From the NCBI GenBank assembly GCA_031364455.1, contig JANLWJ010000542.1, positions 1 to 30,062 of the forward strand: a DNA stretch of 30,062 nt, given 5' to 3'. The notes below the pieces were generated by a model. The model had not been told where the DNA came from. It worked only from the letters and a program-made list of their open reading frames with translations, and did no database searches. Numbering within the stretch: the stretch's first letter is position 1; the number at the start of each line of letters is the position of its first letter. Shown here piece by piece: positions 1-30,062 of the stretch. A program made the position numbers and the translations under genes. The DNA is from Actinomycetes bacterium (lineage in GTDB: Bacteria > Actinomycetota > Actinomycetes > JAHEKZ01).

Positions 1-1050
1 CGGAATGTCCTTGCCCGCCTCGGCGGTGAACCGCGCAAACTCGATCGAGTAGTCGTTGAGCAGGTCGCCGTGCTCCTCGGCAACGCTGCCGATCCAAGCA
101 GCGAACATCGTCTGGTAGTGAACGCTGAAGGCTCGCTCCAGCAGCTCGCGGTCTAGCGCGAAGTCGACCTCGTCCACGACCGCACCCGCGTCGCGCAGCG
201 CGAGCGCGGCGTCCCGCGTGTTGGCGGCGACCTCGGGGTCGACCGGCCAGCCAAAGTCAGTGGTGAAGCCGACGCGCAGACCCTCGACGCCATCGAGGAC
301 GGCGGGGATCTCCAGCTTCGGGCGCAGCGACGTGTGGTCGTTCGGGTGCGGGCCGGAGAGGGCGTTCTCCAGCAGCGCGCAGTCGGCGACGGTGCGGGCC
401 AGCGGTCCGTTGTGACAGTAGGTGTCCATGTTGAACGGCAGCTCGACGGGGACGCGGCCGTACGGCGGCTTGAAGCCGACGACGCCGTTGAACGATGCCG
501 GGATGCGGATCGAGCCGCCAATGTCGGAGCCGCTGGCGAGGGTTGCCGTGCCCGCGGCCAGCGCCGCCCCCGATCCGCCGCTGCTGCCGCCCACCGCGTA
601 GTGCAGGTTCCACGGGTTGCGGGTGACGCCGTAGAGCTTGGAGTGGGTGAAACCAGCACAGCTGAACTCTGGCGTGGTGGTGCGCGCGTGGATGATGCCG
701 CCGGCCTCGAGGATGCGCTCACCGATGGGGGTCGTCTCCTCGGCGATGACGTCCTGGAAGGCCAGGGATGCCAACGTTGCCGGCTCACCCTCGATCTCGA
801 CCTCGTCCTTGAGGCCGACCGGCAACCCCTCGAGCGGACGCGCGTCATCGGGGTTGCGCGCGTAGACCGCCTCTGCAGCCTTGGCCTGCTCGAGCGCGCG
901 GTCGTAGTACGTGAAGCAGAACGCGTTGATGTCGGGCTCGACGGCGTCCGCGCGCGCGATTGTCGCCTCCAGCAGCTCGACGGGAGACAGCTCGCGGCTG
1001 CGGAACTTGGCGAGGGCATCGGTGGCGGTGATGTAGTGCAGCTCAGTCAT
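1..1050 (-). CDS. Amidase-signature family enzyme, 3' end runs off the window
   Basis: Not in the ORF track. Reading from ATG 1050 gives MTELHYITATDALAKFRSRELSPVELL, then GLKD, GGSSGGSGAA and GSDIGGSIRIPASFNG, matching the Lys/Ser/Ser amidase signature. Frame stays open to base 1. Confidence 0.93.
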   Translation of the reverse strand, partial: MTELHYITATDALAKFRSRELSPVELLEATIARADAVEPDINAFCFTYYDRALEQAKAAEAVYARNPDDARPLEGLPVGLKDEVEIEGEPATLASLAFQDVIAEETTPIGERILEAGGIIHARTTTPEFSCAGFTHSKLYGVTRNPWNLHYAVGGSSGGSGAALAAGTATLASGSDIGGSIRIPASFNGVVGFKPPYGRVPVELPFNMDTYCHNGPLARTVADCALLENALSGPHPNDHTSLRPKLEIPAVLDGVEGLRVGFTTDFGWPVDPEVAANTRDAALALRDAGAVVDEVDFALDRELLERAFSVHYQTMFAAWIGSVAEEHGDLLNDYSIEFARFTAEAGKDIP

Positions 1051-1081
1051 GGCGTGATCGTGCCACACCGCGCCCCGACAG

Positions 1082-1708
1082 CTAGCTCTGGTTCTTCCAG
1101 TCGCGGAGCATCTGCTTCATCTCGGCGATCTCGGCCGTCTGCGACTCTTCGATCGACTTCGCCAGCGCGATGGCATCCGCAGACTGACCGTTCGCCTGCT
1201 GGTCCTTGGCCATCTTGATGGCGCCCTCGTGGTGCGCGATCATCATCAACACCCACATGCGGTCGAACGCGATGCCGTCGCCCATCATGCCGCTCATCTG
1301 CTGCATCTGGTCGGCGTCCATCATGCCCGGCAAATCGTTGTCGACGTCATCGTCGCCGTGGCCCATCATCATGTGGCTCATGGCGTCCAGGTCGGGGACG
1401 TCCTCATCCCACGCCTGGAGCCACCCGGTCATCTCCTCGATCTCCGGCGCCTGCGCAGCCTTGATGCGCTTGGCCAGATCTTGCAACTCTTGCGTCTCGG
1501 CTCCCTCGATAGCGACGTCGGCCATGATCAGCGCCTGCTGGTGGTGCGGGATCATGTCTTGCGCGAACGAGACGTCGGCGTCGTTGTGGTCGTCGGACGC
1601 CGCATCCGTGCCCATCATCGGACCGGACTCGGGTGCCTCAGACGCACATCCCGCCAGTGCAAGGCAGGCGGCGGCGATGAGCACGGGAATCACGACACGG
1701 GGGCCCAT
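1082..1708 (-). CDS. DUF305 (ferritin-like) lipoprotein with Met/His-rich linker
   Basis: Lipobox LAGC. Two DUF305-type motifs, FAQDMIPHHQQA and MMIAHHEGAIKMA. Met/His-rich middle AMSHMMMGHG. Confidence 0.9.
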   Translation of the reverse strand: MGPRVVIPVLIAAACLALAGCASEAPESGPMMGTDAASDDHNDADVSFAQDMIPHHQQALIMADVAIEGAETQELQDLAKRIKAAQAPEIEEMTGWLQAWDEDVPDLDAMSHMMMGHGDDDVDNDLPGMMDADQMQQMSGMMGDGIAFDRMWVLMMIAHHEGAIKMAKDQQANGQSADAIALAKSIEESQTAEIAEMKQMLRDWKNQS

Positions 1709-1915
1709 ACCTCAAGGGTAAGTCCGGGCGAGAGGCACGGCGCGACAGCCAGGACCGATCAGAGCTCTGCCGGCGCGCCGGCACCGACAATGTCGACGGT
1801 GCACCTCGACCGGGCTAAAGTCACCTCAGCAGGCACCGATAATGGAGGTATAGAGCCTCCGCCCGTTGCAGCTGTGAAGCGCAGCGGGCGGTGTGCCGTC
1901 ATCAAAAAGGCAGCA

Positions 1916-3322
1916 GTGAGCCGACGAGTGAGCGTCCAACGCAGCACGGTGCTGCTGGTGGGTTGTCTGATCACTGCCAGCGCTGCACTGGCGACACCAC
2001 ATGCTCAGGCAACGCCCCGCGCCAAAGGGCCCACTGCCACCCTGCCAAACATCGTCCTCATCATCACCGACGACCAGCGAACGGACACGCTGGACACGAT
2101 GCACGTAGTGCGGCACGAACTCCGCGCCAAGGGCGCCAACTACACCGCGGTCATCCCCACCTCACTCTGCTGCCCGTCGCGCACGGCCATCCTCAGCGGT
2201 AACTACTCGCACACCACCGGCGTCTGGTCCAACCGAGAGGGAACGGGCGGCTGGCCGGTCTTCAACTCCAGCGGGTATGAGGACCGCACCATCGCTGTCG
2301 CGTTGGACGCGGCCGGCTACACCACCGGCTACTACGGCAAGTACCTCAACAACTGGAACCACGCGCCCGAGGGCTACACCCCTCCCGGCTGGGACGAGTT
2401 GATGGCGATGTGGGAGCCGCCGCCGGGTCAAGGCGCCGGCGCGTACTACAACTACGAGCTACGAGGGACCGAGCCGACCGAGCAGTTCGGCGACACCCCC
2501 GACGACTACTCAACTGACGTCATCGCCGACAAGGGTGTCGACTTCCTCAATCGAGTCGGCACCGACCCCTACTTCTTGATGCTCGCCACCACTGGCCCGC
2601 ATGCGATGTACACACCCGCACCGCGGCACGTCGGCAAGTGGGCTCCTGGCAAGCCGTACGACAACAAGGCGCTCAACGAGCGCGACATGAGCGACAAGCC
2701 GCGCCACATGCGACACCTTGAGAAGGTGAACGTCGACCGCATCCATAAGATCGAGCGACGCACCGGTCAGACCCTGCGCAGCGTCGACGAGCTGGTCGGA
2801 CGCGTCTTGAAGCACGTCGACCTGACCAACACCCTCGTCATCTACATGTCCGACAACGGTGTGATGTGGGGTGAGCACCGCCTCAAGGGCAAGAACGTGC
2901 CGTACCGGTGGGCCACCGAGGTGCCGCTCTTCATGCGCTGGGACGGCGTGATCGAACCGGGACGCCCCAGCGGCATCGTCACGAATGCCGACGTTGGGGC
3001 AACCGTGCTGGACGCGGCCGGCGTCCCTGACGCATTTCCCACCGACGGCGACACGGTGTTCAACGGCACCACCGAGATCAGCACGATGGAGGCTAAGGTC
3101 TCGCCGCGACGTCCGTCCTACTGCGGCGCCCGCACCGAGCGGTATCTCTTCATTGAGTACGAATCCGGGCAGCGTGAACTGTATGACTACCAGCGCGACC
3201 CGCTCGAGCTCGAGAATCGATCGAAGTTGCGGCGCTACGCCGACGTGCAGCACGAGCTGAGGCGAGCGGCCAAAGAGCTGTGCAGCCCGCCCCCGGGCTC
3301 GTTCACGTGGGGGCGCAACTGA
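1916..3322 (+). CDS. Secreted Cys-type sulfatase (N-acetylglucosamine-6-sulfatase-like)
   Basis: PNIVLIITDDQR, formylglycine motif SLCCPSRTAILSG, GKYLN, SDNG. Start moved from 1229 to GTG 1916 (AAGG 5 nt upstream), which exposes a signal peptide ending PHAQA. Confidence 0.9.
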   Translation: MSRRVSVQRSTVLLVGCLITASAALATPHAQATPRAKGPTATLPNIVLIITDDQRTDTLDTMHVVRHELRAKGANYTAVIPTSLCCPSRTAILSGNYSHTTGVWSNREGTGGWPVFNSSGYEDRTIAVALDAAGYTTGYYGKYLNNWNHAPEGYTPPGWDELMAMWEPPPGQGAGAYYNYELRGTEPTEQFGDTPDDYSTDVIADKGVDFLNRVGTDPYFLMLATTGPHAMYTPAPRHVGKWAPGKPYDNKALNERDMSDKPRHMRHLEKVNVDRIHKIERRTGQTLRSVDELVGRVLKHVDLTNTLVIYMSDNGVMWGEHRLKGKNVPYRWATEVPLFMRWDGVIEPGRPSGIVTNADVGATVLDAAGVPDAFPTDGDTVFNGTTEISTMEAKVSPRRPSYCGARTERYLFIEYESGQRELYDYQRDPLELENRSKLRRYADVQHELRRAAKELCSPPPGSFTWGRN

Positions 3323-3370
3323 CACCTGATCCTTCGCACCGGCCGCACCACGGCCTAAGCGGCGAGGGCG

Positions 3371-4525
3371 TCAGGCGCCGCGGCTCTTGCGGAACGGGCC
3401 GACGACCTCAAAGGTGAGCCCCTCGTTGTCGATGCCCCGCTGCGAGCTGAAGTAGAGCCGCGTCCCGTCCGGGCTGAACGCCGTGCCGGTGATCGCGCTT
3501 CCGGTGTGGCCGACCAGCTGCAGGAACGGCGCGGACACCCGACGCCGGGTCGCATCGGCGAGCAGGACCAGCTGCAGGTCGACGTCGTCCTCGGCGACCA
3601 GGATGTCGCCGGACCGCTCATGCACCGTGATGCTGGCCGGGTGATGCAGCGGCGCGTCAGCTCCGACCACGTCGGCGTCGTAGATCACCTCGAGCTCACT
3701 GGTTGCCACGTTCATCGCCCACACCCGTTGGTCGGTGGTGGTCGCGAAGAACAGGTGACCGTCGGAGAACCAGGCGACGTCGCTGCGGTGGAAGCCGGTC
3801 GTCGCGTCACTGCGCTCTGGACGCCGCCCCGAGACCTCGACCCAGTCGACGTGACCGCTGCGTCGCACCTTGGCCGCCTCGAGGATGCCGGTCGACAGGT
3901 CGCCGTACTCGTCAGGACGGAAGCGGTAGACGCGTCCGTCGTAGTCGTCCTCGGTCAGGTAGACCCAGCCGGTGCGCGGGTCGACGGCAGCGGCGCCGTG
4001 CGGGAACGCGCCGACTCCGGGGCGGACGGCACCCTGACCCGGCTTCAGCGGGTCGCACTCCCACACCCGGCCCTGCCCGAACCGCTCACACGACAGCCAG
4101 GTGAACCACGGCGTCGCACCGCCGGCGCTGTTGTCTGGAGTGCCGTCGAGGATCCGGTACGCGTCGACGATGCGGCCATCGGCATTGAAGCGGATCGCCC
4201 CGGCGCCGCCTCCGTGACCGGGCAGGTCGGCGTTGCTCGCGTACACCCAGCCGCCGTCCTTGGTGCGGAAGGTCGCGCCACCGGCCGGCTCACCGTGCCA
4301 CGTGTAGTCGGAGCCGGCGACGAGGCGTCCGGTGCGGCCGATCAGCCGAGCGCGGAAGCCGCCCGGCAGGCGGATGCCGTAGATGTCCGGCTGGCCGAGC
4401 GGGCCATACGGCCCCAGGCCGATGAGGGCCGGCGACGCGAGCGCCCCGCGCCAGAAGTCGATGCCGTATGTGAGCGCGGGGGCCGGCCCGCGGTTCGGGG
4501 TCCGGTAGCGGTCCATGGTGGTCAT
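3371..4525 (-). CDS. PhoX/DUF839-family beta-propeller, probably catalytically inactive
   Basis: GPYGPL, GGATPWxTWLSCE, AVDP..VYLTED and ITGTAFSPDGTRLYFSSQRG match actinobacterial DUF839 proteins. Several expected metal ligands are substituted (see findings). Confidence 0.85.
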   Translation of the reverse strand: MTTMDRYRTPNRGPAPALTYGIDFWRGALASPALIGLGPYGPLGQPDIYGIRLPGGFRARLIGRTGRLVAGSDYTWHGEPAGGATFRTKDGGWVYASNADLPGHGGGAGAIRFNADGRIVDAYRILDGTPDNSAGGATPWFTWLSCERFGQGRVWECDPLKPGQGAVRPGVGAFPHGAAAVDPRTGWVYLTEDDYDGRVYRFRPDEYGDLSTGILEAAKVRRSGHVDWVEVSGRRPERSDATTGFHRSDVAWFSDGHLFFATTTDQRVWAMNVATSELEVIYDADVVGADAPLHHPASITVHERSGDILVAEDDVDLQLVLLADATRRRVSAPFLQLVGHTGSAITGTAFSPDGTRLYFSSQRGIDNEGLTFEVVGPFRKSRGA

Positions 4526-4724
4526 GGCACTGAGGGTGTCCGCGCCGGGTTACGGTCCGTCGTCCCCTGGGTGAAACAGCGAGTGAACACTGGTGGACGA
4601 GTTGGCGCGCACCTGGACGGCGGGCGTCGCCTTGAGGCGCGCGCACCGCCCAATCGCCGCCGGTCGCAGGGCGGCGCGGCACAATGGGCGGGAATCGTCG
4701 TCGCACCCGGAGGCTTGAACCAGC

Positions 4725-6161
4725 GTGGAGTTCGTTGCCCTCATCGCCCGGCTGGCCCTTGTGGGCACCTTTGTCATCTCCGCCGTCGCCAAGATCCGGG
4801 ACGCCGATGGCGCACGGCAGGCCGTCCGAGACTTCGGCGTCCCCGCAGGCATCGCTCCGCTGGTGGCCACCTCGCTGGCGCCACTCGAGCTGGCGTCGGC
4901 CGCCCTGCTGCTGACCACCGACCTCGGCGTCACCGCCGGCGCGCTCCTGGCGCTGGGGCTGCTGGCCGCGTTCACCGCCGGCATCGTCACCAACCTGCTG
5001 CGCGGCAACCGGGTCGACTGCCACTGCTTCGGCGCGATGTCGTCCAAGCCGCTCTCGTGGTGGTCGGTGGCACGCAACAGCGCGATGATGCTGCTGGCTG
5101 CTGTGGCGCTCGCAGGGGGAACGACGCAGGGCTGGCCGTGGCAGGTCGTGAGCGAAACCTTCGAGGGACTCTCCACAGCCCAGACGTGGCTCGCCGTGGG
5201 GCTGATCGCGCTGGCGCTGGTCGTCGTCGTGCTCGCCACTCTCTTCTTCGCGCTGCTGCAGCGCTACGGCGCGCTGCTGCTGCGCCTCGAGGCACTGGAG
5301 TCCTCCCCCGCCGGAGCGCACCACGGCCACGGCCACGCGCACGAGTTCGCCCCGTGGGCGGCGCCCGAGATCGCCGCGGTGGACGCGTCCGACGCCGACC
5401 TGACCCTTGACGACATCGCCGCCGACGACCGCGCCAGCCTCTTCGTCTTCGTTGCCCCGTGGTGCGAGGCGTGCGGCGAGCTCGTCGACGACTTCAAGGC
5501 GTGGCAGGCCGACGAGACCGGCCCCAACGTCGTCGTCCTCAGCGGCGGCGAGCGCGACGCGATCACCGCCAAGTTCGGCCCCGACGTTCGCGTGCTCGCC
5601 CACGACGGCGCGCCCGTCGACGACTACCGCGTCGAGTACACGCCGGGCGCTGTCGTGGTGAGCACCGACCGCATGGTGACCGTCACGCCGTCGTACGGCA
5701 CGGACGACGTGCGCCGCCTCTACAGCGCGCTTGCCGGACGCGAGCCGCAAGACCTGGTGATCGGCCCGCCGCCGGTGCGCGAGGGCGACCCGGCCCCGGA
5801 CGTCATGGTCGAGGTCGACGGTGAGCGGATGCCGATCGCCGCGGCAGCCGGCGACGACGCCGTCCTCCTCTTCTGGGACACCACCTGCGGGTTCTGCCAG
5901 CAGATCGAGGCTGACGTTCTGCGTCGGCAGGAGAGCGTGCCGCTGGTCCTGGTGCTGCGCGGCGACTCCGAGACGAGCGTCCGCGAGGCCGGGTTCACGA
6001 TGCCGGTGGCGCTCGACCCGACGTTCGGCGTCGGCGGGGCACTGCAGGCTCCCGGGACGCCGACCGCCGTCCGGCTGCGCGACGGCGAGATCGCGTCGAC
6101 GGTGGCTGTGGGCGGGCCAGAGGTGCTGAACCTGCTGGCGTCCGTCCGCGTCATGGGCTGA
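4725..6161 (+). CDS. MauE/DoxX membrane domain fused to two thioredoxin-like (TlpA/MauD-like) domains
   Basis: N-terminal helices with F..SAVAK and DCHCFG (MauE-type), His-rich linker HHGHGHAH, then PWCEAC and TTCGFC CxxC motifs, the second preceded by GDPAPD and followed by PGTP. GGAGG upstream of GTG 4725. Confidence 0.85.
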   Translation: MEFVALIARLALVGTFVISAVAKIRDADGARQAVRDFGVPAGIAPLVATSLAPLELASAALLLTTDLGVTAGALLALGLLAAFTAGIVTNLLRGNRVDCHCFGAMSSKPLSWWSVARNSAMMLLAAVALAGGTTQGWPWQVVSETFEGLSTAQTWLAVGLIALALVVVVLATLFFALLQRYGALLLRLEALESSPAGAHHGHGHAHEFAPWAAPEIAAVDASDADLTLDDIAADDRASLFVFVAPWCEACGELVDDFKAWQADETGPNVVVLSGGERDAITAKFGPDVRVLAHDGAPVDDYRVEYTPGAVVVSTDRMVTVTPSYGTDDVRRLYSALAGREPQDLVIGPPPVREGDPAPDVMVEVDGERMPIAAAAGDDAVLLFWDTTCGFCQQIEADVLRRQESVPLVLVLRGDSETSVREAGFTMPVALDPTFGVGGALQAPGTPTAVRLRDGEIASTVAVGGPEVLNLLASVRVMG

Positions 6162-6282
6162 CGCCCACCCTCGCAACGTGTTAGCTGCCTGGGGCTATAC
6201 CCCCAGCGAACGCACACGGTCCTGTCGATCTAGCGCGTGTCGGCGCTGTGCTCCCCTCTGACCCACCGGTCAGGATGAGCAG

Positions 6283-6582
6283 ATGACCGATGAGTGGGAG
6301 GTGCGGCTCACGCTGGCTGTCGAGCCGCCACCGGACGAGGGAACCGTTCACCGGATCGGGACGACGAAGCCGGTGCCGTGGTCGGGCGTTGGCCTGGCTG
6401 AGGGCGTCCAGGGGATCACCCGTCTCGCGCTCAACTTCGTCTCGACGCCGGCCACGCCCGCCCAGGCAGTGGCGCAAGCCTTCGCCAGCGTCGACAGCGC
6501 CCTCGACCAGCACGGCATCGGTCTCGAACGAGTGATCGACGTCGCTGTGGTGTCGGCGACCCGCGACGAGCGGGATTGGTAG
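6283..6582 (+). CDS. Hypothetical protein, 99 aa
   Basis: ATG preceded by AGGA/GAG, GC-rich third positions, mixed strand/helix pattern. No family recognised. Confidence 0.6.
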   Translation: MTDEWEVRLTLAVEPPPDEGTVHRIGTTKPVPWSGVGLAEGVQGITRLALNFVSTPATPAQAVAQAFASVDSALDQHGIGLERVIDVAVVSATRDERDW

Positions 6583-6736
6583 GCGGCCGGATGCCCTGCT
6601 GCGGCGTCCGTTAGCCCGAACGAGTGAGCCACCTCAGTTGATCTTCACCCGAATGGCGGTACGGCGATCCTTGGCGATCCCTCGGCGAAACGTTCCTCTG
6701 CTCAAGCCCGATAGCCCAATTGCCGAAGTTCTCTTC

Positions 6737-7372
6737 GTGGGGCACTGGCTCGACGCTCTGGCCAAGGCGTCGACCGGTCACCGAGCACGTCATCGCACAG
6801 GTGGCTCGGGGACTGAATCACCGCCTGAGTCCGGGCGTCCCGTAGAGATCTCCCCTGCGCCGAAAGCGCAGGGCCTGACTCGTCGCGCCCTGCTCCGCCG
6901 CGGTGCCGTGGTCGGCGCCGTGGTCTGGACGACACCGATCCTTCAGACGGCGCTCGCCCCAGCGGCGTCTGCCAGCCACTGCACCAGCAGCTGCCCCCTC
7001 GGCTCACCCTGCTCCCCGCTCATCTCGTGTCAGGCCGGACTCGTCTGCACCGGCGGGTTCTGCCTGGTGGCCACCGGCAGCGGAGGCTGCACCACGAACG
7101 CCGACTGCGCCAGTGGCGCCTGCTCGGGTGGCACGTGCCTGTCCTGGCCAGGCGCCACCTGTACCGCCAACAGCCAGTGCGCATCCAACAAGTGCGCCGG
7201 AGGCCAGTGCTTCGCCAACGGTCTCAACGGCGCCTGCCGAACGACGACTGACTGCACCGACAACACCACCTGCAGCGCCACCACCCAGACCTGCGGCGGG
7301 GTGGGAGCCGCCTGCGCCAACAACAACAAGTGCACGACCAACAAATGTCAGGGGGGCATCTGCGTTCCGTAG
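6737..7372 (+). CDS. Twin-arginine Cys-repeat precursor A (22 Cys in mature part)
   Basis: Start placed at GTG 6737 because MGHWLDALAK aligns with MSSWLDRWAR of the next gene and GAAGTT lies 6 nt upstream. Contains TRRALL, WTTPILQT, APAASA-S, then five 4-Cys modules. Confidence 0.85.
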   Translation: MGHWLDALAKASTGHRARHRTGGSGTESPPESGRPVEISPAPKAQGLTRRALLRRGAVVGAVVWTTPILQTALAPAASASHCTSSCPLGSPCSPLISCQAGLVCTGGFCLVATGSGGCTTNADCASGACSGGTCLSWPGATCTANSQCASNKCAGGQCFANGLNGACRTTTDCTDNTTCSATTQTCGGVGAACANNNKCTTNKCQGGICVP

Positions 7373-7494
7373 GCGGCCACACAGAGTGACCCACCCCACA
7401 GACAGACGGGTCGTATCGGCTCGACGGCTCGCGCGAAGTGCCCCTTTTCCCCTAGAGTGTGCCCGTCGGCAGTCGCACCTCCCGGGGGTAGCTC

Positions 7495-7881
7495 ATGAGC
7501 AGTTGGCTCGATCGTTGGGCCAGGCGCGCCGCCGAGGCGACGCCTAGTGCTGCTCAGGACGCCGTGGCGCCTTCGCGCCCCGCCCCCGCTGCATCCCGTC
7601 GTGACTTTCTGAAGAAGGCCGGCATTGTCGGCGGCGTCGCCTGGTCGGTACCTGTGCTCCAGACCGTGATGGCCCCGGCGGCGAGTGCGTCGTACGGCAC
7701 AGCGTTGGGTGGCACCTGTACGGGGACCGGCGCATGCAACAACGGACTAGCTAGCTGCTTCAATAATTCCTGCGGATCCGCTGGTGCACCCGTCCCGGGA
7801 GGCTGCCCAAGTGGGGGGCTCTCGGCGACGGGATGCCTTTCGGGCAAGTGCAACAACGGCACTAACCTCTGCAAGCCATAA
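7495..7881 (+). CDS. Twin-arginine Cys-repeat precursor B (8 Cys in mature part)
   Basis: MSSWLDRWAR, SRRDFLKK (strong Tat motif), WSVPVLQT, APAASA-S, two 4-Cys modules. GGGGG upstream of the ATG and TAGAGT at 7453-7458. Confidence 0.88.
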   Translation: MSSWLDRWARRAAEATPSAAQDAVAPSRPAPAASRRDFLKKAGIVGGVAWSVPVLQTVMAPAASASYGTALGGTCTGTGACNNGLASCFNNSCGSAGAPVPGGCPSGGLSATGCLSGKCNNGTNLCKP

Positions 7882-7894
7882 CATCTGAGGGTGG

Positions 7895-7927
7895 ATGTTT
7901 GAGGCCGTGCAAACTGGGACCAAATGA
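7895..7927 (+). other. 10-codon mini-ORF (MFEAVQTGTK*) in frame with and abutting the kinase-RRE ORF
   Basis: GAGG at 7887-7890, ATG 7895, TGA 7925-7927, then TTG 7928 in the same frame. Confidence 0.5.
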
Positions 7928-8863
7928 TTGTCTAGCGATTCGAGCGTCATCAACTCAACGCTCGAATTCATTGTCGGGCGACATGGGCGGCTTCTTCTAC
8001 ATGCCGGTGGCTCAGCAGAGCCGGGCGGGCGTGCGGTAGTTGTACATGGCGCCTCCGGCGCTGGCAAGACAACGCTTACTACTGCCCTCGTCCAGAGCGG
8101 GCACGCCTATATCACCGATGAGACGGTCTGCCTAGATCCCGACACGCTCGTCATTGAGCCCTTCACCAAGCCGCTCACCGTCAAGCCCGGGTCGCAAGAA
8201 CTGCTGGCGCATCTGGCGCCACCGCCCGACGAGGTCTCCGAGGGCAGCGGCAACTGGCAGCTCCCACCGGAACGCTTGGGCGGTCCAGCGCTTCCCGACA
8301 CCGCGCTGCGGCCGGCCGTCATCGTGTTCCCGGACGTCGACCCGGATCGCACCGATGTCGAGGCCACACCGGTCTCCCCCGCTCGCGCTGCCTTCGTGCT
8401 CGGCGAGCAGTCGAGCGCGATGTGGGCGATCGAGCCGCGTCCGTTGGCGGCGATCGCCCGGCTCGTCACCGCGGTCCCTGCCTTCCGGGTCTTCTACGGG
8501 AACGCATTCGACGCAGCACCGGTGATCATCAACGAGCTCATGGACGCTGCCCCACCCGACGGGCTCGAGCCGCCCTCCAACCTTCCCCAGCCCGCCCCCA
8601 CCGGAACCGCCGGGCCACGACGCGCCGACGGCGTCGACTGGATCCTGCTCGCAGGCGAAGCCGTTCTCTTTGACGGCGAACACCTGCACCATCTCGACGG
8701 CCCCGGCGCGGCCATCTGGCTCGCCCTCGACGGGGAGCTCGGCCTTCCGGGCGTCGCCGCGGAGCTCGCCGACCACTATGGCGCCGACGCCGACCACGTC
8801 CTGCTCGACGTCGAGGACCTCGTGCGCGTCCTCACCGCACGAAAGCTGATCACCCACCCCTGA
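7928..8863 (+). CDS. HPr-kinase-related P-loop protein fused to a C-terminal PqqD/RRE domain
   Basis: LLLHAG, GASGAGKTT (Walker A), YITDE, PFTKPL. The last ~85 aa follow the PqqD pattern (VLFD..LHHLDGPGAAIWLALDG..VAAELADHYG..DVEDLVRVL). N-terminus is unusually short and the start is uncertain. Confidence 0.82.
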   Translation: MSSDSSVINSTLEFIVGRHGRLLLHAGGSAEPGGRAVVVHGASGAGKTTLTTALVQSGHAYITDETVCLDPDTLVIEPFTKPLTVKPGSQELLAHLAPPPDEVSEGSGNWQLPPERLGGPALPDTALRPAVIVFPDVDPDRTDVEATPVSPARAAFVLGEQSSAMWAIEPRPLAAIARLVTAVPAFRVFYGNAFDAAPVIINELMDAAPPDGLEPPSNLPQPAPTGTAGPRRADGVDWILLAGEAVLFDGEHLHHLDGPGAAIWLALDGELGLPGVAAELADHYGADADHVLLDVEDLVRVLTARKLITHP

Positions 8864-8874
8864 TCGAGGCCTGC

Positions 8875-8921
8875 GATTGGAACCTAGGGGGTTCCTGGTG
8901 CCCCTTAGGTTCCAATCACGG
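8875..8921. repeat. Palindrome copy A (17-bp arms, 9-nt centre)
   Basis: GATTGGAACCTAGGGGG-ttcctggtg-CCCCTTAGGTTCCAATC-acgg; arms are reverse complements with one G/T mismatch. Related to 16730-16776. Confidence 0.85.
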
Positions 8922-9017
8922 CGGGTCCGCACCACCCGGCTGGCGGATGCCACCGGGGCTCGGCGTCCGCGATCCTTGATTGGTTGGGGACCAGTCGATG
9001 TGTAGGGGGACAGGATC

Positions 9018-10421
9018 GTGGGGGGACGTCGTTGGCGCGCGCTCGCGGCGTCCGCCTGTGCCGCGATGGCGCTGCTCGTGCTGCAGCCCACCACCGCCAG
9101 CGCGGTCGCTGACACGACACCGCCGAACCCGCCAACGATCACCGGGCCGAGCGGCCGCGTCGCATCGACGAGCGCCGACATCTCGGTGACGCGGGCTGAC
9201 CCATCCGACACCGTGCTGTGCTTTGCCGACGGCATCGAGGTGAATTGCCCCGGCTCGTGGACGATCAACGGCCTCGACGAAGGTGCGCACACCGTCACAG
9301 CCACCTCCTACGACGCCGCCATGAACGAGTCCGCCACGGTGTACGTCTACTGGGTGGTCGACTCCATCGGGCCGGTCGGCACGACGATCGCGCCGAGCGG
9401 ACTCACGACGAATGCCACCGTCAGCTTCAACGAGATCGTTGCCGGTGTCTCTGCATCGTCTGTCCGACTGGTTACGGACGCAGGGAGCGCGGTACCGGCA
9501 AGCAGATCTTGTGTGACCAACACTCTCGAGGCGACACCCTGCGGCAGCGCGAGCGTGCGCAAGGTGCTCCTCAAGCCAGACGCAGGCTGGGTTCTCGGTG
9601 AGCGATACCGAATTCTCGTGAACCCGGTGGGCGCAGCGACTGTCGCCGACGACCTCGGCAACATCGCCGCCGCAACGAACTCCGCGTTTCGCGTGCAGAC
9701 CTGGACCGAAGAGCTCGGTGCCACCTACACCTGGCGCAAAGTCACCAACGACAAGGCACGAGGTGGTTCGTACCTGGTCGAGCGACGCCAGGGAGCGAGC
9801 GCGACCTGGTCGTTCAGCGGCGGATCACTGACGTGGGTAACCATGACCGGCCCGGCACTCGGAAAGGCCGAGCTCTACGTCGACGACACGCTCCGCGGTA
9901 CGTACAACAACTACAGCGAGCGCGTGCGGTTTGGTGTCGAGCGATCGCTGACCGGTCTTGGTGCCGGGCAACACGTCGTCGAGGTGCGCGCGCTCGGCAA
10001 GAAGGGCGCCCGTGCCGGGACGGGAACGCTCGTTGCCGTGGACGGCTTTGTCACGGCCAGTGGCAGTGATGTCGCTCCGGTGGTCGCGCAGACGTGGCAG
10101 CGCACCGACAACGCGAACGCGTCCAACGGCTACTACTCCATCGCCGACCTCGGCAGCCAGACGGCGTCGCTTACGTTCCGCGGCACAGCCGTAACGCTTC
10201 ACACCGCTGTTGGTCCGCGGTTCGGCGAGGTGGCGCTCTTCGTCGACGGCGAGCTGGCCAAGACCGTGGACCTCTACGCGCCGGCGGTGGCGTTCGGCGA
10301 GCAGGTGACGGTCTCCGGCCTATCCGATGCCCGCCACACCCTCGAGTTACGCGTCCTGGGTTCGAGCGCAGCTGCGTCCGCCGGGACAGGTGTCGTGGTC
10401 GATCGCATCAGTGTCGGGTGA
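9018..10421 (+). CDS. Secreted modular protein: Ig-like domains plus two jelly-roll (carbohydrate-binding-like) repeats
   Basis: Signal peptide ending TTASA. DTTPP..P.IT and L.EGAHTVTATSYDAAMN.S (bacterial Ig-like). FNE.V..V...L...YRILV (SbsA-type Ig). Two repeats of A.LTF.G..V....GP..G...LYVDG.....L....H.LE.RVLG. Confidence 0.8.
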   Translation: MGGRRWRALAASACAAMALLVLQPTTASAVADTTPPNPPTITGPSGRVASTSADISVTRADPSDTVLCFADGIEVNCPGSWTINGLDEGAHTVTATSYDAAMNESATVYVYWVVDSIGPVGTTIAPSGLTTNATVSFNEIVAGVSASSVRLVTDAGSAVPASRSCVTNTLEATPCGSASVRKVLLKPDAGWVLGERYRILVNPVGAATVADDLGNIAAATNSAFRVQTWTEELGATYTWRKVTNDKARGGSYLVERRQGASATWSFSGGSLTWVTMTGPALGKAELYVDDTLRGTYNNYSERVRFGVERSLTGLGAGQHVVEVRALGKKGARAGTGTLVAVDGFVTASGSDVAPVVAQTWQRTDNANASNGYYSIADLGSQTASLTFRGTAVTLHTAVGPRFGEVALFVDGELAKTVDLYAPAVAFGEQVTVSGLSDARHTLELRVLGSSAAASAGTGVVVDRISVG

Positions 10422-10490
10422 CTCCTAACCACACGCACTCGAAGCCCCACAACGTCAACCGGCTGTGCACTCGCCGCGCTCGGGAGCGCG

Positions 10491-12545
10491 TCAGCCCAGA
10501 CGGTCGGGGTCGGCCGCAGGGAGGATGTTGCCACCGAGGTCGGCCACTTGGACCTCCTCGTACGGAGCGGTCAATGGGTCAAGAGATGCACGCGGCGCCG
10601 TGAGCGGGTCGAAGGCGGGTCGCGGGGCTGGTGGCGTCCATGCCACGCCGGCCGGCGAGAACTCCTCGCCCACCGGCACTTCATCGACAGCAGTAAGCGG
10701 CACATCGTCGTCGAGGCCGAAGCGCGCGCCCGAAGCGGTATCGGACGGCAAGAGATCAACCTTTGGAAGACGGTGGCCGTACGGCGAGATCGCGTCGGCG
10801 AGCGGGACCCCGGCCGAGCCGCCGATCACCTTGTCCTCGGCAGGCACGACGGTTGAGAGCACCGGAGCGTCGCTCTTGGTCTCCTGCTTGCCCTCGCGGG
10901 CGACGGTGCTCGAAGAGACTGACACCGTCGGTGCGTCGGACGCGTGCACGGTTGCGGACGCCGCCGAACGCGGCGCGGGTTCTGGCGCGGGTTCACGCGC
11001 GGGGGCTGGCGCTGGCGCATCGGCGTCCTTGCCACCAGCGCCGTTCTTGACGGGGTCCACTTTCCCCACCGGGAAGGTCGGCGTCGGCGAACCATTTACA
11101 CCGGGCAACCCGCCGAAACCAGCGGGGATGACCGGTGCGTGGTCCTCGTACTTCCCGCGCGTCTCGGTTGCGCTGTAGTCGTACTGGTAGCCGTAGCCAT
11201 AGCGGTGCGAGTCCGGCCCGCGTGCTGGCGCCATGTTCATGACAAGGCCAAGGATCTTGCCGCCCACCGCCTCAACGCTGCTGACGGCCGTACGCAACTG
11301 CTCGCGGCGCGTCTTGCCTGTCGCAATCACCATCAACGCACCGCCCGCGAGTCGGGTCAGGACAGCGGCGTCAGTCACTGGCAGCAACGGAGGCGCGTCA
11401 ATGATCAGCGTCGCACGCTTCTCGAGGTGGTGAACGAGGTCAGACATCGCCTGGCTGCCGAGCAGCTCCGACGGGTTCGGCGGCAGTGGGCCGGATGCCA
11501 TAACCCAAAAGTTGCCGGTGGCGCCCCACGGCTGCAGCACGTCGTCAACGGTGGCGCGTCCGACGAGGACGTCGGTGAGGCCGGCGCCACCTTCGATGTT
11601 GAGATAGTCGGCGATCTTCGGGCGCCGCAGGTCTGCCTCGATCAGGAAGACCGGCTGACCGGTCTGTGCGATGGTGAGGGCGAGGTTGATCGCCGTCGTC
11701 GTCTTGCCTTCGCGCGGTACCGCACTGGTGATGACGATCGACTTCGGACGGTGGTCGATGTCGACGAACTGCAGGTTGGTGCGCACCTGCCGGAACGACT
11801 CCGCGCGCTTGCTCTGGCCCTGGACGTCGGTGAGCAGCGGTTTCTTCTCTGCGTCCGCCTCGTAGCCGATGACACCGAGTAGCGGCTGATCGAAGTGCTT
11901 GGCCAACGCATCGATCGACTTGAGGCGAGTGTCGAGGGTCTCCAGCAGCACCGCAGCACCGACACCAACTGCCAGGCCGACCAGAAAGCCAAGGGCCAGG
12001 TTGATCATCGTGCGCGGCGAGGACGGTGATGTGGGAAGCGAAGCCGGCTGAGTCGTCTTGATGGTGACCAGGGGGTCTCCACCCGCTGCCGGCACTTCAA
12101 GTTTGGCGACCTCAGCCCCCAGCTGCGCGGCCGTCGAGTTCGCGATCGACTGTGCGAGCGCCGGATTTGGGTCGGTGGCCGAAATCTCCAGTGTCACCGT
12201 GTCGAGCGGGTTGTTAACCTCGATCTGGCCGGCCAGCTGGCTCAGTGACTGCGGCAGCCCGAGGTCTTCCTTGACAGCACCCATGACGCCGTCAGCCGTG
12301 ACGACGTCCACGTAGGACTTCACCCGCTGCTGGGCGAAGTACGAACCGGTGAGTGCTTCACCAACGGCCGAGCCGCCACCTTCGGTGCTGCCGCCATTGA
12401 CCGAGACGAAGGTCGTCGCCGTGGCGGTGTACATCGGAGTGGCCAGCATCGAGGCGAGCGCTGCCGCCATGAGACCGAGGAGAGTGGTCGCCGTAATCAG
12501 GCGCCAACGAGCCCGAAGGATGTCTATGTAGTCCCGCAGATCCAC
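10491..12545 (-). CDS. wzc: Wzc-type polysaccharide co-polymerase / tyrosine autokinase with long Pro/Ala-rich tail
   Basis: Start moved to GTG 12545 (MDLRDYIDILRARW, GGAAGG upstream). Wzz-type N-terminus with two TM helices, ESFRQVRTNL, SAVPREGKTT, EADLRRP, IDAPP and Tyr cluster YGYGYQYDY. Confidence 0.92.
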   Translation of the reverse strand: MDLRDYIDILRARWRLITATTLLGLMAAALASMLATPMYTATATTFVSVNGGSTEGGGSAVGEALTGSYFAQQRVKSYVDVVTADGVMGAVKEDLGLPQSLSQLAGQIEVNNPLDTVTLEISATDPNPALAQSIANSTAAQLGAEVAKLEVPAAGGDPLVTIKTTQPASLPTSPSSPRTMINLALGFLVGLAVGVGAAVLLETLDTRLKSIDALAKHFDQPLLGVIGYEADAEKKPLLTDVQGQSKRAESFRQVRTNLQFVDIDHRPKSIVITSAVPREGKTTTAINLALTIAQTGQPVFLIEADLRRPKIADYLNIEGGAGLTDVLVGRATVDDVLQPWGATGNFWVMASGPLPPNPSELLGSQAMSDLVHHLEKRATLIIDAPPLLPVTDAAVLTRLAGGALMVIATGKTRREQLRTAVSSVEAVGGKILGLVMNMAPARGPDSHRYGYGYQYDYSATETRGKYEDHAPVIPAGFGGLPGVNGSPTPTFPVGKVDPVKNGAGGKDADAPAPAPAREPAPEPAPRSAASATVHASDAPTVSVSSSTVAREGKQETKSDAPVLSTVVPAEDKVIGGSAGVPLADAISPYGHRLPKVDLLPSDTASGARFGLDDDVPLTAVDEVPVGEEFSPAGVAWTPPAPRPAFDPLTAPRASLDPLTAPYEEVQVADLGGNILPAADPDRLG

Positions 12546-12581
12546 AGCGAGTGACCTTCCGGTTGCAGAGCGCCTCGACCC

Positions 12582-12607
12582 CTCTCGGCGCGGGGACGCG
12601 CCGAGAG
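12582..12607. promoter_or_regulatory. Perfect 11-bp stem-loop upstream of wzc
   Basis: CTCTCGGCGCG-ggga-CGCGCCGAGAG, 36 nt upstream of the wzc GTG. Function inferred only. Confidence 0.5.
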
Positions 12608-12680
12608 CACATGCAAGAGCGCCACCGCCGAAATCGGGGGCTCCCCCACCATGATGGCCTATGAACGCCAAAATTGGGAT

Positions 12681-13028
12681 GTGACGCGTGTGACAGAAGT
12701 GACGACTGGGACGTCACCGCGCTTCCGACGTCCGGAATGGGTCGCTCACGTGCTCGACGAGGCGGCCGAACCGCCCCGCGCTGTGCTGCTGCACCTGCCC
12801 TCTGGACGCCGGATCGGCCTCTCCGACACGGCCACCCGGGTCTGGCAAGAGATCGTCGCCTCCGGGGCCGAAGGCGTCCAAGTGGGTGTCATCACCGCCA
12901 ATGTGGCTCCTGAGTACGGGGTGGACCCTACGATCATCACTCACGACGTCGTCGCCCTGCTGGACGACATGGTCGCAGGCGAATGGGTCGAAATGGTTCA
13001 CGAGCACGAGGGGGGTGGGCAAGGATGA
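12681..13028 (+). CDS. Stand-alone PqqD/RRE-family protein
   Basis: AVLLHL.SG..IGLSDTATRVWQEI..ITANVAPEYGV..IITHDVVALLDDM..GEWV fits the PqqD/RRE pattern. Start uncertain (12651-12699). Stop overlaps the next ATG (ATGA). Confidence 0.8.
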   Translation: MTRVTEVTTGTSPRFRRPEWVAHVLDEAAEPPRAVLLHLPSGRRIGLSDTATRVWQEIVASGAEGVQVGVITANVAPEYGVDPTIITHDVVALLDDMVAGEWVEMVHEHEGGGQG

Positions 13029-13996
13029 GTCGCGGAGTCGTTACCGGTGGCATCGTCGGGGTGCTCGCCTTGGGCACCACGCTCCTTGTGGTGCTGGCCC
13101 TGCACCCGGCCCAGGTCGACGTTCCCCCCGTCGCGCCGTTCGAGATCGGGGCGGTCGCCGCCTACGGTGACACCGTCTGGCGGTGGGTCGGCCCCACCGA
13201 CTGCAACGCCGACGCCGACGTCGTCCAGCTGGAACGCAGTGTGGGCGGTGGCGACTGGATCGACAGCGCGATCCCGCTCTCCAACATCTTCGCCATCTCG
13301 TTCGCCGACGACCAACGCGGCCTGGCGACCGGGAACACCAGTGAGTGCGCCCGCGGAGTCGCCGTCACCACAACCGGCGGCCGCATCTGGAAGTACCGCC
13401 AGGACAACCCCGTCCTGCTCGACGCCTGGTTCCAGGGCAGCACCATCTGGGGCATCGAGCGGGTGATCGGTCAACCGGTGCTGGCGGCCTACAAGCTGGA
13501 CAGCCGCCTACGGCTGCGGCCGGTCCCTGGCATCGAACCGATCCAACCCTGCGACGCGTCCGACGGTGTCCCCGACCAGATCGCCTACTGGAACGACACC
13601 ACCGGGCTGCTCTTCTGCGAGAACGACGTCGTGGGGTCGCGCCTAGTCGCGCGCACCACCAACCAGGGCGAGAACTTCGAGCGGCTCGCTGACGACCGCC
13701 CAGCGACCGGCCTCGACGGCGGCGGGTCGGTGCTCGACATGGATGTCACCGGCACCGAGACCGTGTGGCTGCAGATCACCGCCGAGGCCGGATGCAGCGA
13801 GGGCCAGCTGCGGGTGAGCGACAGCCAGGGGGCGGTCTTTGCCCGGCTGCCGTGCCCGTCGAAGTCGGTGGAGATCAGCGAGGTCCTCGATGTGGCGTTC
13901 ACCAACGAGACCGACGGAGTCATGCTCGCCCTGCTCAACCGTGAGCCAGTGATGTACGTGACCAACGACGGCGGCGCCTCCTGGAGCACCAACTAG
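13025..13996 (+). CDS. Membrane-anchored Asp-box (BNR)/YCF48-like beta-propeller
   Basis: ATG 13025 overlaps the upstream stop. One N-terminal TM helix. Asp-box-like TTTGGRIW, TTNQGENF, SDSQGAVF, TNDGGASW, plus ISFADDQRG and VAFTNETDG. Six Cys. Confidence 0.75.
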   Translation: MSRGVVTGGIVGVLALGTTLLVVLALHPAQVDVPPVAPFEIGAVAAYGDTVWRWVGPTDCNADADVVQLERSVGGGDWIDSAIPLSNIFAISFADDQRGLATGNTSECARGVAVTTTGGRIWKYRQDNPVLLDAWFQGSTIWGIERVIGQPVLAAYKLDSRLRLRPVPGIEPIQPCDASDGVPDQIAYWNDTTGLLFCENDVVGSRLVARTTNQGENFERLADDRPATGLDGGGSVLDMDVTGTETVWLQITAEAGCSEGQLRVSDSQGAVFARLPCPSKSVEISEVLDVAFTNETDGVMLALLNREPVMYVTNDGGASWSTN

Positions 13997-14004
13997 CCCC
14001 TCGG

Positions 14005-14063
14005 TGAAAACTTACCCAGCGTTTCGAGCGCTGTGCGGCACCGAAAGGGCGGGTAAGTCTTCA
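14005..14063. repeat. Long-loop inverted repeat between convergent genes (possible terminator or REP-like element)
   Basis: TGAAAACTTACCC (14005-14017) and GGGTAAGTCTTCA (14051-14063), 12 of 13 complementary, 33-nt spacer. Confidence 0.55.
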
Positions 14064-14144
14064 GGACGCCAGCGCGGACGCCACCGAACGGAGCTCGCCC
14101 CGGGCGCGAACCATCACCTCACGTGGAGCGAGAAAGGAACAGGG

Positions 14145-14753
14145 TCAGTGCGAGCTGCGGCGACGCCGAGTGGCGATCACCAGCAGGAAGCCTGCACCGA
14201 GCAGAACCGCTGCCACCAGAACAGTTCCGGCGATCTCGCCACCGGTACGCGGCAGGCCGCCACCGAGGAACGGGACGCCGCCAACTGCATTGGCGTCGTC
14301 ACCTGAGCCGTGGCCGGAACCGTTCTCGCCGTTGCCGCCGTCATTGACTGGGACGACATTGTCGCCCACAGCGGTGACCGTCACGTCCGCCGAAAGGGAG
14401 AGGTCTTCGCCTGTGTCGGAGGTGCCCGACATGGTCACGCGGTTGACACCGGCAACGGTGAAGGTGACCCTGCTGGTTGCGATGCCCTTCTTGTTGGCGG
14501 TCGCGCTCGAGGTTCCGACCGACTCGCCGCCTTCACTGACGTCGACGGCCACGGCAGAGCCGGAGCTGAAGGTCTGTGCGGTAAACGTTACGGAGCCGCC
14601 GACCTTGGCATTGAACGAGGTCGCGGTGATCTGGTAAAAGACCGGCGGATAGTCGGTCTCGGCGTTCGCCGGAGCCATCCCCATCGGCATCGCCAGGACA
14701 GCAAAAATCGCCGCAAGAGACATACCGCGACGCAGTGTCTTGGTGCCGAACAC
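14145..14753 (-). CDS. Small sortase-anchored (LPXTG) surface protein
   Basis: Start moved to GTG 14753 (ATG 14723 is an alternative). Signal peptide ending APANA, one Ig-like beta domain, Gly/Asn linker, then LPRTG, hydrophobic helix and RRRR tail. Confidence 0.88.
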   Translation of the reverse strand: MFGTKTLRRGMSLAAIFAVLAMPMGMAPANAETDYPPVFYQITATSFNAKVGGSVTFTAQTFSSGSAVAVDVSEGGESVGTSSATANKKGIATSRVTFTVAGVNRVTMSGTSDTGEDLSLSADVTVTAVGDNVVPVNDGGNGENGSGHGSGDDANAVGGVPFLGGGLPRTGGEIAGTVLVAAVLLGAGFLLVIATRRRRSSH

Positions 14754-14884
14754 TCCGCACCCCCATCGTTTGCCAGACCCGGTGCAGTACGCCCCGAGCA
14801 CTCGTAACGTTCGCGCGAGGCCAGCCAAAAAGCCGGACCCGTGCATCGACTCGCCCAGCCTAGCGGCATATGGGCCGTTTGCGG

Positions 14885-16669
14885 CTAGTCGGCGCTGCAC
14901 GTCCTGGTGTCGGCATCCCGGGTGATGGGCTTGACCAGGGGCGTCACGAAAGTGGTGATCTCCCCTTCGGTGGGCGGTTCGGCCACCTCGAAGACCAGCG
15001 TCGTCGACTCGCCCGCCCCCAGCTCGATTCCAGACTGGAAGACGGCGTGCCCCTGCTCCCTTCCCTGGGCAACGTCCAACAACTCGCCGTCCCGTATCGC
15101 GCTGACCAGGGACGATCCTGCGGTGGCGTACACCTGAGAGTAGAAGAAGCTGTCGCCGTTCCCGTTCTGCAACTGCCCGTCCGGTCTCGGTGGCAGGTCT
15201 GCCCTGGCGGCGACGTAGAGCGGCAGGCTGTCATCGCCGGGGGCGCTGTTCTGGTAGGTCACCGTGATCTGCCCGCGCCGCCCGCCGTCCGCCGTGCACC
15301 CGATCAGCTCGTAGGTCAGTGACTGGTAGAGGTAGTAGTCGAGCTTGTTGCCGCCCCCGTTGATTGTGGCCAGCCCGGCGAAGGGCGCCGCGTCCCCCGG
15401 CAGTGCCCCGCCCACCGAGGACGCCGCCAGCTGCTTCTGCTCATTCACCTGATCGGAGTACACCAGCAGCCGGCGCTCCCCGGCCGCCTTGCCCAGGGCG
15501 TCGATCAGCGCCTTCGGGTCTGCCTCCCCCGAAAAGACGGCGTCCAGCGAAGCCTGAGCCACCGTCTGCAGGTACGCGTCCCGCTCGGCGTCATCGTCGA
15601 TCAGGAAGTAGATCTCGTTCTCGGTGAACGAGACGACGTTCTCGGACGAGATCACCCGCCCGTCCGGCAGCGTTACCGGCCCAGTGGCCTCCAGCAGGTA
15701 CGACAGCGTGACCGGGTCTGTGGTGACCACGCCGTCGAGGCGCTCACCGGTGCGGTCCTGCCACATCTTCAGCCACAGCTGGGCGGCATAGGGGTAGTGC
15801 GGCGACATGTTGGCGCCGGCCCACGTGGCCGGGTCGTCGCCGTAGAGGGCGTAGTAGTCGGGGCCGAAGTCGAGCGGCAGCTCGTCGTACTGCTGATCGT
15901 CGAGCGTCGAGCGCGGCGCCAGCTGCCGCACGTCGACGCGTCCGTCATCGGCGGTGATGACGCCGAACGAGCCGAAGAAGCCACCAGTTCCGCGCGCCTC
16001 GTTGTTCGACTGCAGCGCCAGGAAGTAGCTGCGCCGACCGTCGGCGCCCATCATCGGCGGGATCAGCTTCGCGCCGCGGACCGCAGACTGCGTCTCGGCC
16101 AGCGCGTCGTCCAGCTCGGTCTGCAGACCGCTTACGGCGTCCTGCACCTTCGCAGGCGTGCCGTCGGTCTCGATGCCGGCGACGTCGGCGGTGATCGCTC
16201 CCAGGGACGCCTCCGCCGACTCAAGGGCCGGAGCCGCCTGCTCGAACGCGTCGAGGTTGAGCTGATCGCCCGCGGCGCGCAGCGAGTCGGGAGTGAGCGC
16301 GGTTCCGGCCGCGACGAGATCGGGCAAGGCGTCCTGCGCGAGCGCGTCGGCGGCATCGGCAACTTCGCTGACCGCCGCCGGCGTTGCCCCGATCACCGGG
16401 ATGGCCGACGCGATGGTGAAGACCAGGTCGCTGGTGGCGTCGGCCGCGCGGGAGGTATCGCCCTGGACAACGGCCAGGTGCTGGGCGGCGTCGTCGGTGC
16501 GGCCGTCCGCGAGGTCTTCGCGCACCAGCGTGACGCCGGCGCGGGCACTGGTGAGCGCATCAGCGGCCTGCTGCCCCTTGACGTAGATCCAGACTGCACC
16601 GACCACGAGCACGGCAACCATGACCACCAAGAGGAGCAGAAGTCGGGAGCGGCGCGTCACACGTCCCAT
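14885..16669 (-). CDS. DUF4012 domain membrane-anchored protein
   Basis: Start ATG 16669. N-terminal TM helix, long amphipathic helices, LQSNNEARGTGG, ANMSPHYP, DGVVTTDPVTLSYLLEATGPV, NKLDYY. Confidence 0.88.
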   Translation of the reverse strand: MGRVTRRSRLLLLLVVMVAVLVVGAVWIYVKGQQAADALTSARAGVTLVREDLADGRTDDAAQHLAVVQGDTSRAADATSDLVFTIASAIPVIGATPAAVSEVADAADALAQDALPDLVAAGTALTPDSLRAAGDQLNLDAFEQAAPALESAEASLGAITADVAGIETDGTPAKVQDAVSGLQTELDDALAETQSAVRGAKLIPPMMGADGRRSYFLALQSNNEARGTGGFFGSFGVITADDGRVDVRQLAPRSTLDDQQYDELPLDFGPDYYALYGDDPATWAGANMSPHYPYAAQLWLKMWQDRTGERLDGVVTTDPVTLSYLLEATGPVTLPDGRVISSENVVSFTENEIYFLIDDDAERDAYLQTVAQASLDAVFSGEADPKALIDALGKAAGERRLLVYSDQVNEQKQLAASSVGGALPGDAAPFAGLATINGGGNKLDYYLYQSLTYELIGCTADGGRRGQITVTYQNSAPGDDSLPLYVAARADLPPRPDGQLQNGNGDSFFYSQVYATAGSSLVSAIRDGELLDVAQGREQGHAVFQSGIELGAGESTTLVFEVAEPPTEGEITTFVTPLVKPITRDADTRTCSAD

Positions 16670-16729
16670 CGTCGCATCCGACGAACGGCGCACGGTGCAC
16701 CCCCGCAGCAACACCCAGCCAGCCGCTGT

Positions 16730-16776
16730 GTTGGGAATCTAGGGGGGACTAGGGGCCCCCTAGATTCCGATCACGG
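16730..16776. repeat. Palindrome copy B (13-bp perfect arms, 9-nt centre)
   Basis: GGAATCTAGGGGG-gactagggg-CCCCCTAGATTCC-gatcacgg between divergent genes. Aligns without gaps to 8875-8921. Confidence 0.85.
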
Positions 16777-16883
16777 GCCTGGCGCGGCGTGCTGGGCTCC
16801 GCTCAGTTGTGCCAACGCCCGGCCGCGGTGCCCCCTGAGGGGCTACCGTCAAACCCGGCTCAGGGCCGAGCAGGGGGTACACG

Positions 16884-17960
16884 ATGGCGAGCACGACGAC
16901 GAAGCGTGCAATGACGGCTGCCGTCGCAGTGGGTCTGGCCGCCAGCGGTGTCCTCGGTGGCGGTGTGGCCGACGCCGCCGGCGGCACCACCTGCACGCCG
17001 ACCACCCGCACTCTGAACACGCTGACGTACTCCACTCCCCAGGCCCTGAGCCCTCGCGGGCACGTGGTCGCCGACGAGGCGAGCCAGGGGGCCAGTGACG
17101 GTCTGTGGCTCCATCGCCCCGACGGCACCAAGACGGCAATCGCGTTCGACGACGGAACGAGGCCGACGACTGCAACCGACGTGAGCGCCCGTGGAGCGAC
17201 CGTCGGATCCGCTGTCCGCTACCCCACCCTCGGCGCCCTTCGTGGCTGGATCAGCACCGGGGGCTCGGCAACCTGGTTGCCAGAACGCACCAGCGCTAAC
17301 TCGTTCGTGGCGCAGAGCGTCAACGGCTCCGGAACAGTCGTGGGAGTCGACAGCAACATCACCACCAGCCTCCCGGGCGAGACCGACTTCTTTGCCGACC
17401 CGATCGTCTGGGCGACGAGCGCGAGCTTGCCGCAGAGTCTCCCGGTGCCAACCGGCTTCCACGCCGTCGCGTTCGACCGCGGCGAGCCCTTGATCAGCAT
17501 CCGCGCTGACGGGCTCGTGTCTGCTGTCTTAGTTGACCAGACCAACGGCACCTACCTCGCCCGCTGGGCGACCGCGACGAGCACGCCCACCCTGGTTGCG
17601 ATCCCCCACGGGCTTGCGCCGACCAGCGTTGCCGGTCGTTGGGTGGTGGGACGCGTCGGCAGCGACATGTTTGTCTTCTCGCCCCAGGCAGCCGTGCGCT
17701 TGCACGCAGCCAACGCGATCACCGGGATGCACGTCAGTGCCAACGGGACGTACTCGGCGCTACTCGGACCTGGATCGATCTTCGGTCGCGGTCTCGGAGC
17801 GCCTCTAGATGGCATCCAGCTCTATGCCTCCGTTGATGTTGCGGGGGCGAACAACGGGTCTGCAGTCCTCGACACTGCAACGGGTGTCTCGGTGCTGACC
17901 TGCGCCTTGGGGTTGTCCGAGACCTCCTACGTGGACGTCACCCCGATCACGCTCAGCTAG
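16884..17960 (+). CDS. Secreted Thr/Ser-rich protein, probable HAF-repeat-like beta-propeller
   Basis: Signal peptide ending VADA. Repeated blade-like motifs ATDVSARGATVG, AQSVNGSGTVVG, ISIRADGLV, MHVSANG. Confidence 0.65.
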   Translation: MASTTTKRAMTAAVAVGLAASGVLGGGVADAAGGTTCTPTTRTLNTLTYSTPQALSPRGHVVADEASQGASDGLWLHRPDGTKTAIAFDDGTRPTTATDVSARGATVGSAVRYPTLGALRGWISTGGSATWLPERTSANSFVAQSVNGSGTVVGVDSNITTSLPGETDFFADPIVWATSASLPQSLPVPTGFHAVAFDRGEPLISIRADGLVSAVLVDQTNGTYLARWATATSTPTLVAIPHGLAPTSVAGRWVVGRVGSDMFVFSPQAAVRLHAANAITGMHVSANGTYSALLGPGSIFGRGLGAPLDGIQLYASVDVAGANNGSAVLDTATGVSVLTCALGLSETSYVDVTPITLS

Positions 17961-17973
17961 ACCCGCCTGCGCG

Positions 17974-18888
17974 TCACTGGCGTTGCGGCAGCACCGTCTC
18001 GACGGTGACCGGCAGCGCGTCGCCTGCGACCACCGCTGCGTCGTCCGGCACTTGGCGCTTCAGCAGCCCCAGGGCCACCGGCCCTAGTTCGTAGTGCTGC
18101 ACCACGGTGCCGACGAACCCGACCGTCCGGCTGTCCAGCGCCAGCGCATCTCCGCGCTCGGGTAGCCGGTCGTCGCTGCCGTCGAGGTGCAGGCGCACCA
18201 GGCGCCGTGGCGGCTTCCCGAGGTTGTGCACCCGCGCAACGGTTTCCTGACCGCGGTAGCAGCCCTTCTCCAGATGCACTGCGGCACCGATCCAGTTCAC
18301 CTCTGGCGGGATTGTGCGGTGGTCGGTGTCGAAGCCGAGCCTCGGGCGTCCGGCTGCAACGCGCAGCGCCTCGTACGCCCACGTCCCCGCGGCCGGTCCC
18401 TCCATCGCGGCAACGTCGTCGCGCTCGACGAACGTGAACGCGTCGTCGCCGTCCATGCCGCCAGCGCCAGGACGCCACACGACACCGAGGTCATCGCGCA
18501 GACGCAGCTCGACCTTGCTCCAGAAGACCATCTTGGCCAGGTACTCCATCAGCGCGTCAGCGGTCCCCGGCTCGATGTGCGCAAGCACCCGCTCGCCGTC
18601 GTCGACGAGGTCGAGGTGGTGCTCGACGCGACCGTTCGCGTCGAGGATCAGCGCCTGCGTCCACTCACCGGACGGCAGCGCCGACATGTGCTGCGACGTC
18701 AGGGTGTGCAGCCACGAGAGACGATCCTCGCCGGCAACCTCGATCACCGGCCGGTGCGACAGGTCGACGAACCCTTCGCCGCGGTCGAGCAGCCGCTGCT
18801 CGCCGAGCGGGTCGCCGTGGTGCCAGGGGACGCCGGCGTCCGGCGCTCCCTCAGGTGGCGCTACCGCGGTCTGGGTCTGGGACACCAT
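17974..18888 (-). CDS. ygfZ: YgfZ/GcvT-like folate-binding Fe-S cluster repair protein
   Basis: DRLSWLH, signature KGCYRGQETVARV, GKPPRRLV. ATG overlaps the upstream stop (TGATG). Confidence 0.93.
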   Translation of the reverse strand: MVSQTQTAVAPPEGAPDAGVPWHHGDPLGEQRLLDRGEGFVDLSHRPVIEVAGEDRLSWLHTLTSQHMSALPSGEWTQALILDANGRVEHHLDLVDDGERVLAHIEPGTADALMEYLAKMVFWSKVELRLRDDLGVVWRPGAGGMDGDDAFTFVERDDVAAMEGPAAGTWAYEALRVAAGRPRLGFDTDHRTIPPEVNWIGAAVHLEKGCYRGQETVARVHNLGKPPRRLVRLHLDGSDDRLPERGDALALDSRTVGFVGTVVQHYELGPVALGLLKRQVPDDAAVVAGDALPVTVETVLPQRQ

Positions 18889-19346
18889 CACTCCTGCTCA
18901 TCGAGGGCGGACGCTCGGGTGGCACCCGCAGCGGCAACGCAGCCAGCACACCGACCGTGCATCGCCACGTGCGCCACATTCACCTCGAACCCATTAAGGT
19001 CGCGCAAACTTCCCATCAGCGGTTCGACGGCCTCGGTCGGCACCGCCAGGATGTCGCCGCAGTCGGTGCAGACCAGGTGGACGTGGTCGCTCTCGTCGGC
19101 CGGATGGTACGTCGGAGCACCGTGTCCGAGGTGGGTGTGCGTGACGAGGCTGAGCTCCTCGAGGAGGTCGAGCGTCCGGTAGACCGTCGACAGGTTCACC
19201 GACGGCGCCGTCGCCTGAACAGCGCCAGCGATCTCGTCCGGCGTGCCGTGTCCGAGCCGGCGCACGGCGTCCAGCACCAGCTGCCGTTGCGGCGTCAGAC
19301 GGTAGCCGCGCGAACGCAGCTCGGTCTGCCAGTCGTCGGCGGTCAC
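18888..19346 (-). CDS. nur: Fur-family regulator, Nur (nickel uptake regulator)-like
   Basis: Start GTG 19346 (GTGA overlap). DWQTELRSRGYRLTPQRQLVL and HTHLGHGAPTYH closely follow Streptomyces Nur as recalled. His33/70/72/88/90/126 and both CxxC are present. Confidence 0.85.
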   Translation of the reverse strand: MTADDWQTELRSRGYRLTPQRQLVLDAVRRLGHGTPDEIAGAVQATAPSVNLSTVYRTLDLLEELSLVTHTHLGHGAPTYHPADESDHVHLVCTDCGDILAVPTEAVEPLMGSLRDLNGFEVNVAHVAMHGRCAGCVAAAGATRASALDEQE

Positions 19347-19846
19347 ACCGCGAGCTCCGTGCGCGCTAACCGGGCCGACAGGTGCGGCTGCAGCGGCTTG
19401 CCCATCGCCGCCATGTCGAACGCCCACATCAGGTCGCCCTCGACCAGGCCATAGAGGCGGTGGCCGGCGGTGTACTCCTTCGCCGTGGACGTCCGCGCAA
19501 CGAGGTCGGTGTGGATCTCGATCCGCGGGCCATCGACCGTGCCCTCCCAGATCTCGGAGAACCCGGTGGGGTGTGCCAGCAACATCTCAAGGCGCCCCTC
19601 GGGCTGCGGGCGCCAGAACCCGGTCTCGGTGGCGAGCGGCCGGACGCGAATGCCGTCGGCGTCCAGCAGCCAGCTGCGTGAGCGGTAGCTGAGGAACGGT
19701 TTGCCGTTCTGCTCGAAGCTGACCTCCTGCGCGAAACGGAAGTCGTCGATCGTGGGGTAGCCGCCGACGCCGTCGCCCGCCCAGGTGCCGAGCAGCCAGG
19801 CGACCGGCGCACACGCCGGCGCTAGGTCGGCCGGGATCTCGAACAC
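19343..19846 (-). CDS. Nitrobindin / bacterial FABP-like beta-barrel (DUF1794, Rv0813c-like)
   Basis: WLLGTWAGDG.GGYPT, GKPFLSY, ETGFWR, LLAHPTG and PHLSARL with the heme-ligand His. Confidence 0.92.
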   Translation of the reverse strand: MFEIPADLAPACAPVAWLLGTWAGDGVGGYPTIDDFRFAQEVSFEQNGKPFLSYRSRSWLLDADGIRVRPLATETGFWRPQPEGRLEMLLAHPTGFSEIWEGTVDGPRIEIHTDLVARTSTAKEYTAGHRLYGLVEGDLMWAFDMAAMGKPLQPHLSARLARTELAV

Positions 19847-19854
19847 TGTCGGGC

Positions 19855-19956
19855 CTAGCCCTGGCCCTTGTACAGCTTGTAGACGACGTAGAACGAGAAC
19901 CAGGCGATCAGGATCGACACGGCGACGAGCAGGCCGGTATACGCGACTTCGAGCAT
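19855..19956 (-). CDS. 33-aa single-helix membrane protein (below the ORF-track cut-off)
   Basis: ATG 19956 to TAG 19855: MLEVAYTGLLVAVSILIAWFSFYVVYKLYKGQG. Almost all codons end in G/C. TAGGAT lies 6 nt upstream. Confidence 0.8.
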   Translation of the reverse strand: MLEVAYTGLLVAVSILIAWFSFYVVYKLYKGQG

Positions 19957-20024
19957 GGGACCATCCTACGGTGCGCAGCCGGATGCCGGCTCAACGAGGA
20001 CACCCAGGACGGAGTGGTGACACC

Positions 20025-20603
20025 GTGAGCGAGCAGTTTGACCACGAGATCGAGGAGATCGTCGGGGTCGATGCCCGCGAGGGTGACGTCGACGGCGACT
20101 CCGACGTCGACCATGCCGCCCTGCGCGACGCCGAGCACCAGGCGCACAAGATCGCCGGCGCCATCTACGGAACGATCCTGGCGACGACCGTCGTGGCGGC
20201 CATCGGGCCGGACCCGGAGAAGCTGAGCCGCGCGCTAGCCGTCGTCCTCGTGACGTCCGCGGTCTTCTACGCGGCCCACGTGTACTCGGTGGTGGTCGGT
20301 GCCCGCATGGTGGCGCGCCGCCACCTGACCGGCCCCGAGGTCGCAGCCATCGCCGCGGCCGAGTGGCCGATGCTGCAGTCTTCTTTGCCGGTGGCGGCGC
20401 CGTTGCTGCTCGGCAAGCTCGGCTGGATCCCGGAGGAGGCGGCCACCGACGTCGCCATGGCGGTCGGGATCGGAGCGCTCTTCGTCTACGGAGTGCTGAT
20501 CGGCGTCCGCGAGGGTCGCGGCGCGATGAGCGTGGTCCTCAACGCGCTGGTCGTCGGCTCGTTCGGCCTGCTGATCTTGGCGCTGAAGGTCCTCGTCCAC
20601 TGA
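20025..20603 (+). CDS. Integral membrane protein of unknown function
   Basis: Start moved to GTG 20025 (GGAG upstream). Acidic N-terminus, then about five TM helices (AIYGTILAT.., AAHVYS, EWPML). Confidence 0.8.
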   Translation: MSEQFDHEIEEIVGVDAREGDVDGDSDVDHAALRDAEHQAHKIAGAIYGTILATTVVAAIGPDPEKLSRALAVVLVTSAVFYAAHVYSVVVGARMVARRHLTGPEVAAIAAAEWPMLQSSLPVAAPLLLGKLGWIPEEAATDVAMAVGIGALFVYGVLIGVREGRGAMSVVLNALVVGSFGLLILALKVLVH

Positions 20604-20626
20604 CCCGCGGGCGCGCCGACTGTGAC

Positions 20627-21394
20627 CTAGCTGCGGCGCTGCTTCGCGTGCCGCAGCAGCACCTCGGCAACCTTGTTGCGGTACTCCGGCGTCGTCGACG
20701 GCGGCAGCTCCACCGTGACCGCGGTCTTCACCGGGTACTCGGCGTTGTACCAGGACGTCATCGTCCCGCCACCAGAAACCTGGATGTGTGCGACCGGCAG
20801 GTTGAGGGCGTCCGACAGCCACTGCGTCACCGCTTTGCTGCCACCGGAGAAGTCGACCGACGACAGGGGTTGGTGGATCGACACAATCGTGCGTGGCGCG
20901 TTCTTGGAGAAGAAGCGCACGATGGCGCGGGTCTCCGGCTCGGACGCCGGACGCGGCCCCGACCAGTAGCGCGTGCCCTTGCCCTGATTCACCCACGTCT
21001 TGCTGGGGAAGTTGCGGTTGAGGTCGACGCCGCGTGCATTGACGCGGGTACCGCGGATGCTGCCGTCGGGGTTCATCGTCGGGATCACCCACAGTGCGAC
21101 GTCCTTGACTGGGTCCTTGTTCAGCAGCCGGTCGCGGGTGACCAGGCGTCCCGCCGGTTCGTCCCCGTGCATCTGCCCGAGCACCAGGTAGACGTTCTTG
21201 GCGTCGGGGTCGCCGAGGCAGTAGGCCTTGATGGGGCGCCCCTTGGTCGACTCGCCGATGACCTTCTTGGTCAGGCCGGCTGCGGCATCGGCGCTCCCCG
21301 GGAGCAGCAGTCCGCCAAAGAGGCCGGCGGACGCGGCGGCGGCGCCGGTGAGGCCTGCGCGCGCGAGGAAGGTTCGGCGGTCGATCGGTTCCAT
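20627..21394 (-). CDS. Tat-exported M14 zinc carboxypeptidase, murein-peptide amidase MpaA-like
   Basis: DRRTFL Tat motif from ATG 21394. HGDE, NPDG, RVNARGVDLNRNF, SEPE, SIH, VEL. Confidence 0.88.
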   Translation of the reverse strand: MEPIDRRTFLARAGLTGAAAASAGLFGGLLLPGSADAAAGLTKKVIGESTKGRPIKAYCLGDPDAKNVYLVLGQMHGDEPAGRLVTRDRLLNKDPVKDVALWVIPTMNPDGSIRGTRVNARGVDLNRNFPSKTWVNQGKGTRYWSGPRPASEPETRAIVRFFSKNAPRTIVSIHQPLSSVDFSGGSKAVTQWLSDALNLPVAHIQVSGGGTMTSWYNAEYPVKTAVTVELPPSTTPEYRNKVAEVLLRHAKQRRS

Positions 21395-21536
21395 GGGATC
21401 CAGTATCGGCACGAGTGGGCCGAAACTGTCGCGGCGACCTGAAGACGGTGCCGGGTCGAGGCCGGATGTCGGAGTTCGCCGGACACTGCGAGACCACCGG
21501 AGTAGCGTCCCGAGATCAGCCCTTCAGGGAGAACCC

Positions 21537-22238
21537 ATGCGCCTACTCCGCCCCCTCGCCGCCGGCACTGCGCTCGTCGCAGCGCTCGTCGCAGCGCTCG
21601 CCGCAGGAACGATCCCGGCGCAGGCGAGCCACCTGCCGGAGTCCAACGCAGTGTCGCTGGAGATCCTCGCCGACTACTACCCCGGCTACTGGTGGGACCA
21701 CACCGACATCACCGTCGCCGCCCAGGCGGCCCCCAACGTCCGGCGTCCGCACGTTGCCGCCGTCGCAGATGCCATCGACACGTGGGACTCGGTGCTGCGC
21801 GAGGAGTTCGACGATCTGATCACCCTGACCGACGTCACCGACACTGTCCGCAACCCGCAGCGGGCCGACATCGTCCTGCACTACGTGCCCAAGGCCGGCG
21901 GCGTCGCCTTCGGCGGCTACGCCATCTGCGGCGAGCACCGCTGCCCCAACATCTTGGTGCGCTCTGACTTCAACGTCGGGCAAGGACGTGAGCCCTACAC
22001 CCCGGAGTACCTCGGGCAGGTCACGATGCACGAGATGGGCCACGCCCTCGGACTCGGGCACGCCACCAACCTGCTCGAGAGCACCGACCTGATGGGCTAC
22101 GGCTGGCCCGACCTCGGTGAGCCGGTGCTCTCCGACTGCGACCTCGACGCGCTGCGCTACATCTTCGGGTGGGCGTTCGATGGCAATGACCCGTACCCGC
22201 CACCGGAGAACGGCCCGTACGACTGCTCCCTGGACTGA
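21537..22238 (+). CDS. Secreted metzincin (matrixin/M10-like) zinc peptidase
   Basis: Start moved to ATG 21537 (GGGAG upstream). Signal peptide ending PAQA, HEMGHALGLGH and Met-turn DLM. Confidence 0.88.
   Translation: MRLLRPLAAGTALVAALVAALAAGTIPAQASHLPESNAVSLEILADYYPGYWWDHTDITVAAQAAPNVRRPHVAAVADAIDTWDSVLREEFDDLITLTDVTDTVRNPQRADIVLHYVPKAGGVAFGGYAICGEHRCPNILVRSDFNVGQGREPYTPEYLGQVTMHEMGHALGLGHATNLLESTDLMGYGWPDLGEPVLSDCDLDALRYIFGWAFDGNDPYPPPENGPYDCSLD
21570..21605 (+). repeat. 12-bp in-frame tandem repeat x3 in the peptidase signal peptide
   Basis: GCGCTCGTCGCA x2 plus GCGCTCGCCGCA, encoding ALVA ALVA ALAA. Confidence 0.7.
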
Positions 22239-22290
22239 ACCCGCGTCCCGTCAGCGACTCCGCCCGGGGTCGGACGCTGCCACCTGCGAT

Positions 22291-22366
22291 CGCAGGGAAT
22301 CCACCACTGGCGGATTTCCTGCGATCCAGAGCCCTGCAGAGCCCGAAAACCGCAGGGAATCCGCCA
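22291..22366. repeat. BIME/REP-like element copy 1 (three 16-bp arms, forward-reverse-forward)
   Basis: CGCAGGGAATCCACCA-c-TGGCGGATTTCCTGCG-N27-CGCAGGGAATCCGCCA. Confidence 0.9.
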
Positions 22367-22413
22367 CAAGGGCGCGTCGCGAGCGAACGAGCGCCCTGAG
22401 GTGACCTGACACC

Positions 22414-23031
22414 ATGAACCCCATGCACTCCTCGGACGCCGAACCGGCCAGCCGCGGCCGGGTGAGCGCGCCGACCACCCCGGTGCGGGCCTTCGGCCGC
22501 GTGGCAACTGAGTGCGCCCTCGGTGGCATGTTCTTCGGCGGCCTCTTCGGCGCAGCTGTTGGCGTCGTGTTTGCGGTCGTGGCCGGCATCGACCTGGGTG
22601 CTGAGGGACTCGGGGCCACCGCCGCCCTCATGGTCGCCGGCGCCCCGTCCATGGCGCTGATCGGGTGCGTGGTCGGCATCGTGCTCGGTCTCGGCTACGG
22701 AATCGCGGTCGGCGTCGGGACGGGTGCCGCGATGGCTGCCGTCGCAGGCAACCGGCGCGCTCACTTGCCGGTCGGACCCCTTCGCCTCGTGGCCGCGCTC
22801 GCCGCGGCGCTGAGCGCGTTGATCGGCGTCACGTCCGTCATGCTCCTCAACGGCGGTGGCCGGGCCTCACTCGCCGACGAGCTCCCGCTCGTCTTGACCG
22901 TCCTGGTGGTGTTCGTCCTGGCCCCGGCGCAATCGCGGCGGGGTTCGCCGCGTGGCGGTCCTCGGGGTGGATACCGCCCGTCGAGGACGCCGCCGCACCC
23001 CAGCGGCGCTGACCGCCCACGGTCGCGGTGA
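22414..23031 (+). CDS. Gly/Ala-rich multi-pass membrane protein, function unknown
   Basis: ATG 22414 with GAGG upstream. Four or more hydrophobic segments with GxxxG runs. Lies between repeat copies 1 and 2. Confidence 0.65.
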   Translation: MNPMHSSDAEPASRGRVSAPTTPVRAFGRVATECALGGMFFGGLFGAAVGVVFAVVAGIDLGAEGLGATAALMVAGAPSMALIGCVVGIVLGLGYGIAVGVGTGAAMAAVAGNRRAHLPVGPLRLVAALAAALSALIGVTSVMLLNGGGRASLADELPLVLTVLVVFVLAPAQSRRGSPRGGPRGGYRPSRTPPHPSGADRPRSR

Positions 23032-23064
23032 TCCCGACCGCCCACAGATCGGTCAGCGTCCCTT

Positions 23065-23139
23065 CGCAGGAATCCACCACTGGCGGATTTCCTGCGTTCC
23101 AGAGCCGGACAGAGGCCGAAGACCGCACGGAATCCGCCA
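23065..23139. repeat. BIME/REP-like element copy 2
   Basis: CGCAGGAATCCACCA-c-TGGCGGATTTCCTGCG-N27-CGCACGGAATCCGCCA. Spacer is 21/27 identical to that of copy 1. Confidence 0.9.
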
Positions 23140-23233
23140 GTCGACAATTGTCCACACCGTCGGTGGACGCGGTGCGTCCCCAGATCGGTTGCCGCGTGCC
23201 CGCAACCCCGCCGGCCGTGGCGACGCTTCGTCC

Positions 23234-24340
23234 ATGCCCCGTCCGCTACCCGCCCCAGTGCTCGCCGCCATCGCGGCACGACACGGAGTGATCACGCGCC
23301 AACACCTGCTGAGCCTCGGAGCCAGCGAGAGGAACATCAGCACCTGGGTGCGACGCGGCCAGCTGCGACGACTGTCCGTCGGATGCTTCGCGGAGTCCGC
23401 CCGGTGGGAAGGCGCCGCACCGACCTTGCGGCACACCATGCACGTCTACGGAATCCAACTGAACTCTCCCGACGTCGTGGCCCGATGTGAAACGTCAGCC
23501 GTTACCTGGCAGCTGCCGGTCCGCAGCATCCCCGACCGGCCACAGGTGGTCCGCGCCCCGAACCGTGCACACCTGAACAGTGCGTCCGTGCAACGGCGGC
23601 ACCTGGATCCCGGCCACGCCGTCATGCGAGGTGGTCTCACGACGTTGACGCTGGCGCACACCGTGGTCGATGTTGTCGCTGTCGCCCCCCTTCCTGATGC
23701 GCTGATCACCGTGGACGCGGCACTCCGTGGTGGCCTCCAGCTCACCGACCTCGACGCTGCGATCCGCTCACGAGGCACCTTCACCGGCTGCAGCAACGCC
23801 GCAGCAGCCATCGATGCGGGCGATCCGGCATCGGAGTCCCCCCTCGAGTCGCTCTCCCGAGGACGCGTCATCGAGCGCCGGCTTCCACTTCCCTTGTGCA
23901 ACGTCGTGATCAGGCACCAGAGCAGGGAAGCGCGCGTCGACAAGCTGTGGGCCGAGGACGGTGTCGTCGGCGAGGCCGACGGCAAGGGCAAGTACTCCAA
24001 GGACGACGCCCCGACGGTGATCTGGAAGGAGAAGCGCCGACACGAGTGGCTGGAAGAGCTGGGGTTCGCTGTCCCCCGCTGGGGAATGCCCGAGGTCGGC
24101 GACGACGGCGCTGCCCTTGAGCGCCGCTACCGGAAGGCGGTGGCTACGCAGCGGGCGGTGGGATTCCGGTGGCCCGATGGGGTGACCATGGAGGTGCAAC
24201 GGATACCTGGCGTCGAGCTGCCAGCCCGCGTGCTGGCTGAGGTGCAGCGCCTGGCGGCGTCCGGCTACCCGATCAGCATCGTGGACGCGCCCCGGCGTCC
24301 TGGCGGATCTCCTGCGCTTTGGACGCCGATCAGCGCCTGA
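23234..24340 (+). CDS. AbiEi-type wHTH protein with C-terminal PD-(D/E)XK / DUF559-Vsr-like nuclease domain
   Basis: Start moved to ATG 23234. RHGVITRQHLLSLG..WVRRGQLRRL (AbiEi-like), T.LAHTVVDV, DAALR, then SESPLES, RVDKLW..VVGEADGKGKY, EKRR..LEELGFAVPRW. Confidence 0.82.
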   Translation: MPRPLPAPVLAAIAARHGVITRQHLLSLGASERNISTWVRRGQLRRLSVGCFAESARWEGAAPTLRHTMHVYGIQLNSPDVVARCETSAVTWQLPVRSIPDRPQVVRAPNRAHLNSASVQRRHLDPGHAVMRGGLTTLTLAHTVVDVVAVAPLPDALITVDAALRGGLQLTDLDAAIRSRGTFTGCSNAAAAIDAGDPASESPLESLSRGRVIERRLPLPLCNVVIRHQSREARVDKLWAEDGVVGEADGKGKYSKDDAPTVIWKEKRRHEWLEELGFAVPRWGMPEVGDDGAALERRYRKAVATQRAVGFRWPDGVTMEVQRIPGVELPARVLAEVQRLAASGYPISIVDAPRRPGGSPALWTPISA

Positions 24341-24359
24341 AATCGCAGGCAATCCGCCA
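24301..24359. repeat. BIME/REP-like element copy 3 (two arms), overlapping the AbiEi-nuclease stop codon
   Basis: TGGCGGATCTCCTGCG-N27-CGCAGGCAATCCGCCA. Confidence 0.88.
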
Positions 24360-24425
24360 ATCTGCGCTGGACGCCGGTGGCCCGGTCTGCGCCGCCGCGT
24401 CTGTCAGACGGTGCGGCTCCGTGAC

Positions 24426-24719
24426 TCAAACGGTGATCGCCAGGTCGGCGACCTCGCCCAGCTCGGCGTGCACCGCGCAGTCGACGGACGCTCCAGGCGC
24501 CAGAACCCGCACCGTCCACGCACCAGGCGCCGCGAAGAAGCGGAACTGGCCGGTGGCCGACGTCGGCACCTCGGCGGTGAACTCTCCGGTGCCGTCGAGC
24601 AGCCGGACGTAGGCCGGCGACACCGGCTCGCCTGCGCGCGAGACGATGCCCTGGATCACCGCCTCTTTGGTGGCGTCGACCCCGGTGATGTCTGGTCCTC
24701 CTGCAATGGCTCCGCACAT
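24426..24719 (-). CDS. sseC: DUF1416 protein (SseC-like)
   Basis: MCGA start, AYVRLLDGTGEFTAEVPTSATGQFRFFAAPGAWTVR. Directly downstream of the rhodanese, as in the mycobacterial cysA-sseC pair. Confidence 0.92.
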   Translation of the reverse strand: MCGAIAGGPDITGVDATKEAVIQGIVSRAGEPVSPAYVRLLDGTGEFTAEVPTSATGQFRFFAAPGAWTVRVLAPGASVDCAVHAELGEVADLAITV

Positions 24720-24732
24720 GGTGCTCCCCCTC

Positions 24733-25572
24733 CTAGGATCCGTCGCCGAGCTCGATCGGCACGCCGACCAGCGAGCCGTACTCGGTCCATGAACCGTCGT
24801 AGTTCTTCACGTTCTCGACGCCGAGCAGCTCGTGCAGCACGAACCAGGTGTGCGCCGAACGCTCACCGATCCGGCAGTACGCAATGGTGTCCTTCTCGAG
24901 GTCGACGCCGGCGCCGACGTACAGCGCGGTGAGGTCGTCGTCGGACCTGAAGGTGCCGTCGTCGTTGGCAGCCTTCGACCACGGAATGTTCTTCGCCGTC
25001 GGAATGTGGCCCGGCCGCTGCGACTGCTCCTGCGGCAGGTGCGCCGGCGCGAGCAGGCGTCCGGAGTACTCGTCAGGTGAGCGGACGTCGACGAGGTTCT
25101 GCACCCCGATCGCTTCGAGGACGTCGCCACGGAACGCGCGGATCGAAGTGTCCTGCTCCTGCGCGGTGTACTTCGACGATGGACGCTTGATCACCTCGGT
25201 CGTCAGCTCGCGCGAGTCGAGCTCCCACTTCTTGCGACCACCGTCCAGCAGCTTCACCGACCCGTGCCCGTAGAGGGTGAAGTACCAGTAGGCGTATGAC
25301 GCAAACCAGTTGTTGTTGCCGCCGTAGAGGATGACGGTGTGGTCGTTGCCGATCCCGCGCTCGGAGAGCAACGCCTCGAACGCCGGACGGTCGACGAAGT
25401 CGCGCTTGACCGGGTCCTGCAGGTCGGTCTTCCAGTCGAGGCGGACGGCCCCGCGGATGTGCCCCTTCTCGTACGCCGAGGTGTCCTCGTCGACCTCGAC
25501 AAGGACCACGGTCGGGTCATCAAGGTGCGCCTCGACCCAGTCGGCTTCGACCAATACATCAGTGCGGCTCAT
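24733..25572 (-). CDS. cysA2: Tandem-domain thiosulfate sulfurtransferase (rhodanese, CysA2/CysA3-type)
   Basis: Start ATG 25572 (MSRTDVLV). GHIRGA, LDGGRKKW, active-site CRIGER, YDGSWTEY. Confidence 0.93.
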   Translation of the reverse strand: MSRTDVLVEADWVEAHLDDPTVVLVEVDEDTSAYEKGHIRGAVRLDWKTDLQDPVKRDFVDRPAFEALLSERGIGNDHTVILYGGNNNWFASYAYWYFTLYGHGSVKLLDGGRKKWELDSRELTTEVIKRPSSKYTAQEQDTSIRAFRGDVLEAIGVQNLVDVRSPDEYSGRLLAPAHLPQEQSQRPGHIPTAKNIPWSKAANDDGTFRSDDDLTALYVGAGVDLEKDTIAYCRIGERSAHTWFVLHELLGVENVKNYDGSWTEYGSLVGVPIELGDGS

Positions 25573-26027
25573 GCGGCTGCCTCCTCGGCAAGCGGTGAAC
25601 GGGTGGTGACGACGGCAGACCGCGACGGCAACAGCCGACGTCCGATCAGGTACATCTCGCAGCCAAGGCAGAAGCCGAAGGCGGCGTTGAGGAACGCCGC
25701 GGCCAGTGCCAGACCAACGGCAACCAGACCAACGGTGGACGCCCCCGCGGCAAGCGCGACGGTGCCGACGAGTCCGAAGGTGAAGCCGACGCCCTGGGCG
25801 AAGCGTGGCGGAGTGGCTGACTCCAGCTCGCTCGGCGGCGCGAGGCGGGGGCGAATGAAGCGGCTGTACAGGACGCCATAGGGACTGCGCTTCAGGCCCG
25901 CGAAGGCGCCGATCGCGAAGACGACGGTCTGCGCGGCGAGCAGCCAAGCGCTGCCGGTCAGCAGCACGACGGCAAGAACGACGGTGGTCAGAGCCGCGGC
26001 GAAGCGCGGTCCACGTGGGTCGATCAC
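25569..26027 (-). CDS. DUF4395 membrane protein
   Basis: IDPRGPRFAA, PPRFAQGVG, AAFLNAAFGFCLGCEMY. Stop overlaps the rhodanese ATG. Confidence 0.92.
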   Translation of the reverse strand: MIDPRGPRFAAALTTVVLAVVLLTGSAWLLAAQTVVFAIGAFAGLKRSPYGVLYSRFIRPRLAPPSELESATPPRFAQGVGFTFGLVGTVALAAGASTVGLVAVGLALAAAFLNAAFGFCLGCEMYLIGRRLLPSRSAVVTTRSPLAEEAAA

Positions 26028-26149
26028 GGTGATCTCCGTTGGTGTTGTGGGGGAGCAGATGGCCAGCGCCTCGGTGGGCGCATCGGTGGGTGTCCGGCGG
26101 GGTGGCGCGCGGCCTGCGGGCCGACGTGCCGGGGGCGGTCAGTGCCCGG

Positions 26150-26242
26150 TCAGGACCCGCAACACAGACAGCCGGCGAGGCGGCAGAGGTCGACAGCGCG
26201 TCGCTGGGTGAGCCCCAACGACCGGGGAGTGTGACTGGCCAT
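26150..26242 (-). CDS. Cys-rich leader peptide (Ms5788A-like attenuator sORF)
   Basis: ATG 26242 to TGA 26150: MASHTPRSLGLTQRRAVDLCRLAGCLCCGS. TACCCT 7 nt upstream. Sits 122 nt ahead of DUF4395-cysA-sseC. Confidence 0.88.
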   Translation of the reverse strand: MASHTPRSLGLTQRRAVDLCRLAGCLCCGS

Positions 26243-26298
26243 AGGAGCGAGGGTAGGTAGGTGCCGCTCGGGTGTCATTTCCGTCTCAGATAGCGAGA

Positions 26299-26823
26299 TC
26301 ATGTCTCACTCACCGGACAATTCGATGTTGATGAGCCATCCAGGGCTCCGATCGCCGCGATGACATCGGCCGTGCGGGGCTGCCCGACCGCCCGCTGAGC
26401 AACGGCGCCAAAGGCGTCCAGCACGAAGACGGTCGGCGTGCGCATGACGCCCCACCGACGTACGAGGTCGAGGTGCGCCTCGGCGTCCACCTCGACCGCG
26501 ACAACGCCGTCGACCATCTCGGCCACCTCCGACAGCACCCTTCTGGTTGCGCGGCATGGCTGGCAGAACGCGGTGGAGAACTGGATGAGGGAGGCTCGCT
26601 CACCCAGCTCGATGCCCAGGTCGGACGCCGGAAAGACCGGCCCCCGCTGTGGCGACACGGCACCGGACGCAGTGCCGGACGCCGGGTCGGACGCCGGGTC
26701 GGACGCCGGGTCGGAGACGGCCGGCACCGCGCGCAGACGGCCGTCGGTCCGCCGCCGCCAGAGACCGAACGCCGTGGCCGCGGCGAGCACAACCACGAGC
26801 ACGATCAGGCCGACGTTGTCCAC
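26299..26823 (-). CDS. thiX: Membrane-anchored thioredoxin-like protein (ThiX/Rv0816c-like)
   Basis: N-terminal TM helix, QFSTAFCQPCRAT, TPTVFVLD..G. Confidence 0.85.
   Translation of the reverse strand: MDNVGLIVLVVVLAAATAFGLWRRRTDGRLRAVPAVSDPASDPASDPASGTASGAVSPQRGPVFPASDLGIELGERASLIQFSTAFCQPCRATRRVLSEVAEMVDGVVAVEVDAEAHLDLVRRWGVMRTPTVFVLDAFGAVAQRAVGQPRTADVIAAIGALDGSSTSNCPVSET
26677..26712. repeat. 12-bp perfect tandem repeat x3 inside thiX linker
   Basis: GGACGCCGGGTC x3, encoding DPAS x3 on the minus strand. Confidence 0.9.
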
Positions 26824-26932
26824 GCCGTTCCCAGCACTCGGGCGGGCAGCGACATTCCCGCTCGCTCCACGCGGCGGTCCCCGTCCACGCAGAGGTCCCC
26901 GAACCGCACGCGGCCGTCCCCGATCAGCACGG

Positions 26933-27772
26933 TCAGCCGATCAGCCGCACGACGACGTACCCCAAGGGGGCGGCCAACAACACCGGCCAGACGCCGCCGG
27001 GCAGCCATCCCGAACCCTCGCCGCGTACCCGCGCCTGCGTCACAGCGGCCATGGCCACCGGCACCCCTGCGGCGACGCCGAGCCCGGCGCCCAACACGAC
27101 GTCATCGACACCAACTCCCAGCAGGGCACCGGCCACAATGCCGGCCCCCATGGGGGCAACGGCCGCCCCAGCCACCCCTGGCGCGAGCCGTCCGACGGCA
27201 GCGGCCGCACACGCCCCGGCCAGCACGACCGTTGTGGAGTTGCCGTCCTCGAGCTGGTAGAGCACGACCCAGGCCGCACCGAGGGCTGCGACCGTTGCCA
27301 ATGTGACGGTGGCCGCGAGCGCGTCGACGAGATCTTCGCGACCGTCCTGGCGAACCAGCTGCTGAACGACGGCAATCAGGTACCCGGCGCCGAGCACGAC
27401 TGCGATCGGCCCCAGGCCTGGGGCGTTGTCGGTGGTCGCCACGATGATGTCGACGATGGCCGCGAGGCCGGCGCCCACGGCCGCCCCGGTGGCGGCCGAT
27501 GGCGCACCCAGCGACCGGTGCCAGGTGAGCGCGACGACAACCTGCAGCGCGATGACCGGAGCCCACAGCCACGGCAGCTCCAGTAGCGCGCCGACCAGAA
27601 CCAGGCCGCTGCTCAGGGCACCGACAAAGGCGGGGCGCCAGTCGGGCAGGTGCAGGTGATCGGGCGGCGCAGCGCGCGGCGTCTCGGGCGCGGGGCCCGG
27701 TGCCGGGTGCGCGGCACCCGACGGGGTCGCGTCAGATGACGGGTTCGGCGCGGCTGGACGGTCTGCGTTCAC
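26933..27772 (-). CDS. Multi-pass membrane protein with Pro-rich N-terminus, function unknown
   Basis: GTG 27772 with CATGAT 6 nt upstream. About eight hydrophobic segments, QQL.R.DGRE.LV motif. Confidence 0.78.
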   Translation of the reverse strand: MNADRPAAPNPSSDATPSGAAHPAPGPAPETPRAAPPDHLHLPDWRPAFVGALSSGLVLVGALLELPWLWAPVIALQVVVALTWHRSLGAPSAATGAAVGAGLAAIVDIIVATTDNAPGLGPIAVVLGAGYLIAVVQQLVRQDGREDLVDALAATVTLATVAALGAAWVVLYQLEDGNSTTVVLAGACAAAAVGRLAPGVAGAAVAPMGAGIVAGALLGVGVDDVVLGAGLGVAAGVPVAMAAVTQARVRGEGSGWLPGGVWPVLLAAPLGYVVVRLIG

Positions 27773-27824
27773 GCGCCGATCATGCCCGAACCGTCAGCGC
27801 ACCCGCACGCCACCCGCAGCACGA

Positions 27825-28202
27825 TCACCTCGTCACCTGTTCATCGTGCACAGAGGTGGCGTTCGGCCGCCGCCTTTGTGCGCTAACGCCACCTCGGGCG
27901 CCACCTCGGGCGCCACCTCGGGTCTGACGCCCTGCGCTCAGCTCACCGTCGCCGGCCCCGCCTGCGAAGGGCGGCAGCACCTCGACGACGGAGTCGGCAG
28001 CCAACTTCACCTCGCCATGAGGCGTCAGGCCGACCGGCTGCTCGTCGACCACGAAGGAACAGACGCCGAGCACCTGAGCAAAGCGTTCGCCCCGCCCGGA
28101 GCGGGCGGCGTCCAGGGCCTCGGCCAGCGTTGCGACATCGACGGACTGCTCGGTGACGCCGGCGGCTTCGCGAGCGCCGGCCCAGTACCTCAGCACCGCC
28201 AC
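27825..28202 (-). CDS. MoaD/ThiS-family sulfur carrier with a 43-aa extension after the diglycine
   Basis: LRYWAGAREAAG, CSFVVD, VEVLPPFAGG. Strong GGAGAGGGAGG Shine-Dalgarno. No stop after GG; first in-frame stop is at 27825-27827. Confidence 0.82.
   Translation of the reverse strand: MAVLRYWAGAREAAGVTEQSVDVATLAEALDAARSGRGERFAQVLGVCSFVVDEQPVGLTPHGEVKLAADSVVEVLPPFAGGAGDGELSAGRQTRGGARGGARGGVSAQRRRPNATSVHDEQVTR
27853..27922. repeat. Inverted repeat plus 12-bp tandem repeat inside the MoaD extension
   Basis: GAGGTGGCGTT (27853-27863) and AACGCCACCTC (27885-27895). GCCACCTCGGGC x2 plus an 11-bp partial copy at 27888-27922. Confidence 0.85.
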
Positions 28203-28338
28203 AGCGCCCTCCCTCTCCCCTGGCCTTCCCGCCGGCCGGCCTGTCTACCAAGCTCACCCATCACTGTGTCGCACCCTTGCCGAAACCAGGCCCCCGGGCC
28301 CGCATTTGTCAGATCGGGAGATCTCGCTCTACAGTTAG

Positions 28339-28357
28339 TTAGGTAAGGGTGTCCTAA
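28339..28357. promoter_or_regulatory. DtxR/IdeR-type iron box
   Basis: TTAGGTAAGGGTGTCCTAA matches TWAGGTWAGSCTWACCTWA at 16 of 19 positions, 91 nt upstream of an iron permease. Confidence 0.8.
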
Positions 28358-28448
28358 CTTAGGTTCCACAGGCTCGGGCCAGCCGAACATGGATCCGACC
28401 AGGGCACGCACCGACGACTCCCGCCAGGGACGACCGATAGGACAGCCG

Positions 28449-29291
28449 ATGCTCGCCGCCTTTCTCATCACCCTCCGCGAGGGGCTCGAAGCCGCCCTCA
28501 TCGTGAGCATCCTGATCGCGTACCTGGTCAAGACCGACCGGGGCGGCTCGGTGCGCTACGTCTGGGCGGGCGTCGGCGTCGCAGCAGTTTTCTCCCTGTC
28601 AGTGGGAGGCGCGCTGGCAGTGGCGGCCGACCGGTTGCCCGAAGAAGCGCAGGCCGCGTTCGAGGGCGTCATGGCGCTGCTCGCGGTCGCCTTCGTCACC
28701 TGGATGGTCTTCTGGATGGCGCGCAACGCCAGGGCGCTCAAGGGCGAGCTGCACGCCCACGTTGACAAAGCCGCCGCCGCTGGGGCCGGAGCCGTCGCGG
28801 CCATGGCCTTCATCGCTGTCTCTCGTGAGGGCTTCGAGACCGCGCTCTTCCTCTGGTCGTCGCTGCAAACCACTGGCGGTGGCTGGACGGCCATTTTGGG
28901 TGGCCTCCTCGGCATGATTACCGCGATCGCCCTCGGCCTATTCATCTACCGCGGTGCCCTGCGGGTCAACCTCGCCATCTTCTTCAAGTGGACCGGCGTC
29001 GCGCTGATCATCATCGCCGCCGGCGTCTTCACCTACGCCATCCACGAGCTGCAGGAGGCTGGCCTTCTCTTCGGCGAGGACTCGATCGCCTTCGACATCA
29101 GCGGCGCAATGCCCGAGGACTCGGTGCAGTACGCGCTCTTCCGCGGCCTCTTCGCCGTCCGAACAGTGCCGAGCTGGCTCGAGGTCTTCGCCTGGTTTGC
29201 CTACCTGGTGCCCACGATGTGGCTCTTCTTCCGCACCATCGGGCGTCCCATGAAGCCGGCGCCGGCGGCCAGCGTCGAGAGCGCTGCCTGA
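28449..29291 (+). CDS. efeU: FTR1/EfeU-family iron permease
   Basis: Start moved to ATG 28449 (MLAAFLITLREGLEAAL). Two RExxE motifs (REGLE, REGFE), multiple TM helices. Confidence 0.93.
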   Translation: MLAAFLITLREGLEAALIVSILIAYLVKTDRGGSVRYVWAGVGVAAVFSLSVGGALAVAADRLPEEAQAAFEGVMALLAVAFVTWMVFWMARNARALKGELHAHVDKAAAAGAGAVAAMAFIAVSREGFETALFLWSSLQTTGGGWTAILGGLLGMITAIALGLFIYRGALRVNLAIFFKWTGVALIIIAAGVFTYAIHELQEAGLLFGEDSIAFDISGAMPEDSVQYALFRGLFAVRTVPSWLEVFAWFAYLVPTMWLFFRTIGRPMKPAPAASVESAA

Positions 29292-29356
29292 AGTCACCGT
29301 TCACCTAGAACCGGAACCGGTCGATAGTCTTGACGGGTTCTGGACGAGGAGGACGT

Positions 29357-30052
29357 GTGGCGCGGCTGCTGCTCCTGACGCACGGCGGTCCTACCGCCGA
29401 GGCGGTGCTGCCTGCGCTCGAGCTGCTCCCCCACCAAGTGCGGGTGCTGCCCGCCGAGGGTGCGGCACTCCTGGACTCAGGTCCGACCGACGCCCTCTTG
29501 GTGGACGGACGCGGCGACTTGCCGCGCGTGCGTTCGCTCTGTCGGCTGATCCGCACCACCGGCATCACAGTGCCGCTGATCCTGGTCACCACCGAGGGTG
29601 GCCTCACCGCTGTCACCGCCGAATGGAACGTCGACGACGTCATCCTCGCCACCGCAGGTCCGGCGGAAGTCGAAGCGCGACTGCGGCTGGCCACCGAACG
29701 TCTCGCCGCGTCGGCCGACGACGTGCTGCCACTGATCAGTAACGGCGACCTCGTCATCGACGAATCCACCTACACCGCGAAGCTGCGCGGCAACACGCTC
29801 GACCTCACATACAAAGAGTTCGAGCTGCTGAAGTACCTTGCCCAGCACCCGGGACGCGTCTTCACCCGCGGACAGCTGCTGCAAGAGGTCTGGGGCTACG
29901 ACTACTTCGGCGGCACTCGCACCGTCGACGTCCACGTCAGGCGGCTGCGCGCCAAGCTCGGCGGCGAGTACGAGCAGCTGATCGGCACCGTTCGCAACGT
30001 CGGCTACCGGTTCGTCGCGGCTCCGGCGTCGGCGTCGGCGTCCAGCCCCTGA
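29357..30052 (+). CDS. glnR: GlnR, atypical OmpR-family nitrogen regulator
   Basis: GTG 29357 with [52 protein letters not shown], and w[36 protein letters not shown]. Confidence 0.9.
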
Positions 30053-30062
30053 CGTACTGAAG

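Follow-up and report, generated by a model that had tools for sequence, protein, structure and literature searches.

The locus lies on contig JANLWJ010000542.1 of assembly GCA_031364455.1, from an uncultured actinobacterium (host genome of 3.0 Mb, 97.7% complete). The window, that is, the whole stretch of 30,062 nucleotides analyzed here, had been described in an earlier note, and third-position GC and profile searches validated every gene named there as real and correctly placed. The note had also spoken of a co-oriented run. This description stood for the first six genes (plus strand, 4725-10421) but not for the Wzc, LPXTG and DUF4012 genes, which are on the minus strand; a second RRE and a propeller gene lie on the plus strand. 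The first gene encodes MauE fused to two thioredoxin-like domains (4725-6161, plus strand; PF07291, E 5e-27; Thioredoxin_2, AhpC-TSA and a weak MauD match), which we propose to catalyze, outside the cytoplasm, disulfide formation in the Cys-rich cores described below. Wherever the sequence of a related locus extends that far, as it does in seven, this gene adjoins the precursor genes. The second gene (6283-6582, plus strand) encodes a 99-aa cytoplasmic protein that matched no Pfam or NCBIfam family, gave a DUF6204-like lead in the Atlas (0.89) and is kept at 66-90% identity in five related loci.

Two Cys-rich precursors follow. CysA (6737-7372, plus strand) has 211 aa when read from the GTG at 6737, in a frame open from 6638, and carries 22 Cys past its leader in a core of five 4-Cys modules. 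From its N-terminal GHWLDALAKA, it continues with a twin-arginine pair (6881-6886), the motif WTTPILQT (6926-6949) and APAASA, after which comes Ser80 (6974-6976); the arginine pair, W64, P67 and S80 are invariant among 20 homologues. AlphaFold modeled the core with pLDDT values of 81-97 and left the leader disordered, and a fold search returned knottin-like or Dickkopf-like matches, all weak. CysB (7495-7881, plus strand; 128 aa, core with 8 Cys) shows the same order of elements: SRRDFLKK with its twin-arginine pair (7597-7602), WSVPVLQT (7642-7665), and APAASA followed by Ser66 (7690-7692). What the two proteins have in common is a leader consisting of a twin-arginine signal that contains W-x-x-P-x-[LV]-Q-[ST]. 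Lasso-type RREs bind [Y/W]xxPx[L/V/I], and the CysA/CysB motif matches this pattern. A search of the 3.0 Mb genome for the full leader pattern turned up CysA and CysB alone, both encoded about 1 kb or less upstream of the kinase-RRE gene. The leaders have the twin-arginine motif, the uncharged hydrophobic region and the AxA site of a Tat substrate, the CysB signal scored above the TIGR01409 cut-off (19.6 against 16.7 bits), and TatC is encoded in the host genome. Judging from these features, the Cys-rich proteins are apparently exported by Tat.

The next gene (7928-8863, plus strand) fuses an HprK-like P-loop kinase (residues ~1-215) to a PqqD-type RRE (residues ~238-311; PF05402, E 2e-9, above cut-off). 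For the kinase part, the best-scoring named family was TIGR04352, HprK-related kinase A (E 5e-20; the match spans positions 93-276 of the 280 in the profile), but its score of 71.7 bits did not reach the full-model cut-off of 200 bits; there was also a weak NCBIfam match to the phosphonate kinase FomB. In Gram-negative bacteria, kinases of TIGR04352 have been described from exopolysaccharide (PEP-CTERM) loci, together with a partner of the PqqD family. The AlphaFold model of the fusion (pLDDT 94.6, pTM 0.91) placed the N-terminal part in the PEPCK and HprK/P fold by Foldseek and the C-terminal part with complexes of a lasso-type RRE, TbiB1, and its leader peptide (TM 0.76-0.83, rmsd ~2 Å). Residues H25, G46, K47, T49 and D64 are invariant in 32 homologues. 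The kinase is without the ~110-residue N-terminal domain found in full-length relatives; gene decay was considered as a reason and rejected, because the short form is kept in the relatives whose frames were read. A second, stand-alone PqqD-type RRE (12651-13028, plus strand; PF05402, E 7e-9) shows no detectable BLASTP similarity to the fused one, and no PqqD domain besides these two was found genome-wide.

The sixth gene (9018-10421, plus strand) encodes a 467-aa protein of the Sec-secreted type. It had been called a secreted binding protein; secretion stood, whereas binding is putative, the only family match being a weak one to CE2_N. The gene is a variable accessory: it was found in three related loci (in one with further partial matches downstream), its position is taken by a third Cys-rich precursor gene in two others, and a further locus has there a Cys-rich precursor gene together with a 40-residue remnant of the 467-aa protein. 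About 100 nt 5′ of this gene is a palindrome with 17-nt arms and a 9-nt loop (8875-8917), of which a second copy lies at 16728-16774 and only three copies exist genome-wide. A Wzc-like chain-length determinant/tyrosine autokinase follows on the minus strand (10491-12671; Wzz PF02706, E 6e-10; TIGR01007, E 7e-45, above cut-off), syntenic in seven of nine related loci; the remaining two sequences reach the contig end before or inside the gene. The second RRE is followed by a membrane-anchored BNR/Ycf48-like beta-propeller (12983 or 13025 to 13996, plus strand; weak PSII_BNR match; BNR/Ycf48 clusters in the Atlas, 0.96), which likely starts at the ATG at 13025, overlapping the RRE stop codon. These two genes are syntenic in seven related loci, and propeller homologues were not found in distant kinase loci with this query. 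An LPRTG sortase-anchored surface protein (14145-14900, minus strand; TIGR01167, 18.0 bits, cut-off 15.9) overlaps the end of the gene for a membrane-anchored DUF4012 protein (14885-16714, minus strand; PF13196, E 1.5e-42). In agreement with the earlier note, profile searches found no radical SAM enzyme, YcaO, lanthionine synthetase, lasso cyclase or B2 protease among the window genes.

Synteny of the entire block extends to nine related genomes of the same genus and family, non-independent observations as they are, and the gene arrangement is therefore not due to chance. Related loci carry two to four precursor genes where the sequence is not ended early by a contig end. Farther afield, a survey of 401 genomes of the class found the leader (E <= 1e-7) in 46 and the kinase in 96; 42 of the 46 had both, and in at least 35 of these 42 a leader and a kinase match shared a contig and lay no more than ~6 kb apart. 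An RRE domain was found in the analyzed stretch of 36 out of 48 kinase loci from Actinomycetota, nearly always fused to the kinase or within ~1 kb of it. Many of these 48 loci have a DegT gene, an O-antigen-type membrane protein, a Wzc-like gene or DUF4012, homologues of which were located close to the kinase in six distant loci. NTP_transf_5 homologues were present in 25 of the 48, confirmed by PF14907 for one locus. The proposed co-occurrence of kinase-RRE, leader-sharing Tat proteins and exopolysaccharide genes thus recurs across many actinobacterial families, and the core of the RRE/kinase interpretation is supported by comparative genomics. The two other traits did not generalize: the cores of distant relatives hold 0-12 Cys, and a MauE gene was found in only two distant loci, most having none inside 10 kb. 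On this comparison, the MauE-thioredoxin fusion and the 4-Cys repeats appear specific to this lineage.

The leader family comprises at least 421 clusters at 50% identity (E <= 1e-10), in which conserved leaders precede hypervariable cores; one leader-bearing cargo is a folded CarboxypepD_reg domain. In an alignment of 30 genes from 19 loci, the arginine pair, the Trp and the Pro of the leader are invariant. The Cys count is even in 136 of the 145 best representatives. A Ser or Thr stands at W+16 or W+17 in 125 of the 142 best representatives, against 31% expected from core composition, a count biased somewhat because these columns formed part of the search profile. A conserved Ser/Thr and then a Pro directly behind the signal peptidase site could have other causes.

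Overall, on balance we favor, by a modest degree of confidence, the view that the locus is a leader-guided protein modification cassette, similar in its logic to the linear polyphosphorylated peptides (LPP) and adapted to Tat export. We infer the binding of the leader by the RRE, the phosphorylation and its site, the dependence on Tat, disulfide formation by MauE-thioredoxin and the destination of the product. CysA and CysB would be made in the cytoplasm, with a long leader that is a Tat signal carrying W-x-x-P-x-[LV]-Q-[ST] in its hydrophobic region. The kinase-fused RRE would dock on this motif and so keep the precursor in place at the HprK-like active site; the signal would probably be hidden from the Tat translocase meanwhile, and the kinase would then phosphorylate a Ser or Thr of the precursor. 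As acceptor, the strongest candidate is the conserved Ser that follows the Trp by 16-17 residues. Counted from the predicted AxA cleavage site, it holds core position 1-3, which is equivalent to that of the phosphorylated Ser3 of LppA. Once let go, the precursor would cross the membrane by Tat, and ordinary signal peptidase I would cleave it. In this lineage, MauE-thioredoxin may make the disulfides of the 4-Cys repeats outside the membrane, by analogy with MauE/MauD and MauA, and the product may be retained in the cell envelope or in the exopolysaccharide layer built by the adjacent Wzc, DUF4012 and LPXTG genes. A bolder version, which we regard as rather doubtful, would have the Tat signal double as a RiPP-type leader, export delayed until a Ser or Thr beside the later N-terminus is phosphorylated, a sugar-phosphate or glycan be attached to the phosphate, and the whole form a widespread unrecognized class of exported proteins modified under leader guidance. 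Attachment through NTP_transf_5 and the exopolysaccharide enzymes of distant relatives would then yield small disulfide-locked protein-glycan conjugates of the actinobacterial envelope.

The kinase might instead act on a sugar, a lipid carrier or the exopolysaccharide machinery, with the Tat proteins being matrix or envelope proteins and not substrates. Exopolysaccharide genes do lie widely alongside the kinase, the weak FomB match is compatible with such a target, and 54 kinase-positive genomes of the class survey are without the leader family. Leader genes were found inside 10 kb in 20 of the 48 kinase loci, with about half showing none, so the kinase family is not tied everywhere to leader substrates. 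We nevertheless consider this reading unlikely for the present locus, given the RRE fused to or beside the kinase in three quarters of the loci (36/48), the encoding of the genome's sole RRE-motif proteins directly upstream of the kinase, and the leader genes lying within ~6 kb of the kinase in so many genomes (at least 35).

A further unlikely alternative is that the fused RRE-kinase is an export chaperone that binds the Tat signal, as TorD, DmsD and NapD do, with ATP gating release and no covalent change. The position of the RRE-type motif within the hydrophobic region of the Tat signal speaks for it, since RRE binding there would necessarily be in competition with Tat recognition, and so does the absence of the N-terminal domain that the relatives of the kinase possess. 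However, the P-loop Lys and the following Asp are invariant, with a spacing that presumably agrees with that of L. casei HprK/P, and a Ser/Thr is conserved beside the cleavage site. Moreover, the characterized homologues in an RRE context, LppK and the paeninodin kinases, are true peptide kinases (PMC13381572).

The same modification could also serve secreted, disulfide-knotted antimicrobial or signaling peptides, in which case the capsule context would be uninformative on function. The cores are hypervariable and multi-copy like bacteriocin families, single modules weakly resemble knottin toxins, and the phyletic patterns of LPP and paeninodin suggest conflict systems. Against this, no immunity gene and no dedicated exporter were identified, the exopolysaccharide context recurs in two phyla (including PMC13381572), and the CarboxypepD_reg cargo is a folded domain; we hold this idea to be improbable. 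That the genes are adjacent by chance, and that the common leader is merely a lineage-specific Tat signal, is hardly credible in view of the synteny, the exclusivity of the leader and the counts of co-located kinase, leader and RRE.

If the modification-cassette reading is true, RRE-guided modification would extend from short ABC-exported peptides to Tat-exported proteins, and one signal peptide would be recognized by two systems, one after the other. The recently reported phosphorylated-peptide systems of Bacillota would reach Actinomycetota, again in exopolysaccharide loci, and because of this recurrence in two phyla, a role of the phosphorylated products in capsules or biofilms becomes directly testable. 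The tools offered are a large natural substrate family, a compact test system of two genes, kinase-RRE and a single precursor, and an acceptor residue that stands out clearly as a candidate.

Several known systems share parts of this arrangement. MauE and MauD are required for MauA, the Tat-exported, Cys-rich small subunit of methylamine dehydrogenase, and here too MauE and a thioredoxin-like partner stand beside a small Cys-rich protein with a Tat signal. In contrast to the Mau system, the MauE and thioredoxin domains are fused, the putative substrates are repeat proteins, and no amine dehydrogenase subunits or MauG occur among the window genes. The proposed binding of a Tat signal by a cytoplasmic protein before export recalls TorD, DmsD and NapD by analogy only, since those proteins have unrelated folds and oversee the loading of cofactors rather than the modification of peptides. 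The Ser that is phosphorylated in paeninodin is a C-terminal one. Paeninodin-type phosphorylated lasso peptides have an HprK-like kinase, a discrete RRE and a WxxP leader (Zhu et al. 2016, cited in PMC13381572), and the present locus resembles them in the kinase, the RRE and the leader motif. It differs in that the window genes include neither an Asn-synthetase-like lasso cyclase nor a B2 transglutaminase-type protease, with zero matches to PF13471 (B2 protease) across the whole genome, and in that its products are proteins of 70-300 residues and not lariat peptides.

The closest comparison is with LPP (LppA/K/B/S/D/N) of Bacillota, which combine an HprK-like kinase with an RRE and a YxxP leader inside capsule loci; LppA has a Tyr at -16, is cut by a signal-peptidase-type enzyme and is phosphorylated on core Ser3, and the authors call LPPs Bacillota-restricted (Popov et al., Nat Commun 2026, PMC13381572). 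The claim of the earlier note that no named RiPP class fits is therefore outdated, as LPP share the logic of kinase, RRE and [Y/W]xxP leader in capsule loci (PMC13381572). The locus lacks three of the five core genes of LPP: a SipW-like signal peptidase I (TIGR02228) was absent from the window, with sub-threshold genome matches on other contigs; the NTP transferase PF14907 (NTP_transf_5), present in distant actinobacterial loci, had no match in the 97.7% complete host genome; and no MsbA-like ABC exporter was found among the window genes, the precursors carrying a Tat signal instead. The locus has the RRE fold in fused form, joined to a kinase without its N-terminal domain; the second RRE (12651-13028) is discrete. 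The leader is a twin-arginine signal with Trp in place of the Tyr preferred by LppB, and the cores are disulfide-rich with a MauE-thioredoxin partner. In common with LPP, the locus has an HprK-like kinase (TIGR04352 match, PEPCK and HprK/P fold, invariant P-loop and Asp) and one to three precursor genes in a capsule/exopolysaccharide setting. The precursors, of 35-200 aa, have a conserved N-terminus with [Y/W]xxPx[V/L] and a variable C-terminus, with an aromatic residue 15-16 positions ahead of the cleavage site, predicted leader removal of the signal-peptidase type and a Ser at about core position 3. Compared at the level of genes and motifs, the locus is similar to LPP in its predicted working, yet is not a member of that class, and it seems to be an actinobacterial relative, undescribed until now, of the phosphorylated peptides of Bacillota.

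The window belongs to a 30-kb contig of a 3.0-Mb actinobacterial MAG (97.7% complete, 569 contigs), and its G+C content is 65-73%. Real frames were chosen by third-position GC and named by profile searches, and all genes named in the earlier note were found in this way. On the plus strand, a MauE protein fused to two thioredoxin-like domains (4725-6161) is followed by a 99-aa ORF without a family match (6283-6582), two Cys-rich precursor genes, CysA (6737-7372; 22 Cys past the leader) and CysB (7495-7881; 8 Cys), a fusion of an HprK-like kinase with a PqqD-type RRE (kinase-RRE, 7928-8863) and a secreted 467-aa protein (9018-10421). The proposed co-oriented run holds for these six genes only, since the Wzc-like autokinase (10491-12671), the LPRTG protein (14145-14900) and the DUF4012 protein (14885-16714) are encoded on the minus strand. 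A second, stand-alone PqqD (RRE2, 12651-13028) and a BNR/Ycf48-like propeller translationally coupled to it (end at 13996) lie on the plus strand. In line with the earlier note, profile searches detected no classical RiPP enzyme within the window. A palindrome, GGAAYCTAGGGGG-N9-CCCCYTAGRTTCC, has only three copies in the genome: two in the window (8875-8917 and 16728-16774), both approximately 100 nt upstream of genes for Sec-type secreted proteins (starts 9018 and 16884), and one near position 1296 of contig C59 of the same genome (G000). It may act as an operator or terminator.

The leader common to CysA and CysB consists of a WLDxxA[KR] stretch at the N-terminus, a twin-arginine motif, a hydrophobic region holding W-x-x-P-x-L-Q-T, and APAASA followed by Ser. 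CysB passes a curated Tat-signal model in a profile search, and TatC was found in the same genome, in which the full leader pattern occurs only in CysA and CysB. Across 30 aligned leaders from 19 loci, the RR, W and P residues are invariant, as is the Ser after ASA in 20 CysA homologues. No paper on an RRE paired with a twin-arginine signal came up in literature searches. Our first, loose leader pattern gave many false matches in high-GC six-frame translations and was dropped; it was superseded by a stricter pattern and then by a profile. When 1.84 billion cluster representatives were searched with this profile, 421 matched at E <= 1e-10. At E <= 1e-3 there were 3338 matches, and the weakest among these are probably generic Tat signals.

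The best 150 matches are proteins of 53-359 aa, and the leader lies near the N-terminus in nearly all of them. The cores of the family are mutually unrelated and include 4-Cys repeats (in the lineage of the window), 8-Cys CC-containing domains, Cys-free Ser/Thr/Gly-rich tails and one CarboxypepD_reg domain, a cargo in Motilibacter that gave the only Pfam or NCBIfam match among the precursor cores. The Cys count is even in 136 of 145 of the best representatives, which fits the formation of extracytoplasmic disulfides. Past the WxxP motif, the consensus of the best representatives reads P-A-[FAY]-A and then [AQ]-[GST]-[ST]-P. In 125 of 142 of these proteins, a Ser or Thr is found at W+16 or W+17, compared with 31% expected from core composition, a count that is somewhat inflated because both columns belonged to the search profile. 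In the AlphaFold model of CysA, the core is confidently predicted as a string of small disulfide modules, and the leader is disordered. A fold search with this model returned only weak, local knottin-like or Dickkopf-like matches, from which no function follows.

Among named families, HprK-related kinase A fits the kinase best (E 5e-20), with a match that lies under the model cut-off and spans only the C-terminal two thirds of the model; no paper on this family was found by name in literature searches. Pfam PF27840.1 is precomputed on many kinase-RRE homologues (P0004, P0014, P0016 and others), and its name may already describe this kinase family. A sequence search of PDB chains with kinase-RRE yielded insignificant matches only (P-loop, HprK and PqqD), and a fold search was needed. 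The AlphaFold model, built from 32 sequences, is confident (pLDDT 94.6, pTM 0.91). In its N-terminal part, the model agrees with the PEPCK and HprK/P fold, and its C-terminal part superposes at about 2 A (TM 0.76-0.83) on TbiB1, a lasso-peptide RRE whose structure was solved with its leader peptides. Within the kinase family, the His before the P-loop, G46, K47 and T49 of the P-loop and the following Asp are invariant. An in-frame TGA precedes the kinase, and we considered a recent truncation. This reading was rejected: the protein starts approximately 20 residues before LLLH[AS]GG both in the window and in three of the four relatives with frames read, and the short N-terminus is no lesion of the strain in the window. 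In the fourth relative, the kinase frame diverges upstream of the P-loop. More distant kinase homologues have a separate RRE and, in addition, a further domain of about 110 residues. The genome of the window encodes only two PqqD domains, both in this locus; BLASTP detected no similarity between RRE2 and the fused RRE, and RRE2 is therefore not a recent duplicate.

When one genome per species was scanned, 48 loci with a related kinase emerged in uncultured Actinomycetota, Microthrixaceae, Jiangellaceae, Motilibacter, Arthrobacter, Flexivirga, Terrabacter and others. In 36 of these loci, the fetched stretch holds an RRE domain, often two; in nearly all cases it is joined to the kinase in a fusion or lies no more than about 1 kb away. 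One to four Tat/WxxP-leader genes lie within 10 kb of the kinase in 20 of the 48 loci, and looser motif scans of the leader-less loci revealed no alternative precursors. Among cultured carriers, Motilibacter deserti has a leader gene close to its kinase; in Arthrobacter sp. EpRS71, Flexivirga and Terrabacter the survey detected the kinase alone. A homologue of NTP_transf_5 occurs in 25 of the 48 (PF14907 confirmed in one case), and a DegT aminotransferase, an O-antigen-type membrane protein, a Wzc-like gene or DUF4012 in many. Among 401 genomes sampled evenly across the class, 46 matched the leader profile (E <= 1e-7) and 96 the kinase profile; the kinase tally includes an unpublished genome (G054) for that single count only. 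The kinase is present in 42 of the 46 leader-bearing genomes, and in at least 35 of these 42 a leader lies on the same contig within about 6 kb of a kinase match, usually within approximately 2 kb. Related genomes are not independent, and co-occurrence is therefore given as counts without a statistical test.

Two further features were observed in distant loci. In several of these loci, a leader-bearing gene has as its direct neighbour the gene for a secreted protein of 555-572 aa that resembles zinc metalloproteases and contains HExxH and a Pro/Thr-rich linker (L031:14701-16368, L034:12826-14544 and homologues in L056, L064 and L065). This candidate enzyme for extracellular processing has no homologue in the window. 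At L034:10912-12039, the RRE downstream of the kinase forms the N-terminus of a 376-aa protein, the other approximately 290 residues of which have no Pfam match.

Synteny extends across the entire MauE-to-DUF4012 block in nine genomes from this genus and family. At the family level, the cassette is accompanied by RRE2 with the propeller, by Wzc, by the LPXTG protein and by DUF4012. Each related locus that is not cut by a contig end holds two to four precursor genes, and another precursor gene sometimes takes the place of the 467-aa protein. A PhoX-like beta-propeller gene (window 3371-4525, minus strand) flanks the locus on the left in four relatives (G010, G007, G001 and G005). We rejected presence and absence within the genus as evidence of a single accessory unit. 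DUF4012 and/or GcvT matches are cut short, some at a contig end, in three of the five same-genus "negative" MAGs examined; the locus in these three is thus probably not absent but interrupted in the assembly, and the apparent absences in some same-genus MAGs are at least partly of this kind. In long-read MAGs with few contigs (loci L024-L028; genomes G007, G001, G016, G017 and G005), several locus genes are broken into pieces in two or three frames, each piece retaining high identity, and these look like assembly indel errors rather than pseudogenes.

At a distance, the kinase, the RRE, the Tat/WxxP leader and the DUF4012 and Wzc-like genes recur. A MauE-thioredoxin homologue occurs in just two distant kinase loci (L042 and L068). 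The propeller of the window, used as a query, found no homologue in the distant loci. The MauE-thioredoxin fusion goes together with the very Cys-rich cores found in the lineage of the window. MauE and MauD act on MauA, and the role proposed for the fusion on the Cys-rich cores rests on analogy with this pair.

The closest comparison is with the linear polyphosphorylated peptides (LPPs) of Bacillota, whose clusters lie inside capsular polysaccharide loci (Popov et al. 2026, PMC13381572). LPP precursors are 35-200 aa long, with a conserved YxxPxVL... N-terminus and variable C-termini; the Tyr is at -16, the cut falls after T-1 and phosphate is placed on core Ser3 (PMC13381572). The authors termed LPPs and paeninodins Bacillota-restricted (PMC13381572). 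The locus in the window shares with LPP systems the kinase, an RRE fold, the leader logic, the geometry and the genomic setting. As to geometry, its Trp precedes the predicted AxA cut by 15-16 residues, and the conserved Ser stands 1-3 residues past the cut. However, three defining features of LPP systems are missing, as neither a SipW-type peptidase above the cut-off nor NTP_transf_5 was found in the genome of the window and no ABC exporter was seen; a Tat signal stands in their place. Because the kinase, RRE fold, leader logic, geometry and setting are shared but these three features are absent, we file the locus as one that would work like an LPP system without being a member. It is possibly the founding example of an actinobacterial branch.

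Follow-up and report, generated by a model that had tools for sequence, protein, structure and literature searches.

The window analysed here, a 30,062-nucleotide contig of an Actinomycetes bacterium, encodes on its forward strand two neighbouring ORFs, designated precursors A (6737–7372; GTG start, 211 aa) and B (7495–7881; ATG start, 128 aa). A GGGGG run resembling a Shine–Dalgarno sequence lies 8 nt upstream of the ATG of B; nothing comparable (GGAGG or a stretch of G) can be made out immediately 5′ of the GTG of A, and promoter and terminator scans over 6100–9100 found nothing. Next to the precursors, also on the forward strand, is a gene (7928–8863) for an HprK-like P-loop domain (GASGAGKTT) with a C-terminal PqqD/RRE domain (residues 244–308; 8657–8851). 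On the other side, a forward-strand gene (4725–6161) encodes a protein that joins a MauE/DoxX membrane domain, in which a CHC motif occurs, to two thioredoxin-like domains (Pfam MauE, 5e-27; Thioredoxin_2, 2e-7) and that weakly matches MauD. MauE has been demonstrated to substitute for DsbB, with a CXC active site, and is now regarded as a general DsbB-like oxidase (bioRxiv 10.64898/2026.03.05.709764). The fusion is likely to be the extracytoplasmic disulfide oxidase for the cysteine-rich cores described below. In most loci of family f1, and in the divergent loci L045 and L047, the gene just upstream of the precursors is its orthologue. Between this gene and A is a forward-strand ORF of 99 aa (6283–6582) whose product has no Pfam or NCBIfam match; ORFs of 99–109 aa occupy the equivalent place in loci L001, L002 and L013, and L014 has none. 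A stand-alone second PqqD/RRE gene (12651–13028, forward strand; PF05402, 6.6e-9) is divergent from a Wzz/Wzc-like gene, and its tie to the precursors is uncertain.

The leader shared by A and B starts with M-x-x-W-L-D-x-x-A-[KR] and continues through a variable linker and a canonical Tat motif to W-x-x-P-[VI]-L-Q-T...A-S-A|S, with WLD at residues 4–6 in both. The 80-residue leader of A (6737–6976; profile match 6740–6976, E = 1.5e-18) begins with the N-terminal module MGHWLDALAKAST (6737–6775), which is followed by a 35-residue linker, the twin-arginine pair within TRRALLRR (residues 49–50; 6881–6886), WTTPILQT (W64–T71; 6926–6949) and a predicted cleavage site, ASA|S (A77–S80; 6965–6976). 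The core behind it (6977–7372) has 131 residues, among them 22 cysteines, and is hypervariable across relatives. In B, the 66-residue leader (7495–7692; profile match, E = 6e-32) comprises MSSWLDRWARRAA (7495–7533), a linker, the arginine pair within SRRDFLKK (residues 35–36; 7597–7602), WSVPVLQT (W50–T57; 7642–7665) and the predicted site ASA|S (A63–S66; 7681–7692), and precedes a core of 62 residues with 8 cysteines (7693–7881). The preliminary description had recognised this three-part leader and the unusual depth of its arginine pair; both ORFs are as it described them, the arginine positions are confirmed, and the full leader recurs, far beyond chance, in about 65–75 protein clusters. BLASTP aligns A and B at 34% identity (E = 6e-16), with the matches mostly within the leader. 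At the DNA level only 63 of 111 aligned columns of the Tat parts are identical (57%), which indicates that the likeness of the two leaders reflects protein-level conservation and not recent gene conversion.

[quoted passage not shown] B scores 19.6 bits against the Tat signal model TIGR01409 (cut-off 16.7) and fits the Tat layout, with SRRDFLKK followed by a 24-residue h/c region that ends in ASA. TRRALLRR of A is a weaker match, and A is not called by TIGR01409. The cleavage sites are placed by the −3/−1 rule only. TatC and a bacterial signal peptidase I are both encoded in the same genome.

Thirty-three close homologues carry the same three-part leader, and a leader profile run against 1.84 billion proteins gave 421 matches at E ≤ 1e-3. 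In a 25-sequence alignment, W4, A9, R35, R36, W50, P53, A60, P61, A65 and S66 are invariant, and the spacer between RR and W measures 13 residues in 147 of 165 sequences. Mean pairwise identity among 73 full-length members is 61% and 60% for the N-terminal and Tat/WxxP modules, compared with 28.5% in the linker and 37% in the core; the conserved N-terminal motif and divergent linker noted earlier are thereby borne out. This leader is conserved above its cargo, unlike an ordinary signal peptide, which would be the less conserved part. These alignments favour describing it as an N-terminal module and one fixed-geometry RR-13 aa-WxxP module. The cores of the class span 40–290 aa with 6–42 cysteines and have no conserved C-terminal serine, while the serine at the predicted +1 position is 83% conserved in class 1.

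One alternative is that the leader is a lineage-flavoured Tat signal and nothing else, its conservation stemming from recent ancestry combined with diversifying cores, as in toxin families, with the RRE and kinase serving the glycan locus. The canonical Tat motif detected by TIGR01409 is compatible with this, and polysaccharide genes are abundant in the loci and could be the true clients. The distribution of the motif points the other way. A survey of 301 genomes of the phylum for RR-(13 aa)-WxxPV[IL]Q[ST], which scored 7 candidates per genome, gave 54 strong matches, 38 of them no more than 3 kb from an HprK_rel_A-like gene (29 within 1 kb) where 0.28 were expected. At least one kinase-linked copy is present in 24 of the 26 leader-bearing genomes, and an HprK-like match occurs in 25 of these 26 versus 36 of 274 others. 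The remaining 16 matches have no HprK-like gene within 3 kb, which favours the Tat-only alternative, and many of them are on short contigs. The preliminary description had named, as a result that would count against its reading, a motif common in the Tat signals of RRE-less genomes; instead, the motif occurs almost only beside HprK-like/PqqD genes. Within the window's own genome the leader is confined to A and B, and 35 other Tat-like candidates lack W..P. The RR-13-WxxP module is not a generic Tat feature: an initial expectation that 'AWxxPV' after RR is a common actinobacterial Tat flavour was not borne out by the survey or by the genome's own Tat candidates. Large same-class genomes of families f23 and f24 gave no strong RR-WxxP match. 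Sphingobacterium matches from a contig scan proved to be ordinary oxidoreductase Tat signals without W..P and were set aside as irrelevant.

Gene content is consistent with these counts. When 15 loci from diverse lineages are compared, the only recurring genes are those for HprK-like proteins, PqqD and the precursors, and a search of the same loci for a shared dedicated protease or other gene found none beyond these. In family f1 (19 genomes) the leader and the kinase–RRE orthologue co-occur in the same 10 genomes, at the same locus and mostly within 1 kb; the two are neighbours in every case, including G016, where the MauE–thioredoxin gene is 19 kb away. The Tat-only alternative is hard to reconcile with tryptophan and proline positions and a spacing that do not vary from class to class within the phylum and are seen again only next to HprK-like/PqqD genes, with the repeated PqqD–leader gene fusions described below, or with a motif and register that agree with an experimentally defined RRE-binding motif. 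We consider it distinctly unlikely. That one leader may serve both enzyme recognition and export, as first suggested from the two sequences, is supported by association.

Single-chain proteins consisting of PqqD, an RR leader and a core were found in at least 271 acidobacterial and 13 actinobacterial clusters. They belong to two unrelated families, and their genes adjoin HprK-like genes. The residue three before the invariant proline is V, I, L, A, M or G in these cis fusions, with W or Y in 0 of 115, and it is nearly always W in separate leaders (P0083 and P0138 are the exceptions among about 100). A natural fusion modelled with AlphaFold2 (alignment of 103 sequences, pLDDT 78.9) has the canonical RRE fold, with a five-residue β strand right after the invariant proline, where a signal helix would be expected; among solved structures, the nearest folds belong to lasso B1 RREs that were crystallised together with leader peptides. 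From this strand assignment, in a moderate-confidence model of a fused relative from another phylum, docking of the leader onto the RRE sheet can be deduced. In the model of the actinobacterial fusion P0164, built from 13 sequences only, the leader has a pLDDT of 33–43, too low for this model to count as support. The fusions also bear on whether the RR-hydrophobic segment is cleaved at all, since a folded PqqD domain ahead of RR is odd for a cleavable signal; the segment might instead be an N-in membrane anchor, or no export signal, with WxxP used for recognition only. We judge this very improbable in view of the small-x-small site conserved at a fixed distance past W, the pairing of cysteine-rich cores with an extracytoplasmic oxidase, and SRRxFLK, which is the full Tat consensus.

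The WLDxxA[KR] module is lineage-specific and resembles no known RRE-binding motif. The preliminary description had suggested that the two motifs of the leader match the two RREs of the locus, with WLD read by one and WxxP by the other. A stand-alone PqqD does accompany WLD-type precursors in 9 of 10 precursor-bearing genomes, and contig C1 of G017 carries two precursor loci that lack a kinase–RRE fusion and each have a stand-alone PqqD within about 2–6 kb. This suggestion fared less well elsewhere: G003 and G012 (the latter an assembly 88% complete, in 370 contigs) retain orthologues of the stand-alone PqqD, and no precursor or kinase–RRE orthologue was found in either. Paired PqqD genes are also common in loci with WLD-less leaders, and in published systems a pair of RREs is used for two kinds of precursor and not for two motifs within one leader. 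Together with the dissimilarity of WLDxxA[KR] to RRE-binding motifs, these points make a division of labour between the two RREs quite improbable. The module is more probably an add-on for affinity or specificity, because G016 also carries a second, WLD-less system.

We propose that the product of 7928–8863 is the reader of the WxxPxL motif and a kinase. Its RRE part matches PF05402 (1.9e-9) and its kinase part TIGR04352 (5e-20), the latter with 71.7 bits against a 200-bit cut-off; Hpr_kinase_C matches weakly, and sequence comparison with solved structures gave P-loop noise and matches to HprK and PqqD at E of about 0.4. With the kinase-like domain this far under the TIGR04352 cut-off, it could be a non-catalytic ATPase. 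Alternatively, the protein might act as a Tat proofreading chaperone that shields the signal until its cargo is ready and leaves in an ATP-driven step, with no covalent modification. Chaperones that bind Tat signals are established (TorD, DmsD and NapD) and provide a precedent, to which can be added the divergence of the HprK-like domain, cores with no conserved C-terminal serine and a genome that has no NTP-transferase for phosphate extension (zero PF14907 matches in the whole genome; the family is present in the related acidobacterial locus L049). Against this stand the intact Walker A motif, the conserved serine adjoining the cleavage site and the true kinase nature of those HprK-like RRE partners that have been characterised (PMC13381572). 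We therefore regard a purely chaperoning role as unlikely, if less so than the alternatives above.

The motifs, the way they are conserved and spaced, and the ties to RRE and kinase genes seen in genome neighbourhoods and in fusions can be accommodated in one scheme, which we consider on balance somewhat probable as a whole: A and B give rise to exported proteins rich in disulfides, and their precursors, with a composite leader, are read by an RRE, acted on by a kinase and exported by Tat. The second half of the Tat signal would be shaped into an RRE-binding motif of the lasso/LPP type, whose W, P and L occupy positions −16, −13 and −11 counted from ASA|S. We infer that the neighbouring kinase–RRE fusion uses its PqqD/RRE domain in the cytoplasm to bind this motif as a β strand, retaining the signal for as long as its HprK-like domain is at work on the precursor. 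By analogy with LppK, this work is most likely the phosphorylation of the conserved serine beside the cleavage site (S66 for B and S80 for A). After release, Tat would export the protein, the housekeeping signal peptidase I would cut off the leader at the predicted site, and the MauE–thioredoxin fusion would then make the disulfides. The WLDxxA[KR] helix would probably provide extra affinity or specificity toward the lineage's own kinase–RRE. An RRE seated on the hydrophobic core of the signal must be released before export, and this counts against the proposal; if the scheme is correct, how a signal peptide is handed over from a cytoplasmic reader to the translocase becomes the mechanistic question. 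If the leader is indeed read by both an RRE and Tat, it would be the first twin-arginine signal found to act as a RiPP-type leader in the searchable literature, in which no paper joins a Tat signal with a RiPP and the papers joining PqqD and twin-arginine are unrelated. It would also supply a 37-residue rule, RR-13 aa-WxxPV[IL]Q[ST]...AxA, by which secreted proteins that are hypervariable and disulfide-rich could be mined by the hundred from soil bacteria.

Several known systems share parts of this arrangement. MauA, MauE and MauD of methylamine dehydrogenase likewise combine a small cysteine-rich protein with MauE and a thioredoxin-like partner, and MauA has a long Tat-type leader, but no amine dehydrogenase or MauG is present here. 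In the Tat proofreading chaperones TorD, DmsD and NapD, as proposed here, a cytoplasmic protein is bound to the Tat signal before export; these chaperones have unrelated folds and serve cofactor enzymes. The HPr-rel-A system of NCBIfam (TIGR04352, HprK-related kinase A; TIGR04353, PqqD family peptide chaperone) pairs the same two families in glycan loci, although the window proteins score far under the curated cut-offs and the matches of the kinase–RRE product do not include TIGR04353. The literature searched contained nothing on 'HprK-related kinase A' or 'HPr-rel-A', both RRE-Finder papers make no mention of HPr, kinases or Tat, and the libraries searched hold no model for the leader; the scheme, if true, would give these orphan kinase/chaperone cassettes a substrate class. 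Bufferins, which are modified by MNIO enzymes and carry Sec signal peptides (PMC11626156), also place a general export signal on a modified peptide precursor, and their Sec-type signals are reportedly without a specific RRE motif (PMC12710340).

The closest parallels are with phosphorylated peptides. Paeninodin-type lasso peptides share the WxxP leader, an HprK-like kinase acting on a leader-bearing precursor and an RRE fold closest to lasso B1. The system described here differs in having no macrolactam and no conserved C-terminal serine acceptor, and in a leader that is itself the export signal; a lasso cyclase (the Asn-synthetase-like C protein) and the B2 cysteine protease are absent among the window ORFs, and the asparagine synthase genes of related loci are embedded among glycan genes. 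The LPP pathway of Bacillota, described by its authors as restricted to that phylum, comprises the precursor LppA, the HprK-like kinase LppK, the RRE LppB, the SipW-type signal peptidase I LppS, the exporter LppD and the NTP-transferase LppN (Popov et al., Nat Commun 2026, PMC13381572). The consensus bound by discrete lasso and LPP RREs is [Y/W]xxPx[L/V/I/F/A], in its WxxP form where HprK-like kinases are partners, and LppA has Y at −16, P at −13 and V at −11, is processed by a peptidase of the signal peptidase I type and carries phosphate on Ser+3 (PMC13381572). The resemblance of WxxPxL to the YxxPxL of lasso leaders, remarked on in the preliminary description, is thus more than cosmetic: WSVPVL in B and WTTPIL in A fit the consensus, and each is followed by a variable C-terminus. 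Shared with LPP are a PqqD-like RRE, here fused to the kinase where that of LPP is discrete; an HprK-like kinase beside the precursor, with catalysis predicted from sequence; a conserved N-terminal leader with highly variable C-termini and one to several precursors per locus; the −16, −13 and −11 positions as aromatic, proline and hydrophobic residues, counted here from a predicted site; predicted cleavage of the signal-peptidase-I type next to a serine; and a neighbourhood rich in polysaccharide genes. Unlike LPP, the motif lies inside a twin-arginine signal, a WLD module and a MauE–thioredoxin oxidase are added, and the phylum is Actinomycetota. No peptidase family, such as an LppS-like SipW-type enzyme, and no ABC transporter, such as an MsbA-like exporter, was found among the window ORFs; a counterpart of LppN is likewise missing, in the window and genome-wide, and TIGR02228 matches across the genome are only below cut-off and coincide with bacterial-type LepB genes on other contigs; Tat and the housekeeping signal peptidase probably replace the exporter and peptidase of LPP. 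More tentatively, and with rather less assurance than for the scheme itself, we suggest that these loci represent a widespread, undescribed Actinomycetota class of modified secreted peptides or proteins with cis-fused relatives in Acidobacteriota, in which an RRE-read Tat signal takes the place of a conventional leader, Tat and signal peptidase I substitute for a dedicated exporter and leader peptidase, and WLD lets the cognate kinase–RRE distinguish its own precursors from those of a WLD-less system in the same cell. If so, the logic now described for LPP and paeninodin, in which a [Y/W]xxP leader, an RRE, an HprK-like kinase and signal-peptidase-type cleavage act together, would reach beyond Bacillota.

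Both precursors in the window open with a leader of the same design. Precursor A (6737–7372, plus strand; GTG start, 211 aa, 22 Cys) has WLD at residues 4–6, RR at 49–50, WTTPILQT at 64–71 and ASAS at 77–80, and the co-oriented precursor B (7495–7881, plus strand; ATG start behind a G-rich Shine–Dalgarno-like run, 128 aa, 8 Cys) has WLD at 4–6, RR at 35–36, WSVPVLQT at 50–57 and ASAS at 63–66. The two proteins are 34% identical (E = 6e-16), mostly within the leader, and their leader DNA agrees at only 63 of 111 aligned columns (57%), which places conservation of the leader at the protein level. No Shine–Dalgarno-like run (GGAGG or a G-run, as before B) is seen just upstream of the GTG of A (window 6700–6740); A-type orthologues (P0066, P0068) are called elsewhere with an upstream extension, and conservation starts exactly at V-G-H-W-L-D.

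The preliminary description had proposed that A and B share a three-part leader, and the sequences read as it stated, with homologues extending the pattern to a whole family. A word-indexed search with B matched 33 proteins, which align as a near-fixed MxxWLDRWAKRAA (the N-module), a variable Pro/Ala/Ser linker and SRRDFLKKAGIVGGVAWSVPVLQTVMAPAASAS, followed by unalignable Cys-rich cores. Among 73 full-length members, mean pairwise identity is 61% in the N-module (WLDxxA[KR]xxA, always starting at residue 4), 28.5% in the linker (7–43 residues), 60% in the Tat/WxxP module (RR-WxxP) and 37% in the core (40–290 residues, 6–42 Cys). Conservation of the leader above its cargo is the reverse of the situation in ordinary signal peptides, and argues for a sequence-specific reader. 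The full WLD-bearing leader occurs in 10 of the 19 genomes of the window's taxonomic family, with 2–5 tandem genes per locus, and was not found in 21 other sampled families of the same class. Divergent WFD-type members keep the gene order of a MauE–thioredoxin fusion (42–48% identity), precursor and kinase–RRE (40% identity), the RRE being a PqqD-like domain of a type known to bind precursor leaders. A third WLD-type precursor (MGSWIDRAARRAA...) was noted in locus L030 (G017:C1:88000-97000, about 3850–3950, minus strand) with a frameshift between the N-module and RR, which is probably an assembly error in this long-read genome.

The window is contig C163 of a draft genome (3.03 Mb, 569 contigs, about 69% G+C), whose close relatives, metagenome-assembled genomes from soil, are labelled Actinomycetota or Actinomycetes. 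Upstream of the precursors lie a MauE membrane domain fused to two thioredoxin-like domains (4725–6161) and a 99-aa ORF (6283–6582, plus strand) with no family match; an ORF of similar size occupies the same place in loci L001, L002 and L013 and is absent in L014. Downstream, an HprK-like P-loop domain is fused to a PqqD/RRE domain (7928–8863), followed by a Wzz/Wzc-like gene (10491–12671), a second, stand-alone PqqD gene (12651–13028, plus strand) and a gene for a membrane-anchored propeller-like protein (12983–13996, plus strand). The propeller-like gene begins within the stand-alone PqqD gene, whose orientation diverges from that of the Wzz/Wzc-like gene. The remaining neighbors include a secreted protein, a DUF4012 protein and an LPXTG-type protein. 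In the window's family, a kinase–RRE orthologue is present in exactly the 10 leader-bearing genomes and at the same locus, mostly within 1 kb of the leader genes and often with precursors on either side. The MauE–thioredoxin gene is usually directly upstream of the precursors; in the exception, genome G016, it lies 19 kb off with the kinase–RRE still adjacent, which marks the kinase–RRE as the tighter partner.

The RR-WxxP module is distributed much more widely than the WLD module. When a profile built from 25 leaders was run against 1.84 billion representative proteins, 421 matches reached E ≤ 1e-3. About 65 of the 150 matches listed cover the whole profile; the rest align only at profile positions of about 27–65, and their match starts around residue 5 of proteins that are small and in many cases rich in Cys. 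The WLD-less consensus is G-x-S-R-R-D-x-L-K-R-A-A-I-x-G-G-x-x-W-x-x-P-V-I-Q-S-x-x-x-P-A-x-A, with RR, W and P invariant, and 147 of 165 sequences have a 13-residue spacer between RR and W. NCBIfam holds no model over this module except the generic Tat signal.

If the module is read by an RRE, it should not be common in the Tat signals of genomes lacking one, and in a survey of 301 genomes of the phylum (≥ 90% complete; RR-WxxP profile, TIGR04352 for HprK-related kinase A, PF05402 for PqqD) it was not, as judged from its linkage to HprK-like and PqqD genes and from the absence of W..P in the other Tat-like signals that the window's genome encodes. Strong RR-WxxP matches occurred in 26 genomes, including G041 (flagged unpublished), which adds one linked match to the counts and enters no other result. 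An HprK-like match lay within 3 kb of 38 of the 54 strong leader matches (29 within 1 kb), and an HprK-like or PqqD match within 3 kb of 41; a linked copy occurs at least once in 24 of the 26 leader genomes. Were the matches placed uniformly, 0.28 linked ones would be expected as against the 38 observed, and an HprK-like match is found in 25 of the 26 leader genomes as against 36 of 274 others, both figures ignoring relatedness. The unit that recurs in 15 inspected loci combines a PqqD gene with one or two HprK-like genes and with leader-bearing genes, of which there are one to several, and is commonly surrounded by glycosyltransferase, sugar-transferase, Asn-synthase, GNAT and Wzz genes; nothing else, and no protease in particular, was common to these 15 loci. 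Many WLD-less loci (L033, L035, L038, L044 and others) have two adjacent HprK-like paralogues, one a strong and one a weak profile match, a pattern that suggests an active and a putatively degenerate copy.

Two matches of the leader-profile search carry a PqqD domain N-terminal to RR. The P0141 family (alignment A4; at least 271 clusters, about 160 aa), annotated where named as 'PqqD family protein' from Blastocatellia or Pyrinomonadaceae (Acidobacteriota), consists of PqqD, a linker, SRREVMKRIGLAAAVALPVVTSIVAPTAAQAA and a 6-Cys peptide. HprK-like genes lie directly upstream of such fusions in L031 and L049, the latter locus also encoding NTP_transf_5, Wzz, a ParA-type kinase and Asn synthase. 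The P0164 family (alignment A6; 13 clusters, Actinomycetota, one labelled Pseudonocardiales) has the leader DRRRFLRRSVLVGGSA.A.P.IQTVLAPSAFAAG. In the fusion families (L031, L032, L048, L049), a PqqD/RRE domain, an RR signal inside the chain and a core rich in Cys or beta structure form one polypeptide. Fusion of RRE to leader arose twice independently, which classically points to a direct functional link between the two. At the position three residues ahead of the invariant Pro, both fused families have V, I, L, A, M or G, and W or Y in 0 of 115 sequences; in separate leaders this position is nearly always W (P0083 and P0138 deviate among about 100). We infer that the aromatic residue is needed for affinity in trans and dispensable when tethered, which fits its absence from the fusions.

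AlphaFold2 modeling of a natural acidobacterial fusion (103-sequence alignment, mean pLDDT 78.9) gave three strands and three helices, an RRE fold whose best matches are lasso B1 RREs solved with leader peptides (5v1u, 5v1v, 6jx3) and PqqD (5sxy). The RR motif falls in a short helix, and the invariant Pro is followed directly by a 5-residue beta strand, VTSIL (pLDDT about 73; equivalent to V54–V58 of B), rather than a continued signal helix. As a DSSP strand of five needs a partner and only strands of the RRE sheet match that length, the leader strand is likely to dock on the sheet in this model. The P0164 model, built from 13 sequences, was too uncertain for use.

The WLD module is confined to the lineage that has both the kinase–RRE and the MauE–thioredoxin fusions, so its partner is inseparable by co-occurrence. 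A stand-alone PqqD orthologue is present in 9 of the 10 leader-bearing genomes, and contig C1 of G017 has two precursor loci without the kinase–RRE fusion, each with a stand-alone PqqD about 2–6 kb away. G003 (97% complete) and G012 (88%, 370 contigs), in which no precursor or kinase–RRE orthologue was found, have stand-alone PqqD as well, and tandem PqqD genes are common in loci with WLD-less leaders. Because of these last two patterns we did not accept that the two leader motifs are read by two RREs respectively, and regard such a pairing as very improbable. WLD could instead, at a guess, be an add-on for specificity or affinity, for example separating the two systems of G016, which holds a second, WLD-less RR-WxxP system that comes with HprK-like and PqqD genes of its own. 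The two cassettes of this one genome lie on separate contigs, C9 (locus L028) and C7, the WLD-less one in a glycan cluster (DegT, GT4, Bac_transf, Asn synthase, GNAT, epimerase).

The preliminary description also proposed that one leader serves both enzyme recognition and export. Separated from the pairing with two RREs, this remains the best reading, and we lean slightly toward it on the basis of conservation, geometry, linkage, the fusions, a model of moderate confidence and the published biochemistry of the nearest system, the linear polyphosphorylated peptides (LPPs) of Bacillota (Popov et al., Nat Commun 2026, PMC13381572). In LPP clusters, found in capsule loci, the gene for an HprK-like kinase (LppK) is accompanied by those for a discrete RRE (LppB), a SipW-type signal peptidase I (LppS), an MsbA-like exporter and an NTP-transferase; the 35–200-aa precursors have variable C-termini behind a conserved leader, YxxPxVLxHQxIxFETxxS (PMC13381572). 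The RRE pockets accommodate Y-16, P-13 and V-11, cleavage by LppS after T-1 requires presentation of the leader by LppB, and Ser+3 is polyphosphorylated by LppK (PMC13381572). Counted from the cleavage predicted for B by the -3/-1 rule (ASA|S66), W50, P53 and L55 fall at -16, -13 and -11, the same register as in LppA, and W64, P67 and L69 of A stand likewise before S80. Ser occupies W+16, the predicted +1 position, in 83% of WLD-class leaders; at W+7, 91–95% of the sequences in both leader classes have Ser or Thr. Unlike LPP clusters, the window has no SipW-type peptidase (genome-wide, the only matches, below cut-off, are LepB genes on other contigs) and no ABC exporter among its ORFs, and NTP_transf_5 was not found in the whole genome; TatC and a bacterial signal peptidase I are encoded in the genome. 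A preprint shows that MauE stands in for DsbB and reports a CXC motif as its active site (bioRxiv 10.64898/2026.03.05.709764), and the CHC of the MauE domain in the 4725–6161 fusion is of this type, which by analogy supports a role for the fusion as oxidase of the exported Cys-rich cores. Most simply, a lasso/LPP-type leader would have merged with a Tat signal, leaving the job of a dedicated exporter and peptidase to the housekeeping Tat system and signal peptidase. Discrete lasso RREs recognize [Y/W]xxPx[L/V/I/F/A], and WxxP recurs in paeninodin-type leaders, likewise served by HprK-like kinases; LPPs and paeninodins are, according to the authors, confined to Bacillota (PMC13381572). The system described here would be an LPP/paeninodin-like kinase–RRE pathway in which a Tat signal serves as the leader.

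Follow-up and report, generated by a model that had tools for sequence, protein, structure and literature searches.

In the systems formed by REP/REPIN sequences and RAYT transposases, hairpin palindromes are scattered over extragenic positions, and each family is private to a linked enzyme gene (PMC3116915). Palindromic sites of another kind are known from the AbiEi family of winged-helix proteins. The operators of Streptococcus agalactiae AbiEi and Mycobacterium tuberculosis Rv2827c consist of inverted repeats of 23 bp that stand 3 or 13 bp apart (PMC7319586, PMC3985639); such operators are located no more than 131 bp from the start codon and are bound by the winged-helix proteins as two monomers (PMC7319586). 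The palindrome described here is compared with both.

The DNA analyzed, hereafter the window, is a stretch of 30,062 nt (contig JANLWJ010000542.1) from the genome of an Actinomycetes bacterium (G000; 3.03 Mb in 569 contigs). An earlier note on this DNA had reported that one palindrome occurs twice, at 8875-8921 and 16730-16776, and both copies indeed fit the pattern GGAAYCTAGGGGG-N9-CCCCYTAGRTTCC, which has only these two matches in the window, with 0 expected from 100 shuffles. The palindrome continues outside these 47-mers (CTGYG...CACGG), giving a full unit of ~55 nt with inverted arms of ~21-23 nt on each side of a 9-nt centre. Copy A occupies 8871..8925 on the plus strand (pattern match; covariance model, 70.6 bits), with core arms at 8879-8891 and 8901-8913, a loop at 8892-8900, and outer arms at 8871-8878 and 8914-8921. 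Copy B occupies 16726..16780, also on the plus strand (pattern match; covariance model, 66.1 bits), with core arms at 16734-16746 and 16756-16768 that are complementary at 13/13 positions and a loop at 16747-16755. Counting by hand reproduced the identities reported between the two, namely 14/17 in the left arm and 18/21 in the right arm plus tail, with a poorly conserved centre (4/9). The compensatory change is real as well: arm position 5 is C/G in copy A and T/A in copy B.

RNA folding of copy A gives -37.0 kcal/mol (z -5.9) and that of copy B -34.3 kcal/mol (z -4.9). Rfam 15 yielded no family at gathering score anywhere in the window, no T-run follows the hairpin at copy A or B, and a scan for intrinsic terminators found 0 sites. 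The suggestion that TAGRTT hexamers in the arms act as -10-like elements of a bidirectional promoter was not borne out; the hexamers are mere arm sequence, and neither copy matches a sigma-70-type promoter consensus. Likewise, the half-site thought to precede a precursor gene is a lone CCCCTAGA 8-mer (7449-7456) without a partner arm, of which 0.64 are expected per window by chance.

Copy A begins 8 nt past the stop codon of an HprK-like/PqqD gene; 93 nt separate its end from the GTG at 9018. Copy B lies inside a 214-nt spacer between a DUF4012 gene on the minus strand (start 16669) and a secreted-protein gene (start 16884). It was therefore correct to place both about 100 nt upstream of secreted-protein genes (9018, 16884), since the distances are ~95-105 nt and the products have signal-peptide-like N-termini. 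Copy B does stand between divergent genes, because alignment with G009 and G003 together with translation sets the DUF4012 start at ATG 16669 instead of 16714. The possibility that A and B are the att-like direct-repeat ends of a 7.8-kb cassette was considered and rejected, as they are only 77% identical and the other copies of the family are solitary.

Searches of the whole genome with nhmmer and a covariance model found five copies and none beyond, all intergenic, distributed over four contigs and carrying a common directional tail. The three copies outside the window are on contigs C59, C462, and C48. One follows holA, convergent with rpsT; another lies between a second convergent gene pair; and the C59 copy is situated between a holin-like gene and a gene for an AbiEi-nuclease, whereas the other four (A, B, C462, C48) have no such gene of their own. 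Among the five, A and B are the best-preserved palindromes, with arms nearer to perfect than in any other copy, and these arms agree at 35/42 positions, the highest value among the paralogous pairs. With three more copies in unrelated places, the palindrome is not an element specific to this locus. The earlier note had held a generic REP, dozens of copies at 3' ends, to be contrary to its reading; that outcome was obtained, in a low-copy form, since the family is a generic REP-like repeat with some members at 3' ends.

Outside the species, syntenic counterparts of the three copies beyond the window are present in a sister species (G008), so that the family comprises eight sequences across the two genomes. 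Among 11 congeners, the holA/rpsT copy occurs only in G000 and G008. The orthologous copies are 78, 76, and 65% identical, compared with 31-72% for their flanks. No exact match to the pattern was found in 185,579 species genomes or in metagenome contigs, and when mismatches were allowed, 40 relatives yielded a single hit, the G008 holA/rpsT copy. With these scans nearly empty, the sequence of the palindrome is lineage-specific.

Two congeners, G007 and G002, have the same pair of kinase-PqqD and secreted-protein genes without copy A, which appears as a 55-nt gap in their orthologous spacers; the distance from the stop codon to the next conserved block is 67 nt in G000 and 12 and 6 nt in G007 and G002. 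Parsimony, applied to these sequences without a rooted tree, argues that the difference is a gain and not a precise loss. No target-site duplication was seen at the five junctions, nor any transposition intermediate. Within the region upstream of the 9018 gene that lies outside the repeat and is evidently ancestral (8926..9017, plus strand; alignment of G000, G007, G002, and G004), the blocks ACCACCCGRCTGGCGGA and ATCMTTGATYGGTKRGGG are conserved across the four congeners, palindrome present or absent. Because the congeners without copy A keep these blocks, copy A stands outside the ancestral control of the gene, and 8926..9017 is more likely the seat of its native control. In G009 and G003 the DUF4012 gene is present, the adjoining secreted-protein gene is ~43% identical, and the spacer cannot be aligned with the copy B site.

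About 133 nt separate the end of the C59 copy from the ATG of an AbiEi_4 gene whose product has an AbiEi-type winged-helix head fused to a Vsr/DUF559-like (PD-(D/E)XK) endonuclease domain. The head matches AbiEi_4 (E 3.8e-8), and the C-terminal part MTES_1575/DUF559, with Pfam scores below the curated cut-off for the nuclease. A profile of nine orthologues matches PDB 3HRL (E 3e-4) and 3R3P (E 1e-3), both weakly, and D, E, H, and D are invariant in the domain among the nine. The sub-threshold Pfam scores, the weak PDB matches, and the invariant residues together suffice to assign the domain as a nuclease. The probability that at least one of the five copies would lie 300 nt or less from one of the nine AbiEi_4 genes in the genome is ~0.009. 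No DUF1814 toxin partner was seen beside the gene; the next long ORF, judged without a Pfam scan, is convergent and has a secreted-protein-like start. In both G000 and G007 the palindrome is upstream of the gene only, not on both sides.

The C59 gene is broken by a 101-nt frameshifting deletion that G000 and G008 have in common, and thus it was already broken in their common ancestor. The ORF of the head domain, an 81-aa winged-helix remnant, is still open in both, with a dN/dS of 0.32 (17/33 changes nonsynonymous; binomial p 0.006 against neutrality) over only 59 codons. In G007 the orthologue is intact, encoding a protein of 301 aa, and has at the same position the palindrome GGAACGAAATCCG-N9-CGGATTTCGTTCC, in which GGAAC/GTTCC on the outside and a 9-nt centre are as in the G000 palindrome and the inner arm is different; the proteins are 41% identical in the head domain and 79% in the nuclease domain. 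The G007 palindrome is a singleton in its genome, and for this reason a plain autoregulatory operator fits it as well as a mobile repeat does.

Similar pairings are found at other genes of the family. Of the nine AbiEi_4 genes in G000, 5/9 are preceded, within 350 nt, by a strong palindrome of their own with arms of 12 or more, compared with 4% of random 350-nt windows. These sister palindromes differ from the 55-nt family, and the ones at the C531, C148, and C96 genes likewise occur in 6-7 scattered places. The window itself contains a comparator on the plus strand (22296..24360), where an AbiEi_4-domain gene (23234-24340) is accompanied by a different repeat of its own (family D2; 71 nt, 90%) with copies at 22296-22366, 23069-23139, and ~24290-24360. 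In relatives within the order, AbiEi-nuclease genes have private palindromes on either side.

These findings suggest that A and B are probably orphan, gene-less members of a five-copy, REP-like palindrome family associated with a nuclease. By analogy with AbiEi antitoxins, which recognize pairs of inverted 23-bp repeats in their own promoters, the winged-helix head of the C59 protein would recognize the palindrome. The family would then have reached a small number of intergenic positions in the G000/G008 lineage, a step for which we infer a role of the nuclease, and the layout would resemble that of REP/RAYT with an unrelated enzyme. The later inactivation of the partner gene by the 101-nt deletion has left the present copies as orphans. 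The partner was broken before G000 and G008 separated, yet A and B are the best preserved, which hints at later copying of the two or at selection on both. Copies A and B can fold, as RNA or as single-stranded DNA, into very stable hairpins; copy A may possibly serve as a secondary barrier at the transcript end of the kinase-PqqD gene, and copy B may possibly be an obstacle, as bound protein or as hairpin, within the divergent promoter region. Any effect on the neighboring secreted-protein genes would be secondary, and neither copy is built as a locus-specific operator. Of the operator for a dimeric regulator proposed earlier, the structured palindrome and the AbiEi-like geometry stand, and since the genome codes for a candidate cognate protein, a site for a dimeric DNA-binding protein is a reasonable description; the restriction to this locus does not stand. 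The proposal that the two ends of the locus belong to one regulon is not supported, given the copies in unrelated places and the G007/G002 gene pair without copy A.

It is unlikely, in our estimate, that A and B, together with the other three copies, are working operators through which a dimeric regulator, perhaps the 81-aa C59 remnant, co-regulates the flanking secreted-protein and DUF4012 genes as a small regulon. The geometry fits AbiEi-family sites, both copies lie ~100 nt upstream of signal-peptide-like starts, B at a divergent promoter region, and no other member of the family has arms as perfect as these two. The somewhat better conservation of orthologous copies than of flanks and the head ORF that stayed open after nuclease decay (dN/dS 0.32) point the same way, but the latter value comes from just 59 codons. 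Against such a function, congeners hold the gene pair and the conserved upstream blocks without copy A, two copies lie between convergent 3' ends where there is no obvious operator target, and perfect complementary arms of 13-21 bp exceed what base-specific half-sites usually need. That the C59 remnant is under purifying selection as a small repressor of all five palindromes, a selfish element domesticated into a small regulon, is decidedly improbable on our reading; were it true, two of its sites would front secreted-protein genes of a cell-surface locus, which is near the earlier guess. The copies may instead be selected RNA hairpins (barriers at transcript ends, stabilizers of mRNA, or terminators without a U-tract) that resemble each other by descent through duplication and have no protein partner, an explanation that we consider quite unlikely. 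It accounts for the high stability (-37 and -34 kcal/mol, z ~ -5 to -6), for the better folding of 5/5 copies on the aligned strand than on the complement, for a G-U pair on the plus strand of copy A, and for the position of three copies behind the 3' end of a co-directional gene. Two-sided changes preserve the symmetry at 5/19 pairs, and the covariation score is 0.226 versus 0.152 in shuffles, 3/500 of which reach it. The strand asymmetry, however, is for the most part inherited through ancestral G-T positions that the copies share, and the five therefore do not count as independent evidence. Nor is there a U-tract, a hit in the terminator scan, or a match to an Rfam family; copies B and C59 are each flanked by divergent gene starts, with nothing there to terminate, and both the adjacency to an AbiEi-nuclease and the class-wide pairing with private palindromes are left unexplained.

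Mobility of a more conventional kind, either as a MITE derived from an insertion sequence or as a REP moved by a RAYT-type Y1 transposase, with an unassembled parent, appears very improbable. A short, intergenic, low-copy, dispersed palindrome with a unit-sized presence/absence difference is compatible with it, and an assembly in 569 contigs could miss repeats of IS type. The genome also contains one Y1_Tnp (PF01797) gene, on contig C100; as the sole match, it was examined as a RAYT partner and rejected, since that contig holds no copy of the palindrome. The five junctions are without visible target-site duplication, the assembly is without a longer element bearing the arms as terminal repeats, and the exact-pattern scans of the 185,579 species genomes and metagenome contigs were empty.

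The palindromes therefore give no evidence that the peptide-modification and surface-polysaccharide genes form one regulated unit. They represent one more case in high-GC bacteria of a partnership, similar to REP/RAYT, between a repeat and a winged-helix/Vsr-like nuclease; our literature search found no paper describing a partnership of these two. To such cases it adds four points: a site where presence and absence differ by one whole unit; a geometry like that of operators, suggesting that the head reads the repeat; two orthologues whose heads and inner arms have diverged jointly, with nuclease domains that are still alike; and an illustration of what is left once the enzyme gene has died.

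As in REP/RAYT systems, a genome has several paralogues of the enzyme, each with its own repeat family, and differences in presence and absence are unit-sized. The enzyme there is a Y1 transposase of the IS200/IS605 type, whereas here a winged-helix domain is combined with a Vsr/DUF559-like nuclease; the copies there number tens to hundreds, and here five in 3.03 Mb; the assembly is in 569 contigs, but a 55-nt repeat should still assemble. Furthermore, only one side of the C59 gene carries the repeat. The AbiEi operators share with the present case an N-terminal winged-helix of AbiEi type, an inverted pair of ~23 bp (with a 9-bp gap here), and a site within ~130-190 bp upstream of the start codon of the protein's own gene; this position fits the C59 copy, whereas A, B, C462, and C48 are elsewhere. 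In AbiEi the C-terminal domain confers antitoxicity, whereas a nuclease fold without a DUF1814 toxin partner is seen here; moreover, distant extra copies of the site exist, and binding is a prediction. In type IV toxin-antitoxin systems of the AbiE group, AbiEi is followed by a DUF1814 nucleotidyltransferase, whereas the C-terminus of the C59 protein is MTES_1575/DUF559-like. The weak match of the nuclease profile to the Vsr-like homing endonuclease I-Bth0305I (PDB 3R3P, "mobile intron protein"; E 1e-3) is a further likeness, although neither an intron nor an intein surrounds the present gene, and its product has another kind of DNA-reading domain. This match indicates that the fold is in use by selfish, site-specific DNA cutters.

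Judged from sequence, palindromes A and B of the window are members of a low-copy, REP-like family linked to a winged-helix/Vsr-like nuclease gene, now decayed, that lies elsewhere in the genome. The two matching 47-mers described in an earlier note were confirmed at their positions and their identity was recounted by hand (left 17 nt, 14/17; centre, 4/9; right 21 nt, 18/21), and the compensatory swap also holds, arm position 5 being a C/G pair in A and a T/A pair in B. The pattern GGAAYCTAGGGGG-N9-CCCCYTAGRTTCC matches the window only at these two copies, with 0 matches expected by chance (100 dinucleotide-preserving shuffles of the window). The palindrome reaches beyond the 47-mer, left CTGYG pairing with right CACGG, to give a 55-nt unit at 8871-8925 (A) and 16726-16780 (B), for which RNA folding gives -37.0 kcal/mol (z -5.9) and -34.3 kcal/mol (z -4.9), respectively. 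As proposed earlier, both lie about 100 nt upstream of secreted-protein genes: they end ~95-105 nt before the starts of the 9018 and 16884 genes, whose products have signal-peptide-like N-termini. Copy B does sit between divergent genes, in a spacer of 214 nt, because the minus-strand DUF4012 gene most likely starts at ATG 16669, as indicated by translation and alignment with congeners G009 and G003; the GTG at 16714 that opens the longest ORF is probably a false start. The DUF4012 product begins MGRVTRRS, followed by a membrane helix, and the 16669 start is kept in both congeners. A promoter consensus was looked for at A and B and none was found, nor does a T-run follow either copy on its 3' side. 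The half-site suggested at 7449 can be set aside: it is a single 8-mer, and ~0.64 such 8-mers per window are expected by chance.

The source genome (G000; 3.03 Mb assembly, 65% G+C, 569 contigs), of which the window is contig C163, contains exactly five copies of the repeat, the same result being obtained by mismatch-tolerant searches, an nhmmer profile and the covariance model R1. The repeat is thus not confined to the locus; three further copies lie outside the window in unlike contexts, with a holin-like gene on one side and an AbiEi-type gene on the other (C59:1283-1337), 3' of holA and facing rpsT (C462:5425-5479), and between another convergent gene pair (C48:2374-2428). All five have the arms, the 9-nt centre and the 3' tail in common, and the centre sequence differs from copy to copy. 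Within the family, palindromic symmetry is most nearly perfect in A and B, whose arms also form the most similar paralogous pair (35/42). The sister species G008 has syntenic counterparts of the three non-window copies; no other congener gave a convincing match (13 examined), an exact-pattern scan of 185,579 species genomes and metagenome contigs returned none, and an Rfam search of the window was likewise negative. Among eight repeat sequences, 82.8% of cells pair, 5 of the 19 pairs have changes on both sides, and the covariation score is 0.226 versus 0.152 in shuffles (attained by 3/500), which on this comparison indicates that the symmetry of the repeat is maintained. The aligned strand folds better than its complement in 5/5 copies, a bias that owes much to shared G-T positions in copies that are not independent. 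The pairing data fit an RNA or DNA hairpin and a symmetric protein site alike.

The gene 5' of copy A encodes an HprK-like kinase with a PqqD domain, and the same gene is present in G007 and G002, whose orthologues of the 9018 gene are 76 and 65% identical. In the alignment, 67 nt separate the stop codon from a conserved block, ACCACCCGRCTGGCGGA, in G000, compared with 12 and 6 nt in G007 and G002, respectively, a difference that corresponds to the 55-nt unit. This block and ATCMTTGATYGGTKRGGG, both within window 8926-9017, are kept in all four genomes aligned while the remaining spacer drifts; the ancestral control region of the 9018 gene therefore seems to lie 3' of a dispensable palindrome, and the two blocks are candidates for the native promoter, operator or leader of this gene family. 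Among 11 congeners, the holA/rpsT site carries the repeat in G000 and G008 only. Here the spacer (L005, C462 5340-5610; L003 in G008) is ~190 nt longer than in nine congeners, and the palindrome covers only part of the extra length, the remainder being poorly conserved between G000 and G008. On this unrooted comparison, parsimony favours gain of the repeat in the lineage of G000 and G008, although precise loss may instead account for the difference.

An AbiEi_4 winged-helix ORF (E 3.8e-8) starts 133 nt after the end of the C59 copy and is followed in another frame by an ORF with MTES_1575/DUF559 similarity. Together they form a broken AbiEi-head/Vsr-like nuclease gene (L004, C59 1470-2277; counterpart L016 in G008), intact orthologues of which (~300 aa) are present in the order. 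A profile of nine orthologues matches PDB 3HRL (DUF559 "endonuclease-like protein", E 3e-4) and 3R3P (Vsr-like "mobile intron protein", E 1e-3), and D229, E240, H247 and D256 are invariant among them. Relative to the intact G007 orthologue, the C59 gene has a 101-nt frameshifting deletion; the G008 orthologue has lost more of the gene but has the same deletion junction, so the gene was already broken in the common ancestor of G000 and G008. With nine AbiEi_4 genes in G000, the chance that any of the five copies falls within 300 nt of any of them is ~0.009.

Other AbiEi_4 genes have palindromes of their own. When the arms had to be 12 nt or longer with no more than one mismatch, and to lie at most 350 nt upstream, a palindrome was found at 5/9 G000 AbiEi_4 genes versus 4% of 600 random 350-nt windows, and these palindromes differ from gene to gene. 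The genes on C531, C148, C96 and C276 have private palindromes 120-225 nt upstream with arms of 17-21 nt; the first three recur at 6-7 genome places, and the C276 palindrome occurs once. The C531 gene has its palindrome on both sides, as do relatives of the C59 gene in G006, G012 and G018 of the same order. The window's sister AbiEi_4 gene (23234-24340) lies between copies of a different, 71-nt repeat (22296-22366, 23069-23139 and ~24290-24360; 90% identical), which brackets this gene and a small membrane-protein ORF. The outer motif of this repeat, GGAATCC...GGATTTCC, is similar to the ends of the 55-nt family, GGAAY...RTTCC. A 12-nt tandem repeat, CGGACGCCGGGT, is present in about four copies at 26664-26711, inside an ORF-rich region. 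We found no paper describing AbiEi-head/DUF559 nuclease genes with private palindromes.

The palindromes might instead serve a working small regulon, which we regard as unlikely. The head-domain ORF stays open in G000 and G008, with dN/dS 0.32 (17 of 33 changes nonsynonymous, binomial p 0.006) over 59 codons only; orthologous copies in the two species are 78, 76 and 65% identical versus 31-72% for their flanks; and A and B have the best-kept symmetry and the most similar arms though the partner nuclease died before the species split. Any of three causes would explain this preservation of A and B: later copying, selection for the hairpin, or a head remnant that still binds them. The earlier reading of an operator for a dimeric regulator is probably right as to kind, a symmetric target of a DNA-binding protein, and falls as to scope and purpose, the regulon of this locus.

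The palindrome of the AbiEi-head nuclease gene also appears to have changed with its head domain. Upstream of the intact G007 orthologue, GGAACGAAATCCG-N9-CGGATTTCGTTCC occupies the same place; its outer GGAAC/GTTCC and centre length are like those in G000, whereas the inner arm is different. The C59 gene and the G007 orthologue are 41% identical in the head and 79% in the nuclease domain, suggesting that head and palindrome changed together, as a cognate pair would; the head divergence could alternatively stem from recombinational domain exchange. Since the G007 palindrome occurs once in its genome, the basic state may be a simple autoregulatory site, scattering being lineage-specific. About six tandem copies of a ~19-nt, CCGCCGTCCCACCGCAC-like unit lie between palindrome and nuclease start in G007 (L057, ~880-1010), an array absent from G000. 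AbiEi of S. agalactiae recognises a pair of 23-bp inverted repeats separated by 3 bp, and Rv2827c of M. tuberculosis binds 23-bp repeat pairs 13 bp apart, at most 131 bp from its own start codon, with one monomer per arm at such AbiEi-type sites (PMC7319586). The 55-nt unit, ~21-23 + 9 + 21-23 nt, is arranged like these operators.

Follow-up and report, generated by a model that had tools for sequence, protein, structure and literature searches.

The nuclease-like gene described here and the palindrome clusters on either side of it (clusters 2 and 3 below) are one compact cassette, in which palindromes are followed by a 95-nt leader, the gene, and further palindromes that overlap its stop codon, and cassettes of this type are widespread in Actinomycetota. 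The gene lies in a window of 30,062 nt, the whole stretch of DNA that was analyzed, from an actinomycete MAG (G000). We favor, with modest confidence, the reading that the gene and its own palindromes form a REPtron-like partnership whose enzyme has no relation to RAYT and whose binding, cleavage, and copying chemistry is predicted.

Palindrome clusters and the 59-nt unit

The 16-nt arm CGCAGGRAATCCRCCA has seven matches at no more than two mismatches in the window (shuffled expectation 0.09), and more than one match is found in 0 of 100 shuffles. The matches form three clusters, none of which has a strand: cluster 1 (22291-22366), with matches at 22291-22306 (+), 22308-22323 (-), and 22351-22366 (+); cluster 2 (23065-23139), with matches at 23081-23096 (-) and 23124-23139 (+); and cluster 3 (24301-24359), with matches at 24301-24316 (-) and 24344-24359 (+). 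An eighth arm, read directly from the sequence, lies at 23065-23079 in cluster 2 and carries a 1-nt deletion, and the original prediction of eight arms in three clusters at these positions is thus confirmed as seven matches and one deletion variant. As was also described there, the gap between the inverted arms is exactly 27 nt in 3/3 clusters, and the third arm in clusters 1 and 2 produces a 33-nt palindrome with a 1-nt center. Cluster 1, which starts 53 nt 3' of the stop of an M10-like peptidase gene, reads as arm, 1 nt, inverted arm, N27, and arm. Cluster 2, also with three arms, is the 5' boundary of the cassette and ends 95 nt upstream of the start codon of the nuclease-like gene, and cluster 3, with two arms in this MAG, is the 3' boundary. 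The stop codon of the gene (TGA, 24338-24340) falls between these two arms, in agreement with its predicted location inside the cluster. The three-arm form of cluster 2 is also present in two relatives, G006 and G007, which keep a third, outer arm in cluster 3 as well, and one clear arm of cluster 2 is seen in G013.

A small dyad, GTCCAC-N7-GTGGAC (23150-23168, no strand; read directly), lies between cluster 2 and the start codon, and a TGTCCACAGC-like motif is retained at its position in G007, G013, and G006; we regard the dyad as a candidate promoter or operator element. A promoter and terminator scan of positions 22200-24500 returns nothing, neither a sigma-70 consensus nor a T-run terminator signature, and an Rfam scan of 21500-25000 gives no match at E up to 1. 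Single-strand folding of the clusters is better than that of shuffles (z -3.0 to -5.8), with DNA folding z values of -3.35 (+ strand) and -4.50 (- strand) for cluster 1 and of -4.24 and -5.75 for cluster 3.

The arm is part of a longer palindrome, a unit of 59 nt with the sequence TGGCGGATTyCCTGCG-N27-CGCAGGrAATCCGCCA. Seventeen distinct units are found in the 3.03-Mb MAG when those on contigs C42 and C377 are counted as one locus, and these copy numbers are lower bounds because the genome is a 569-contig MAG. Three of the 17 lie within 2.1 kb around the nuclease-like gene (P about 2.7e-7), so the enrichment next to the gene that had been anticipated is seen in the genome-wide count. The solo units lie mostly just 3' of the stop codons of unrelated, often convergent genes. 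Alignment of the units shows that they start with TGGCGG and finish with CCGCCA and that the arms carry no GTAG or CGTC tag. The stems show no compensatory changes (83.2% paired versus 84.2% in shuffles; 21 stem pairs, 17 units), and we therefore do not claim selection for an extruded hairpin, RNA, or ssDNA structure. An origin of the solo units as remains of decayed cassettes has no support: a tblastn search with all four paralogues over the 1.5 kb to the left and right of each solo unit gives insignificant matches only.

Domain structure of the nuclease-like protein

The gene (23234-24340, + strand) encodes a 368-aa protein. An AbiEi-type wHTH with the AbiEi C-domain spans aa 4-197, and a PD-(D/E)XK nuclease domain of the Vsr/DUF559 fold occupies aa 198-311; these are followed by a small additional domain (aa 312-353) and by a disordered tail that is encoded by the repeat (aa 354-368). 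Pfam AbiEi_4 matches the protein (E 3.5e-6, 27.5 bits against a cut-off of 25), PADLOC calls it AbiEi, and its AF2 model has a pLDDT of 92.3. Fold matches of the protein are 6y8q (Z 9.7), 3hrl (Z 9.1; rmsd 2.6, 92 aligned), 3r3p (Z 8.9), and 1cw0 (Z 8.1), and the AFDB Swiss-Prot structure matches include YcjD, HI_0925, and V.NmeAIP. Among reviewed proteins, the best whole-protein structural match is the uncharacterized M. tuberculosis Rv2248 (E 1e-16, TM 0.81 by hit, residues 30-310), although the identity is only 21%.

The first 197 residues adopt the AbiEi fold, with AbiEi (6y8q) and Rv2827c (1zel, Z 7.6) as the best structural matches, and the palindromic DNA upstream is a further likeness to the type IV AbiE systems. 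In contrast to AbiE, there is no adjacent AbiEii (DUF1814) nucleotidyltransferase gene, a nuclease domain being fused instead, and the palindromes also mark the gene's 3' end and are dispersed genome-wide. None of the neighboring genes (a TM-rich ORF and DUF1416) gives an AbiEii match, and PF08843 occurs in this MAG on contig C325 only, which agrees with the absence of a toxin partner noted earlier.

Residues 198-311 share their fold and a conserved acidic and lysine motif with Vsr, DUF559 proteins (NGO0050 and YcjD), and I-Bth0305I, and E201, E205, R234, D236, E247, D249, K253, E266, and R282 are invariant in 35 homologues. Unlike these nucleases, the protein has no Pfam DUF559 or Vsr sequence match, its gene is not intronic, no cytosine methyltransferase partner was noted next to it, and the domain is fused to an AbiEi module. 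The nuclease domain reaches no Pfam model by sequence, and neither the 368-aa protein nor residues 195-368 of its homologue P0001 (97% identical) match PF04480 or PF03852 at E up to 1; PF04480 is carried by some distant homologues in the homologue search. A sequence search of solved structures gives chance-level matches only. The orthologue is 368 codons long in five species, with dN/dS of 0.18-0.47. The models point to a DNA binder of the AbiEi fold joined to a nuclease of the Vsr/DUF559 fold, both with predicted functions.

Paralogues with their own palindromes

Three other paralogues in this MAG are each flanked by a different palindrome family, as expected if every paralogue had its own arm sequence. 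The paralogue on C531 has TACGAGAGTTAGCCCCGGA units on both sides, with four further units and a lone arm elsewhere; the paralogue on C148 has a ATGTGAGCGTTMGGTACATC unit upstream and at least four more elsewhere; and the paralogue on C170 is framed by GGCTCTSAACTGACGMTTC arms. A strong hairpin is found within 250 nt of 5/9 AbiEi_4 ORFs, compared to 2.3% of random segments (P 8e-7), under a strict hairpin definition whose census undercounts imperfect units, the window's own included; this census replaced a de novo census of 12-mer repeats, which was too noisy. In the relatives, a long flanking hairpin is present at about 13 of 20 paralogue loci, with matching hairpins on both sides at four or more of them at least, and the arms differ from lineage to lineage. 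Scanning contigs with a profile built from a closer alignment of homologues yielded 51 Actinomycetota loci from many genera, at 30 of which the locus's own two flanks share at least 17/18 nt, compared to 0 of 150 mismatched controls.

Arm variants, solo units, and cassettes in relatives

The arm end CCGCCA is common to the cassette and the dispersed units in G000, G006, G007, and G013. In G001, whose orthologue is 63% identical, both have CCTCCA, and in G009, with an orthologue of 50% identity, both have CCGACA. Fisher tests of this co-variation between arm variant and gene give P values of 4e-4 and 3e-4; the relatives are not independent, and some of the co-variation may stem from common descent or gene conversion. 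The unpublished genome G025 underlies none of the claims made here.

Solo units are gained and lost at orthologous sites. The unit site on C124 is empty in four relatives, and at that on C277 three genomes have the unit and three lack it, so the suggested comparison of empty and filled sites does reveal both states. At two aligned filled sites, the inserts are about 110 and 290 nt and thus exceed the 59-nt unit, so the insertion boundaries are not clean. No target duplication is visible at the unit borders, which are blurred at about 80% identity.

The cassette as a whole also has a history of its own. In G006, a truncated TGAAGAGTTA-type cassette, consisting of the C-terminal 76 aa and its 3' palindrome, abuts the 5' cluster of a window-type cassette, and the 76 aa share 58% identity with the protein of G003 (E 1.6e-21). 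Between G000 and G007, the dS of the nuclease-like gene is 0.083, about 5-10 times lower than that of five neighboring genes (0.42-1.1). The high-identity tract between these two genomes spans 23080-24340, from cluster 2 to cluster 3, and directly 3' of cluster 3 the identity falls to 53-66%. The gene is found beside DUF1416 and rhodanese genes at one locus in at least nine genomes of the genus.

Proposed mechanism and alternative readings

In the partnership that we favor, the AbiEi-type winged helix would recognize the 16-nt arm as a double-stranded half-site, and the fused Vsr/DUF559-type nuclease would nick or cut at the palindrome. Repair or replication of the nicks or cuts would then copy units to new intergenic sites, mostly just 3' of stops, and the same copying would also keep the palindrome family homogeneous, while the whole cassette may occasionally be exchanged or replaced.

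We consider it unlikely that the palindromes are operator or regulon sites only, with the AbiEi-like domain repressing its own gene, the dispersed copies acting as binding sites or decoys, and the nuclease serving another role, such as repair or defense, without spreading the repeats. Autorepression through inverted repeats is already known for AbiEi, which is reportedly an autorepressor that binds them, and the structural matches of aa 1-197 to AbiEi and Rv2827c, the palindrome cluster upstream of nearly every family member, and arms that act as independent consensus half-sites without compensatory changes would all fit such a role. It would leave unexplained the palindrome at or over the gene's stop codon in the window, on C531, and in G009 and G017, as well as the location of the solo units downstream of unrelated genes, their gain and loss at orthologous sites, and a cassette history that differs from that of the flanks.

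Similarly improbable in our judgment is a selfish gene that targets palindromes spread by another route: the nuclease gene would home into a preferred palindrome and would therefore be framed by copies of its target. IS1397 inserts into BIMEs, and free-standing homing endonucleases home likewise. The resemblance of the catalytic domain to the Vsr-like homing endonuclease I-Bth0305I (3r3p, Z 8.9) and the signs of cassette replacement and recent exchange between species are compatible with homing, as are orphan repeat families without a cognate gene, which also count against the favored partnership, namely W-like units in G003, G005, and G010 and T-type units in G000 (T-type arms were taken as exact matches and paired arms only, the one-mismatch pattern being no better than the control). 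Homing is difficult to reconcile with the presence of one copy of the gene for each palindrome family when as many as 17 sites could serve as targets, or with the fixed position of the gene beside DUF1416 and rhodanese. In addition, the flanks are complete units and not split halves, dispersed and flanking copies have species-specific arm variants in common, and no other candidate enzyme was found.

The window order of repeat, gene, repeat, gene, and repeat had suggested that passenger genes are captured as cassettes, and the stretch from the M14 peptidase gene to the cassette does differ between species. An integron-like array, in which the repeats delimit passenger genes that the nuclease captures and moves, is nevertheless highly improbable. 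The membrane-protein gene said to be delimited by the clusters is indeed there, a TM-rich ORF of 205 aa (22414-23031, + strand; GC3 0.85) between clusters 1 and 2. This ORF has no match in Pfam, NCBIfam, or PADLOC, and its homologues in 40 relatives amount to two weak matches (G002, E 3.7e-6; G024, E 9.7e-4), neither of which is placed at this locus. G006 has a TM-rich ORF without significant similarity at the same position and no cluster 1. In G007, a trace of about 17 codons is left from the 3' end of the ORF, and at the position of cluster 1 there is a single inverted arm beside a 23-nt tandem repeat. Because the M10 peptidase gene is adjacent in G004 and G012 as well, it is an ancestral resident of the locus. 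No second passenger gene lies between units at 14 other unit loci, the integron attC cores R''/R' (RYYYAAC / GTTRRRY) are absent from the arms in the unit alignment, and no integrase is found among four flanking ORFs scanned against Pfam. The ORF looks like a resident neighbor outside the cassette, and the best interpretation of cluster 1 is an additional solo copy of the 59-nt unit.

Coincidence, in which generic terminator-like or REP-like hairpins are functionally unconnected to the gene, would suit stable hairpins located mostly just 3' of stop codons, but it has next to no probability, since the T-run terminator signature is absent and the reading is already contradicted by the clustering around the gene, the own palindrome family of each paralogue, the sharing of flanks, and the hairpin enrichment.

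Comparison with known systems

To our knowledge, no short palindromes other than those of REP/RAYT systems have so far been well described as being maintained and propagated by a dedicated enzyme that is inherited vertically. REP/RAYT systems are mainly proteobacterial. The nuclease-palindrome partnership resembles REP/REPIN-RAYT in that a single-copy gene, long resident at one chromosomal locus, is flanked by its own palindromes, which are also dispersed extragenically, in that every paralogue is paired with a repeat family of its own, and in that the repeat variants change together with the gene from species to species. It differs in its enzyme, an AbiEi-wHTH with a Vsr/DUF559-fold PD-(D/E)XK domain in place of the Y1 HUH transposase of RAYT, in its 59-nt units with 16-nt arms that lack the GTAG or CGTC tag, in its low copy numbers (tens at most), in the signs of cassette exchange between species, and in its Actinomycetota host. 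RAYT itself was rejected as the enzyme: the sole Y1_Tnp ORF of G000 is on C100, a 1.9-kb contig of 58% GC without these repeats, and the repeat-bearing relatives do not have it. The Y1 transposase (PF01797) is not found in G006, G007, G013, and G001, which carry the cassette, or in G003. The term BIME-like in the original prediction therefore holds as an analogy only. Its central idea, a wHTH-nuclease tied to its own repeats as RAYT is but with another fold, is strengthened by the separate arm families, the family-wide layout, the arm co-variation, and the filled and empty sites, and it loses the BIME likeness and the capture of passengers.

The mirror-image three-arm cassette ends in G006 and G007 and the dispersal of short non-coding copies recall MITEs and IS elements. 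Unlike these, the cassette has no DDE, serine, or tyrosine transposase, shows no target-site duplication, and keeps its gene as a single copy for each family, at a locus that is stable; Pfam and NCBIfam scans of the flanked gene and its neighbors give no transposase domain. A literature search of incomplete coverage found no description of a partnership between an AbiEi/Vsr-fold nuclease and palindromes, and this combination of repeat and enzyme is apparently undescribed. More tentatively, the cassette may represent a new class of mobile or domesticated DNA, in which a wHTH/Vsr-fold nuclease would copy its own 59-nt palindromes and the palindrome-bounded cassette would be exchanged between species, as an actinobacterial counterpart of REPIN-RAYT with a separate origin in an antitoxin-like binder and a repair-type nuclease.

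The locus makes the idea testable through the species-specific arm variants in cassette and dispersed copies, the displaced older cassette in G006, and the cassette-sized tract of low dS between G000 and G007. If the idea is correct, high-GC Gram-positives would have built a partnership like that of REP and RAYT from unrelated parts. It would provide sequence-specific pairs of nuclease and site with a specificity that the genome sequence itself reveals, and it would account for many actinobacterial intergenic palindromes and for some contig breaks in assemblies. It would also give a function to very many orphan genes annotated as 'AbiEi antitoxin domain' and 'DUF559', including mycobacterial relatives such as Rv2248.

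Arms in the window belong to a dispersed 59-nt palindrome

The original prediction placed eight copies of a 16-nt arm (CGCAGGRAATCCRCCA) in three clusters, 1 (22291-22366), 2 (23065-23139) and 3 (24301-24359), and this count holds, with seven matches at no more than two mismatches, against a chance expectation of 0.09 in the window, and an eighth copy at 23065-23079 carrying a 1-nt deletion. As predicted, inverted arms are separated by 27 nt in every cluster, and the third arm of clusters 1 and 2 forms a 33-nt palindrome. The parent repeat is an imperfect 59-nt palindrome, TGGCGGATTyCCTGCG-N27-CGCAGGrAATCCGCCA, whose dyad symmetry continues partly inward (CTTT...AAAG) around a variable centre. 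The source genome (G000), a MAG of 569 contigs, 3.03 Mb and 65% GC that includes the window as contig C163, contains 17 distinct units spread over 15 contigs (C42 and C377 being a single locus), copy numbers that are lower bounds in so fragmented an assembly, and the third arm is present in about eight of them. Three of the 17 units lie within 2.1 kb around the nuclease-like gene (P ~2.7e-7 against uniform spread). The nearest relatives' records are labelled as Actinomycetes, Actinomycetota or 'Candidatus Nanopelagicales' MAGs.

Most solo units, placed relative to genes by crude GC3-based ORF calls, follow the stop codon of one neighbouring gene or both at a distance of 8-180 nt, and many have convergent genes on their two sides. 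A promoter/terminator scan of 22200-24500 detected no T-run terminator, and Rfam gave no match for 21500-25000 at E up to 1. The clusters fold well as single strands (z -3.0 to -5.8), and no compensatory change was found at 21 stem positions across the 17 units (83.2% paired versus 84.2% in shuffles), so each of the two arms behaves like a separate copy of a single consensus, as would be expected of protein half-sites or young copies more than of a structure maintained by selection. A purely regulatory role of the palindromes seems unlikely.

The comparison of filled and empty sites between genomes, proposed with the original prediction, shows that the C124 and C277 sites vary, with blurred borders. 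The C124 unit is part of ~290 nt of additional sequence missing from G007, G013, G009 and G001; the C277 unit is part of ~110 nt shared by G000, G006 and G007 that G013, G009 and G001 lack. The C351 unit is common to G000, G006 and G007, and the C111 unit to G000, G013, G007 and probably G006. No gene remnants were found beside the solo units of G000.

Paralogues are accompanied by palindromes of their own

G000 encodes three paralogues of the gene and nine AbiEi_4 ORFs in all. The window's arm is absent from every other paralogue of this genome, and each of the three has a different palindrome, in line with the expectation that every paralogue might own an arm sequence. The C531 gene has 61-nt TACGAGAGTTAGCCCCGGA units on both sides, with more on C28, C111 and C423; the C148 gene has a ATGTGAGCGTTMGGTACATC unit upstream, with others on C14, C52, C326 and C505; and the C170 gene has GGCTCTSAACTGACGMTTC arms on both sides. 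A fourth family of dispersed hairpins (CGTGTGAGTTCGCCGGGG-loop-CCCCGGCGAACTCACACG, 42-58 nt) has eight copies, on C180, C244, C263, C28, C387, C418, C429 and C510, and related hairpins (C276:6834-6875 and C96:2794-2847) stand directly upstream of two more distant AbiEi_4/DUF559-type genes. Under a strict definition that overlooks the window's own imperfect units, a strong hairpin occurs within 250 nt of 5 of the 9 AbiEi_4 ORFs, compared with 2.3% of random 1-kb segments (P 8e-7). Another palindrome, GATTGGAACCTAGGGGG...CCCCTTAGGTTCCAATC, has two copies in the window (8875-8921 and 16730-16776) and is unlike all of these families in sequence.

The layout recurs in other genomes, of which the related ones are not independent samples. 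Among 20 paralogue loci of relatives, a long hairpin flanks about 13, at least four are bordered by matching hairpins left and right, and the arms are lineage-specific. Across 51 loci from many genera, including Flexivirga, Jatrophihabitans, Leucobacter, Gordonia, Stackebrandtia and Leifsonia, the upstream and downstream flanks of the same locus agree in at least 17 of 18 nt at 30, compared with none of 150 mismatched pairs.

The sole RAYT-like ORF of G000 (C100:827-1678; 283 aa; Pfam Y1_Tnp, 44.9 bits) scores 76.4 bits with NCBIfam REP_Tyr_transpos, just below the cut-off of 80. Its 1.9-kb contig has 58% GC against the genome mean of 65%, carries none of the repeats studied and probably represents foreign DNA or contamination at binning; a RAYT therefore has no part as the enzyme of the repeats.

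The gene encodes a predicted fusion of a winged helix and a Vsr-fold nuclease

The gene (23234-24340, + strand) encodes 368 aa, in which Pfam detects only AbiEi_4 (residues 10-53); PADLOC AbiEi models also match. In an AlphaFold2 model built on an alignment of 35 homologues (mean pLDDT 92.3), residues 4-197 match the AbiEi antitoxin (6y8q, Z 9.7) and Rv2827c, and residues 198-311 share the fold of the DUF559 protein NGO0050 (3hrl; Z 9.1, rmsd 2.6), the Vsr-like homing endonuclease I-Bth0305I (3r3p; Z 8.9) and Vsr (1cw0; Z 8.1). Among reviewed proteins, M. tuberculosis Rv2248 is the best match in the structure search. Residues E201, E205, R234, D236, E247, D249, K253, E266 and R282 do not vary among the 35 homologues, even at 27% identity, and the orthologue is intact and of equal length in five species (dN/dS 0.18-0.47). 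A homing-type gene that targets pre-existing palindromes seems as unlikely as a purely regulatory role.

The stop codon (24338-24340) falls within cluster 3, as originally noted: the last 15 codons (24295-24340, + strand) consist of the left arm and spacer of that cluster, and the C-terminal 11-15 residues coded by it are modelled as disordered. In the C531 paralogue, too, translation stops within the 3' unit, and an arm lies 11 nt past the stop codon of the C170 paralogue. The reported lack of an adjacent AbiEii toxin partner stands. The two AbiEii (PF08843) genes of the genome are both on C325 (4487-5062 and 6606-7058), which also carries several repeated segments, and may be parts of genuine AbiE toxin-antitoxin pairs that have nothing to do with the cassette (cluster 2, gene and cluster 3).

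Signs of cassette exchange and displacement at an old locus

The gene is an old resident beside long-standing DUF1416 and rhodanese neighbours. Its orthologues in G007, G013 and G006 are 92%, 90% and 84% identical and share its arms, and that of G001 is 63% identical in the same orientation. The homologues at the locus in G003, G004 and G012 are 44-49% identical and in opposite orientation, despite DUF1416 proteins 76-89% identical; a G010 homologue (47%) lies beside an M14 gene. Within each genome of the window-type lineage (W), cassette-flanking and dispersed units carry one arm variant: CCGCCA in G000, G006, G007 and G013, CCTCCA in G001 and CCGACA in G009 (Fisher P 4e-4 and 3e-4 for the latter two versus G000), indicating that dispersed copies were renewed from, or homogenised with, the local cassette after the species split.

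A second cassette type (T), with arms starting TGAAGAGTTA, is present in G003, G005 and G010. G006 retains its C-terminal 76 codons, which share 58% identity with the G003 protein (E 1.6e-21) and 38-40% with W proteins. The remnant keeps its 3' palindrome and breaks off precisely where the 5' three-arm cluster of the W cassette lies, showing that part of one cassette was displaced by another. A T-type gene is lacking in G000, which has orphan T-type units in the window (GTGAAAACTTACCC...GGGTAAGTCTTCA, 14005-14063, directly past a stop codon) and at C296:13046-13105 and C284:9331-9390.

Between G000 and G007, the gene has a dS of 0.083, whereas five neighbouring genes on both sides have 0.42-1.1. 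The same gene has dS values of 0.30 and 0.44 against G013 and G006, so intrinsic constraint does not account for the low value. High identity extends from ~23080 to 24340, cluster 2 to cluster 3, with 53-66% identity just outside, indicating that the cassette was exchanged between these lineages after the flanking chromosome had diverged. The cassette ends of G006 and G007 are mirror images: [arm, inverted arm, N27, arm], gene, [inverted arm, N27, arm, inverted arm]. To its left, the locus may have a separate history. The M14-type peptidase gene (20627-21412) shows 72% amino acid identity to that of G007 and dS 1.1, with 0.42-0.74 for the other neighbours.

The suggestion that the repeats capture passenger genes, such as the membrane ORF (22414-23031, + strand) between clusters 1 and 2, as cassettes lacks support and is very improbable: the M10 peptidase gene is a neighbour in G004 and G012 too, and in G006, which lacks cluster 1, a TM-rich ORF of comparable size occupies a similar position. 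In G007, about 17 codons of the membrane ORF 3' end remain, and cluster 1 and the rest of the ORF are replaced (locus L005, about 7960-8100) by a rearranged single inverted arm followed by four tandem copies of a 23-nt repeat (AGCGTCCGACCCCGGGCGGAGC), the reverse complement of the window sequence just left of cluster 1, which suggests inversion and deletion between arms. Cluster 1 is most simply taken as a solo three-arm unit near the cassette.

A proposed REPtron-like partnership between gene and palindromes

Coincidence, set against the 30 agreeing loci, is the least probable reading of all. No description of a nuclease-repeat partnership was found in the full-text literature searched (AbiEi, DUF559, RAYT, REPIN, Actinobacteria, Rv2248), where DUF559 is seldom mentioned. 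The best-supported reading, which we favour with some reserve, is a REPtron-like partnership of the gene and its palindromes, and we infer its binding, cutting and copying chemistry. The AbiEi-type winged helix would recognise the arm as duplex DNA, and the fused Vsr-fold nuclease would nick or cut at the palindromes. The ensuing repair or replication would copy units into new intergenic sites and homogenise them, and the cassette itself would now and then be replaced or exchanged.
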